DNA from: Pristiophorus japonicus
Taxonomy: Eukaryota
NCBI RefSeq assembly: GCF_044704955.1
Contig: NC_091999.1
Location: 9,982,001 to 10,046,000, forward strand
Length of the DNA stretch: 64,000 nt
Direction: 5' to 3'
In this document: piece by piece, positions 1 through 64,000 of the stretch
Numbering within the stretch: position 1 is the first letter of the stretch
Layout of the letters: each line of letters begins with the position of its first letter
Position numbers and translations under genes: made by a program
Notes under the pieces: model-generated
The model's input: only the letters and a program-made list of their open reading frames with translations
Told to the model about the DNA's origin: nothing
The model's database searches: none

Positions 1-1044
1 GGCAGTGAATAGTGGGGTATCGCAAGGTTCTGTGCTGGGGCCCCAGCTGTTTACAATGTACATTAATGATTTAGACGAAGGGATTAAATTTAGTATCTCC
101 AAATTTGCGGATGACACTAAGTTGGGTGGCAGTGTGAGCTGCGAGGAGGATACTATGAGGCTGCAGAGTGACTTGGATAGGTTAGGTGAGTGGGCAAATG
201 CATGGCAGATGAAAAATATAATGTGGATAAATGTGAGGTTATCCACTTTGGTGGCAAAATCAGAGAGACAGACTATTATCTGAATGGTGACAGATTAGGA
301 AAAGGGGAGGTGCAACGAGACCTGGGTGTCATGGTACATCAGTCATTGAAGGTTGGCATGCAGGTACAGCAGGCGGTTAAGAAAGCAAATGGCATGTTGG
401 CCTTCATACCGAGGGGATTTGAGTACAGGGGCAGGGAGGTGTTGCTACAGTTGTACAGGGCCTTGATGAGGCCACATCTGGAGTATTGTGTACAGTTTTG
501 GTCTCCTAACTTGAGGAAGGACATTCTTGCTATTGAGGGAGTGCAGCGAAGGTTCACCGGATTGATTCCCGGGATGGCGGGACTGACCTATCAAGAAAGA
601 ATGGATCAACTGGGCTTATATTCACTGGAGTTCAGAAGAATGAGAGGGGATCTCATAGAAACGTTTGAAATTCTGATGGGTTCAGACAGGTTAGATGCAG
701 GAAGAATGTTCCCAATGTTGGGGAAGTCCAAAACCAGGGGTAACAGTCTAAGGATAAGGGGTAAGCTATTTAGGACTGAGATGAGAAGAAGCCTCTTCAC
801 CCAGAGAGTGGTGAACCTGTGGAATTCTTACCACAGAAAGTTGTATAGGCCAATTCACTAAATATATTCAAAAAGGAGTTAGATGAAGTCCTTACTACTA
901 GCGGGTTCAAGGTGTATGGCGAGAAAGCAGGAATGGGGTACTGAAGTTGCATGTTCAGCCATGAACTCATTGAATGGCGGAGCAGGCTAGAAGGGCCCAA
1001 TGGCCTACTCCTGCACCTATATTCTATGTTTCTATGTTTCTATG
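1..1044 (+). mobile_element. CR1-type LINE, 3' part (RT C-terminus and tail), frameshifted
   Basis: [17 protein letters not shown] and [13 protein letters not shown] motifs in ORFs 5-283 and 190-861; ends in (TTCTATGT)n tail at ~1022-1044. Confidence 0.95.
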
Positions 1045-2792
1045 ATTTCCCTTTCATAAATCCATACTGACTTGGACCGATCCTGCACTGCTTTCCAAAT
1101 GCGCTGCTATTTCATCTTTAATAATTGATGGCAACATTTTCCCCACTACTGATGTCAGGCTAACGTTCTATAATTCCCCGTTTTCTCTCTCGCTCCTTTC
1201 TTAAAAAGTGGTGTTACATTAGCTACCCTCCAGTCCATAGGAACTGATCCATAGTCGATATACTGCTGGAAAATCATCACCAATGCATCCACCATTTCTA
1301 GGGCCACTTCCTTAAGTACTCTGGAATGCAGACTATCAGGCCCTGGGAATTTATCGGTCTTCAATCCCATCAGTTACCCGAACACAATTTCCTGACTTAT
1401 AAGGATTTCCTTCTGTATCTCATTCTCACTAGACCCTCGGTCCCCTAGTATTTCTGGAAGGTTATTTTTGTCTTCTTTCATGAAGACAGAACCAAAGTAT
1501 TTTTTGAACTGGTCTGCCATTTCTTTGTTCCCCATTATAAATTCACCTGATTCTGACTGCAAGGGACCTACGTTTGTCTTCACTAATCTTTTTCGCTTCA
1601 CATATCTATCGAAGCGTTTGCAGTCAGTTTTTATATTCCCAGCAAGCTTCCTCTCAAACTCTATTTTCCCCCTCCGAATGAAACCATTCGTTCTCCTCTG
1701 CTGAATTCTAAATTTCTCCCAGTCCTCAGGTTTCCTGCTTTTTTTGGCCAATTTATATGCCTCTTCCTTGGATTTAACACTATCCCTAATTTCCCTCTAT
1801 GAGCCGAAGTTGAGCGACCTTCCCTGTTTTATTTTTACTCCAGACCGGGATGTACAATTGTTGAAGTTCATCCATGTGACCGTTAAATGTTTTCCATTGC
1901 CTATCCACCGTCACCACTTTCAGTATCGTTCACCAGTTTATTCTAGCCAATTCACGTCTCATAGCATCGAAGTTACCTTTCCCTAATTCAAGGCCCTACT
2001 CTCTGAATTAACTCTGGAGCTCTCCATCTTAATAAAGAATTCTACCATATTATGGCCACTCTTCCCCAATGGGCCTCACACAACAAGATTGCTAATTAGT
2101 CCTTTCTCATTACACATCACCCAGTTTAGGATGGCCAGCCCTCTAGTTGGTTCCTCGCCATTTGGTCTGGAAAACCATGCCTAATACACTCCAGGAAATC
2201 CTCCTCCACCGTATTGCTACCAGTTCGGTTAGCCCAATGTATATATATATTAAAGTCGCCTGTGATAACTGCTGTGCCCTTATTGCATGCATCCCTAATT
2301 TCTTGTTGGTTGCTGTCCCCAGCCTTACTACTACTGTTTGGTAGTCTGTACACAACTCCCACTAGCGTTTTCTGCACTTTGGGATCCCGCAGCTCTAACC
2401 ATACAGATTCCACATCATCCAAGCTAATGCCCTTCCTTACTATTGCGTTAATTTCCTCGTTAACGAGCAACGTTACCCCACCTCCTTTTCCTTTCTATCT
2501 ATCCGTTCTGATTGTTGAATATCCCTGGATGTTGAGTTCCCAGCCTTGGTCATCCTGGAGCCTTGGTTGCCCTGCCCAGTTAATTATTCCACCTTATCAC
2601 GATTACGCCTCACATTGAGACACAGAGCCTTCAGGCTTGCCTTTTTAACACACTTTGCACTTTTAAAAATTTGCTGTAATGTGGCCCTTTTTGATTTTTG
2701 CCTAGGGTTTATTTGCCCTCAACTTTTACTTTTCTTGTTTTTATCTTTTGCTTCTGCCCCCATTCTATTTCGCTCTGTCTCCCTGCATAGGT
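1045..2792 (-). mobile_element. CR1-type LINE fragment (endonuclease to RT N-terminus)
   Basis: Minus ORFs with VGVVYRLPN/ITGDFN (AP endonuclease) and PGPDSLH...DWRVANVTPLFKKG (RT N-terminus). Confidence 0.92.
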
Positions 2793-3004
2793 TCCCTCAA
2801 AAGCACTGCTGGGTTGTTTCTTGAATTCTCTCTCATTGCTAATTAAACATCTGAAGAGTATAGACGATTAAATAATTAATTACAGATAGATGTTAGGTCA
2901 TAACTTACCAGATGGAACTTAAACTAAAGTTTAATGCAAACAGTAGGGGGCAGTGCGCAAAACAGTCAATTACAGGGAGATTGTATTCTTTACGTCTGTT
3001 CCCT

Positions 3005-3095
3005 TGTCCTGGGCTCACTGACCAACATTGGCTCCCGGTTAAGCAACGCCTCGATTTCAAAATTCTCATCCTTGTTTTCAACTCCATTTGTATCC
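3005..3095 (+). mobile_element. Short L2-like LINE ORF2 C-terminal fragment
   Basis: Translates HWLPVKQRLDFKILILVF, matching the L2-clade LHWLPV..RIDFKILLL motif. Confidence 0.6.
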
Positions 3096-3099
3096 TCAC

Positions 3100-3311
3100 T
3101 GTTACATATGTGGAATTGTATTTACTCTGTAGAGCCAGCAGAGGGCTCATTCCATGGAGTCGCAAGGGATCCCATAATCCAGCGGGAGCGCAGGTATTTA
3201 AGAAGGCCTCACAGGTTGGAGAGGCACTCTGGAGACCTGCAATAAAAGATTAAGGTCACACGTTACTTTGTGCTCACAGTATTTAATCGGACTCTTTCTT
3301 CATACACAACA
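3100..3311 (+). mobile_element. 5' LTR of Gypsy-type retrotransposon
   Basis: TGT...ACA termini, TATTTAA and AATAAA inside, followed directly by PBS-like CCGGCGACGAG and gag. Confidence 0.75.
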
Positions 3312-4645
3312 AACCGGCGACGAGATACAGATAGCAAACCCAAAGATGCAGAGAATGGTGGGCATCCTGGAGAAATTTTCGGAGGAAGATGATTGGGAAC
3401 CTTTTGTGGAGTGACTCGACCAATATTTTGTCACCAACGAGCTAGATGGGGAAGAGAGCGCTGCCAAACTAAGGACAATCCTCCTCGCCATCTGTGGGGC
3501 ACCAACTTATGACCTAATGCAGAATCTGCTCTCTCCAGCGAAACCCACGGAGAAGTCGTACGATTATATGTGCACACTGGTCCAAGAGCATTTGAAGCCG
3601 AAAGAAAGCGTTCTGATGGTGCGGTACCGGTTCTACACCAACAAAAGATCTGAAGGCGAGGAAGTGGCGAGTTATGTCGCCGAGCTAAGACATCTTGCAG
3701 GATATTGCGAATTTGAAGGACATTTGGAGCACATGCTCAGAGACTTTTCCGTACTTGGCATTGGCCACGAAACCATACTTCTCAAATTTTTGACTGTAGA
3801 GACCCCAACTTTGAGTCAGACCATAGTGATAGCCCAGGCGCTCATTGCCACCAGTGATAATATTAAGCAAATCTCTCAGTGCACAGATGCTGCTACAAAT
3901 ACTGTGAACAAAGTGGTGTTGTTTTCGAATCGTAACGTACAGGGCAGGTCACACATACCTGCAGCTACACGTCCGCAGATGTCTCAGAGTCCACTACCAA
4001 GGATGATGACTGCAAGGCCATTAACACCTTGTTGGCGCTGCAGGGGTGATCATCATTTTCATTCATGCCGATTCAAAGGATACGTTTGCAAGGGCTGTGG
4101 AGCAATGGGACACCTCCAATGAGTGTGTAGGCAAGCTGCCAAGCCTGCAAACCACCATGTTGCAGAGGAGGATCACGATGAAACAAAGCCTTGGATAGAG
4201 GAGGCAGAGGTACATGGGGTACACACATTCATCACGAATTGTCCCCCAATAATGCTGAATGATGAACTAAATTCACTCCCGGTGTCAATGGAGCTGGACA
4301 CGGGTGCAAGCAAGACCATCATGGGCAAAAATACTTTCAAAGGTTGTGGTGCAACAAGGCCTCAATGCGAGTCTCAACTCCAATTCGCATGAAACTAATA
4401 GCTTACACAAAAGAACAGATATCTGTAATCGGCAGTGCTGCCATAAAGGTCTCCTATGATGGAGCGGTGCATAAGCAACCACTCTGAGTGGTACCGGGCA
4501 ATGGTCTCACGCTGCTCGGCAGCAGCTGGCTGGGAATGATACACTGGAACGGGGATGACGTCCGAGCGCTTTTGCCCAGGTCTTAAAAACATTTCCTTCA
4601 CTGTTCGAACCAGACATCGGGACATTCCAAGTAGCAAAAGTGAAG
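3312..4645 (+). mobile_element. Gypsy/Ty3 internal region (gag, protease), decayed and 3'-truncated by a LINE
   Basis: Gag-like ORF 3517-4122 with zinc knuckles CWRCRGDHHFHSC and CKGCGAMGHL, then aspartic protease motif LDTGA; stops and frameshifts. Confidence 0.85.
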
Positions 4646-4649
4646 ATCC

Positions 4650-6987
4650 ACCTAATGAGAAGGGACTAATTAGCAATCTTGTTGTGCGAGGCTCCTTGGG
4701 GAAGAGTGACCATAATATGGTAGAATTATTTCTTAAGATGGAGAGTGACGCAGTTAAATCAGAAACTAGGGTCCTGAACTTCAGAAAAGCTAACTTTGAT
4801 GGCATGAGGTGTGGATTGGCTAGAAGAGACTGGCGAGTGATACTTAAAGGGTTGACGGTGGATAGGCAATGGCAAATATTTATAGATCACATGGATGAAC
4901 ATCAACAATTGTATATCCCTGTCTGGATTAAAAATAAAACAGGGAAGGTGGCTCAACCGTGTCTAACAAAGGAAATTAAGAATCGTGTTAGATCCAAGGA
5001 AGAGGCATATACATTGGCCAGAAAAAGCAGCAAACCAGAGGACCGGAGAAATTAGTATTCAGCAGAGGAGGACAAAAGGATTAATTAGGAGGGGGAAAAT
5101 ACAGTATGAAAGGAAGCTTGCCGGGAACATAAAAACTGACTGCAATATCTTCGACAGATCTGTGAAGAGAAAAGAGTAGTGAAGACAAATGTAGGTCCCT
5201 GGTAGCTGGACTCGGGTGAATTTATAATGGGGAACAAAGAAATGGCAGACCAATTGAACTAATACTTTCATTCTGTGTTCACGAAGGAAGACACAAATAA
5301 CCTTCCGAGATACTAGGGTGCCGAGGGTCTAGAGAGAAGGAGGAATTGAACGATATCCTAATTATGCAGGAAATTGTGTTGGGGAAATTGAGGGGATTGA
5401 AGACCGATAACTCCCCGGGGCCTGATTTCCTGCATCCCAGAGTACTTCAGGAAGTGGCTCCAGAAATAGTGGATGCATTGGTGATCATTTTGCAACAGTC
5501 TATCGAATCTGGATCAGTTCCTATGGACTGGAGGGTAGCTAATGTAACACCACTTTTTAAAAAAGGAGGGAGAGAGAAAACGGATAATTATAGACCGGTT
5601 AGCCTGACATCAGTAGTGGGGAAAATGCTGGATTAAATTATTAAGGATGAAATAGCAGCGCATTTAGAAAGCAGTGACAGGACCGGTCCAAGTCAGCATG
5701 GATTTATGAAAGGGAAATCAAGCTTGACAAATCTTCTGGAATTTTTTGAAGATGTAACTAGTAGAGTGGACAAGGGAGAACCAGTGGAAGTGGTGTATTT
5801 GGACTTTCAAAAGGCCTTTGACAAGATCCCACATAAGAGATTGGTGTGCAATAACAAAGCCCATGGTATTGGGGGCAATGTACTAGCGTGGATAGAGAAT
5901 TGGTTGGCAGTCACGAAGCAGAGAGTCGGCATAAACGGATCCTTTTCGGAATGGGAGGCAGTGACTAGTGGAGTGCTGTCGGGCTCAGTGCTGGGACCCC
6001 AGCTCTTTACAATAGACATCAATGATTTGCATGAAGGAATTCAGTGTAATATCTCCAAAATTGCAGATGACACTAAAGTGGGTGGCAGTGTGAGCTGTGA
6101 GAAGGATGCTAAGAGACAGCAGGGTGACTTGGACAGATTACGAGAATGAGGAAATGCCTGGCAGATGCAGTATAATGTGGATAAATGTGAGGTTATCCAC
6201 TTTGGTGGCAAAAAACGCGAAGGCAGAATATTATCTGAATGGTGGCAGATTAGGAAAAGGGGAGTTGCAACGAGACCTGGGTGCCATGGTTCATCTGTCA
6301 TTGAAAGTTGACATGCAGGTACAGCAGGCGGTGAAGACGGCAAATGCTATGTTGGCCTTCATAGCTAGGGGATTTGAGTTTAGGAGCAGGGAGGTCTTAC
6401 TGCAATTGTACAGGGCCTTGGTGAGGCCTCACCTGGAATATTGTTTTAAGTTTTGTTCTCCTAATCTGAGGAAGGACATTCTTGCTATTGACGGAGTGCA
6501 GCGAAGGTTCACCAGACTGATTCCCGGGATGGCAGGACTGACATATGAGAAGAGACTGGATCAACTAGGCCTTTATACACTGGAGTTTAGAAGGATGAGA
6601 GGTGATCTCATAGAAATGTACAAGATTCTGACGGGACGGGACAGGTTAGATGCGGCAAGAATGTTCCCGATGTTGGGGAAGTCCAGAACCAGGAGGATAA
6701 GGGGTAGGCCGTTTAGCACTGAGATCAGGAGAAACTCCTTCACTCAGATAGTTGTTAACCTGTGGAATTCCCTGCCGCAGAGAGTTGTTGATGCCAGTTC
6801 ATTGGATGTATTCAAGAGGGAGTTAGATGTGGCGCTTATGGCTAAAGGGATCAAGAAGTATGGAGAGAAAGCGGAAAAGGGTACTGAGGTGAAGGAGTAG
6901 CCATGATCTTATTGAACAGTGATGCAGGCTCGAAGGGCCGAATGGCCTACTCCTGCACCTATTTTCTATGTTTCCATCTTTCTATGT
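4650..6987 (+). mobile_element. CR1-type LINE, 5'-truncated, decayed
   Basis: SDHNMV (endonuclease end), [29 protein letters not shown]; TTCTATGT-type tail at ~6964-6987. Confidence 0.95.
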
Positions 6988-7306
6988 CTCACTAGTTTTC
7001 ACACCGAGATGATCAACCAAGAGTCACTATCACAGAGGGATGGGGTTCACTTCAATCTCTCCACAAGGAGAGAAACTTCCTGGCTATGAGATCAATGGCA
7101 TGTGCGGATGTGAAACGCAGTTGAACAAAGTCCATTTGCAGCCAATCGAAGATCAGAAAAACCACGTGACTGAGACTTTAACTGGGCGCCGCTGTCTTTA
7201 CTCACTGCCTGTTCAATGTTTTCACTAGGTTCGGGGTCTTCTGATGCGAGTTTTGTGCCGCTTTCCTCTTGACATTGTAATCACAAGGATATATTACTCG
7301 GTGCAA

Positions 7307-7761
7307 ATGAACGTATTCCCCGTTATTCTGCTGCTGCTAACATGTCGATACAGGAGCTGAGCTCAATAACTGCAGGGTTTTTTATTCGCATTGCTCCAGT
7401 GCCAGTGTTTAATTATCTGAATGTTTTTACTGGTCGATGTCTCTCGGACCGAGTCTTGCAATCTCCGGCTGCGATAACAGTTTGGAGCGGAGATTTGGTG
7501 CAGATAACCTGCAGCTATGACACTTCCATCATTTACTCCATGCACTGGTAGCAACAGAAATCTAGTTAGAGATTCGAGTGGGTAATAATGCGAGCATCAG
7601 ATGGCAAAGGGAGCAGGGCCCGATTTTAAGTAGATCGTTCTGCTGCGGACAAATGCGAGCAATTAGTCATTGAGAACTCGGAGAGCGCGGATACCGCTGC
7701 GTATTACTGTGCTTTAGGGTCACATACTGAGAGGAAACGCGGTAGTCACTGTACAAAAACC
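7307..7761 (+). pseudogene. TCR alpha/delta V pseudogene, family A
   Basis: Leader MNVFPVILLLLT; V exon DRVLQSP...ITCSY...MHW*...DTAAYYC with several stops; acceptor reads CTG; RSS CATACTG(7723-7729)-23-ACAAAAACC(7753-7761). Confidence 0.9.
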
Positions 7762-7785
7762 TCCATCCTGTTTACAGTTCCGTAA

Positions 7786-7925
7786 CAGCTGCAGCAATCT
7801 CTTCAATAACATGGCGCAGGTAAAGCGGGTCAGAGCGAGAGCAGCAAACGGAAGCTGAGGGCGGGGCTGCCGCAGGCGGTGTTGCCACAAGGCTTGTCTC
7901 TTTAATTTCCAGCTGATAGCAGGTT
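7786..7925 (-). promoter_or_regulatory. Orphan copy of family-D upstream module (ETS-like CGGAAG + GC box)
   Basis: Colinear similarity to 14222-14362, which lies upstream of the minus-strand V with ATG at 14117. Confidence 0.6.
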
Positions 7926-8384
7926 TGATCAGAGATACTGACAGTCACAGCATAAAGCATTGCCGTGTGGAGCTAGTCATTCAGTGAGTGCAGTCTTTGG
8001 TGAAGGAAAGCTTTAGCATTGTTTAATTGTGCGATTTTATTCACCAGGCCCGAGTCAATACGTTACTGTGTTGGTTTATTTTATGCTGATATGTGACGAC
8101 TCATCGAGAGCATTAGGTTCATTGTCCTGTGAAATTCTTGTTTACACTTAAATATCCTCCTGCATTTCCCAACTCCAGTGATTCCTTTCTGTGTGTAGTT
8201 GCATTGACACAAATTGGTCCCCTTGCTAAGTGACAGAAACCGAGGCCCATACAGGTAATTTTGCATCTGCCTGTTAGTCATCAACCAGGTTCCCTCAATA
8301 ATATCATTTCACTCATCGATCAACTTATATATATATATATATAATAATAAATGTAATTATGTGCTAGAGTGAATAGAACAAGGT

Positions 8385-8825
8385 AGAATCTGCAAGGATT
8401 AGGTGTCAGCTGTTGAGGGTTCACATATCAGTCCAGAGATTTGGCCACATAATCTAGGCTGATACTTCAGTGCAGTAGTCAGGTTTTGCTGAATTATTGG
8501 AGATGGGGTCATTTGCATGAGATGTTGAGCCCGTCTGCTCTCTCAGGTGTTTGTAAAATACCCCAATATTTCGAAAAAGAGCAGAGCAGAACTCCACGGT
8601 GTCCTTGCCAATATTGATCCCTCAATCAATTTCACTAATATCAGGTTATCATAAAAATATTGCACGTTGTGTGATCTTGCTCTGCATAGATTGGCTGCCG
8701 TGTTTCCTACATTACAACAGTGGCGACATTTCTAATACGTAGTGTTACCATTGTAAAAGGCTTTATGACGACCTGAGGTCGGGAAAGACGCTATATAAAT
8801 ACAATGTCTTCTTGCTTTCTTTCTT
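8385..8825 (+). mobile_element. Deu-domain SINE (SacSINE1/AmnSINE1-like), decayed
   Basis: Recognisable blocks ATAATCTAGGCTGATACTTCAGTGCAGTA, GGTGTCCTTGCCAATATT, TTGGCTGCCGTGTTTCCTACATTACAACAGTG and 3' CGCTATATAAAT; family name from memory. Confidence 0.7.
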
Positions 8826-8986
8826 CCCCTTTAATTTATTTGCCCGGAAGATATATTTTTATGCATAAAGGTAAATACATATGATAATTAACAGTATAAT
8901 GTCAGACCATTAATACAGGGACAGCTCAGACTTTCCCTGATCACAATGTTCCCCTGACGCGCTGATATGTTGAGCGACGCTCTTAC

Positions 8987-9025
8987 AGTTTATGTACAGG
9001 TCCAGCCCAGCTCCGTGTCTCTGTG
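8987..9025 (-). other. 23-RSS
   Basis: CACAGAG-23 bp-ACATAAACT on minus strand directly after the V coding end. Confidence 0.9.
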
Positions 9026-9329
9026 GGTCTCAGTGCGCAGTAATACACCGCGGAGTCTGTCAGTTGTGTCTCAGACACAATCAGCGGGACTGCTCGACTC
9101 AAATCATTGAGCTTCGCTGAAAAACGGTCCCCTGGAAATCTCTCCTTTTGCTCGCTGTATTTGCTTCTCTGCAGCAGATATTCTATGGATCCGCCGGGAA
9201 ACTGCCGATACCAGAATAGGTTAGGCCCGGTGTTTGTAGCTGTATAATTACAGTGCAACTGAACATCGTCTCCTTCACTTACTGTGGTTGCATCCGGTGT
9301 CTGTGAAACGGAGTCCCCTCGACAATGTC
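9026..9329 (-). CDS. TCR alpha/delta V exon, family B (open frame)
   Basis: TAG acceptor then HCRGDSVSQTP...LHCNY...LFWYRQ...DSAVYYCALRP; canonical Cys/Trp/Cys present. Confidence 0.93.
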
Positions 9330-9417
9330 CTACAAGAGGCCAGAGTGATATTAAATTAAACAGTGTCACTTTACTGTGTCTGTCACCCAGAATCAACCCG
9401 TCTCCCCCAACACTTAT

Positions 9418-9454
9418 CTTTGAAGTAACCCTGGGCAGTTAAACAGTAATACAT
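9418..9454 (-). pseudogene. Probable native leader exon of the family-B V with dead splice donor
   Basis: ATG + 37 nt (MYYCLTAQGYFK, phase 1) followed by ATAAGT instead of GTAAGT, 88 nt upstream of the V exon; only weakly hydrophobic. Confidence 0.5.
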
Positions 9455-9850
9455 TTCCCCACAACTGCAACGGGAAGGTGCGGGGAACGACTGAATAAAA
9501 CTTCCTTTAATGAACCTTCAGCGGGATCAGTTCCTCACCTTCACCTCTTGTGATGTGAAGGTAAAACTCCAAACGGCCTGTGGCTTTAAGACCTGTCTCT
9601 GTCAAAGTCCGTCATTGGTACCGGCGGGCCTGGCGATTCAGTCTGTCATTCATTTGAACTCAACCGCTTTCATTCACTGGGAGATTTTAGCAAGTTTCCC
9701 CAAGCAGTGTTCAGTGTTGAGTCAAGGTGCATCCTGATGGTCTTCACTTCAGATCAATCTGTTGATATTGTTGTTTTCAGGGTAGTGACCGATTAATTAT
9801 AATGTATGATGCATATGTGCAACACAGTGTTGTACAACTTGTGAACTTAC

Positions 9851-9902
9851 CAGTTAAAAGAGCTGCAACTGTGATGCACAAATAAAAAGTAACATCCAAC
9901 AT
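9851..9902 (-). CDS. Intact leader exon of family F with no family-F V exon downstream
   Basis: MLDVTFYLCITVAALLT-G|GTAAGT; homologous to leader MLGVTLYSAVTAAALIT-G at 42352-42403. Confidence 0.85.
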
Positions 9903-10029
9903 GTTTGATGGCGGATTTCAACAGAACGGGTTGAACCTGAAAATGTTTCTCGTCACGATTGGGAAGCTGCGGATTAAAAACCGGCCTCTTTGCTGATTGG
10001 ATAGTTCTTGACAGAAACAGCAGGTGATA

Positions 10030-10250
10030 TACAATCAACTCACATGTCCTGTGTTCTCAAATTCATCCAATCAGTTAACACTTCCCTTGTTTGCCATTTC
10101 AGCCAATCAGACTTCAGTGCCTTTTAACCCAATTCGTCCAATCACATTATAGCCCTTTGTTCTCCAAGTCAACCAATCTTCTCACTGTGCGTTGTCCTCC
10201 AATGCATCCAATCAGCTCACAGATCGTTTGTTCTGCAATTCACGCCATCA
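10030..10250. promoter_or_regulatory. ~35-bp tandem array of CCAAT boxes upstream of family-F leader
   Basis: CCAAT at 10067, 10103, 10138, 10173, 10208 (spacing 36,35,35,35). Confidence 0.7.
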
Positions 10251-10662
10251 GAGCGGGCAGCAAGAAAAGGACTGAAACGATTTTCGCAACAGAGAACTAT
10301 CTGGGGATTAAACCCACCGTTGGACCTTTAACAGGGGATTAAACACAATGCTGGCCCTTTAACAGCGGATTAAACCCAATATTAATCCTTTAACAGGGTC
10401 AGTATATGCGGTGGAGGCAGTGAAGGGCTATAGTTAACGTTGTTCCTTTATCAGTGCCAGAGACTCCCTTTAAAAGAGCTGCTCTCTGACTATTAGAAAC
10501 AGCTGATATAAACGTGATATTGCATAGAATTTCACAGAGCGTACAGCAGAGAAATTGGTAATTAGGCCAAATTAGTCTTTATATTTTGGTTTATGTTCCA
10601 TTATCATTTCACAATCCAGGTCACAGTTCTGATTCAGTGAGAGGAGATGAGAGTCTTTTGCT

Positions 10663-10701
10663 GGTTTTTGTATGGTCTGACTGCGCCCCTGTAACAGTGT
10701 T
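10663..10701 (-). other. 23-RSS with mutated heptamer
   Basis: AACACTG-23-ACAAAAACC; first C of the CAC lost. Confidence 0.85.
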
Positions 10702-11139
10702 GGGCGCAGCGCACAGTAATAGACGGCAGAGTCAGGGACAAGAGCTCCGGAGACATTTAAAGGAACCGATTTCTTGTCTAGGTCCAAATCAGCAGAGATC
10801 CGGTCTGGGAGACCTGGAGACTGATTCCCTTTCCTCTTGCTGTATCTTTTCAGTAAATATCTCGGAGCTTCTCCGGGATACTGGATATACCAGAAGAGGT
10901 AGGGAAAGTTATCGGAAGTGGAGTAACTGCAGTTCAGTATTAAGGTCTGTCCCTCCTGAACTGTTAATTCTGATGGATCCTGGGACACTGAATCTTCGCC
11001 ATTCGTTCCTGTTACAAAATACAGAACGCGCAAAAGTCTGAGAGTGAATTTGAAAACATGAAACACACACTGACCATTTAAACATAGACTCACCGGGCAG
11101 CACGACCATTATTATCAATAAGGAGTATAGGGAATACAT
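10702..11139 (-). CDS. TCR alpha/delta V segment, family C (leader 11094-11139, V exon 10702-11008); open frame, defective heptamer
   Basis: MYSLYSLLIIMVVLP-G|GTGAGT...CAG|TNGEDSVSQDP...LNCSY...LFWYIQ...DSAVYYCALRP. Confidence 0.93.
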
Positions 11140-11719
11140 AGTGTCTCGATTAGAATCTGACAGAAAATAACAGAATGTTCCAAATATGTGCGATATGAAA
11201 GGTTAAAGCTAAATCAGGGGCAAGCTTCACTTATTGGGAAACTCAGGGGCATTTCCCAGGGACAGAATTGGCTGGCCTCTCAGAACTATCTTTAGCTTTG
11301 CACCAATGAGTGTCAGTTGTGCCCAATTTCTGCAGGATCTCTCCAAACTCTTTCCTTGACTGATTGCGTGTATCTTTGTCTCTCTTTATAGATTTAACTC
11401 GGTACCTCTACCTGTGTCATGTGATCTATCTCTCTCTCTCTTTCGCACTCTCTCAGTCTACTTCCCTCTGTCTATTCCTCACGTTCTTTCTCTACCTCTC
11501 TCTCATTAAGGTGAAATAAGGTGTAGAAATTCCTGCAGTCAATGCATCCCATTAATTGTTGCAGTCTTAAGAAGATAGGTTACACATACACCAACATTAT
11601 AACAAAAATACACACATTGTTTGATATCTTTCGAGGTTATTGACGTATATTTAGTTGTACTTTGCTTGAGATGCAAAGCTCTTCAATAAGTGCAGAGAGC
11701 GCACCCTTGTGTCCAATGC

Positions 11720-12140
11720 AAGCCTCACACAGTGCATGAGAAACAAGCACATGACCACGGACCCCAGCACACAGACACCACAGACATTCATACACACTCA
11801 AACNNNNNNNNNNNNNNNNNNNNNNNNNNNNNNNNNNNNNNNNNNNNNNNNNNNNNNNNNNNNNNNNNNNNNNNNNNNNNNNNNNNNNNNNNNNNNNNNN
11901 NNNNNNNNNNNNNNNNNNNNNNNNNNNNNNNNNNNNNNNNNNNNNNNNNNNNNNNNNNNNNNAACACAAACGCATACTCTCTCTCATTCATATTCAAGCA
12001 TACGCTCACACACTCACACAGACTGATACATACACTCACACACACAGCCACACTCGTACACATGCACCCAAACACACAAACACAGAGAGACACACACTCG
12101 AACACAGACACGCATATCAGAATAAACATAGACGGGTACA
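11720..12140. repeat. CA-rich low-complexity repeat spanning assembly gap (N 11804-11962)
   Basis: Degenerate (CA)n on both sides of the N run. Confidence 0.9.
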
Positions 12141-13135
12141 CAATGATTGATATCTTGAAGAGGATATTGATATGTTCAGCTGTCAATATTTTGAAATGAA
12201 AAAGGAACAGACTCGATGCAAACTATTCCAGAATTGGATTCGGTAGTTCTCAGCAATGTGCCAAAACTTTTAACAACCAGTCAGACAATTTCTGAGGATT
12301 ATATGACAAGCTGCACCCTCTCATTCCTGAGTCACAGGTTGTGTCATTGTCATATCTTGCTTCGCTTTCTGGACACAATCAGACCAACAGCGTTCCCTCG
12401 GTGTGATCTACTTGCTGTCTTCTTTAACTGATGAGTATTGGTCCCTGATCGGATAAAAACATAAATTTCACATTGATTTGGGCAGAAAATCGTCCACTGT
12501 TTTCAGATGGAATGGTGTCTCAATTGCCTAAACAGGTGCAGTCTAGAATGTAGGGGAAGTAAAGCGAAACAGTTAGATGTATCAGTAGAGGCTCCCAGTA
12601 CAGGAGCTGCTCACTGACCATTAGATCTGCCCACTGCTGATGTAAAGGTTATTATAGACAGCCAGCGGGTCCTGGGGCATTTGAACACAAAGATACGGTA
12701 AATTATACAAACGCCACCTGTTATATGAATGAAATTGGGAATGAATGACAAGTTTCAGCAGAATGCGAGAATGCAAGCAACGGTTCGATAAGTGAACAAC
12801 TCGAGTCTCTTCGCCGAAAGCGAGCTGAAGGTAAGCATCGACATTGGAAGGAGCACGTGGCAACCCAAGCACACCGACCTCCCGTTCCTCCAACCACCGT
12901 CTGCTCCACCTGTGACAGAGACTGTTGGTCCCGCATTGGTCTCTTCAGTCACCTGAGAACTCATTTTTAGCGCAGAAGCAAGTCATCCTTGACTCCGAGG
13001 GATTGCAAAGAGACAAAGAAGATTCGAGGATTTCAGCCGCTGTTCCTTGTTTGACAGTGCAGCCGGGCAGACATCTGTATTTCTGCTCTGACAGAGGTGT
13101 TCACGCACTGTAGAGTTAAAGACTGAGTGAGTATC

Positions 13136-13445
13136 ATGTGGAATCGTCTCGCACCGCTCCTCATCAGGATATCACATCCCAGTAAATATCACCTTCGCAG
13201 CAAAAATCCATTCTCCCCGTCACTGCTGTAACCCAGGTGTTACTATTGTTCAATTGATGGTGGTAATGCTGCTGGATCAAATACATTTTCTCTTTTCTAT
13301 AATTTGCAACATGCTTAGGATCTGAATTGTAAAAACTCGACACATTGTCCTTTTGCTCTTTGAACATCTATTTTCAGACCAGAATCACGGAGATTCTGTC
13401 ACCCAGACGCTGCCTTCAAGAGTGAAGACAGAAGGAGAAGGGAAG
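13136..13445 (+). pseudogene. Chimeric V relic: family-D leader (13136-13181) plus FR1 stub of another family (13378-~13440)
   Basis: MWNRLAPLLIRISHP|GTAAAT; TTTTCAG|..QNHGDSVTQTLPSRVKTEGE then abrupt end; no RSS. Confidence 0.75.
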
Positions 13446-13574
13446 AATTGCTGTTGGTTTTGTTTTCTCTCCCTTTTAAGAATTTCCCTGTGAATCTGAC
13501 TGTGGAGAATTATTGTTTCTGATTATCGGTGTGAGAGCGCCCTCTGGAGCGCAGCAACTGGAACTCTCAGTGTG

Positions 13575-13614
13575 GGTTTTTGTACGGGATCCACTATAAC
13601 TCTGTAGCAGTGTG
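13575..13614 (-). other. RSS with 24-bp spacer
   Basis: CACACTG-24-ACAAAAACC. Confidence 0.88.
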
Positions 13615-14117
13615 AGGCTCATGGCACAGAAATACACGGCGGTGTCAGAGGTCAGGGCTTTGCCAATCGTTAGCTCAGTAATCTTGGCAATTTTATTAAA
13701 CGTAGAAGAGAATCGATCAGCGAAGGCAGGGTTCAGGTCTACATTCACTCCGATAAAACGAAGCACGTACTGTGGAGGCTTCCCGAGGTGCTGTATGTAC
13801 CAGAACACATAAGGGTTAGTATCGCTGGTTTTCAAGGTGCAGGTGAGTGTGACATTACTTTCCTCCTCAACCATCATTTCAGGGACTGGCTGTTCCACGT
13901 TGTCTTGTTGGCTCCATTCTAAGAGAAAATAATAGAATGAATCATCCTAATCATCATCACTGTCATCTCAATCAACATAATCTTTATCATCAATATCATT
14001 TTACCAATAATAACACTTGAGTTACATCAGTCAGGGGGAGAAATGATTTTGAATAGACAGGAAGTACGTACTTAGAAGTAATATAACAATGAGCAGCAGT
14101 GCAAGACGGTTCTGCAT
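13615..14117 (-). CDS. TCR alpha/delta V segment, family D, apparently intact (leader 14072-14117, V exon 13615-13918)
   Basis: MQNRLALLLIVILLL|GTACGT...TAG|WSQQDNVEQP...LTCTL...VFWYIQ...DTAVYFCAMSL. Confidence 0.95.
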
Positions 14118-14221
14118 GATGCGCCCTGGTTGTGTAACTGTGCAGTCTGGTAAATCCTCTGTGAGAGCAGAATTACAGATCCCCGCGCCACTGCACTGTT
14201 GATCCCACCAATGCCAACAGG

Positions 14222-14396
14222 GAGCAGCGGCAGCAATCTCTCCATTAACACAGAGCTGGCAAGGCGGGTCTGAGCGAGAGTGGCAAACGGAAGCTGTGGG
14301 CGGGGCTGCTGTGGGCAGTATTACTGCAAAATTTGTCTCTCGAATTTCCAGTTGATAACGGTGAGAAACGTGTAACCACGGCGCCCTCTGATGGTG
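14222..14396 (-). promoter_or_regulatory. Family-D upstream module (ETS-like, GC box) and CTCF-like motif
   Basis: CAAACGGAAGCTGTGGGCGGGGC block recurring before family-D leaders; CCATCAGAGGGCGCC on minus at 14380-14394. Confidence 0.6.
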
Positions 14397-14819
14397 ACTC
14401 TGCGGGCTTCACACAGTCAGGATAATGGGCAGAGTAAAGTGTGAGTTCAGCGATGGGGTGGTTTCCACCTGCCTATTATTTGGAGACATTGTATATTGTT
14501 TCAGACAATTCAACTGTGTAATTAGGCGGAAGAGAAATGTGAGTGAATGTAAAGGAAAGGACATTTTACTTTATTTCTGAACATGTTTATGGCTTTCTCT
14601 TACCTATTAGCGCTGTCGTTCTCTCGTTACTTATCACCTTCCTTCATTTCTCTTTCCCCCTCCTCTCATTTGCTGTCCTCTACACTCTCATTATTGCACG
14701 GCTTCGTCTCTTTGTCTTTCTCATTCTTTCTTTCATACTTTCACTTTCTTTTCCTCTACCTATGTTTACAACTCTTTTCATTTCTCAAATACTTTAAATC
14801 TTTCTCTTCTCCATATACC

Positions 14820-15202
14820 AATTGTTCTCTGATTCTATCAGCTGTTTCTGTGCTGCACATTCCAGGTAATTCTTCCATTTTTTTGGAAGTTGCACCGAGT
14901 TTGGCCCAGAGTTCTCCACCTGCCTGACCCTTCACAGTGGATGGAAATCCTGTCAGATTCCAGCGCGGCTTCAGCACGACCGACAACATCTGTTGTTCCA
15001 GTCGACTGGTGAGCACGGCCCCGAAATACATCCATTGTGGATCCAAAGCAGAACGCCACCAAATCCGGTTTAAGATCCACACCGATCGGGATCAAAGTCT
15101 GAGCACATTCGGCTTCGGCCAGGCAGAGTTTGTGGATACCGGAACCTATTGCTATGCTGCTGGCCACAGCGCGGGGAAAAGCCCCGCTCTCGTACAACTT
15201 CT
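14820..15202 (+). pseudogene. Highly decayed V relic
   Basis: Leader-like ..LILSAVSVLHIP-G|GTAATT, V-like ..APKYI..RFKI..DTGTYCYAAG, then CACAGCG(15165-15171)-22-ACAACTTCT. Confidence 0.6.
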
Positions 15203-15811
15203 CCTCTCTGAGCAAAGTGTGAATAGATTGGGTAACAGTCAAATCGGTTCCAAAAACGACCAGTTCAGTCAAAGGGCGGTGGTCAATCCGAAATTATATT
15301 ATTCAATATAAATTAAGATGAAATTCCTTTTGATTTCACGTTTCAGCTCATTAATGTTATACATTTTCTAACAGTTTTGTTCTCTTTCCCATCGCTTATT
15401 TCAGCCCCTAGTTTTATCCCATTTCACTGTTGCAGATTTCGGTAACTGTTGAACAATGTGTAATTTTGCAATTCCTGTCGCCAATCTGCATGACCCGAAT
15501 TTGTAATAAATGTGAAATTAATGCAGCTCTTATCGAGAGGAAGAGTTGTATAATTTGTGAAGGGGACGTTATTCTGAATTATGTTCTCACAGATGGATCC
15601 TATGTATGACAACACTGCCCATGACAGCCACGCCCACAGCTTCCATTTGCTGCTGTCGGCCGCACCTTGCCTGCCCTGCATAATTGGAGAGATCGCTGCC
15701 GCTGTTCCCTGCTTCACATTGTTAGAGCAGCAGTGCAGTGGAGCAGTGATCCCTATTGCTGCTCCGACAGAGGATTTCCAGCACTGCAGAGGTACAGACT
15801 CAGGGAGCATC

Positions 15812-16270
15812 ATGTGGAACCGTCTCGCACCGCTCCTCATCATTATATCAGTTCTCAGTAAGTATTTCCTTCGGAAAAATAATAACTCTGCACCTGGTGT
15901 TATTATTGGTAAAGTGATAATGAAGATGATAATGCGATGATGACAATTAGTATTATTTTATTTCAGAATGGAGCCAACAAGACACAGTGGAACAGTCGGT
16001 TCTCGAAATGATGGTGGAAGAGGAAAGGAATGTGACACTAAACTGCACCTTGAAAACCAGCGATCTTAGCCCTTATGTCTTCTGGTACAGTCAGCACCCT
16101 GGGCAGCCCTCACAGTACGTGTTTTACCTTTTTGGAGCGACAGTCATCCGAAACCCCGACTTCACTGACCGATTCTCTTCTGCGTTTCATAAAACGACCC
16201 AGATTACCGAATTAACGATCAGCAACGCCTTGATCTCAGACACCGCCGTGTATTTCTGTGCCATGAGTCC
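15812..16270 (+). CDS. TCR alpha/delta V segment, family D, open frame (leader 15812-15857, V exon 15967-16270)
   Basis: MWNRLAPLLIIISVL|GTAAGT...CAG|WSQQDTVEQS...LNCTL...VFWYSQ...DTAVYFCAMS. Confidence 0.95.
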
Positions 16271-16310
16271 CACACTGGTGCAGAGATATAGCGGATCCGG
16301 TAAAAAAACC
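16271..16310 (+). other. RSS with 24-bp spacer
   Basis: CACACTG-24-AAAAAAACC. Confidence 0.85.
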
Positions 16311-16644
16311 CCACACTGGGAGTTCCATTAGGTGCTCACCAGAGGGCGCGCTCACACTGATAAACAGACGCGATAATTAACCCTCACAGTGAGATTCACA
16401 GGGGCTTTCTTAAAAGTCAAATAAAACACAATGCTTAATAAGAACCGGTGACGTTCACCAGTGGAATTATATTAGCTGGTGATTTTAAAGCACACTGCGT
16501 GAAGGCATCCGTGGCAAATTTTCTTTCAATGTCCTTTCCTTGCATGCCTGTCCCATCTCACCTCTTGTCTCGAGTCTTTATCCATAATTATTTGATATCT
16601 CGTCTTCCTTTTTTTAGTTTAACGACGTAAAACCTTTGCTTCAG

Positions 16645-16985
16645 CTCATCTCTCTGTTTCTCTCGCTGTGATTCTTTCTCTGTCACTCTATTTCACGGTC
16701 TAACTTTTTCACTCTTTCTGTGTCTCTCGTCTCCATCTGATTCTCACTGTACGTATTTCATTGGCTCCGTGTCTGTGTCTGCCTATCTCCCTCTCTGTCT
16801 CTCTCTCTGTCTCTCACAATGTCCCTTTTTCTGTATCTCTCTCGCTCCCTCTCACTGTTCTTCACTCTGTCTCTCTCGCTGTCTCAATCTCACATTGCTT
16901 AACTCTCTTAATATCTCTCACTCTGTTCCCCTTTGTTGATTTCAACCTGTTTCTCTATCTATTTCTCTCCATCTGTCTCTCCCCA
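16645..16985. repeat. CT-rich low-complexity tract
   Basis: Degenerate (CT)n/(CTGT)n. Confidence 0.8.
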
Positions 16986-17084
16986 AATATCTCGTTTACA
17001 TTACATTAGGAACTGCCTGAGCTATTACTGCACTACCCCAACTCTCTGTTAATATTACTGTTGGCACTGTCATATCGATTGGTA

Positions 17085-17535
17085 ATAGTGTGCTGGTTCT
17101 GCTACTCAACAAATAATCGCAAGGTGTGAGTTAATAATCTAGAGTGCACTTGTTCAACTTCTACTATGGTAGTTTAGAAATTTGTATTCAGATGTTTTAC
17201 AAATAAATAAGAAGCAGTTATCAGTAAAAGTGACCGTGAAACTCGGATTGTGGTAAAACCGCAACAACATTACTAACGTCCTTAATTGGGAAAGAAAACG
17301 GCTACCTTTTCTGGCTCTGACCCTTATGGGGCTCCGATGTCATAGACAACGTGGTCGTCTCTTGAATGTTCATTGAAGTGGCCCAGTAACCCAATCAATT
17401 GTATCAAACGAGTGCAAAGAGCAGAAATGCAGTAGTCCAAGAAATAGAACCACGATCAAGTTATCAAGGGGGATCTGGGGAATGGGCAATAAATCCTGGA
17501 CTCCTCAGCGACCTCATGAGAATGAATAAGAAAGG
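17085..17535 (+). mobile_element. Shark SINE-like element, decayed
   Basis: Blocks AGTAAAAGTGACCGTGAAAC..GGATTGT..TAAAAC and 3' ATGGGCAATAAAT.CTGG; related 3' ends at ~30860-30955 (-) and ~53800-53900 (+). Confidence 0.55.
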
Positions 17536-17538
17536 GAA

Positions 17539-20402
17539 ACATAAGAACATAAGAAAATAAGAAATAGGAGCAGGAGTAGGACTTTTGGCTTCTCATGCCT
17601 CCTCCGCCATTCATCAAGATCATGCCTGATCTGATCCTGGCCTCAACCGCCCTTCCCCGCCAGATCCCCATAACCCTTGACTCCCTTATCATTCAAAAAT
17701 CTGTATATCTCCACCTTAAATAAATCCAATGAGTCAGACTTCACAGCTCTCTGTGGTAGAGATTCCCAAAGATTCACGACCCTCTGAGAGAAGAAATTCC
17801 TCCTCATTTTCGATTTAACTAGCAGAGTGGACCAAGGAGAACCAGTGGATGTGGTGTATTTGGACTTTCAAAAGGCTTTTGACAAGGTCCCACACAAGAT
17901 ATTAGTGTGCAAAATTAAAGCACATGGTATGGGGGTAATGTATTGACATTGATGGAGAACTGGTTGGCAGACAGGAAGCAAAGAGTAGCAATAAACGAGT
18001 CCTTTTCAGAATGGCAGGCAGTGACTAATGGGATACTGCATGGTTCAGTGCTGGGACCCCAGCTATTCACAACATACATTAATGATTTAGAGGAAGGAAT
18101 TGAAGATAATATCTCCAAGTTTGCAGAATACACTAAGCTGGGTGGCAGCGTGAGCTCTGAGGAGGATGCTAAAAAGCTTCAGGTTGAATTGGACAGGTTA
18201 GGTGAGTGGGAAAATGCATGGCAGATGTTGGATAATGTGAATAAATGTGAGGTTATCCACTTTGGTGGCAAAAACAGGAAGGCAGAATATTATCTGAATG
18301 GTGACAGATTTGGAAAAGGGGAGGTGCAACGAGACTTGGGTGTCATGGTACATCAGTCATTGAAAGTTGACATGCGGGTACAACAGGCAGTGAAGAAGAC
18401 AAATGGCATGTTGGCCTTCATAGCGAGAGGTTTTAAGTATAGGAGCAGGGAGGTCTTACTTTAGTTATACGGGGCCTTGGTGAGGCCACACCTTGAATAT
18501 TGTGTAATATTTTGGTCTCCTAATTTGAGGAAGTACATTCTTGCTATTGAGAGAGTGCAGCGAAGGTTCATCAGACTAATTCTCAGGATGGCAGGACTGA
18601 CATATGAAGAAAGACTGCATCGGCGAGGCTAATATTCACTGGAATTTAGAAGAATGAGAGGGGATCTCATAGAAACATGTAAAATTCTGACGGGATTGGA
18701 CAGGTTAGATGCAGGAAGAATGTTCCTGATGTTGGGGAAGTCCAGAACAAGGGATTAAAGTCTATGGATAAGGGTTAAACCATTTAAGTCCGAGATGAGG
18801 AGAAACGTCTTCACTCAGAGAATGGTGAACCTGTGGAATTCTCTACCACAGAATGTTGTTGAGGCCAATACGAAAGATATATTGAGAAGGGAGTTAGACG
18901 TGGCCCTTATGGCTAAAAGGATCAAAGGGTATGGAGAGAAAGCAGGAATGGCGTAGTAAAGTTGCATGATCAGCCATGATCATATTGAATGGTGTCGCTG
19001 GCTCAAAGGGCAGAATGGCCAAATCCTGTAACTATTTTCTCTGTTTTTATGTTTCTATATTTATATGGGCGACCACTTATTCTGAACCTATGCCCCGAGT
19101 TCTAGATTCCCTCCCAATGGAAAAATCCGCTCTGCATGTACCGTGTTAAGCCCCCTCAGAATCGTATACGTTTCAAAGGACCACTTCTAAATCTTCGAAA
19201 CTCCAATGAGTATATGCCCAACATGCTCAAATTTCCTTCATAAGACAACTCCTTCATCTCAGGAATCAATTTCATGAAATATCTCTGAACTGCCTTCAAT
19301 ACAAGTATATCCTTCGTTAAAAATGGTGACCAAACTGTACACAGTGCTCCAAGTGTGGTCTCACCAATAATCTGTACAGTTGTAGCAGCACATCTCTGCT
19401 TTTATATACTATCCCCCTTACAATAAAGGCCAACATTCCATTTGCCTTCATAATTACTTGCTGTCCCTTTATGCTAGCGTTTTTGAGTTTCCTGTAGAAA
19501 GACCCCCAGAACCCTCTGTACCACAGCATTTTGTAATTTCTTCAAATTATGATAATAATTAACTTTTTATTTTTGCTACCAAAGTCGATAACCTCACATT
19601 TTCGCAAAATATACTCAATTTTTAAAATTGTTGCCTACTTAATTAGCCTATCTAAGCTCCTTTGTAGATTATTTGCTTTCTCCACACAACTTGCTTTCTA
19701 ACTTGTTTTTGTATCATTAGCAAATTTGGTTACATGACACTCGGTCCCTTCATCCAAGTAATTAATACAAATTGAAAATAGTTGAGGCACCAGCAATGAT
19801 CCCGTTGGCACCCCACTAGTTACTGTTTGCCAACCTGAAAATGACCAATATTTCTCGATTCTCGACTTACTATTAGTTATCCAATCCATTATGAACGCTA
19901 AAATATTACCCCCAGCCCCGTGAGCTCTTATCTTGTGCAATAATCTTTTATGCAGCACCTTATCGAATGCTTTCTGGAAATCCAAATACACAATATCTAC
20001 TGGTTCCGCTATATCCACCCTGCTCATTACTTCCTCAAAGAACTGGGGCAAATTTGTCAAACATGATTTCCTTTTCATGAAGCCAACTGTCTCTGCTTGA
20101 CTACATTCTGATTTTCTAAATGACCTGCTACTTCTTCCTCAATGATGGACCGCGGTATTTTCTCAATGACAGATATTAGGCTAACTGGGATATAGTTTCT
20201 TGCTTTTTGTCTCTCTCCTTTCTTCAATAGGGGCATCACATTTGCGGTTTTCCAGTCCACGGGGGCCTCGCCAGAATCCAGGGAATCTTGGTAGATTACA
20301 AACATTGGATCCACTATCTCTGCAGCCACCTTCTTTAAGACCATAGGATGCAGGCCATCAGGGTAAAGGGCACGTATCCACATTTAGTCCCATTAGTTTG
20401 CT
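17539..20402 (-). mobile_element. CR1-type LINE (minus) split by a nested LINE; parts 17539-17818 and 19063-20402
   Basis: (ACATAAGA)n tail at 17539; RT ORFs 19317-20383; sequence resumes in register (..CGATTTAA / ATGGGCGACC..) across the insert. Confidence 0.88.
17819..19062 (+). mobile_element. CR1-type LINE 3' part nested in older LINE
   Basis: RT ORF 17943-18464; TTCTATGT-like tail at ~19040-19060. Confidence 0.92.
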
Positions 20403-21874
20403 GTAAGAGGCAATGGCATTTATTTCTGTTTGCTGCCAGAGATTAGCAGTAGATTTTTAGAATGATGGAAAGGCTTGAGTGGATGAACTACGTACTGCTA
20501 TATACATACTGTTTCATTATGTTGGGATACAGAAATAAATAAAAACTAATATTGTCGCCATTTTCAAAACTACATTATATAATAACATGTTCTCCTTTAG
20601 GATAACTGATCCTACTTCACAATGTCGATTAATAGGCATTATGAGGATTTGGTGTTAAACAACCAAATGATTGAAGGAATACTTAAAGAGTAAAATTTCA
20701 CTTTCTTCCCATTCTTATTCAAAGTCCCATCAACTCTCCGCAAGTATCAAAACTAACAGAAACAACTCGGGCTGTGCTAGGCCCTTTAAGAGCGGATATC
20801 CCATTGTCACAGCCCAGAGTCAGGGGTCACAGACCGCACCAAATGGGGCTCGTGTGCTCTGCAGGAAACGGCCCGTGACCCCAGACCCTGAATCAATGGG
20901 AGAAACAGCCAATCATGGCGCTATAACGTGGAAAAGGATTGTGGCGTCATCCACTGCCGGGCAGACCGCAGGCAGCATTGTGTGACGTACAGTCCGCCAT
21001 GATCGTGTGACGTAACATGTTGTGAATGGCTTCCGTTCAATTGCATAAAATGGCTCGATTCAAACAAATAGTTACGTCAATTTACACGAAAATAACTTCG
21101 GTATCTCAATCGATAAAAGAGAGAAATATACAGTTGTCGCTAGAAAGGTTGGTGAGCTGCGTATGTGTGAACATTTCTCCAAGAGTACAGCGGGACCCGC
21201 AGCAGCTTTTGTCTACCGATGTGAATTGTGGGAGCCACAGCCCTCCATGACCCGGACATCAACCAAGCGAATCCGGCAAAAGAAACATTTTTGTCGTAAG
21301 AAAAGCAATTCTTTACACAGAAGCAGCTGATACTGTGGAATAACTGCACAAGCTATTTTAATAGGTAAATTGGATATGAGTCTCTAAAGAGTATTTTAAA
21401 GGGTGTGAGGAGCGAGAAAGGAATTGCAGACTTAATGGACTTAATTACTCCCTGAAACTTACTGAGCCCGGTGTCAGTGGGAACAGGACAGCCAAATAAG
21501 TTGAGATTAGCGTGGAGGGCGGCCCCGGATAGCGGGTGTCGGGGAAGAGGTATTGGAGCAGAGACATAATTTAATCATCATCTGCACCTATTCCCAAACA
21601 ATTCCTTCTACCTCCTTCATAAGAGTCGTTAATTCTTCCTTAACTTCAACAACTGTCCTATTAAACCACAGGACACATCATGCCTGAACTCCCGGAGTTT
21701 CGAGGAAAAGGAGTGCCGCACCAGCAAAAAAGCTGTACGGTACTCAGATCTGATTAGAAACATCTGGAGATGTCCCCCTCGCCAGGAGGCGCCTAAGGAA
21801 TCTGATGAGGTGGGAAAGGACACGCAGTGAAACTTCAGGGAAACAGGGAGCGAAAGTCTGAGGGACAATGGTGG

Positions 21875-23040
21875 GAAAACAGAGACGGCATCTAGTGTAA
21901 CACAGAGACTGTGTCCAGTGCATTAATAACTGAGACTGGGCCTAGTGCAATACAAACAAAGACAGGGTGTAGTGTAATATAAACAGAGACAGGATCTAAT
22001 GTAATTTCAACAGAGACAGCGTCTAGTGTAATACAAACAGAAACAGGGTCTAGTGTAATATAAACAGAGACAGGGTCTAGTATAATTTAAACAGAGACAG
22101 GGTCGAGTGCATTAATAACTGAGAATGGGTCTTGTCCAACACAAAAAAGACAGGGTCTAGTGTAATATAAACAGAGACAGTGTCTAGTGTAATGTAAACA
22201 GAGACAGTGTCTAGTACACGACATCAGAGACAGGGTCTAGTGTAATATAAACAGAGACAGCATCTAGTATAATACAAACAGAAACAGGGTCTAATGTAAT
22301 AAAAACAGAGACAGGGTCTAGCATAATATAAACAGAGACAGAGTCTAGTGCATTAATAACTGAGACTGGGTCTGGTGCAATACAAACAAAGACAGGGTCT
22401 AGTGAAATATAAACAGAGACAGGGTCTAGTATAATATAAACAGAGACAGGGTCGATTGCATTAATAACTGAGAATAGGTCTTGTCCAACACAAACAAAGA
22501 CAGGGTCTAGTGTAATATAAACAGAGACAGTGTCTAGTGTAATGTAAACAGAGACAGTGTCTAGTACACTACATCAGAGACAGGGTCTAGTGTAATATAA
22601 ACAGAGACAGCATCTAGTATAATACAAACAGAAACAGGGTCTAATGTAATATAAACAGAGACAGGGTCTAGTATAATATAAACAGAGACAGGGTCTAGTG
22701 CATTAATAACTGAGACTGGGTCTGGTGCAATACAAACAAAGACAGGGTCTAGTGAAATATAAACAGAGACAGGGTCTAGTGTAATACAAACAGAGACCGA
22801 ATCTAGTGTAATATAAACAGAGACAGAGTCTAGTGTAATATAAACAGAGACACGGTCTAGTGTAATATAAACAGAGACACGGTCTAGTGTAATATAAACA
22901 GAGTTAGGGTCTGGTGCAGCAATAACTGAGGACGGCCTTGTGCAACATAAACAGAGACGCGGTTTCGTGTAATATAAACAGTGACAGGGCTTGGCGTAAT
23001 GTAAACAGAGGCACGGTCGAATGCAGTAATAACTGAATAG
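21875..23040. repeat. 27-bp minisatellite with ~350-bp higher-order period
   Basis: Unit AAACAGAGACAGGGTCTAGTGTAATAT; variant units recur at 22221/22571 and 22351/22701. Confidence 0.95.
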
Positions 23041-23106
23041 GACCTTTTTTAACATGGCAAGATGGTGCGAATAAATATCCTGATCTCGATGATTGAGAGG
23101 AATTAA

Positions 23107-23185
23107 AGTTATTGTACAGGATGTATCAACATTTGCCTCAGTGTGCATCTTCACACAGTAATACAGCCCGGAATCCGAATATATT
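23107..23185 (-). pseudogene. V 3'-end relic with intact 23-RSS
   Basis: SDSGLYYCVKM then CACACTG(23139-23145)-23-ACAATAACT(23107-23115); rest of V absent. Confidence 0.8.
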
Positions 23186-25045
23186 ATAACCCCTCTGTCT
23201 GTCAACAAACAAGTCGAAACATCGGTTTTATTAGCCTGATAGGTGAGACTGTAAATTCCGTAGGCTGGCAATTGCAGGTTCCACAAAACCCTGTAGCTAC
23301 TCCTGGTGGTCACATCACACTGGATTTGAACCGACTGTCCCTACGCCGCAGTCACCTTCTCGGATTTGTATATTCCATCCTCACCACAGAACGCTACTAA
23401 TATGAGACAAACACGCAAAACGTTCAACAGGTTTATTTCCCAATCCAGTCTTCTTAAGTCAGAATATTTACCTGGAAATAAGAATCTGCATGTTCAATTC
23501 GACGCATTGTATTGCAAGATATTGGTTCTGAATATTCCAGCGATATCGATTGTCTGAAAATCTGTCTGTGTGGTTGGTCAGTTCAATAGCCGATGTTATA
23601 AATTGCCAGCGACTGGCAAAGGCGTCTGATCCTTATAGCTTTGTTATTCTGTATCCAATAATCAGACAGCTGACGTGCTTCTCACCCACACGCCCGATAT
23701 TTGGTGTGGTGTCACTTTGTAAACGTCAGAACCGATTGGTGTCTGTTCACTATTGTGGGTCCTGGCAATGGGTCCGAAGCAATCCGATCATGCTTCGGTA
23801 TTCTGCGTTCAAACCCGGCCCAGACAAAATGGATTAAAGCGTCTCCATTTCTGATGGTGACTTTGGTGGTCCGTGTGTCAGGCAGATTCGCTGATCAGGC
23901 ACCGGGGGCTACGGAATACATGGAGAGAAATTAACATTCGCGGGCCCGACGAATGGACTTACACACCCGAGACAGGAAAAATGGAGACGATTATGGCAGA
24001 TGTAACTTAATTTGGAAAAGTGCAAAGTATTGTACATGAGAATGGACAATGAAGAACATAAATACTTCGCGTGTGGTTTTTAAATAGCTGGCGGTGAATT
24101 TAAAAGAGAGCGGGATAAATGCCCCACATGTACAAGGAATGCAGCAGAGAATCGGTGGGATATTCGCCAATGCCTAGATTCACTGTACAAGGGATGTTTA
24201 AATTGACAGGGCCAAACTGATTTAATATCGGTTGGTGCCATTTCTTTAATTGCTGCATTCAGCTGTACAACACAGACAATACATGTGTAAGGAAATTACT
24301 TCAATACTACTTACCCTTTGTGAACTATGTAACTAAACTTCTCTATAAGATCTGTGTTATTTCCAGGCTCGAGCAAGGATTTCCAGAATTATTATTTTCG
24401 CAACAAAGAACTTCATCACTGATTTGGCGTTAAATTTTGAGGGTAAAATCAGATGTTGGATAATATAACACTAGACCAACACATTCTGAATTGTAATTAG
24501 TAATGAAAAATATATTTATCGAAACTATCATCTTGAGATGACAAGCTCATTTACAGTCAAGTAATGTGTGGAATTGTTCCAATGTAAGTGGACGATATAA
24601 TATTAATGAGCATAAATCTAAGAGGCGAAGAGGATTTTCCTATTAATTTATATGAAAAACACAATCAGTTTGTACGTGTTGATGAATCGTGACCCACATG
24701 GGAAACAGTAGACTGTCAGCGCCAGCTGGTGACCGGGTTTACGTGGTCCTCTTTCAGCTGAAGTCGCAGACATTGTTCACTATTTGTGCTCTCACTGTGC
24801 CTATTTCATTCAAAATGATGCGCGGATACTCCCAACACATGTGCGGTACCCCTCCCCCAACCCCCATCAATGCTGAGCCCGGAGCCTCGCTCACAGGTTT
24901 ACTTCTTGAGTCGTACAATCCCGTGTGTGACGGGCACAGTCTGATGTTGGGCTGAGATTGAAACACAATAGCGCTGCTTTCTTCAGGAGCTTGACACGGC
25001 CTCGATCTCCTGGTGGTTACTTTACACAGGTCGATAGGATGCGAC

Positions 25046-25725
25046 ATGAAGCTGGACTTCACTTTAGTGATTATCTCCCGGGATTTCTTACTCTCTCCTC
25101 CCTGTGGGTGTGGTCACAATCCGTCTGTGAGAAATATTTTACATCTTATATGTATTTTTTTAGTGTTTATGTCTTATTATTTTATGTTATGCTATATTGT
25201 TTTTCATTAGGTCGTATTATATTATGTTGTATTATTTTGTATTATGTTATATTATGTTATATTCTATTATCTTACATTATAACATTATATTATATAGATT
25301 GTATTAATTACATGATATGATTTTATATATTATATTATATTTACTTCTGATATGATATATCATATCATATTATATTATTTTACATCATGTTAATATCTAC
25401 ACAACCCTCTTAGGTGTCACCGGCAATGAAGATGTATCACAGTTTCCCAAGTCAGTGGTTCTAACCGATGGAGACAATGCATCATTGATCTGCATCACCA
25501 CAGTCGCAGGGCCGATCCTGCAATGGTACAGACAATACCCGAAGCGAACCGTGCAGCACCTGGCAACTGGTACCAGTGATCAGAGCAGGATCACGGCTCA
25601 ATTCAGTTCATCAGAGAAGTGCAGTGCTCTGAATGTTAGTGATGCTTGAGTGACGGACGCCACCACCTATTTCTGTGTTGTGAAGACACACTGCAGCAAA
25701 GATCAACAGAGACCATACAAAAACC
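25046..25725 (+). pseudogene. V pseudogene, family E (leader 25046-25103, V exon 25414-25686, RSS 25687-25725)
   Basis: EDVSQFPK...LICIT...LQWYRQ...SDA*VTDATTYFCVVK; single TGA; CACACTG-23-ACAAAAACC; AT-rich (TTATA)n intron. Confidence 0.92.
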
Positions 25726-25917
25726 TGCCGCGGGCCTGAAGACTCCAATCCTCTGCCGTTATCAGAGCGCTGGGTAATTTATAACATGTCCCCGTGAACA
25801 CTCCCTCAGTCTCCCAATAAGGGAAGCATGCTCCGGGTCTCAGTTTACTCTGTAACATCAGATGAGAAGATTCAACATTTTCGTAAAAGTTTTCTGTCGA
25901 ACTCGAAATAGGGCACC

Positions 25918-26285
25918 ATATGCTCCCCATGATCCTTGCTGATAATTGCCATGCTGCCCGGTGAGCCTATGTTTAATTGCTCAATATGTGTTTCATGGGT
26001 TATTTTCAATCCATGGATTTTCACACCTTTTTTGTTTTGTTGTAGGAATCAGGGGCGCAGACCCAATGTCCTAAAATCCATCTAAATTAACGGTTCTAGA
26101 AGAACAGACCATAATACTCAGCTGTATGTTCTCAAGATCCAATAGTTTGTCCTCGTTCTGCTGCTACGTCAGCATCTCTGGTCAGCTCCTAGATACTTCC
26201 GGAGGAGGTAATGCTTGGGGCAGGGTGATAGTTCTCTGTATTTCCCAGATCGGTTCTCTGCTGATTTGGACAAGGATAAGGACAC
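25918..26285 (+). pseudogene. Truncated V pseudogene, family C
   Basis: Leader with ATA start and stop, ..AMLP-G|GTGAGC; V exon IRGADPMS*NPSKLTV..ILSC..FPDRFSADLDKDK; no YYC or RSS. Confidence 0.8.
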
Positions 26286-26389
26286 GAATGCAAGCAAGTT
26301 TTTTTATCTAGCAACCTGACAGACTTTGTTCTCCGTGGCTTTCTGATCAAACTAACCCCAGACAGAAAAGCACGAAGGATCACACATAT

Positions 26390-26903
26390 TTGGAGGCAGT
26401 TCACAGAATGTTCACAAGGTTGATTCCGGGGATGAGGGCGTTGATTTCTGAGGAAATGTTGAGTAGGTTGGGCCTCTAAACATTGGAATTCAGAAGAATG
26501 AGAGGTTATCTTATCGAAGCATAAGATTATGAGGGGGATTGACAAGCTGGATGCAGAGAGGATGTTTTCACTGATGGGGGAGACTAAAACTAGAGGGCGT
26601 GATCTTAGAATAAGTGGCCGCCCATTTAAAACAGAGATGAGGAGAAATTTCTTCTCTCAGAGGGCTGTAAATCTGTGAAATTCGCTGCCTTAGAGAGCTG
26701 TGGAACCTAGGACATTCAATAAATTTGAAACAGAAGTAGAAAGTTTATTAATTGATAAGGGGATAAGGGGTCATGGGGAGCGGGTGGGGAAGTGGAGCTG
26801 AGTCCATGGTCAGATCAGGCATGGTCTTATTGAAAGGCGGAGCAGACTCGAGGGGCCGCATGGCCTACTCCTGTTCCTATTTCTTATGGTCTTATTTTCT
26901 TAT
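26390..26903 (+). mobile_element. CR1-type LINE 3' end
   Basis: EFRRMRG-type region and TTCTTATG tail; mirrored at 62059-62578. Confidence 0.88.
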
Positions 26904-28364
26904 CAAAATATAAATACATACATTTGGGGCCTTTGTTCTTATCTAAAGCTGTACCTCACTGCACAGTAATTGACCGCCCCGTGCTGCACAGTTAGGTAAA
27001 TGTTCTTTCTACACATGCTTGCAACTGCCTAATATTGCCCTGATATTTCGATTCCCAATAGTGCGGATATTTTCTAATTATTGAGCTTGGAAGCTCGGCC
27101 GGTTTCTGCCAACACCATTGCACAGTGTCAATATCCGGGGTTGTAAATTCGCAATCTCACTGCACTGAACTCCCTGCTGACACTACTATTGTCTCCGGCG
27201 ACTGAGCTACTGGATTCGCACATAATCGCGCGTGAAGAAAGGAGAATAGTAGAACAGAAGCTTAAACAATATCGATTACAACTTGTGTCTATCTGTGTGT
27301 GTATAGATAACCACCCATGAGCGCAGCTATACATTGTATGGATAGTTCAGACTGCCTGCACAAAATCTTTGCATCAGTCTGCTAACCTCGGTTTTTTATA
27401 TAATTCAGTACTGCTGCAGAGCCGCCAGTATTATGAGAAGTATGTCTGATTCAATGAAACTTGGAATGGAATGAGGCAGAGATTGAGAAGGAGAGGGGTA
27501 ACCGCGGCCTGTCCACTCATCGTTCCACCCACACGCTGCAGGGGGCGACCCCATTGTGGCTTCCTTTGCCTGCGGTCATTGTTGGCTTTGATGTCTGCAT
27601 CACGTGAATTTCTAATTGCCACCCTTGAGTTTGGCACCGTCTACTGGCGGATTTTGTTCAATTCGATTTATAATAAAGTCACTGAGGGGATTTAGGTTTT
27701 ATGGAGCATATATAAAATACCTCTGGCAGATAGTGTGTCTCAAAACTCTAGATTTGAGCTGGTTAAACCAGGAATATTTCTGAAGCTGTGCAATCATTTC
27801 ATGTCCCTCCCACTCTATTTATTTCCAGTCACTTGCTCAGTGAGCAGGATAAGTTTGACCACAGACTTCTCCACGCTGCCAACACCGTTTCCATTACATC
27901 AGCTGCGAGTTCAGTCAGAACCCCATGCAGCCCCAAGATTTGGGTTGTGTGTCACATTTCAGGGGAGGCTGCGTTGTTCTGACGTTTTTGAAACCCTCAA
28001 ATGATTTCTGAAACAATTCCTGAATTGCCCCAACATTAAGTTATTTTTCTGCCGACTGGAGCGTGAGGTCTGATTGCGATTCTGACACTGAATGAGAACT
28101 GGTTTTATATCTGTTTCACTGAGATTGAAAGTTGAGGTGCCCATGATATGAACATGGATTAGAAGCATTGTCCATCAAACAACTTATTATTATAGTAACA
28201 GGAAGATTATTATTAATAATAAATATTATTCCAGTTATGTATTGTAAGCTGGATAGCTACTTATTTGTTTGATTTAAATGGACACTCTCCTGCGATAAAT
28301 TCTGACAGTCCCCGTTTCTCCCCATTATTCCCGCTGTCCCGTTGACCTTGTCACCTTGTGGCAG

Positions 28365-28905
28365 CGTTTTTGTACCAGGCTCCCTTTGGTTCCAGTCACT
28401 GTGTCAGTTTCCGCCCGCAATAATACACCCCTCTGTCAAACAGCCGCAAGTTGCCAATGGTGAAATTCCCCTCACGTTGCAAAGTGTCGAGAGATGCGGA
28501 AAATCGAGCAGCCATGCCCTCTGCTCTGAAAATTTCCCCTACGATGGGATGTAGATTAGGATTTTGGTTCCTTTTCTACCATCCTGCCGGTACAGCTGTA
28601 AGGAATGGGATTCATCAGTGGTCGAATAACTCTAATTAATTGTCACTGCGTCTCTTTGAAACTGCGTCACTGTAACCATCCCCTCTGAGATCGAGTCTGC
28701 AGAAATTGTGAAATACAGAACTACAACCTTTTTATCATAATTTTGTTGTAACTAAATCATTATGTGACGAAATACATTACAAATAGAGCAAGAACAAAGT
28801 TAAAATTATTTCAATGACACCTGGAAGAAGGCTATTGTGTAACTTGTAAACTTTACTGAGCTGCAGGCGTGACGATTGAATAAAACGTTACACCCAACAC
28901 ATTTG
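28365..28905 (-). pseudogene. V pseudogene, family F
   Basis: DSISE..VTIN*SYST..SLQLYRQ..RFSASLD..EGNFTI; CACAGTG(28397-28403)-23-ACAAAAACG; decayed leader ~28850-28905. Confidence 0.87.
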
Positions 28906-29687
28906 CAGAGATTTGATTGCGGATTCGAACAGAACGGGTTGAACCTGAAATTATTTTAGTCAAGAATTGAGAAGATATTGATTAATATCCGGTGTCTTTG
29001 CCCATTGGTTCATTCCTGACAGTGTCAGCAGCTGGTATCGAATCAGATCACGGTTCCTTTTTTCTGCAATTCATTGAATCAGTTCACAGCTCCTTTGTTC
29101 TCCAATTGATCCAATCTGCTCCCAGTTCCCCTGTTCTCCAATTCAGTACATCACAGCGAGCAGCGCTAAATGGAATGAAATTGTTCTCACAACAGAGAAC
29201 TGGACGGGAATTAAACCCAATGTTGGCTCTTTAACAGGTGAGGTGGAGACAGTGAAGCAAAATAGTTAATGCTCTTCTGGAATCAGTGTAGGCAACTCCC
29301 ATGAAAAGAACTGTTCACTTACTATTAGATCTAGCCATAGCCAATAGAAGGCGGGACATAGAAGGCCTGCGGGTCCTGAAAGATTTGAACACAAGGATGT
29401 GGTAAATCCGACAAAAGCCACCTATCATATGAGAGAGATTAATCACAATATGAACAGAAATCAGTAGCAGTAGAACATTAATAGAGTTCAGGTCAGTGTG
29501 ATTAACCCTTCCCTTGCAGGAAGAATATAGCTTGTCAAACTGTACAGCACGAAGGAGTCAACATCTTGCAAGAAGTTCTGATTAACCCTTTCCAAACCGG
29601 ATGAATGTAACTGTACACAACAAAGGAGACGACGCATTCAGGGGATCTGTGGGAGGGTGTTAAGATTGTCTGATAGAAAACTGCAGG

Positions 29688-30133
29688 AGATATTGTACTG
29701 GAGCGCCCAGCCTTTGTCTCACCATGCCTCACTGCACAGTAATATACTCCAGCGTCTGAGACCTCTTTGCTGTCCATAACGACAGTGTCATAACTTCTTA
29801 ACTTCGTATTGCATCAATGAAGAGTTTGAATCGCCCAGCAGTGGCGTTGCCCAGGATAGTAGATATGATAAATTTCAGGCCACGCTTCTGCTATTGGCTG
29901 CATAATAATATACCATCAGAGCCGCAGGTGCTCGCATTGCACGGGATTTCAATCGATTCTCCCTTTTGTGCAAACACCTGCTGTGGTTAGTGGATCACAG
30001 TCTCACCAGCGAAAACTGCAGATACAAAGGAGGTGGTAAATTAGACAGAATAAATTAATTATAACAGCGACTGCTTTTCAGCACATCAACACTCACCTAA
30101 AATCAAAAAAGTGAAAATTACAATTCCATTCAT
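29688..30133 (-). pseudogene. V pseudogene (leader MNGIVIFTFLIL 30097-30133; V exon 29727-30015)
   Basis: ETVIH*PQQV..IPCNAS..GRFKLF..DAGVYYCAVR with stops/frameshift; CATGGTG-23-ACAATATCT. Confidence 0.87.
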
Positions 30134-31179
30134 GGCGTTTCCCAGTTTATGCAAGTTTCTAGTTTATGCTAATGGATCAAGAATATTATTGGAAACTCGA
30201 TTATTTCGGGGTTATTCTGATGTGTAGTCGACGATATGATTTTCAGGTATGATGGTAAGTATATTTTATATCCTCACTGAGGGCCAGGGAAGATTGCAAG
30301 TGCTGATGCTTTATTATAAATAACACGGCCTCTGGTTGCTCAGTTTATCATTTATCCTTTTGAACAAAAGCCGGCAAGTTTACCATTACCTCATGCAGTA
30401 CTGGTGGGTAAATAAAGCAAATAAAGTGGTCTCCTCTGTCTGATTGGGCAGTGGGATAAAACTGACCTCTCTTCCTCTCGGATTTGGTTTCGAAAATAGT
30501 GGGGGCAGAAAGGACGGAGATCTATTATATCTCATTGGACTGCACAGATTAGCTGGGTTAACGCTAGTACTTCTCCACCATTTAAATAGAGCCGATAAAG
30601 TGAGTTTTGAATCGGAAGAGCTTGAAATGAATGGCGGAAGGTTTGAGATATGTTGTTGTGGCAGGGGCGGGAAATAGGTGGCATGCGCTGTTTGCAATGG
30701 TAACACAGTATTGACTAGACAGGCCTTTCACAACAGTAACCGTCAGCTAATCGAATGTAATCTCCCAAGAAAGGAATTTAAAAAAAACACTTGGATATTT
30801 TCACTTCATAAAAACTATTGACATAAAAAAACAACACCTGGAGGCCTATTCGAGGTTTTTATTATTTCACGGGAGAGGGGTGTCGATGGTAAGGCCAGCA
30901 TTTGTTGCTCAATTCGAATTACCGTTTAGAAGTTGGTGGTGAGCTGCCTTCTTAGGGTGCAGTATGTGAGGTGACGTCTTCATACTTGCTTTTCAAATCT
31001 GGCATTAACTAAGAGACAGAGAGAGAAAAATACTTTTAGATACAGTGAAAAAAGATTGTTGGAGAGATAGGACGAGAAACACAGATAGAGATACTGGTAG
31101 CGAAATTCACGGAAAGACCACGAGATAAACAGTTGGAAAGGGCTCTGGGAAAAGTTAGAAGAATCCACACGCATGGAAT

Positions 31180-34100
31180 TGCTTTAGTAAGAATATAAAA
31201 AAATAGGAGCAGAGGTAGACCACACCTCCCATTGAGCCAGCTCCTACATTCAATAAGATCATGGCTGAACTTGCACATCAAATCCACATTCCCCCCCAAA
31301 TCCCATATCCCTTGATTCATTACTACAAAATAATCTTTAGATCTCAGTCTTGAACATACCCCATCATTCAGCAAGCACACGGCTCTGGGGTAGAGAATTA
31401 CAAAATTTGACAACGTTCTGAGTGAAGAAATTGCTCCTCGCTGCTGACCTAAATGTCTGAACCATTAGCATAGAATCATAGAATCATAGAAACTTAAGGC
31501 ATGGAAAGAGGCCATTTCTGCCCATTGTTTCCACGTCGGCCGACAAAGAGTTATCCAGCCTTAACCCACATTCCATCTCTTGGTCCGTAGCCTGTTAGGT
31601 TTCGAAAATTCAAAAGCACATCCAAATATTTTTCAGTGCTTTGAGAGGTTCTGCCCCTACCCCCTTTTAGGCAGTGAGTTCAAAACCACTCCAACTGGGT
31701 GAAAACATTTCCCTCAAATCCCCTCTAAACCGTCTGCCAATTAATTTAAATCTATGCCTCCTGGTTGTTGACCCCCACCACTAAGTGAAATAGTTGCACC
31801 TATTTACACTATCTCGGTCCCCCCCCCCCGATAATTTTATACACCTCAATATGGTCTCCCGTCAAATTCCTTTCTGCAATGAAATCAAGCCCAGCCTATC
31901 CAATCTTTCCTCATGGTGAAAAGTCTCCAGTCCAGGCAGCATCCTCTCTAGAGCAATCACGTTCCTGTAATGTGGTGACCAGAACTGTACGTAGTACTCT
32001 GGCTGTGGCCTAACTATTGTCTTATAGAGTTCACGCTATAAGGCAAGTATCCTGTATGCCTTCTAATCAGGCAACTATTCTGTATGCCTTCTAAACCGCA
32101 TTATATACATGGACTGCTAACTTCAGAGATCCGTGGAAATATACTCCAAGGTCCCTATATTCCTCTACACTTCTCAGTCTCCTACCATTTAATGTGTATT
32201 ACTTTGCCTTGTTAGACCTCCCCAAATGCATTACCTCATGCTTTTCAGGTTTAAATTCCATTTGCTACTGTCATTTCCACCTGACCACTTCATTGATATA
32301 TTCTTGCCGATTACATAATTCTTACTAATTATCAACTACACGAACAATTTTTGTATCACCTGCAACCTTCTTAATCATAGCCCCTACATTGAAATCTAAA
32401 TCATTGACATATACCACACAACTCAAGGGACCTACTACTGACCCCTGCGGAACCGCACTGGAAACAGACTTTCAGTCACAAAGAGCACCCAACGAGGATT
32501 ACCGTTTGCTTCCTGCTTTGGGCCAAACATGGATCCAACTTGCCATGTTGGTCGGGATCACATGGGCGTTTACCTTCGTGACAAATCTTCCACGTGGGAC
32601 CTTATCAAAAGCCTTGCTTCAATCCATATACACTACATCAAAATTACTACCCTGATTGACCCTTCTTCTTATCTCCTCAAAAATTTGCATTAGGTTAGTC
32701 AGATACGAACTTCCCTTAACAAATCCATGCTGTCCATCCTTGATTAATCCGTGTCTTTCTCAATGAAGATGTATCCTGTCCCTCAAAGTTAATTCCAATA
32801 ATTTTCCCACCACCGAGATTAGACTTACTGGCATATACTTATTCTGGCTGTCCCTTTCTCCCTATTTAAACTAGGGTACACCACGAGCAGTCCTCTAGTC
32901 CTCCAGCTGCCTGTAACCAGAGACGTTAGGAAAATGATGGACAGAGCCTGTGTTATTTCCACATGTGCTTTTCTTCACAGCCTGGGATACATTTCATCCG
33001 AGCCTGGTCATTTATCCACTTTCAAAGCTGCTAAACCTGCTAACAATTCCTCTCGCGCTGTGTTTATTTAAGCTAATATTTCACAGTCCTCCTCCCTGAT
33101 TGTTATATCTGTTTCACACCTCTATGTTGTGAAAACAGTCGCAAAGTATTCAGTAAGAATCACACCTACGTCATCCACCTCCGCACACATATTACCTTTA
33201 TGGTCTCTAATATGCTCTACTCCTTTTTTTATCCACTTACTCTTAATATATTTATAAAACATCTTTGGCTTTTCCTAGATTTACCTGCCAATCTTTTTTT
33301 CATCTTATTGCTTTCCGAATTTCCTTTTTAAATTCACTCGTGCACTTTCTATACTCCTCTAGGGTTTCTGCAGTATTGAGCCCTCGATATCCATCCCTTT
33401 TTTTCTTTATCCTACCTTGTATGCTGCTTGACATCCTGGATGCACTAGGTTTGTTAGTTCCACCCATTTTCTGAAAGGTACAAACTTGCTCTCAGGATCT
33501 CCACCTTCATGCCTTTCACTGCTCTGACAATGATTTACCTTCAAGGAAATGTTTCCAATCCACTTTGGCTTTCGCCCAATTGAGAATTGTTATTCCTGGT
33601 GTATCTTTGTCCTTTTCCATAACGACCCTTACTCTAACTGAATTTTGATCACGAGCACCAACGAGCACCAACTTGCTCTCCCACTGATATCCCTTTCACC
33701 TGACCAGCTTCGTTCGCTAAAATTAAGTACAGAACACTCCCTTCCTCGGCTTGCTACACACTGGCTAAGAAACCTCTCCTGAATGCATTTTTGGAAGTCT
33801 GCACACTCTATATCTTTCACACTTATTTTATCCCAGTTAATATTAGGGCAGTAGAAATCCGCTACTTTTAATGTCCTATAGTTTTTGCATTTCTCAGAAA
33901 TGTGCCTTTAAATTTGCTCTTCTGTCTCTCTCTGACTGTTTGAGGGTCTACAGTGCACTCCCAGCAATGTGATTGCCCCTTTTTCATTCTTAAAATCAAC
34001 CCATATGGTCTTATTTGATGATCCTTCTAACATATCATCCCTCCTCACAGCTGGAATTGATTGTTTAATCAAAGCTCAACCCCTCCTACTTTTTATCTCT

Positions 34101-34340
34101 CTCTCTTTCACGTCTGAAAACCCAGTAACCAGAAATGTCGAGCTGACATACCTATATTTCTTTCAGCCATGTGTAAGTAATAGCTATAATATCCTACTCC
34201 CAAGTGTCTATCTGTGCTCTCATCTCATCCGCATTATTCCGAAGACTCCTTGCTTTGAGTATACACCCTTTAGCGGTGCCAAACTCCGTTTACTTTCTAG
34301 CCTTTGTTTCCCCTGCCTACAATTTCATTTTCATATTTGC
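31180..34340 (-). mobile_element. CR1-type LINEs: short 3' fragment (31180-31465) and long decayed element (31469-~34340)
   Basis: (ATAGAATC)n tail at 31469; RT and endonuclease motifs on minus; mirrored at ~50290-53570. Confidence 0.85.
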
Positions 34341-34489
34341 TGCTATCCAATTCCAGCGTTGTTTATCTCCCTTCTGAATCTACTCTCAGGTTCCCACCCT
34401 CCTGCCAAGATTATTCATATCCTCTCCATCAGCGCAAGCAACCCCCACCACCCGTGTGATTGTTCCCGTATCCGGGAGGAGTCTGAGAC

Positions 34490-35710
34490 TATGGAGTATA
34501 ATGTGGGAACTTTGGCAGAAGTAATAGAAAAGCAAATTCTTATTAAATGGAGGAAATTCAAAATGCTGCAGTACAGAGGGACTTAGGCGTCCTTGTACAT
34601 GAAGCATAAACATTTAGTATGCAGGTACAGCAAATAAGCAGGAAGGCAAATTGAATCTTTGCCTTCATTACAAGGGGGTCGAGTATAAAAGCAGAGAATT
34701 CCTGCTACAACTGTACAGGTTACTGGTGAGGCCACACCTGGAGTATGCGTACAGTGTTGGTCACCTTATTTAAGGAGGGATATACTTGCACTGGAGGCAG
34801 TTCATACAATGTTCACGAGATTGATTCCTGAGATGAAGGGGTTGACTTATGAAGAAATGTTGAACAGGTTGGGCCTATGCTCATTGGAGTTCAAAATAAT
34901 GAGACGTGATCTTATTGGATATATAAGATACTGAGGGGTCTCGACAAGGTAGATGCAGAGAGGATGTTTCCACTCAGGGGGAATCTCAAACTAGGGGCCA
35001 TGGTTTCAGAATAAAGTGTCGCCCAATTTTAAAACTGAGATGAGGAGGAATTTGTTCTCTCAAATGGTTGTAAATCTGTGGAATTCTCTGCCCAAGAGAT
35101 CTGTGCAGGCTGGGCCATTGAATATATTTAAGGTTGAGATAGACATATTTTTGAGTGATAAAGGAGTAAAGGGTTAAGAGAAGCGGGCAGGGAAGTAGAG
35201 GTGAGCTCTTGACCAGGTCAGCACTGATCTTATTGAATGGCGGAGCCGGTTTGAGGGGCAAAATGGCCTACTTTTGCTCAAATTTCTTATGTTCTTATGT
35301 CCTTATGAACCCTAGTTCTGGATTCTCGAGGCAGGGGAAACAACCTCTCAGCATCTATCAAATCAAGACCTCTAAAAAGTTCATACGTTTCAATGAGATC
35401 ACCTCTCATTCTTGTAAACGGCAGAGAATATAAACTAATTCCACGAAACCTCTCCTCATAGAAGAGTCTTTTCTTTTTAGGAATTAATTCTATGGAATCT
35501 TTTTGACGATAAGGCAGGTACTTCCTTCCTCCAATAAGGAGAACAAAACTGAACACAGTACTCCCGGTATGGTCTCACCAAAACTCAATTCATTTGCAGC
35601 AAGATTTCCTAACTCTTTTACTCTAACGCCTTGCAATAAAGGTTAATATATAATTTTTCTTCCAAAGCTTGCTGTAACTGCATGTTAACTTTCTGTGATT
35701 CGTGTGCAAA
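34490..35710. mobile_element. Two CR1-type fragments: 34490-35307 (+) and 35308-35710 (-)
   Basis: RPHLEY/RRNLFSQ motifs, TTCTTATG tail at ~35283-35307; mirrored at 48900-50140. Confidence 0.85.
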
Positions 35711-36371
35711 TCACATTGAATATCAAGATTCATAACTAACTTTTAACAAATAAAGGATATTTTATGGTGCCGAGATTCCAAAAGATTAAATTATGATCGG
35801 ACGAACGCCATTCCCCATCCTCCACGACCATATGATCTTGCAAATGATTTGCTGCAGTGAAACCGCCGGAGCTCCCTCTGGTGGCGAAGTGAGTTAAACA
35901 GCCATTTGCCTGGGGAAGCACGGAATTCTCGAACAGGTGGATGTTGTTGTACGATTATGACATTTTTCTTGTTATTTTTTTTTACTGTTATTATACACTT
36001 GAATGCAGAAAGAGTTAATGGCTACTTCAGCTTAAATCTTAGTGATTCCCTTTGTTTATTTTTAATATCCAAGGCACAACTGATGAACGAAGCTCGGTAA
36101 AAAACAACATGAAAACACATAGATTCCAATTCTGTGGAACTGCGGCACATACTGAGAGTGTAGAATCGTCTCATGATTCCTGCTTAATGAATAAATGTAT
36201 GGATCTTACTGTGACTTCTGCCATTTTAAATATGTCACTGAGCTTCAGTTATATTTTATATATTATAACTGATACTATCAATGGAGCACCTTGTTGTGTT
36301 GAAACTAGAGATTTACGCAAATTGGTACACGTCAGGGAGAGCAAATGGAAGACAGTGACACACACAGACAT

Positions 36372-38281
36372 GGTAGAATCATAGAGTCATAAATTACGAC
36401 ATACAAGGCTGGCCATACTACCCCTCGTGTTGACAAATAGCAATCCTGCCTATTTCCAATTTACGGCATTATGTATATAGCCCTGTAGGTCACAGCTCTT
36501 GCAGTGAACATCCAAGTACTTTTTAAATGTGATGAGGGTTTCTGTCTCTACCATCCTTTCTGGCAGTGAACTCCAGACCCCCACCACCCTCGAGGTGAAT
36601 TTACTTTTCCTCCTCTCCCCTCGAAACCTTCTACGAACCACTTTTACCCTATGCCCCCTGGTTATTGACCCTCTGGTAAGGGAAATAGGTCATTCCTATC
36701 TACTGTATCTAGGCCCCTCATAATTCTACACATCTTAATTAAATTTCCCCTCAGCCTCCTCTGGTCGAAAGAAAACAACCCCAGCCTATCCAATCTTTCC
36801 TCATAGCTAAAGATTTTCCAGGCCTGGCAACATCCTTGTTAATCTCCTCTGTACGCTCTCGAGTGCAATCACATCTTTCCTGTAATGTGGTGACCAGATG
36901 TGTACGCAGTATTCAAGCTGTGGGATAGCTAGTTTTGTATACAGTTCTAGCATAGCTTCACTGCTCTTTTATTCTATACCTCGAATAATAAAGGAAAGCA
37001 TTCCATATGCCTTTTTAAGTACCTTATCGGCCTATCCTGCAATCTTTAAGGATCTGTGGACATACACCCGAGTAGTTAGTGGGGTGCTGAAAGGATCAGT
37101 GCTTGGACACCAACTTTTGACAATCTATATTAACGACTTGGCCAAGTCAGCTGACGATACAATGATGGCAGGAAAAGCAATGTGTGAGGCGGACAGAAAA
37201 AATCCGCAAAAGGACATAGACAGGCTCAGTTAGTGGGCAAAAATTTGGCAGATGGATTATAATGTTAGAATGTGTGAGGTCATGTACTTTGGCAGAAAAA
37301 AATCAAAGTGCAAGTTATTATTTAAGTGGAGAAATATTGCAAAGTGCCGCAGTACAGCGGGACCTGGGGGTACTTGTGCATGAATCACAAAAGGATAGTA
37401 TGCAGGTACAGCAAATGATCAGGAAGGCCAATGGTATATTGGCCTTTATTGCAAAGGGTATGGGGTATCAAAGTAAAGATGTCTTAGTACAGCAATATAA
37501 GGTATTGCTGAGGTCACACCTGGAATACTGCATGCAGTTTTGGTTTCCATATTTACGAAAGGATATACTTGTTCTGGAGGGAGTTCAGAGAAGGTTCACT
37601 AGGTTGATTCCGGGGATGAGGGGATTGACTTATGAGGGAAAGTTGAGTAGGTTGGGCCTCTACACATTGGAATTCAGAAGAATGAGAGGTGATCTTATCG
37701 AAACGTATATGATTATGAGGGGGCTTGTCAAGGTGCATGCAGAGAGGATGTTTATACTGATGGGGGGAGATCAGAACGAGTGGGCACGATTTTAGAATAA
37801 GGGGCCGCCAATGTAAAACAGAGATGAGGAGAAATTTCTTCTCTCAGAGGGTTGTAAATCTGTGGAATTTGCTGCCTCAGCGAGCTGTGGAAGCTGGGAT
37901 CTTGAATAAATTTAAGACAGAAATAGTTTCTTAAACGATAAGGGGAGAAGTGGTTATGGGAAGCGGGTGGGAAATTGGGGCTGAGTCCATGATCAGATCA
38001 GCCATGATATTTTTTGAGTTGCGGAGCAGACTCGAGCGGCCATATGGCCTACTCCGGTTCCTATTTCTTACATCCTTATGTCCTTCCGTACCTCCACACC
38101 TCTCAGTAGCATCCATGTGTTATGCTATCCATTGTCTTGTTGTACCTCCCCAATACCATGACCTCACACTTCTCCTGATTGCATTCCATTTTCCATTTTT
38201 CTGCTCAACTGACCAGTCCATCGATATATTCCTATAGTCTAAATTTTCTCCTCACAAGGCCAATATTTGCATCATCTGCAA
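36372..38281. mobile_element. Cluster of CR1-type fragments: 36372-37066 (-), 37070-38080 (+), 38080-38281 (-)
   Basis: RT motifs in ORFs 36898-37233 and 37262-37795, tails; mirrored at ~46308-48247. Confidence 0.85.
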
Positions 38282-38557
38282 TGTGTTGACGTTTATCTCA
38301 CTGCCCTCCATAAGGAGGAGAGGAACTTGCTGGTCCTTCGACCACTGACTTGTCCGGATATAAACCGCAGATGAAAAATATACTTTTCCAGCCAATCCAA
38401 GAACAGCAAGTCCACGTGACTGAGACTTTAACAGGGAGGCGCTGACTTTACTCAGCCGCCTGTTCAATGTATTCACTCGGTTTGGGGTCTTGTGATGCGA
38501 GATGTGTGCCGCCTTCTTCTTGATATTGTAATTGCCAGGATGTATTATTCGGTACAA

Positions 38558-38969
38558 ATGAATCTATTCTCCGTTATCCTGCTGCTGCTAACATGTAGGT
38601 ACAGGAGCTGAGCTCAATAACCTGCAGTGTTACTTTTTATTCAAATTGGTCCAGTATTTTATTATCTCAATGTTTTTACATGTCGGTTTCTCTCGGACCA
38701 AGTGCTACAGACTCCCGCTGTGATGACAGTGCGGATCGGTGATTCGCTGCAGATTAACTGCAGCTATGACACTCCCAGCTTTTACGCCATGCACTGGTAC
38801 AAACATAAATCCAGTCAGGGAATCGAGTGGGTAATAAGGCGGTTATCGGCTGGCAGGGAGAGCAGGGATCGATATGAAATGGATCTTTATACTGCAGACA
38901 AACGCGGCCAATTGGTCATTACAAGTACGGAGAGCTCGGATACCGCTGTATATTACTGTGCGATAGACC
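38558..38969 (+). CDS. TCR alpha/delta V segment, family A; open frame, acceptor AG mutated (leader 38558-38594, V exon 38682-38969)
   Basis: MNLFSVILLLLT|GTAGGT...TTTTTACAT|RFLSDQVLQTP...INCSY...MHWYK...DTAVYYCAID. Confidence 0.88.
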
Positions 38970-39008
38970 CACACTGATAGGAATTTCTGCAGTCTCTGTA
39001 CAAATACA
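38970..39008 (+). other. 23-RSS
   Basis: CACACTG-23-ACAAATACA. Confidence 0.88.
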
Positions 39009-41225
39009 TTCCTCTTGTTTACAGTCCCGTAACAGCTGCAGCAATCTCTCTCATGTTGCAGAGCAGGCAAAGGTGGTCAGAGGGAGAGCAGCAGACTGAA
39101 GGTGTGGGCGGGGCTGCCGCAGGCAATGTGTCTGCAAAGGTTGCCTCTACAATTTACATTTAACAGCGGTTTTCATCAGAGATATTGACAGTCACAACAT
39201 AAAGTATCTATGTGTGGAGCCAGTCACACAATGGGTACAGCCTTTGGTGTGAGGAATGCTTCAACATTGCCTAATAGTTGGATTATATTCAACAGGCTGG
39301 AAACCCTCACAATGATTGTTTATCATTTTATTCCGGTTTGTGACGATACATGGAAAACATTAGGTTCATTCTCCAGTAACATTCATGTTCACACTGACCT
39401 ATCCGCTCTGTGCATTGGATTTGCTTTTGTCGATATTTCTAATGAAATAGTCAACGCATTCTAAAAGATTGTGAGTGTGATTAGAAAAAAGAAATTCAGC
39501 TAATATTTACACAGAGAGACCAGGGGAAACCTTCCTCCTGTGTGTCCCCAGCAGAAGGTTAGTGGAACCTGAATATGTGTCAACCACCGCAGTCTGATTG
39601 ATGACTGTGAGTCAAATAAACTGAACATCTACCTTTACATTCAAGCCAATATATCGCCAGTTCGAGATAATATCATAATGCCATCATCGAATTGTGTAGG
39701 TAATTTTTCGCATGGGGAACATGAACCCTTCCCCAAATGCCTGCTGAAACGGTTCTACATCTGCCTGAAATTAACAGCAGGCTCTACTCTGCTGTGCTGA
39801 TATCAATGACATGGGGTGAAATATGGTGGTTATTGACATGGGACAAACTCCTTATCCGGGTTTCACACCTGTCTCTATGCATGTATCCTTCATTCCAACT
39901 TTCAATATTAAACACATTTTTTCAAATGGCAGCTTCACAAAACGACCAACTCCTTCCGTCTTATTTGCTTTAATATTTTCATATTCGCAAATATTTCTAA
40001 AGCTTGGTATGGAGAGATTGTGACAACGATTTGCAGACAATACAAGACGCGGGTTTGGGGCGGGGTGGGGAGCGGTGGGGGGTTGGGCGGAGGCGGGGCA
40101 CGTCTTTTCTGAGCTCCATGAACGTAAATACAGATATCAACAAAGTCCAAATGTTGATGGCTTTAAAGGAATTAAAGAATCAAAGGAAGAAAATTGGACC
40201 ACGCCACGAGGGCGCAGTGAGATATAGATGAGCACGGCGCCCTCTCGTGGATACGATGAGAACTGTCACACTGTTTGGATACAGGGTGAAAACAGTAAGT
40301 GTATCAATTGAGCAGTTTGCAGCGTCCACTTTTGGGGAGATGCGTTGCGCTGATGGTGATGGTGAATGTCAATCGTTTTACATCAAAAATTACGTGGACA
40401 GAAATATTAATCAAATGAATTGGAGCTTGGAAATTCAAAGTTTCCGCTGGAAAATTTGATCTATTCAGATCTGCACAATAAACAACAACCCCAAACCCGA
40501 AGTCACAACAATTGACATCGATTTCCTTTCAGTTCAACTTGTGCCGAATGCACGTGATCTTTGTGCACAGGCTCTAGTGAGTCAGTATGTTTTTCCTGCC
40601 GCATTTCCCGATTCCAGCAAAAATTAGGTATATCCCAGGCCTGCCGCAACAAGCCTCCAATCCTTCCCCGTTATTTTCAAGTCCTTCCCCTCCAAAACCA
40701 AAAGCTGCCATTACTCGTTTTATTGTCTCTATTTCAACGGGGGAGAAATACCAGCGTTAAGCCAACTGATCTTCGCAGTCCACATAAGACACAGTTGAAA
40801 TCCATCCTATCTGTCCCCACAACATTCCAAATGAACACCCAGAGGGTGAATTGTCTGTGTCTGACATACTGACCCACCAGTCCCCCATCAGAGGGAGTGG
40901 AGACCTTCATCCTCCTATGCCTGTGGTGGATTAAACCTGATATCAGGGAATGAAAGGTCAATGTCTGACCCACCAGTACTGCACGAAGTTAAGGGTAACC
41001 TTAACTGCTTTTGCTCATGAGGATACATGCGTAATCAGGATTGTCAGTATGAATAAAGCGTCAGCACTTGCATTGTTCCCTGACTTTCAGTGACGATGTA
41101 AGATATATGTTGCATCATATCTCGTAGCAAAAGTACACAATCGATTGCACATGAGAATAACCCGGAATAATTCGATTTTGCAGTAATAATCTTGATCCAC
41201 CGTGCGCTGAAATCAGGAAATCACA

Positions 41226-41592
41226 ATGAATGAAATTTAAACTTTCACTTTTTTGATTTTAGGTGAGTGTTTTGTGCAGAAAAGTGTTAATCGTTGAAAC
41301 ATATTTCTTCTCTCTAATTTTCCATCTATTTTCTATTGGCAATTATGGGCGGTGAGCCTGTGCTCCACCAAGCACAGCAGATATTTGCATGAGGGAGAAT
41401 CGATTTAAATCTAGTGCAATGCAAGCACCAGCGGCTCTGACGTCAACACCACTGACGGACGATTCAAACTCTTCATTGACCCAACAAGGAGTTACAACAT
41501 TTTATGTATGGACAGCACCGTGGTCTCATACGATGGAGTGTATTACTGTGCAGTGAGGCACCGTGAGACAAAAGCTGAGTGCTGCAATACAT
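41226..41592 (+). pseudogene. V pseudogene with internal deletion (paralog of 29688-30133)
   Basis: Leader with stop, FR2/CDR2 deleted, DGVYYCAVR then CACCGTG(41559-41565) with shortened spacer. Confidence 0.85.
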
Positions 41593-42351
41593 TATCTCGT
41601 GCAGGTTCCTATCAGACAATCTTAACACCCTTTCTCTGCTCCCCTGAATGTGTTGACTGCATTGTTATGTACAGTTCCATTCATCCGAGAAGGAAAGGGT
41701 GAATCAGATTTTCCTTTAAAATGTTGACTCTTTTGTGCTGTACTTTTCCACAGGCTCTATTCAGCTTGCAAGGGGATGGTTACTCAGACTGAGCTGAAGA
41801 GTATTAATTTTATCTTGCTACTGATTTGTGATCAGATTGGAATTAATTTCATTCACATAATAGGTGGCTTTTATAGAATTTATCACGTCCTGGTGTTCAA
41901 ATCCCTCAGTACCCGCTGGCCTTCTATATCCCCTTATCTATTGATTGTGGGTATTTCGAACAGTAAGTGAGCAGCTATTTTAATGGGAGACTCCTGGAAT
42001 GCTAAAATAAGTAAATTAACTATTTCCCTTCACTGTCGCTACCTCACCTGCTAAAGAGCCAACATTGGGTTTAATTCCCATCCAGTTCCATGTTGTGAGG
42101 AGAACAGCTTCACTCCGTTCCACGCTGCTCGCTGTGATAAATTGAGTTGGAAAACAAAGGAACTGGGAGCTGATTCGTTGAATTGGAGAACATAGGACAC
42201 GTGAGCTGATTGGATATCACCTGCTGACTCTTCCAGGAATGAACCAATCAGCAATGACACCAGATATGAATCAACATCTTCGCAACTCTTGAGGAAAATA
42301 ATCTCTGGTTCAACACGTTCTGTTGAAATCTGCCAGGTACTATCTGTAAAC

Positions 42352-42868
42352 ATGCTGGGTGTGACTTTATACTCAGCCGTCACAGCTGCAGCTCTCATAA
42401 CTGGTAAAATTTAAAGGTACACAATCTTCCTCTTCCAGATGTCGCTGACTACCTTTTAATTGTGTTTTATCACTATTTGCAATGTATTCCGTCACATGAT
42501 GATTTAGTTATAATTAAATTATGAAAGCATTTTAACATTCTGTATTTATACATGTCCGCAGGTGTTAGTGGTGCAGACTCCATCTCACAGCGGCCGGTTA
42601 CAGCGATCCAGTTTGAAGGAGACTCGGTGACAATTAATTACAGCTTTTCTACCACTGCTGGTTCGTATTCCTTGCAACTGTACCGTCAGGACCGGGACGA
42701 AGGGCCCCAAATCTTAATCTCCAGTCCTTCCTATGGGGATGTTGTCAGGGCAGTGGACACCGGGGCTCGATTTTCTGCATCTCTCGACAGTTCAAAAAGG
42801 GAGGGGAACTTCACCATCGGCGGACTGTGGCTGACTGACAGTGCGGTGTATTACTGCGCGCTGAGAGA
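42352..42868 (+). CDS. TCR alpha/delta V segment, family F, intact; lacks first Cys and conserved Trp (leader 42352-42403, V exon 42562-42868)
   Basis: MLGVTLYSAVTAAALIT-G|GTAAAA...CAG|VSGADSISQ..VTINYSF..SLQLYRQ..DSAVYYCALR. Confidence 0.93.
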
Positions 42869-42907
42869 CACAGTGACTGGAACCGGAGGGTATCTCGTAC
42901 AATAACT
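42869..42907 (+). other. 23-RSS
   Basis: CACAGTG-23-ACAATAACT. Confidence 0.93.
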
Positions 42908-43349
42908 GCTGCAATCTGATATGTTCAATGGAATAGTGCGCAAAGTGGGGAGAATGGGGCAATGTCAGTACTTATCACAGGAGTGTGTCCACGTAAACCA
43001 AACAAATAAAAGATACCTAACTAACAATACAGAACAAGCATAAAGTTTATTACCAATAATAATAATCATCTTACAGTTAATTTCATAATAAATTATCTGA
43101 TTGTACAATGCTTCCAATCTCTGTTCATGTCATGGACACATCAACTTTCAATCTTAGCGAAAAGAATATAAAGCAAGTTCAAATTCAGGGTCAGAATCGC
43201 ACTTAGACCTGCCGCTCCAGTCGGCAGGAGATGAAACAAACGGAGGGATACATTCAGTAACGATATAAGAGACCATAGAGGCGTCAAAAACCTTCAGAAC
43301 AACGAGTTCTCCCCTGAAGTTTGAACCCGTGAGACTCAGGTTCCAACAT

Positions 43350-43658
43350 CAGCAGCTGGCCAGGGTGCTGATTGTACCAGAACATATCACGTGCAGCATC
43401 GCTGGTTTTGAAGGTCCAGGTTAGTATGACATTCTTTCCTCTTCAACCATCATTTCAGGAAATGGCTTTTCCAATGTGGCTTGATGGCTCCATACTGACA
43501 TAAAATAATAATCATTGAGTTTATCCACATCATCATCACTTGACCAATAATAACATCTGAGTTACAATATTCAATGGGAGATGGAGTTTTAGCAGGAGAC
43601 CTATAGTTACTGAGATGTGATTGAAAATGAAGAGGAGCAGTGCGAGACGGTTCCACAT
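43350..43658 (-). pseudogene. Truncated V pseudogene, family D
   Basis: Leader MWNRLALLLF.. frameshifted; V exon ..PEMMVEEE..KTSD..MFWYNQHPGQ ends in FR2; no RSS. Confidence 0.82.
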
Positions 43659-44468
43659 GATGATTCCTGAGTCTGAAACTGCGCAGTCCGGGAACTCCTC
43701 TGTCGGAGCAGAAATATAGAGAGGGCCCTATAGCAAACCTGATCCAAACAATGCCAAACAGGGAACAGCGGAATCTCTCCAATAGCACCGGTCTACAAAG
43801 AAGCATCAGAACGAGAGCAGCAAATGGATGCTTTGTGCGCAGCTGCCGCAGACACAAAATTGAGTGAACTGAAGGCTTTGTTTAACCGCAAAAACTGCGC
43901 GGCGCCGCTCAGCTGCACTCGGAGCGCATGGGGCGGAAATGGTGGTGGTTGGGTCGAGAAGTCTGTGGTCGATCTGCTTCTGCTTACTGAGCAAGTGACA
44001 GGGAATAAACCGAGTTTGGGGGAAATGAAAGGATTGCACATCTTCATAAATAATGAGCAGCTTCATTCAGCTCAAATCTACAGTGTTGAAGCACAGTATC
44101 TGGCACATGTGTTTTATATATAATCAACAAACCCTAAATCCCCACAATGAACTTATTCTGAATAGATTGCACCAACAGAGGGCGCCAATATTAAACATGG
44201 TCATTAGAGAGTCACGTGATAAAGGGTAACTTAAGGCGACAGGTGGATTTCTAAGTTCATTTTTAGCATAAATACGAGTTTAAATCACTTAATAACATTT
44301 TACAAGTGGACCTCACCTATTCTTGTTCAGAGTTGTGATTTGTCACCCTTTTAAGAAGGTCCCTGTGAATCTCACTGTGGAGGTGAAATTTTCGCTTCTC
44401 TTTATCAGTGTGAGGGCGCTCTCTGGTGAGCACTGATTGGAATTCACAGTATGAGAATTCTCAGTATG

Positions 44469-45589
44469 AGTTTTTGTACCGAGTCCGCTACATCTCTGCA
44501 GCAGTGTGTGCTCCATGACACAGAAATACACGGCGGCATCAGCGACAAGCATCCCGGCGATATTTAAAGGAACCGTTTTATTAGTTTTGTTCATATCAGC
44601 AGAGAACATGTCCAATAAACCTGGAGACATGTCATTAGAACATAAGAACATAAAACATAAGAACATAACAATTACGAACAGGAGTAGGCCATCTAGCCCC
44701 TCGAGCCTGCTCCGCCATTCAAAAAGATCATGGTTGATCTGGCCGTGGACTCAGCTCCACTTACCCGCCCGCTCCCCATAACCCTTAATTCCCTTATTGG
44801 TTAAAAACCTATCTATCTGTGATTTGAATACATTCAATGAGCTAGCCTCAACTGCTTCCTTGGGCAGAGTATTCCACAGATTCACAACCCTCTGGGAGAA
44901 GAAATTCCTTCTCAACTCTGTTTATATTGATTCCCGTATTTTGAGGCTGTGCCCCCTAGTTCTAGTCTCCCCGACCACTGGAAACAACCTCTCTGCCTCT
45001 GTCTTGTCTATCCCTTTCATTATTTTAAATATTTCTATAAGATCACCCCTCATCCTTCTGAACTCCAACGAGTAAAGACCTAGTCTACTCAATCTATCAT
45101 CATAAGGTAACCGCCTGGTGCACCACTGCTCAAGCCACGTATTCATCTGCGCTATCCTAAGATTCCTACTTTGACTAGCACGTGGCACTGGTAGCAATCC
45201 CGAGATTACTACTTTTGAGGTCCTATTTTTTAATTTAGCTCCTAGCTCCTTAAATTCGTCTCGTAGGACCTCATCCCTTTTTTTACCTATGTCGTTTGTA
45301 CCAATGTGCACCACGACAACTGGCTGTTCTCCCGCCCTTTTCAGAATGTCCTGCACCCGCTCCGAGACATCCTTGACCCTTGCACCAGAGAGGCAACATA
45401 CCATCCTGGAGTCTCCGCCTTCTGAGCTATATCTCTTCAGTAAATATCTCGGAGCTTTCCCGGGATATTGTACGTACCAGAACAGAGTTAAACCAGCTCT
45501 CGAGTAACTTCAGCTCAGTATTATGTTCTGTCCTTCCTGAACCGTTAAATCAGACGGATCCTGGAGCACCTTATCTTCACCATTGATTG
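44469..45589 (-). pseudogene. Chimeric V pseudogene (family-C body, family-D RSS) split by LINE; parts 45412-45589 and 44509-44632, RSS 44469-44508
   Basis: INGEDKVLQDPSDLTVQEGQNIILS*SY..LFWYVQYPGKAPRYLLKRYS / SPGLLDMFSAD..VPLNI..DAAVYFCVME; CACACTG-24-ACAAAAACT. Confidence 0.88.
44637..45411 (-). mobile_element. Internally deleted CR1-type element inserted in V exon
   Basis: SGNH esterase-like ORF1 (VVVHIGTND) fused to RT C-terminus (LPYDDRLSRLGLYSLEFRRMRG) and (AACATAAG)n tail. Confidence 0.85.
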
Positions 45590-45959
45590 CTGTAACAAAT
45601 CAGAGAATGTATCAACACTTCTGCGCGTGAATATAACCCATGGAACTCAAACTAGCCATTGAAACGTAGACTCACAAAAGCACCGGCCGACTATTATACT
45701 TTGCTTCCTGCCACTGAGCCAATTTTTGATCCAATTTTCCACTCTCCCTTGGATTCCATGGGCTTTTTTGTTCAGCCTGCCACGTGGGACCTTGTCAAAA
45801 TCCTTGCTAAAATTCATGCAGATAACAAACACACTGGTTCATCCACAATCCTTGTTACTTTCTCAAAAAATTCAATCAAGTTAGTCAGACACGACCTTCC
45901 CTTAACATCGTCGAAACAAAGAGAGAGGTAGAGACACATTGACACAACAGAGACAGAAA

Positions 45960-46200
45960 GAGAAATCGGCAGAGAAAGTAATTGGTCCGCAATTGATTGG
46001 TTCACACAATTGTCAGTTCTGAGGGAATAGTCAATCCTATCCCTGGGAAACGCCACTCAGTCACCCGATCAGTGAAGGGTGCGCCCGATCGATGTGTAAT
46101 CCTGAATAAATGACTAGAATATTGAGAATATTCGGCTATTTTCTGTCGAACGCTATTCAATTCATTATGTACTCCGTATGTTTTTTCCTAATAATCATGT
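45960..46200 (+). pseudogene. Inverted promoter and partial leader (ATG 46167) of the family-C V at 44509-45589
   Basis: MYSVCFFLIIM and upstream CCCTGGGAAA..AGTGAAG..TATTTTCTGTC match the reverse complement of ~11105-11260. Confidence 0.8.
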
Positions 46201-46202
46201 TC

Positions 46203-48247
46203 GAAGGTTGTTTCCAGTGGGGTTCCAGGGGCCCAGTGCTCGGTCACTTGCTGTCTGTAATATATATCAATAATTTATACTTAACTGTAGGGTGCAGGAT
46301 AAAGAGGTTTGCAGATGATACAAATGATGCAGATGAGGTTGACAGTGAGGAGGGAAGCTTTACCCTGTAGGAATATATCAGTTGAGGAGGAAAATGGAAA
46401 ATGGAATGCAATCAGGAGAAGTGTGAGATCATGATATTGGGGAGATGCAACGAGACAATGGATTGCACAACAAATGGAGGATACTGAGAGTTGTGGAAGT
46501 GCGGAGGGACATAAGAACATAAGAACATAAGAAATAGGAGCAGGAGTAGGCCATATGGCCCCTCGAAGCTGCTCCGCCATTCAATAAGATCATGGCTGAT
46601 CTGATCATGGACTCAGCCCCACTTCCTCGCCTACTCCCCATAACCTGTTATGCCCTTATCGTTTAAGAAACTACTTCTGTCTTAAATGTGTTAAATGTCC
46701 CAGCTTCCACAGCTCTCTGAGGCAGCGAATTACACAGATTTACAACCCTCTGAGAGAAGACATTTCTTCTCCTCTCTGTTTTCAATGGGCGGCCCCTTAT
46801 TTTAAGTTCGTGCCCTCTAGTTCTGGTCTCCCCCATCAGTGGAAACATCCTCTCTGCATCCACCTTGTCAAGCCCCCTCATAATCTTATACGTTTCGATA
46901 AGATCACCTGCCATTCTTCTGAATTGCAATGAGTAGAGGCCCAGCTTACTCAATCTTTCCTCATAAGTCAACCCCTTCAAACCCGGAATCAACATAGTGA
47001 ACCTTCTCTGAACTCCCTCCAGAGCAAGTATATCCTTTCTTAAATATGGTAACCAAAACTGCACGCAGTACTGCAGGTGTGGCCTCAGCAAAACCTTATA
47101 TATCTGCAGTAAGACCTCCCTGCTTTTATACTCCATCCCCTTTGCAATAAAGGCCAAGATATCATTGGCCTTCCTGATCAGTTGCTGTACCTGCATGCAA
47201 TCCTTTTGTGTTTCATGCACAAGTACCCCCCAGGTGCCGCTGTACTGCGGCACTTTGCAATCTTTCTCCATTTAAATAATAACTTGCACGTTGAATTTTT
47301 TCTGCCAAGGTGCATGACCTCACGCGTTCTAACATTATACTCCACCTGCCAAATTGTTGCCCAACAAACTTAGCCTGTATATGTCCTTTTTCAGATTTTT
47401 TGTGCCCGTCTCACACATTGTTTTTCCACCTATCTTTCTATCGTCAGCAAACTTGGCTACGTTACACTCAGTCCCTTCTTCCAAATATTTAATATAGATT
47501 GTCAATAGCTGGGGTTCCAGCACTGGTCCCTGCGGCACCCTACTCGTTACTGGGATGTATGTCCACAGATACTTAAAGTTTGCAGGATAGGCCGATAAGT
47601 TACTGAAAAAGGCATATGGAATGCTATCCTTTATTAGCCGAGACACAGAATAAAAGAGCAGTGAAGCTATGCTAGAACTGGATACAAAACGAGTTAGCCC
47701 ACAGCTTGACTACTGAGTACAAATCTAGTCACCACATTTCAGGAAAGATGTAATTGCACTCGAGACGTACAGAGGAGATTTACAAGGATGTTGCCAGGAC
47801 TGGAACATTGTTAGCTATGAGGAAAGATTGGATAGGCTGGGTTTGTTTTCTTTCGACCAGAGGAGGCTGAGGGGAAATTTAATAAAGGTGTATAGAATTA
47901 TAGGGGGCCTAGATACAGTAGATAGGAAGGACCTATTTCCCTTAGCAGAGGGTCAATAACCAGGGGTGATAGGATCAAAGTGGTTGATAAAAGGATTAGT
48001 AGGGGGATGAGGAAAAGTAAATTCACCTAGAGAGTGGTGGGGGTCTGGAACTCACTGCGAGAAAGGGTGGTAGAGGCAGAAGCACTTATCACATTTAAAA
48101 CATACTTGGATTTTCACTTAAAAAGCCGTGACCTACAGGGCTATGTACGTAATGCCAGAAATTGGGACTAGGCAGGATCACTATTTGTGAACACGATAGG
48201 TCGAATGGCCACCCGTGTATATTGTAATTTATGATTCTATGATTCTA
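46203..48247. mobile_element. CR1-type cluster: 46203-46508 (+), 46509-47550 (-), 47555-48247 (+); plus 45676-45915 (-)
   Basis: RT ORFs 46663-47271 and 47335-47646; mirror of 36372-38281. Confidence 0.85.
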
Positions 48248-48899
48248 CCATGTCTGTGTGTTTCACTGTCTTCCGTTCACTCTCCCTGACTTGTTCCAAT
48301 TTACCTGAATCTCGAACTTCAACACAACAAGGTGCTCCATTGATAGTATCAGTTATAAAATATAAAACATAACTAAAGCTCAGTGACATATTTAAAATGG
48401 AAGCAGTTACAGCAAGTTTCAAACGTTTATTCATCAAGCAGGAATTATGAAACTGGTCTACAGCCTCGGTATATGGCGTGATTCCTCAGAACTGGAATCT
48501 GTGTGTTTTCATGTTGTTTTGACTGAGCTTCATTCATTAGTTGTGTCTTGCATGTTAAAAATAAACAAAGCAGTTCACCAAAATTTAAGCTCAAGTTGCC
48601 ATTAAGGCCGGGTATTTCTCTTTCTGCACTAAAGTGTATCATAATAATAGGAAGAAAAAACAAGATAAATGTGTCATAATCATTCAACAACATCCACCTG
48701 TCGTTCCTCAGGCAGATGGCTGTTTATCTCACTTCGCCACCAGAGGCAGCACCGGCATGTGCTTGCGCAAGATCACAAGGTTGTGGAGAATGAGGAATGC
48801 CGTTCGTCCGATCATAATTTATTCTTCCAGAATTTCGAAATCCTAAAATATGCTTTAATTGTTCAAAAGTACTTATGAATCTTGATATTCAATGTGATT

Positions 48900-51800
48900 T
48901 GCACACGAATCACAGAAAGTTAACATGCAGTTACAGCAAGCTTTGTAATACAAATGGTATATTAACCTTTATTGCAAGTCATTAGAGGAAACGAGTTAGG
49001 AAATCGTGCTGCAAATAAATTGAGTTTTGGTGAGACCATACCGGGAGTACTGTGTTCAGTTTTGTTCTCTTTATCGGAGGAAGGCGATACTTGCCATATA
49101 GTCAACGAAGGTTCCCGAGATTTAATTCCTAAAAAGAAAAGGTTCTTCTATGAGGAGAGGTTTCGTGGAATTAGTTTATATTCTCTGCCGTTTAGAAGAA
49201 TGAGAGGTGATTTCATTGAAACGTATGAACTTTTTAGAGGACTTGATTTGATAAAGGCTGAGAGGTTGTTTCCCCTGCCTGGAGAATCCAGAACTAGGAT
49301 TCATAAGAACATAAGAACATAAGAAATATGAGCAAGAGTAGGCCATTTGGCCCCTCAAACCTGTTTCACCATTCAATACGATCATGGCTGATCTGATCAT
49401 GAGCTCAGCTCTACTTCCCCGCCCGCTCCCCTTAACCCTTTACTCCATTATCGCCCAAAAATACGTCTATCTCCACCTTAAATATATTCAATGGCCCAGC
49501 CTGCACAGATGTATTGGGCAGAGAATTCCACAGATTTACAGCCCTTCGAGAGAACAAATTTCGCCTCATCTCAGGTTTAAATGGGCGACACCTTATTCTG
49601 AAACTATGGCCCCTAGTTTGAGATTTTTCCATGATTGGAAACATCCTCTCAGCATCTATCTAGTCGAGACCCCTCAGTGTCTTACACATCTCAATAAGAT
49701 CACGTCTCATTATTTTGAACTCCAATGAGTATAGGCCCAACCTGTTCAACCTTTCTTCATAAGTCAACCCCTTCATCTCAGGAATCAATCTCGTGAACAT
49801 TGTCTGAACTGCCTCCAATGCAAGTATATCCCTCCTTAAATAAGGAGACCAACACTGTACGCAGTACTCTAGGTGTGGCCTCACCAGTAACCTGTACAGT
49901 TGTAGCAGGAATTCTCGACATTTATACTCGAACCCATTGCAATAAAGGCCAAGATTCAATTTGCCTTCCTGCTTATTTACTGTACCTGCATACTAACGTA
50001 TTATGCTTCATGTACAAGGACGCCCGGGTCCCTCTGTACTGCAGAGTTTTGTAATTTCCTCCATTTAAATAAGAATTAGCATTTTTATTATTTCTGCCGA
50101 AGTGGATAACCTCACACTTTCCCACATTATACTCCATAACCTCAGGCTCCTCACGGATCTGGGAAAAATAGCCTCGCACGGGTTGTGGGATTTGTTGATG
50201 GGCAGGATATGAATAAGCTTCGCAGGGGGGTGGGAGCCTGCGAGTAGATTCAGAATGGAGATAAACAACGCTGGAATTGGATAACAGCAAATGTGAAAAT
50301 GAAACTGAAGGCAGCGGAAACAAAGGCTGGAAAATAAACGGAGTTTGGCGCTGCCAAAGGGTGTATACTCAAAGCAAGGAGTCTACGGAATAATGCAGAT
50401 GAGATGAAAGCACAGAAAGACACTTGGGAGTATGATATTATAGCTAGTATTGACACATGGCTGAAAGAAATGCAGGAATGTCAGTTCGACCTTCTTGGTT
50501 ACTGGATTTTCTGATGTGACAGAGAGCGGGCTAAACATAGAAACATAGAAACATAGAAACATAGAAAATAGTTGCAGTAGCAGGCCATTCGGCCTTTCGA
50601 GGCTGCACCACCATTCAATATGACCATGGCAGATTATTCCATCAGTACACCTCACATATAAAGAGGAGGAGGGGTTGCAGCATTGATTAAACAATCAATT
50701 ACATCCGTGAGGAGGGATGATACATTGGAAGGATCATCAAATACGACCATATGAGTTGAAGTTAAGAACGAAAAAGGGGCAATCACATTGCTGGGAGTGC
50801 ACTGTAGACCCTCAAACAGTCAGAGAGAGAAAAAAGAGCAAATGTGCAAATGCATTTCTGAGAACTGCAAAAACTATAGGACAGTAATATTTGTGGACTT
50901 CTACTACCCTAATATTAACTGCGATAGAATAAATGTGTAAGGTATAGAGTGTGCAGGTTTCCAAAAATGCATTCAGGAGGGCTTTTAGCCAGTGTGTATC
51001 AAGCCGAGGTCGGGAGGGTTCTGCACTTAATTTTAGCGAACGAAGCTGGGCAGATAGAAGGGATATCAGTGGGAGAGAATGTTGGTGCTAGTGATCATAA
51101 TTCAGTTAGATTAAGAGTCATTATGGAAACGGACAAAGATACACCAGGAATAACAATTCTCAATTGGGGGAAAGCCAAAGTGGATTGGAAACAACTACTT
51201 GTAGGGAAATCATTGTCAGAGCAGTGAGAGGCATTCAAGGTGGAGATCCTAAGAACAAGTTTGTTCCTTTAAAGAAAAAGGTTGAGACTAACAAATAACG
51301 AGCATCCAGGATATCCAGCAGCATACAGGGTAGGACAAAGAAAAAAAGGGATGTTTATGACAGATACAGAGGGCTCAATACTGCAGAAACCCTAGAAGAG
51401 TATAGAAAGTGCAGGGGTGAAAGTTAAACGGAAATTAGGAAAGCAATGAGATGAAAAAAAGATTGACAGGTAAATCTAGGAAAAGCCAAATATGTTTTAT
51501 AAATATATTAAGAGCAAGCGGATAGAAAAAAGAGTAGAGCCTATTAGAGACCACAAAGGTAATCTGTGTGTGGAGGCGGATGACGTGGGTGTGATTCTTA
51601 ATGCATACTTTGCGTCTGTTTTCACAACATAGAGGTGTGAAACAGACATTACAATCATGGAGGAGGAGTCTAAAATATTAGCTAAAATAAAAAGAGTGAG
51701 AGAGGAATTGTTAACAGGTTTAGCAGCTTTAAGAGTGGATAAATGCCCATGCTCGGATGAAATCCCAGGCTGTGAAGAAAAGCTCGTGTGGAAATAGCAG

Positions 51801-53570
51801 AGGCTCTGACCATCATTTTCCCAACCTCTCTGGCTACAGGTGACCGGAGGATTGAAGAATGCTCACGGTGTACCTTTGTTTAAAAAGGGAGAAAATGACA
51901 GACAGAATAATTACATGCCAGTAAGCCTAATCTCAGTGGTGGGAAAATTATTGGAATTAACTTTGAGGGACAGGATAAATCTTCTTTGAGAAAGACACGG
52001 ATTAATTAAGGATAGTCAGGGTGGATTTATCAAGGGAAGTTCGTGTCTGAGTAACCTGATACAAATGTTTGAGTAGATAAGAAAAAAGGTCAAACAGGGT
52101 AGTAGTTTTGATGAAGTATATATGGATTGAAGCAAGGCTTTTGATAAGGTCCCACATGGAAGCCTTGTCACGAAAGTAAACGCCCATGTGATCGAAGCCA
52201 AAGTGGCAAGTTGTATCCAAGTTTGGCCCAGAGGCAGGAGCAAACGGTAATGCTCGTTGGCTGTTTTTTGTGACTGAAAGGCTGTTTCCAGTGCGGTTCC
52301 TCAGGAGTTAATAGTACGTTTATTGACTTGTGTGGTATATGTAAATGATTTAGATTTCAATGTAGAGGCTATGATTAAGAAGGTTGCAGATGATACAAAA
52401 ATTGTTCGTGTGGTTGATAACGAGGAAAAATATATAACCTTCAAGAATATATCAATGAAGTGGCCAGGTGGAAACGACAGTAGCAAATGTAATTCAAACC
52501 TGAAAAGCGTGAGGTAATGCATTTGGAGAGGCCTAACAAGTCAACGTAATACACATTAAATGGTCGGAGACTGAGAAGTGTAGAGGAACATAGGGACCTT
52601 GGAGTGCATTTCCACGAGTCCCTGAAGTTAACAGCCCATGAATATAATGTGGTTAAGAAGGCATATAGAATACTTGCCGGATTAGAAGCAATACAGGATA
52701 CTTATAGCGTGAACTGTATAAAACACCAGTTAGGCCACAGCCAGAGTACTACGTACAATCCTGGTCACCACATTACAGGAACGTGATTGCACTAGAGAGG
52801 GTACGGAGGAGATTTGCGAGGATGCTGGCTGGACTGGAGAGTTTTCGCAATGAGGAACGATTGGATAGGCTGGGTTTGACTTCTTTGGAGAAAGGAAGTT
52901 GAGGTGAGACCTTATTAAGGTGTATAAAATGATGGGTCGGCCTATGTAGTGTGAATAGGCGCACCTATTTCGCTTAGTGGAGGGGTCAACAACCAGGAGG
53001 CATAGATTTAAATTAATTGGCAGACGGTTTAGAGGGGATTTGATGGGAAATATTTTCATCCAGTTGGAGTGGTTTTGAACTCACTGCCTAAAAGGTGGTC
53101 GGTGCAGAAACTCTCATAGCACTTAATAAGTATTTGGATGTGCTTTTGAATTTTCGAAACCTCACAGGCTACGGACCAAGAGCTGGAATGTGGGTTAAGG
53201 CTGGATAGCTCTTTTTCGGCCGATGCGTAAACAATGGGCCGAAATGGCATCTTTCCGTGCTTTAAGTTTCTATGATTCTGATTCTATGCTAAGGGCTCTG
53301 ACATTTCGGTCTGCAGTGAGGAGCAATTTCTTGCCTCAGAAGGTTTTGAAACTTTGGTATTCTCTACCCCGGAGGCCTGTGGATGCTGAATGGTGGATAA
53401 TGTACAAGACTGAGATCTATATATTATTCGGCAGTAATGTAATCAAGGAATCTGTGATTATGGTGGGAATTTGGATTTGATGTGCAAGTTCACCCATGAT
53501 CTTATTCAATGCAGGAGCTGGCTCAATGGGAGCTGTGTTCTATCCCTGCTCTTATTTCTTATATTCTTAC
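48900..53570. mobile_element. CR1-type cluster: 48900-49301 (+), 49302-50140 (-), ~50290-53288 (+) with short tail insert ~50533-50650 (-), 53300-53570 (+)
   Basis: RT/endonuclease motifs and tails; mirror of 31180-35710. Confidence 0.85.
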
Positions 53571-54638
53571 TAAAGCAATTATATGTATGTGGATTCTTCT
53601 AGCTTTGCCCAGAGCCCTTTCCAAATGTTTGTCTCGTGGTCTCTCCCTAAATTTCTCTCCCGGTATCTCTATCTGTATTTCTCACCCTATCTCTCCCTCA
53701 AACTTTTTCACTGTATCGAGAACCATTTTCCTCTCTTTGTCTTTTTGTTAATGACAGATTTGAAAAGCAATTAGGAAGATGTCACCTCGTGTACTGCAGC
53801 CTTTCAAGAAGGCAGCTCATCACCAACTTCTCAATGGCAATTAGGAATTAGTAACAAATGCTGGCCTTGCCATCGACGCCCTTCTCCCGTGAAATAATAA
53901 AAACCCCGAATAGGCCGCCAGGTAGTGCTCTTTTATGTCAATAGTTTTTATGCAGTGAAAATATCCAATTTTCTTTTTTGGATTCCTTTCCCGGGAGATT
54001 ACATTCGATTAGCTGACGGTTACTGTTGTAGAAGGCCAATGTAGTCAATACTGTGTAGCCACTGCAAACAGCGCATGACACCGATATCCTGCTCCTGCTG
54101 CAACAACGTATCTCAAACCTTCCACCATTCATTTAAAGCCCTTCCCATCCGAAACTCATTATATCGGCTCTATTTAAATGGTGGAGAAGTACTATCATTA
54201 ACCCAGCTAATCTGTGTAGTCCCATCGAATAAATCTCCATCCTTTCTGTCCCCACTGTTTTCAAAACCAAGTCCCAGAGGGATATTGTTCAGTGTTTATC
54301 CCACTGCCCAATCAGACAGAGGAGACCTCTGCTCTCATTTTGGGTGGAGTTACATTAATTACCCGCCGGTACTGCATGAGGTAATGGTAAACATGGCGGC
54401 TTTTGTTCAAGAGGATAAATGATAAACTGAGCAACCAGAGGGCGTGATAGTTAGAATAAAGTGTTAGCACTTGCATTCTTTCCTGAACCCTCAGTGAGGA
54501 TATAAAAGATACTTACGATCATACATGAAAATCATATCGTCGACTACACATCAGAATAACCCCGAAGTAATCGAGTTTCCAATAATATTCTTGATCCATT
54601 AGAATAAACTAGGAACGGACACAAACTAGGAAAAGGCC

Positions 54639-55085
54639 ATGAATGGAATTGTAATGTTCACTTTTTTGATTTTAACTGAGTGTTGATGTGCTGAAAAGAA
54701 TTCGCTGTTAAAATTAATTTATTGTGTCTAATTTTCCACCTACTTTGTATCTACAGTTATCAGTGGTGAGGCTGTGATCCACCAAACACTACAGGATTTT
54801 GCACAAGAGGGAGAACCTATTGAAATCCCGTGCAATGCAAGCACCAGGGGCAAATGATGGTATATTATGGTGCAGACCAGTGCAGAACCGTGGCTTGAAA
54901 TTTATCATACCTACTATCCTGGCCAACGATACTGATGGACGATTCTAATTCTTCATTGACGCAATAAGATGTTAAGAAGTGATAACATTCTCGTTATGGA
55001 CGGCAATGCGGTCTCATAGGCTGGAGTATATTATTGTGTAGTGAGGCACCGTGAGACAAAGGCTGGGCGCTCCAGTGCACTATCT
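54639..55085 (+). pseudogene. V pseudogene (inverted paralog of 29688-30133)
   Basis: Leader MNGIVMFTFLIL with dead donor (CTGAGT); stops; GVYYCVVR; CACCGTG(55047-55053)-23-GCACTATCT. Confidence 0.87.
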
Positions 55086-55576
55086 TCTGCAATTCTCGAT
55101 CAGACAATCTTAACACATGTCCACAGCTCTCCTGAATGTGTAGTCTCCTTTTTTGTGTACAGTTCCGTTCATCCGGTAAGGAAAGGGTTAATCAGAACTT
55201 CTTGCAAGTAGTTGACTCCTTCGTGCTGTACAGTTTGAAAAGCTCTATTCATCCTGCAAGGGAACGGTTCATCACACTAACCCGAAGGATATTAATGTTC
55301 TACTGCTACTGATTTCTGTTCATATTGTAATTACTTTCTCCCATATAATAGGTGGCTTTTGTCGGATTTGTGTTCAAATCCCTCAGTACTGGCAGGCCTT
55401 CCATATCCCGCTTTCTATTGGCTATGGCTAGTTCAACTAGTAAGTGAGCAATTATTTTAATGGGAGTCGCCGACACTGATACAAGAAGAACATTAACTAT
55501 TTCGCTTCACTGCCTCTACCTCACCTGTTAAAGGGCCGACATTGGGTTTAATTCCCGTCCAGTTCTCTGTTGTGAG

Positions 55577-57110
55577 AACATATAAGAACATAAGAACATA
55601 AGAATTAGGAACAGGAGTAGGCCATCTAGCCCCTCGAGCCTGCTCCGCATTCAACAGAATCATGGCTGATCTGGCCGTGGACTCAGCTCCACTTACCCGC
55701 ACGGTCCCCATAACCCTTAATTCCCTTGTTGGTTAAAAATCTATCCATCTGTGATTTGAATACATTGAATGCGCTAGCCTCAACTGCTTCCTTGGGCAGA
55801 AAATTCCACAGATTCACAACCCTCTGGGAGAAGAAATTCCTTCTCAATCGGTTTTAAATTGGCTCCCCAGTATTTGGAGGCTGTGACACTAGTTCTAGTC
55901 TCCCCGACCAGTGGAAACAACCTCTCTGCCTCTATCTTGTCTATCCCTTTCGTTATTTCAAATGTTTCTATAAGATCACCCCTCATTCTTCTGAACTCCA
56001 ACGAGTAAAGACCCAGTCTACTCAATCTGTCATCAAAAGGTAACCCCCTCATCTCCAGAATCAGCCTAGTGAATCGTCTCTGTACCCCCTCAAACCTAAT
56101 ATATCCTTCCTTAAGTAAGGTGATCAAAACTGCACGCAGTACTCCAAGTGCAGCCTCACCAATACCCTGTACAGTTGCAGCAGGAACTCCCTGGTTTTGT
56201 ACTCCATCCCTCTCGCAATGAAGGCCAACATTCCATTCGCCTTCCTGATTAACTGCTCCACCTGCAAACTAACGTTTTGGGATTGATGCACAACTACCCC
56301 CAGGTCCCTCTGCACCGCAGCATGTTGTAATTTTTCCCCATTCAAATAATATTCCCTTTTACTTTTTTTTTCCAAGGTGGAGGAACTCACATTTTCCGAC
56401 ATTGTATTCCATCTGCCAAACCTTAGCCCATTCGCTTAACCTATCTAAATCTCTTTGCAGCCTCTCTGTTTCTTCTACACAACCCGCTTTCCCACTAATC
56501 TTTGTGTCATCTACAAATTTTGTTACACTACACTCTGTCCCCTCTTCCAGGTCATCTATGTATATTGTAAACGGTTGTGGTCCCAGCACCGATCCCTGTG
56601 GCACACCACTAACCACCGATTTCCAACCCGAAAAGGACCCATTTATCCCGCCTCTCTGCTTTCTCTTAGCCAGCCAATTCTTGATCCATGCTAATACATT
56701 TCCTTTGACTCCGCGTACCTTTATCTTCTGCAGTAACCTTTTGTGTGGCACTTTGAATGCCTTTTGGAAATCTAAATACACCACATCCATCGGTACATCC
56801 CTATCCACCATGCTCGTTATATTCTCAAAGAATTCCAGTAAATTAGTTAAACATGATTTCCCCTTCATGAATCCATGTTGCGTCTGCTTGATTGCACTAT
56901 TCCTATCTAGATGTCCCGCTACTTCTTCCTTAATGATAGCTTCAAGCATTTTCCCCACTACAGATGTTAAACTAACCGGCCTATAGTTACCTGCCTTTTG
57001 TCTGCCCCCTTTTTTTAAACATAGGCGATCCTTTAGCTGCTTTCCAATCCGATTGTACCTCCCCAGAGTCCAGAGAGTTTTGGTAGATTACAACGACTGC
57101 ACTTGCTATA
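55577..57110 (-). mobile_element. CR1-type LINE specific to right arm of duplication
   Basis: RT ORFs 55780-56958; (AACATAAG)n tail; empty site at ~29175-29200 and ~42085-42115. Confidence 0.92.
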
Positions 57111-57393
57111 ACAATTTCACTCCATTTAGCACTGCTCGCTGCGATGTACTGAATTGGAAAACAGAGGAACTGTGAACCGATTGATCAAGTGGAGAACAAA
57201 GGAGCTGTAAACTGATTCAATGAATTGCAGAAAAAAGGACCTGTGATCTGATTCGATACCACCTGCTGACACTGTCAGGAATGAACCAATCGGCAAAGAC
57301 ACCGGATATTAATCAATATCCTCCCAACTCTTGACCAAAACAAGTTCAAGTTCAACCCGTTCTGTTCCAATCCCCAATCAACTCTCTGTAAAT

Positions 57394-57950
57394 ATGTTGG
57401 GTGTAACATTTTGATCAATCGTCACAGCTGCAGCTCTCTTAACTGGTAAAGTTTACAAGTTACACGATCTTCTTCTTCCAGGTGTCATTGAAATACTTTA
57501 AACTTTGTTTTCTATCTATTTGCAATGTATTCCGTCATGTAACGATTTAGTTACAACAAAGTGATGACAAAAGGTTGAAGTTCTGTATTTCTCAATTTCT
57601 GAAGGTGTTAGTGGTGCAGACTCCATCTCACAGGGGCTGGTTACAGCGACGCAGTCAAAAGGGGATGCGGTGACAATTAATTACAGCTATTCGGCCCACC
57701 GATCATTCGCAATCCTTACAGCTGTACCAGAAGGACCGTGACAAAAGACCCAGAATTCTAATCTACATCTCTTCGTAGGGGATGTTTTCAGAGCAGAGGG
57801 CCTGGTTGCTCGATTTTGCACATCTCTCGCCACTTGGCAACATGCGGGGAATTTCACCATCGGCGACTTGCGGCTGTCTGACAGCACGGTGTATTACTGT
57901 GGGTGGAAAATGACAGTGACCATAACCAAAGGGAGTCTTGCACAAAACCG
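57394..57950 (+). pseudogene. V pseudogene, family F
   Basis: Leader with TGA; VSGADSISQ..VTINYSYS.., frameshifts; GACAGTG(57912-57918)-23-ACAAAACCG. Confidence 0.87.
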
Positions 57951-58339
57951 CTGCCGCAAGTTGACAAGATCAACGGGAGAGTGAGAAAAGTGGGGTGAAA
58001 CGGGGACTGTCAGTATTTATCGCAGGAGAGTGTCCATTTAAATCAAACAAATAAGTAGCTATCCAGCTTACAATACTGCACTGGAATAATGTTTATTATT
58101 AATAATAATCTTGTTGTTACTATCATAACAAGTTGTTTGATAGGCAATCCTTCCAATCCATGTTCACATCATGGGCACTTCAACTTTCAATCTTACTGAA
58201 ACAGATATAAAACCAGTTCCCATTCAGTGTCAGAATCGCAATCAGACCTCAAGCTTCAGTCGGCAGGAAAATAACTTAATGGTGGGGGCAATTCAGGAAT
58301 GATTTTCGAAATCATTTGAGGGTTTCAAAAACGTCAGAA

Positions 58340-58575
58340 CTTGCTTTCAAGGTTCGTGTGACATTACATTTCCTCTTCAACCGTCCTTTCTGGAACTGGC
58401 AATTCTACTGTGTCTTGGTGGTCTATTTCTCACATAAAATAATAGTAATAGTAATTATCATCATTATCATCACTTGGTCAATAATAATATCTAGGTTACA
58501 GCAGTCTGGGGAGAATGGATTTTTACTGGCAAGGAAATGCTTACTGATGAGGAGTGGCACGGGATCATTCCGCAT
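58340..58575 (-). pseudogene. Truncated V relic, family D (partial leader and FR1)
   Basis: MRNDPVPLLI|GTAAGC; ..QDTVELPVPERTVEEE..; family-D upstream module at 58680-58770. Confidence 0.7.
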
Positions 58576-59460
58576 GTTCATCCCTGAGTCTGGAACACTG
58601 CAGTCTGGAAAATCCTCTGTCTGGACAGAAATAAAGATTCCCGCTCCACTGTACTTCTGATCCAACGAATGGCAAAGAAGGACCAGCGGCAGCAAGTTCT
58701 CCAATAATATAAGGCGGGGCAGAGCAAGAGCAACAAACGGAAGATGTGGGCGGGGCAGCCGCAGACACACAATTGAGTGAATTCAACTCTCTGTGCAGCC
58801 GCAGAAACTGCGCAGCGCCAATCAACTGCAATCGCAGCTGATGGAGTGCAAAGTGTGTTGGCAGGGTAGAAGTCTGTGGCCAAGCTGATCCTGATCACTG
58901 AGCAAATGACTGGAAATAAATAGGGTGGGAGTAAAAAGAAATGAAAGCACAGCTTCAGAAATATTCCTATTTAACCAGCTCAATACTAGTGTTTTGAGAC
59001 ACAATATCTGGCACAGGTGTTTTATATATAATCCATAAAACTTAAATCACCTCAGTGACTTCATTTTAAATTGAATTGAACAAAATCCGTCAGTAGACGG
59101 TGCCAAACTCAAGCGTGGTAATTAGAAAGTCACGTGATGCAAACATCAAAGCGACCAATGACTGCAGGCAAAGGAAGTCACAATCGAGTCACACCCTGCA
59201 GCGTGTGGGTTGAACGGTGAGCTGGACTGGCCGGGGTTTACCTCTCTCCGACTCAATCCCTGCCTCATTCCATTCCAAGTTACTGGGAGTGATTCAATCA
59301 GACTTCTTTCTCATAATACTGCCGGCTGTGCAGTAAGTACTGAATTATTTGAAAAACCCAGGTTAGCAGACTGATTCAAATAATTTGTGCAGGCAATCTG
59401 AACTATCCATATAATGAATACCTGGGTTCATGGGAGGTTACACACACACACACAGATAGA

Positions 59461-61662
59461 AACATAGAAACATAGCAACATTGAAAATAGGTGCAGGAGA
59501 AGGCCATTCGGCCCTTCGAGACTGCACTGCCATTCAATGAGTTCACGCCTGAACATGCAACCTCAGCACTCCATTCCTGCTTTCTCGCCATACCCCTTGA
59601 TCCCCCTAGTAGTAAGGACTATATCTAATTCCTTTTGGAATATATTTAGTGAATTGGCCTCAAGAACTTCCTGTGGTAGAGAATTCCACAGGTTCACCAC
59701 TCTCTGGCTCAAGAGGTTTCTCCTCATCTCAGTCGCTAAATGGCTTACCCCTTATCCAAAGACTATGACCCCTGGTTCTGTAATTCCTCAACATTGGGAA
59801 CATTCTTCCTGCATCTAACCTGTCTAAACCTGTCAGAATTTTAAACGTTTCTATGAGATACCCTCTCATTCTTCTGAACTCCAGTGATTACAAGCCCAGT
59901 TGATCCAGTCTTTCTTGATAAGTCAGTCCCGCCATCCCAGGAATCAGTCTAGTGAACCTTCGCTGCACCTCCTCAATAGCAAGAATGTCCTTCCTCAAGT
60001 TAGGAGACCAAAACTGTACACAATACTCCAGGTGTGGCCTCACCAAGGCCCTGTACAACTGTAGCAACACCTCCCTGTTACTGTACTCAAATGTCATTTG
60101 CTTTCTTAACCACCTGCTGTACCTGCATGCCAACCTTCAGTGACTGATGTACAATGACACCCAGGTCTCGTTGCACCTCCCTTTTCCAAATCTGTCACCA
60201 TTCAGATAATAGTCTGTCTCTCTGTTTTTATCACCAAAGTGGACAACCTCACATTTATCCACATTATACTTCATCTGCCATGCATTTGCCCACTCACCGA
60301 ACCTATCCAAGTCACTCTGCAGCCTCATAGCATCCTCCTCGCAGCTCACACTGCCACCCAACTTAGTGTCATCCGCAAATTTGGAGATACTACATTTAAT
60401 CCCCTCTTCCAAATCATTAATGTACAATGTAAACAGCTGGGGCCCCAGCACAGAACCTTGCAGCACCCCACTAGTCACTGCCTACCATTCTGAAAAGTAC
60501 CCATTTACTCCTCGTCTTTGCTTCCTGTTTGACAATCAGTTCTCAATCCATGTCAGCACACTAACGCCAATCCCATGTGCTTTAACTTTGCATATTTATC
60601 TCTTGTTTGGGACCTTGTCTAAAGCCTTCTGAAAGTCCAAGTATACCAAATCAACTGGTTCTTCCTTGTCCAATCTACTGGACACATCCTCAAAAAATTC
60701 CAGAAGATTTGTCAAGCATGATTTACCTTTTACAAATTCATGGTTACTTGGACCTATCATGTCACCTCTTTCCAAATGCGCTGCTATGACATCCTTAATA
60801 AGTGATTCCATCATTTTACCCACCAATGATGTCAGGCTGACCGGTCTATAATTCCCTGTTTTCTCTCTCCCTCCTTTTTTAAAAAGTGAGGTTACATTGG
60901 CTACCCTCCACTCCATAGGAGCTGATCCAGAGTCTATGGAATGTTGGAAAATGACTGTCAATGCATCCGCTATTTCCAAGGCCACCTCCTTAAGTACTCG
61001 GGGATGCAGTCCATCAGGCCCTGGGGATGTATCGGTCTTCAATCCCATCAATTTCCCCAACACAATTTCCTGACTAATAAGGATTTCCCTCAGTTCCTCC
61101 TTCTTACTAAACCGTCTGACCCCTTTTATATCCGGAAGGTTGTTTGTGTCCTCCTTAGTGAATACCGAGCCAAAGTACACATTCAATTGGTCTGCCATTT
61201 CTTTGTTCCCCATTATGACTTCCCCTGATTCTGACTGCAGGGGATCTACGTTTGTCTTAACTAACCTTTTTCTCTTTACATATGTAGAGAAACTTTTGCA
61301 GTCCGTCTTAATGTTCCCTGCAAGCTTCCTCTCGTACTCTATTTTCGCTGCCCTAATCAAACCCTTTGTCCTCCTCTGCTGAGTTCTAAAATTATCCCAG
61401 TTCCCAGGTTCACTGCTCTTTCTGGCCAATTTATATGCCACTTCCTTGGCTTTAATACTATCCCTGATTTCCCTTGATAGCAACGGTTGAGCCACCTTCC
61501 CTTTTTTTTTACGCCAGACAGGGATGTACAATTGTTGGAGTTCATCCATGCGGTCTCTAAATGTCTGCCATTGCCCATCCACAGTCAACCCTTTAAGTAT
61601 CATTCGCCAATCTATCCTAGCCAATTCACGCCTCATACCTTCAAAGTTACCCTTCTTTAATT
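59461..61662 (-). mobile_element. CR1-type LINE specific to right arm, probable TSD GATAGA
   Basis: ORFs 59888-61687; (AAACATAG)n tail; GATAGA at 59455-59460 and 61663-61668; empty site at ~27285-27300. Confidence 0.92.
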
Positions 61663-62058
61663 GATAGATACAAATTGCAATCGACACTGTGTAAGCTCCT
61701 GTTCTACTGTTCTCCTTTCTTCATAGGCGATTATGTGCGAATCCAGTAGCTCAGTCTCCAATGACAATAGAGGTGTCAGCACGCTGTTCAGCTGTAAGAT
61801 TGCGAATATACAACCCCGGATATTGACATCGTGCAATGGTGTCGGCAGAAACTGGCAGAGCCTCCAAGCACAATTATTAGAAAATATCCGCACTATTGGG
61901 AGTCGAAATATCAGGACAATAATCGGCAGCTGCCAGCAAATGTAGAAAGTAAATTTACCTCAGTGTGCACGACGGGCAGTCAATTACTGTTCAGTTAGTT
62001 ACTGCATGAGATAAAAGCAAAAGCTCCTGACATAAATCTCAGCATGTGTTTATCGTTT

Positions 62059-62578
62059 CATAAGAACATAACAACATAAGAAATAGGAGCAGGAGTAGGC
62101 CATACGGCCCCTCGAGTCTGCTCTGCCATTCAATAAGATCATGGCTGATCTGACCATGGAATCAGCTCCACTTCCTTGCCCGCACCCCATAACCCTTTAT
62201 CCCCTTTTCGTTTAAGAAACTGTCCACTTCTGTCTCAAATTTATTCAATGTCCCAACTTCTACAGCTCTCTGGGGCAGCGAATTCCACTGATTTACAACC
62301 CTCTGAGAGTAGAAATTTCTCCTCATCTCTGTTTTAAATGGGCAGCCACTTTTTCTAAGATCATGCCCCCTAGTTCTATTCTCCACCATCAGTGGAAACA
62401 TCCTCTCCGCATCCACCTTGTCAAGGGCCCGCATAATCATATCTTTCGATAAGATCACCTCTCATTCTTCTGAAATCCAATGAGTAGAGGCCCAACCTAA
62501 TCAACATTTCCTCAGAAGTCAACCGCATCATCTGCTGGAATCAACCGAGTGAACATTCTCTAAACTGCCTCCAAACAT
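62059..62578 (-). mobile_element. CR1-type LINE 3' end
   Basis: ORF 62162-62458; mirror of 26390-26903. Confidence 0.88.
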
Positions 62579-62674
62579 GTGATCTTTCGTGCTTTTCTGT
62601 CTGGGGTAAGTTTGATCAGAAAGTGACGGAGAACAAATTCTGTCAGGTTGCTAGATGAAATACATGATTGAATT

Positions 62675-63040
62675 CGTGTCCTTATCCTTGTCCAAATCTG
62701 CAGAGAACTGATATGGGAAATACAGAGAATTATTACCCTGCCCCGAGTGATATCTCCTCTGGAAGTATCGCGGAGCTTACAGGAGTGCTGATGTCGCAGC
62801 AAAGAAAGGACAAACTGTCGGATCGGGTAAATCTGCAGCTGAGCATTATGGTCTGTTCTTCTAACCATTAATTCAGACGGATCCTAGGACACTGAGTCTG
62901 CGCCCCTGGTTCCTGTAACAAAACACAGGAAGTATGAAAATTCATGGAGTGTACATAACCCATGAAACACATACTGAGCATTTAAACATCGAGTCACTGG
63001 GCATCAAGACTATTATCAGCAAGGAACATGGGCAGTACAT
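62675..63040 (-). pseudogene. Truncated V pseudogene, family C (inverted paralog of 25918-26285)
   Basis: Leader MYCPCSLLIIVLMP (62998-63040); TRGADSVS*DPSEL..; truncated in FR3, no RSS. Confidence 0.82.
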
Positions 63041-63242
63041 GGGGAGCCCTTCTTAGAGTGCGAAAGAAAATAGCAAATTTTTAATAAAATGTTGAATCTT
63101 CTCGTCTGATATGAAAGAATAAACTGAGATCCGGAGCAGGCTTCCCTTATTGGGAGAATGAGAGGCCGTTCACAGGGACAGTGTTACAAATCACCCAGCG
63201 CTCTGATAACAGCAGAGGATAGGAGTCTTTAGGCCCCCGGCA

Positions 63243-63938
63243 GGTTTTTTTTTGTCTCTGTCAATCTTTGCTGCACTGTGTCTTCACCACACAGAAATAG
63301 ATGGCGGCGTCTGTTGCTCAAGCGTCACGAACATTCAGAGCACTGCGCTTCTCTGCTGAACTGAACCGAGCCTTGATCCTGCTCTGATCGCTGGTACCAG
63401 TTGCCACGTGCTGCACGGTTCACCTCGGGTATTGTCTGTACCATTGCAGGATCGGTCCTGCGACTGTCGTGATGCAGGTCAAAGATATCGTATCTCCCTC
63501 ATTTAAAACCACTGACTTTGGAAACTGCAATACGCCTTCACTGCCCGTGGCACCTAAGAGGGGTATGTAGATATTAATATGATATAAAATAATATCATAT
63601 GATATAATATATCATATCAGAAGTAGATATAATATAATAGAATATATATAAAATTATCATATCATATAATTAATACAATGTAAAAATATAATATAATTTT
63701 ATAACGTAATAAAGTAGAATATAACATAATATAACCTAATACAATATAACATAATTTAACATAGTATAACACAATGTAATAAAATACAATATAACGTAAC
63801 ATATAGCAATAATATATAAACAAATAAAATACATTTAGGATGTAAAATATTTCCGACTTACTGCTTGTGACCACACTCACAGGGAGTGGAGAGTAAGAAA
63901 TTCAGGGAGATAATCACTAATGTAAAGTACAGCTTCAT
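63243..63938 (-). pseudogene. V pseudogene, family E (leader 63881-63938, V exon 63281-63553)
   Basis: MKLYFTLVIISLNFLLSTP|GTGAGT; EGVLQFPK..LTCIT..LQWYRQYPR*..RDA*ATDAAIYFCVVK; CACAGTG heptamer 63274-63280 with A-run nonamer. Confidence 0.92.
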
Positions 63939-64000
63939 GTCGGATCCTTCCGGCTTGTGTAAAGTAACCACCAGCGGATCTACACCGAGACAAGATCCTG

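Follow-up and report, generated by a model that had tools for sequence, protein, structure and literature searches.

The V gene at 9902-8987 of the window (the whole 64,000-nt stretch of Pristiophorus japonicus DNA analysed here) is almost certainly an ordinary, intact TCR alpha/delta V segment that carries the standard leader of its own family, family B. Sequence comparison indicates that the promoter and leader of this family very probably differ in ancestry from its V exon and are of the type found in a second family, F (alphaV10-like). The best explanation overall, which we consider probable, is a swap in the founder of family B, in which the promoter and leader came from family F and a leader-like exon inside the present leader intron is the fossil of the leader that was replaced. 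The parts of the gene and its upstream neighbour are as follows.

8987 to 9025, minus strand: RSS with a 23-nt spacer
9026 to 9329, minus strand: V exon, TCR alpha/delta, open, V-set domain, nurse shark alphaV1/alphaV2-like
9330 to 9850, minus strand: leader intron, 521 nt, ending in TTGTAG at 9330
9412 to 9417, minus strand: dead inner donor, ATAAGT
9418 to 9454, minus strand: inner leader-like exon with ATG, 37 nt, phase 1, likely a vestigial leader
9521 to 9829, minus strand: intron segment with matches only within the family, candidate remnant of an old promoter
9851 to 9902, minus strand: outer leader exon, 52 nt, phase 1, donor GTAAGT, the family standard
9903 to 10500, minus strand: upstream/promoter region common to family F genes
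10303 to 10396, no strand assigned: 31-nt tandem repeat, 2.3-2.5 copies, within the upstream region
10663 to 11139, minus strand: upstream neighbour, an alphaV3-like V gene that shares the duplicated cassette and has a leader of its own with an 85-nt intron

The outer leader exon (9902-9851) read MLDVTFYLCITVAALLT and was followed directly by GTAAGT. It was hydrophobic by computed hydropathy, and its in-silico splice to the V exon was in frame and free of stops; splicing across the 521-nt intron is predicted. The open V exon encoded both Cys and the Trp, and the RSS at 9025-8987 consisted of CACAGAG, a 23-nt spacer and ACATAAACT, with one and two mismatches, respectively, to the consensus. The V exon was most similar to TCR V proteins of sharks (54-56% identity), and by eye it resembled the nurse shark alphaV1/alphaV2 rows (supplementary file 3 of PMC5931798). 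Units bearing CCAAT/ATTGG were repeated at ~10032-10252 inside the upstream region. A C-alpha-like exon lay ~411 kb downstream on the same contig and strand, as judged from one match (E 2.1e-7, 34% identity). A preliminary description of this DNA had reported the open V exon with its RSS, ATAAGT at the inner exon, the phase 1 outer leader with GTAAGT at a distance of 521 nt and an in-frame fusion of the two; we confirmed all of these coordinates and the fusion. For annotation, the leader of a family-B gene should be sought ~520 nt upstream of the V exon, and the gene is not leaderless.

The alphaV3-like neighbour was open with a good leader. Its heptamer at 10701-10695 (minus strand) was AACACTG, because of which it is likely unable to rearrange; the heptamer was CACACTG in five paralogous cassettes found by the same pattern. 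A lone block at 12531-12736 (minus strand), between two other V genes, was homologous to the distal F/B upstream region. The V genes at 25687 (plus strand) and 63280 (minus strand), which belong to one family, carried a 23-RSS plus a second nonamer-like motif at 12-nt spacing.

The genome of the same species was searched with the whole unit. At least 58 matches were obtained, a lower bound from 40 of 68 candidates scored. The best 30 loci comprised 29 collinear copies of promoter, leader, intron and V exon. The F-type promoter and leader were present in 29/29 of these copies and were 74-90% identical to those of the window copy among the matches listed. In most copies the unit was flanked, inside a duplicated cassette, by an alphaV3-like V gene upstream and an inverted V gene downstream. 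We examined 35 family units (29 long and 6 truncated), 16 of which qualified as intact, with an open V exon, an AG acceptor and a CAC heptamer; L021 (the same locus as L020) and L034 and L035 (upstream insertions) were left out of the intact-copy and inner-donor counts. The outer leader was intact in all 16 intact copies, its donor was 100% identical throughout, and the leader intron measured 487-546 nt. Mean identity among these copies was 88.0% for the outer leader, 88.6% for the V exon, 84-85% for the intron, 85.0% for the inner exon and 76.7% for the inner donor. The intron segment 9829-9521 gave 29 matches, every one at a family-B locus.

These results bear on the earlier proposal that the window gene had captured a leader and promoter which rescued its V exon after its own donor mutated. 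The inner donor is indeed dead in the window copy. However, the same layout occurred in 29 copies and is not limited to those with a dead inner leader, since the inner GT persists in three intact ones. The leader of a zebra shark orthologue is also of this type (see below). A recent rescue specific to this gene is therefore hardly credible. The window holds no close relative of this V exon, and the rest of family B lies elsewhere on the contig, which is why the arrangement appeared unique there. The idea of capture survives as one probable ancient swap that founded the family and falls as an event in a single gene.

Eight short copies near the C-proximal end (L031-L038), which had neither the outer promoter nor the leader, were considered as the ancestral form and rejected as truncated pseudogenes. 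Their acceptor was broken in 8/8, their upstream DNA was the 3' flank of alphaV4-like genes, which also occurs without any B sequence, and the six that were tested grouped with the full-length copy L027 (100/99). A tandem array of two-gene units was observed on C23 at ~9.79-9.89 Mb and 10.12 Mb (L031-L038, L102-L113), each unit being an alphaV4-like V gene followed by a 5'-truncated family-B pseudogene, joined near the equivalent of window position 9520. The alphaV4-like flanks also matched distant C23 sites and other contigs. Broken whole-unit copies were found as orphons 8-57 Mb from the main locus, on C23 at ~19.6, 37.3, 65.7 and 67.0 Mb (L022-L026), and on C645 (L012). At L039 (C23:11548452-11548892) the promoter was fused straight to the middle of the V exon, with the leader and intron deleted.

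Upstream homology to the three family-F genes of the window ran from ~10500 to 9830. No F-type V exon followed the outer leader, where only two short generic V matches (11 and 2 bits) were found, in agreement with the earlier observation of an F-type leader and upstream region lacking an F V exon. Promoter and leader together were 71-79% identical to 27 of 28 F units among the matches listed (L084 and L101 were excluded from F counts, as the fetched stretch held no V exon), whereas the V exons of B and F shared 41.6-48.5% of nucleotides (15 codon-aligned pairs) and their V domains 33-38% of residues. In a tree of 49 V domains, whose deep branches are not starred, B grouped with chimaera Vs (94/93) and with carpet-shark and white-shark proteins (97/97), and F grouped with alphaV4-like Vs (83/85). 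Forcing B and F into one clade was rejected (p-AU 0.013), a result that long branches may influence. The claim that promoter and leader differ in ancestry from the V exon was borne out by these comparisons.

When the 29 long copies were compared with a profile of 16 F units, the match broke off at model position 862-864 in 28 of them, ~20 nt beyond the start of the intron. The leader intron of F measured ~130-175 nt, and that of B is unusually long. This single end point of homology and the discordant ancestry would both be explained by one recombination before the family expanded. Among 348 candidates, none scored as a full-length homologue of family F, which is weak evidence.

Common descent of the two families without any swap would require that the F V domain diverged fast while the promoter stayed conserved. 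The F V domains are atypical, with no conserved Trp and often no first Cys, so that long-branch effects are possible, and the AU test is subject to the same effects. Against this, third positions of shared four-fold codons agreed in about half of cases between B and F and in 84-92% within B, the introns of B and F could not be aligned past 20 nt, and the non-coding promoter was much more similar than the coding V exon. We regard this account as quite improbable and retain the swap as the better reading of the ancestry.

The V domains of family F (window 42562-42868, plus strand, and L072-L096) had no conserved Trp in 12/12 of the open copies listed and no first Cys in 7/12. The same residues were missing, by eye, from the expressed nurse shark alphaV10 rows of the supplement (PMC5931798). 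F/alphaV10 is a non-canonical V domain that has been kept and amplified in two sharks. The upstream region of an F pseudogene at ~57394 was split by ~1.5 kb of other sequence, probably an insertion (window 55432-57461, plus strand).

The inner exon lay 88 nt from the acceptor, and the leader intron of the upstream neighbour is 85 nt long. A cassette of ATG and donor in phase at such a position was seen in 2.4% of 5000 resampled introns. The ancestral state of the inner donor, taken from outer branches, was CAG followed by GTAAGT. Three of the 16 intact copies had kept GTAAGT and the GT was altered in the other 13; the exon was intact (ATG, frame and GTAAGT) in two, L003 and L008. Across the 16 intact copies the +1 base of the donor required five changes, which ranks it in the top 5 of 509 intron sites (mean 1.0), and the +2 base required one further change. 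When 20 copies were used, the rank fell to the top 15 of 509, and these counts may be inflated by gene conversion or tree error. The inner donor looks to have been lost about six times independently. If used from the outer promoter, it would keep 433 nt of intron before the V exon, which makes selection against it plausible.

The earlier reading of the ATAAGT exon as a dead leader is likely given its phase, its 88-nt spacing, the resampling result and the altered GT in 13/16 copies, and the inner exon is probably a vestigial leader. Some divergent copies read more hydrophobic here, e.g. MYFSLSALIYFS. A chimaera model of a related V opens with a short MY-type leader, and its likeness to the inner exon was weak (z 2.2, 13/500, one of six comparisons). 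Neither the inner exon nor the segment 9829-9521 matched the leader or promoter of other V families in the window and nine loci, which counts against this reading. It is very improbable that family B has two working leaders, with the inner exon serving as a live alternative first exon from an intronic promoter in some copies. L003 and L008, with their complete inner exon, would fit such a role; the exon was lost in 14 of 16 intact copies, it diverged at the intron rate, and its best 8-residue hydropathy mean was low (-0.1 to 1.9, versus 1.65-3.4 for the outer leader).

The direction of the exchange was considered separately. The promoter and leader could be native to B, with F having taken them from B or gene conversion having homogenised both, and the inner exon would then be a chance site or an older relic. 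The promoter tree, which had a star-like base, gives no direction, and B was not nested in F. The alphaV4-like genes, the closest V relatives of F, bear a leader and promoter unrelated to those of F, and the likeness of the F model to alphaV4-like loci began only near the V exon. The zebra shark leader is closer to B than to F. The lack of nesting, the comparisons with alphaV4-like genes and the zebra shark leader are in favour of this alternative, which we nevertheless consider unlikely. Without a second event it accounts neither for an ATG and donor in phase at 88 nt from the acceptor nor for the long B intron. We take F as the probable source of promoter and leader because the inner exon has an ATG, the correct phase, an ancestral donor and an acceptor distance like that of the neighbour.

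The zebra shark protein XP_059497704 (P0095), a predicted RefSeq model of the same V clade, starts MLPSVPHLFITAVVALP. Its leader of 17+5 residues equals the family-B leaders in length and aligned to the family-B outer leaders without gaps (z 4.3, 0/500 shuffles); against F, inner and alphaV3-like leaders z was 1.8-2.1. The nurse shark leader primers scored 10-11/16 and 12-14/20 against the outer leader, no better than nearby chance sites, and with no significant nucleotide match they were unusable as nucleotide evidence. As the zebra shark orthologue has this leader, the swap is likely older than the divergence from carpet sharks.

On the favoured explanation, one ancient recombination or deletion in the family founder would have broken the F unit ~20 nt inside its leader intron and joined the F promoter and leader upstream of a B-type V exon. 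The old B promoter, its 37-nt leader and its 88-nt intron would have become the remainder of the new long intron, and the new unit would then have been amplified inside the three-gene cassette. The inner donor, now competing, would have been lost repeatedly after the swap. The order of events is thus likely the reverse of that first proposed, with the new leader arriving first and the inner donor being lost afterwards. The wider proposition is that a major shark TCR alpha V family arose by capture before the carpet-shark split, with a fossil leader in the intron and selection that destroyed its donor about six times, and that modular shuffling of promoter and leader is a route to new V families; we hold it at even weight for and against.

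The nurse shark alphaV1/alphaV2 genes (PMC5931798) and zebra shark XP_059497704 have the same V type as the window gene, by eye and by the tree (97/97), and the zebra shark protein also has the same leader type. The supplement rows for nurse shark alphaV1/alphaV2 start at the mature V, so that comparison covers the V only. Nurse shark alphaV10 corresponds by eye to family F in the supplement rows of the same article, in which the published alphaV10 leader primer reads YFFTTA (PMC5931798). The F/alphaV10 type of promoter and leader is that of the window gene, whereas its V exon belongs to another clade and its intron is short. Our literature search, from which subscription papers were largely absent, found no account of this shared leader in sharks, and the available part of PMC12227049 held nothing on it.

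If the swap is true, an antigen-receptor gene can combine a promoter-leader of one history with a V exon of another, and a single regulatory module can serve V families whose binding domains are unrelated. Germline transcription of alphaV1/2 and alphaV10 would then be predicted to be linked in timing or level. The copies of the family would also act as natural replicates in which a competing 5' splice site has been lost.

Leader borrowing is already on record for the mouse TRBV12-2 leader and the TRBV13-2 V exon, a case to which Chou et al. 1987 reportedly relates. According to the available part of a later report, 46,029 of 69,248 transcripts joined the TRBV12-2 leader to the TRBV13-2 exon (10.64898/2026.01.30.702900). 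The two systems are alike in that a V exon has the promoter and leader of another V family, with which the mouse exon is expressed. In mouse, as far as that part of the report goes, both genes are whole, and only a fraction of the transcripts show the borrowing, which occurs in RNA. In shark family B, by contrast, the leader stands without the V exon of its donor family, and the whole family carries the arrangement in germline DNA.
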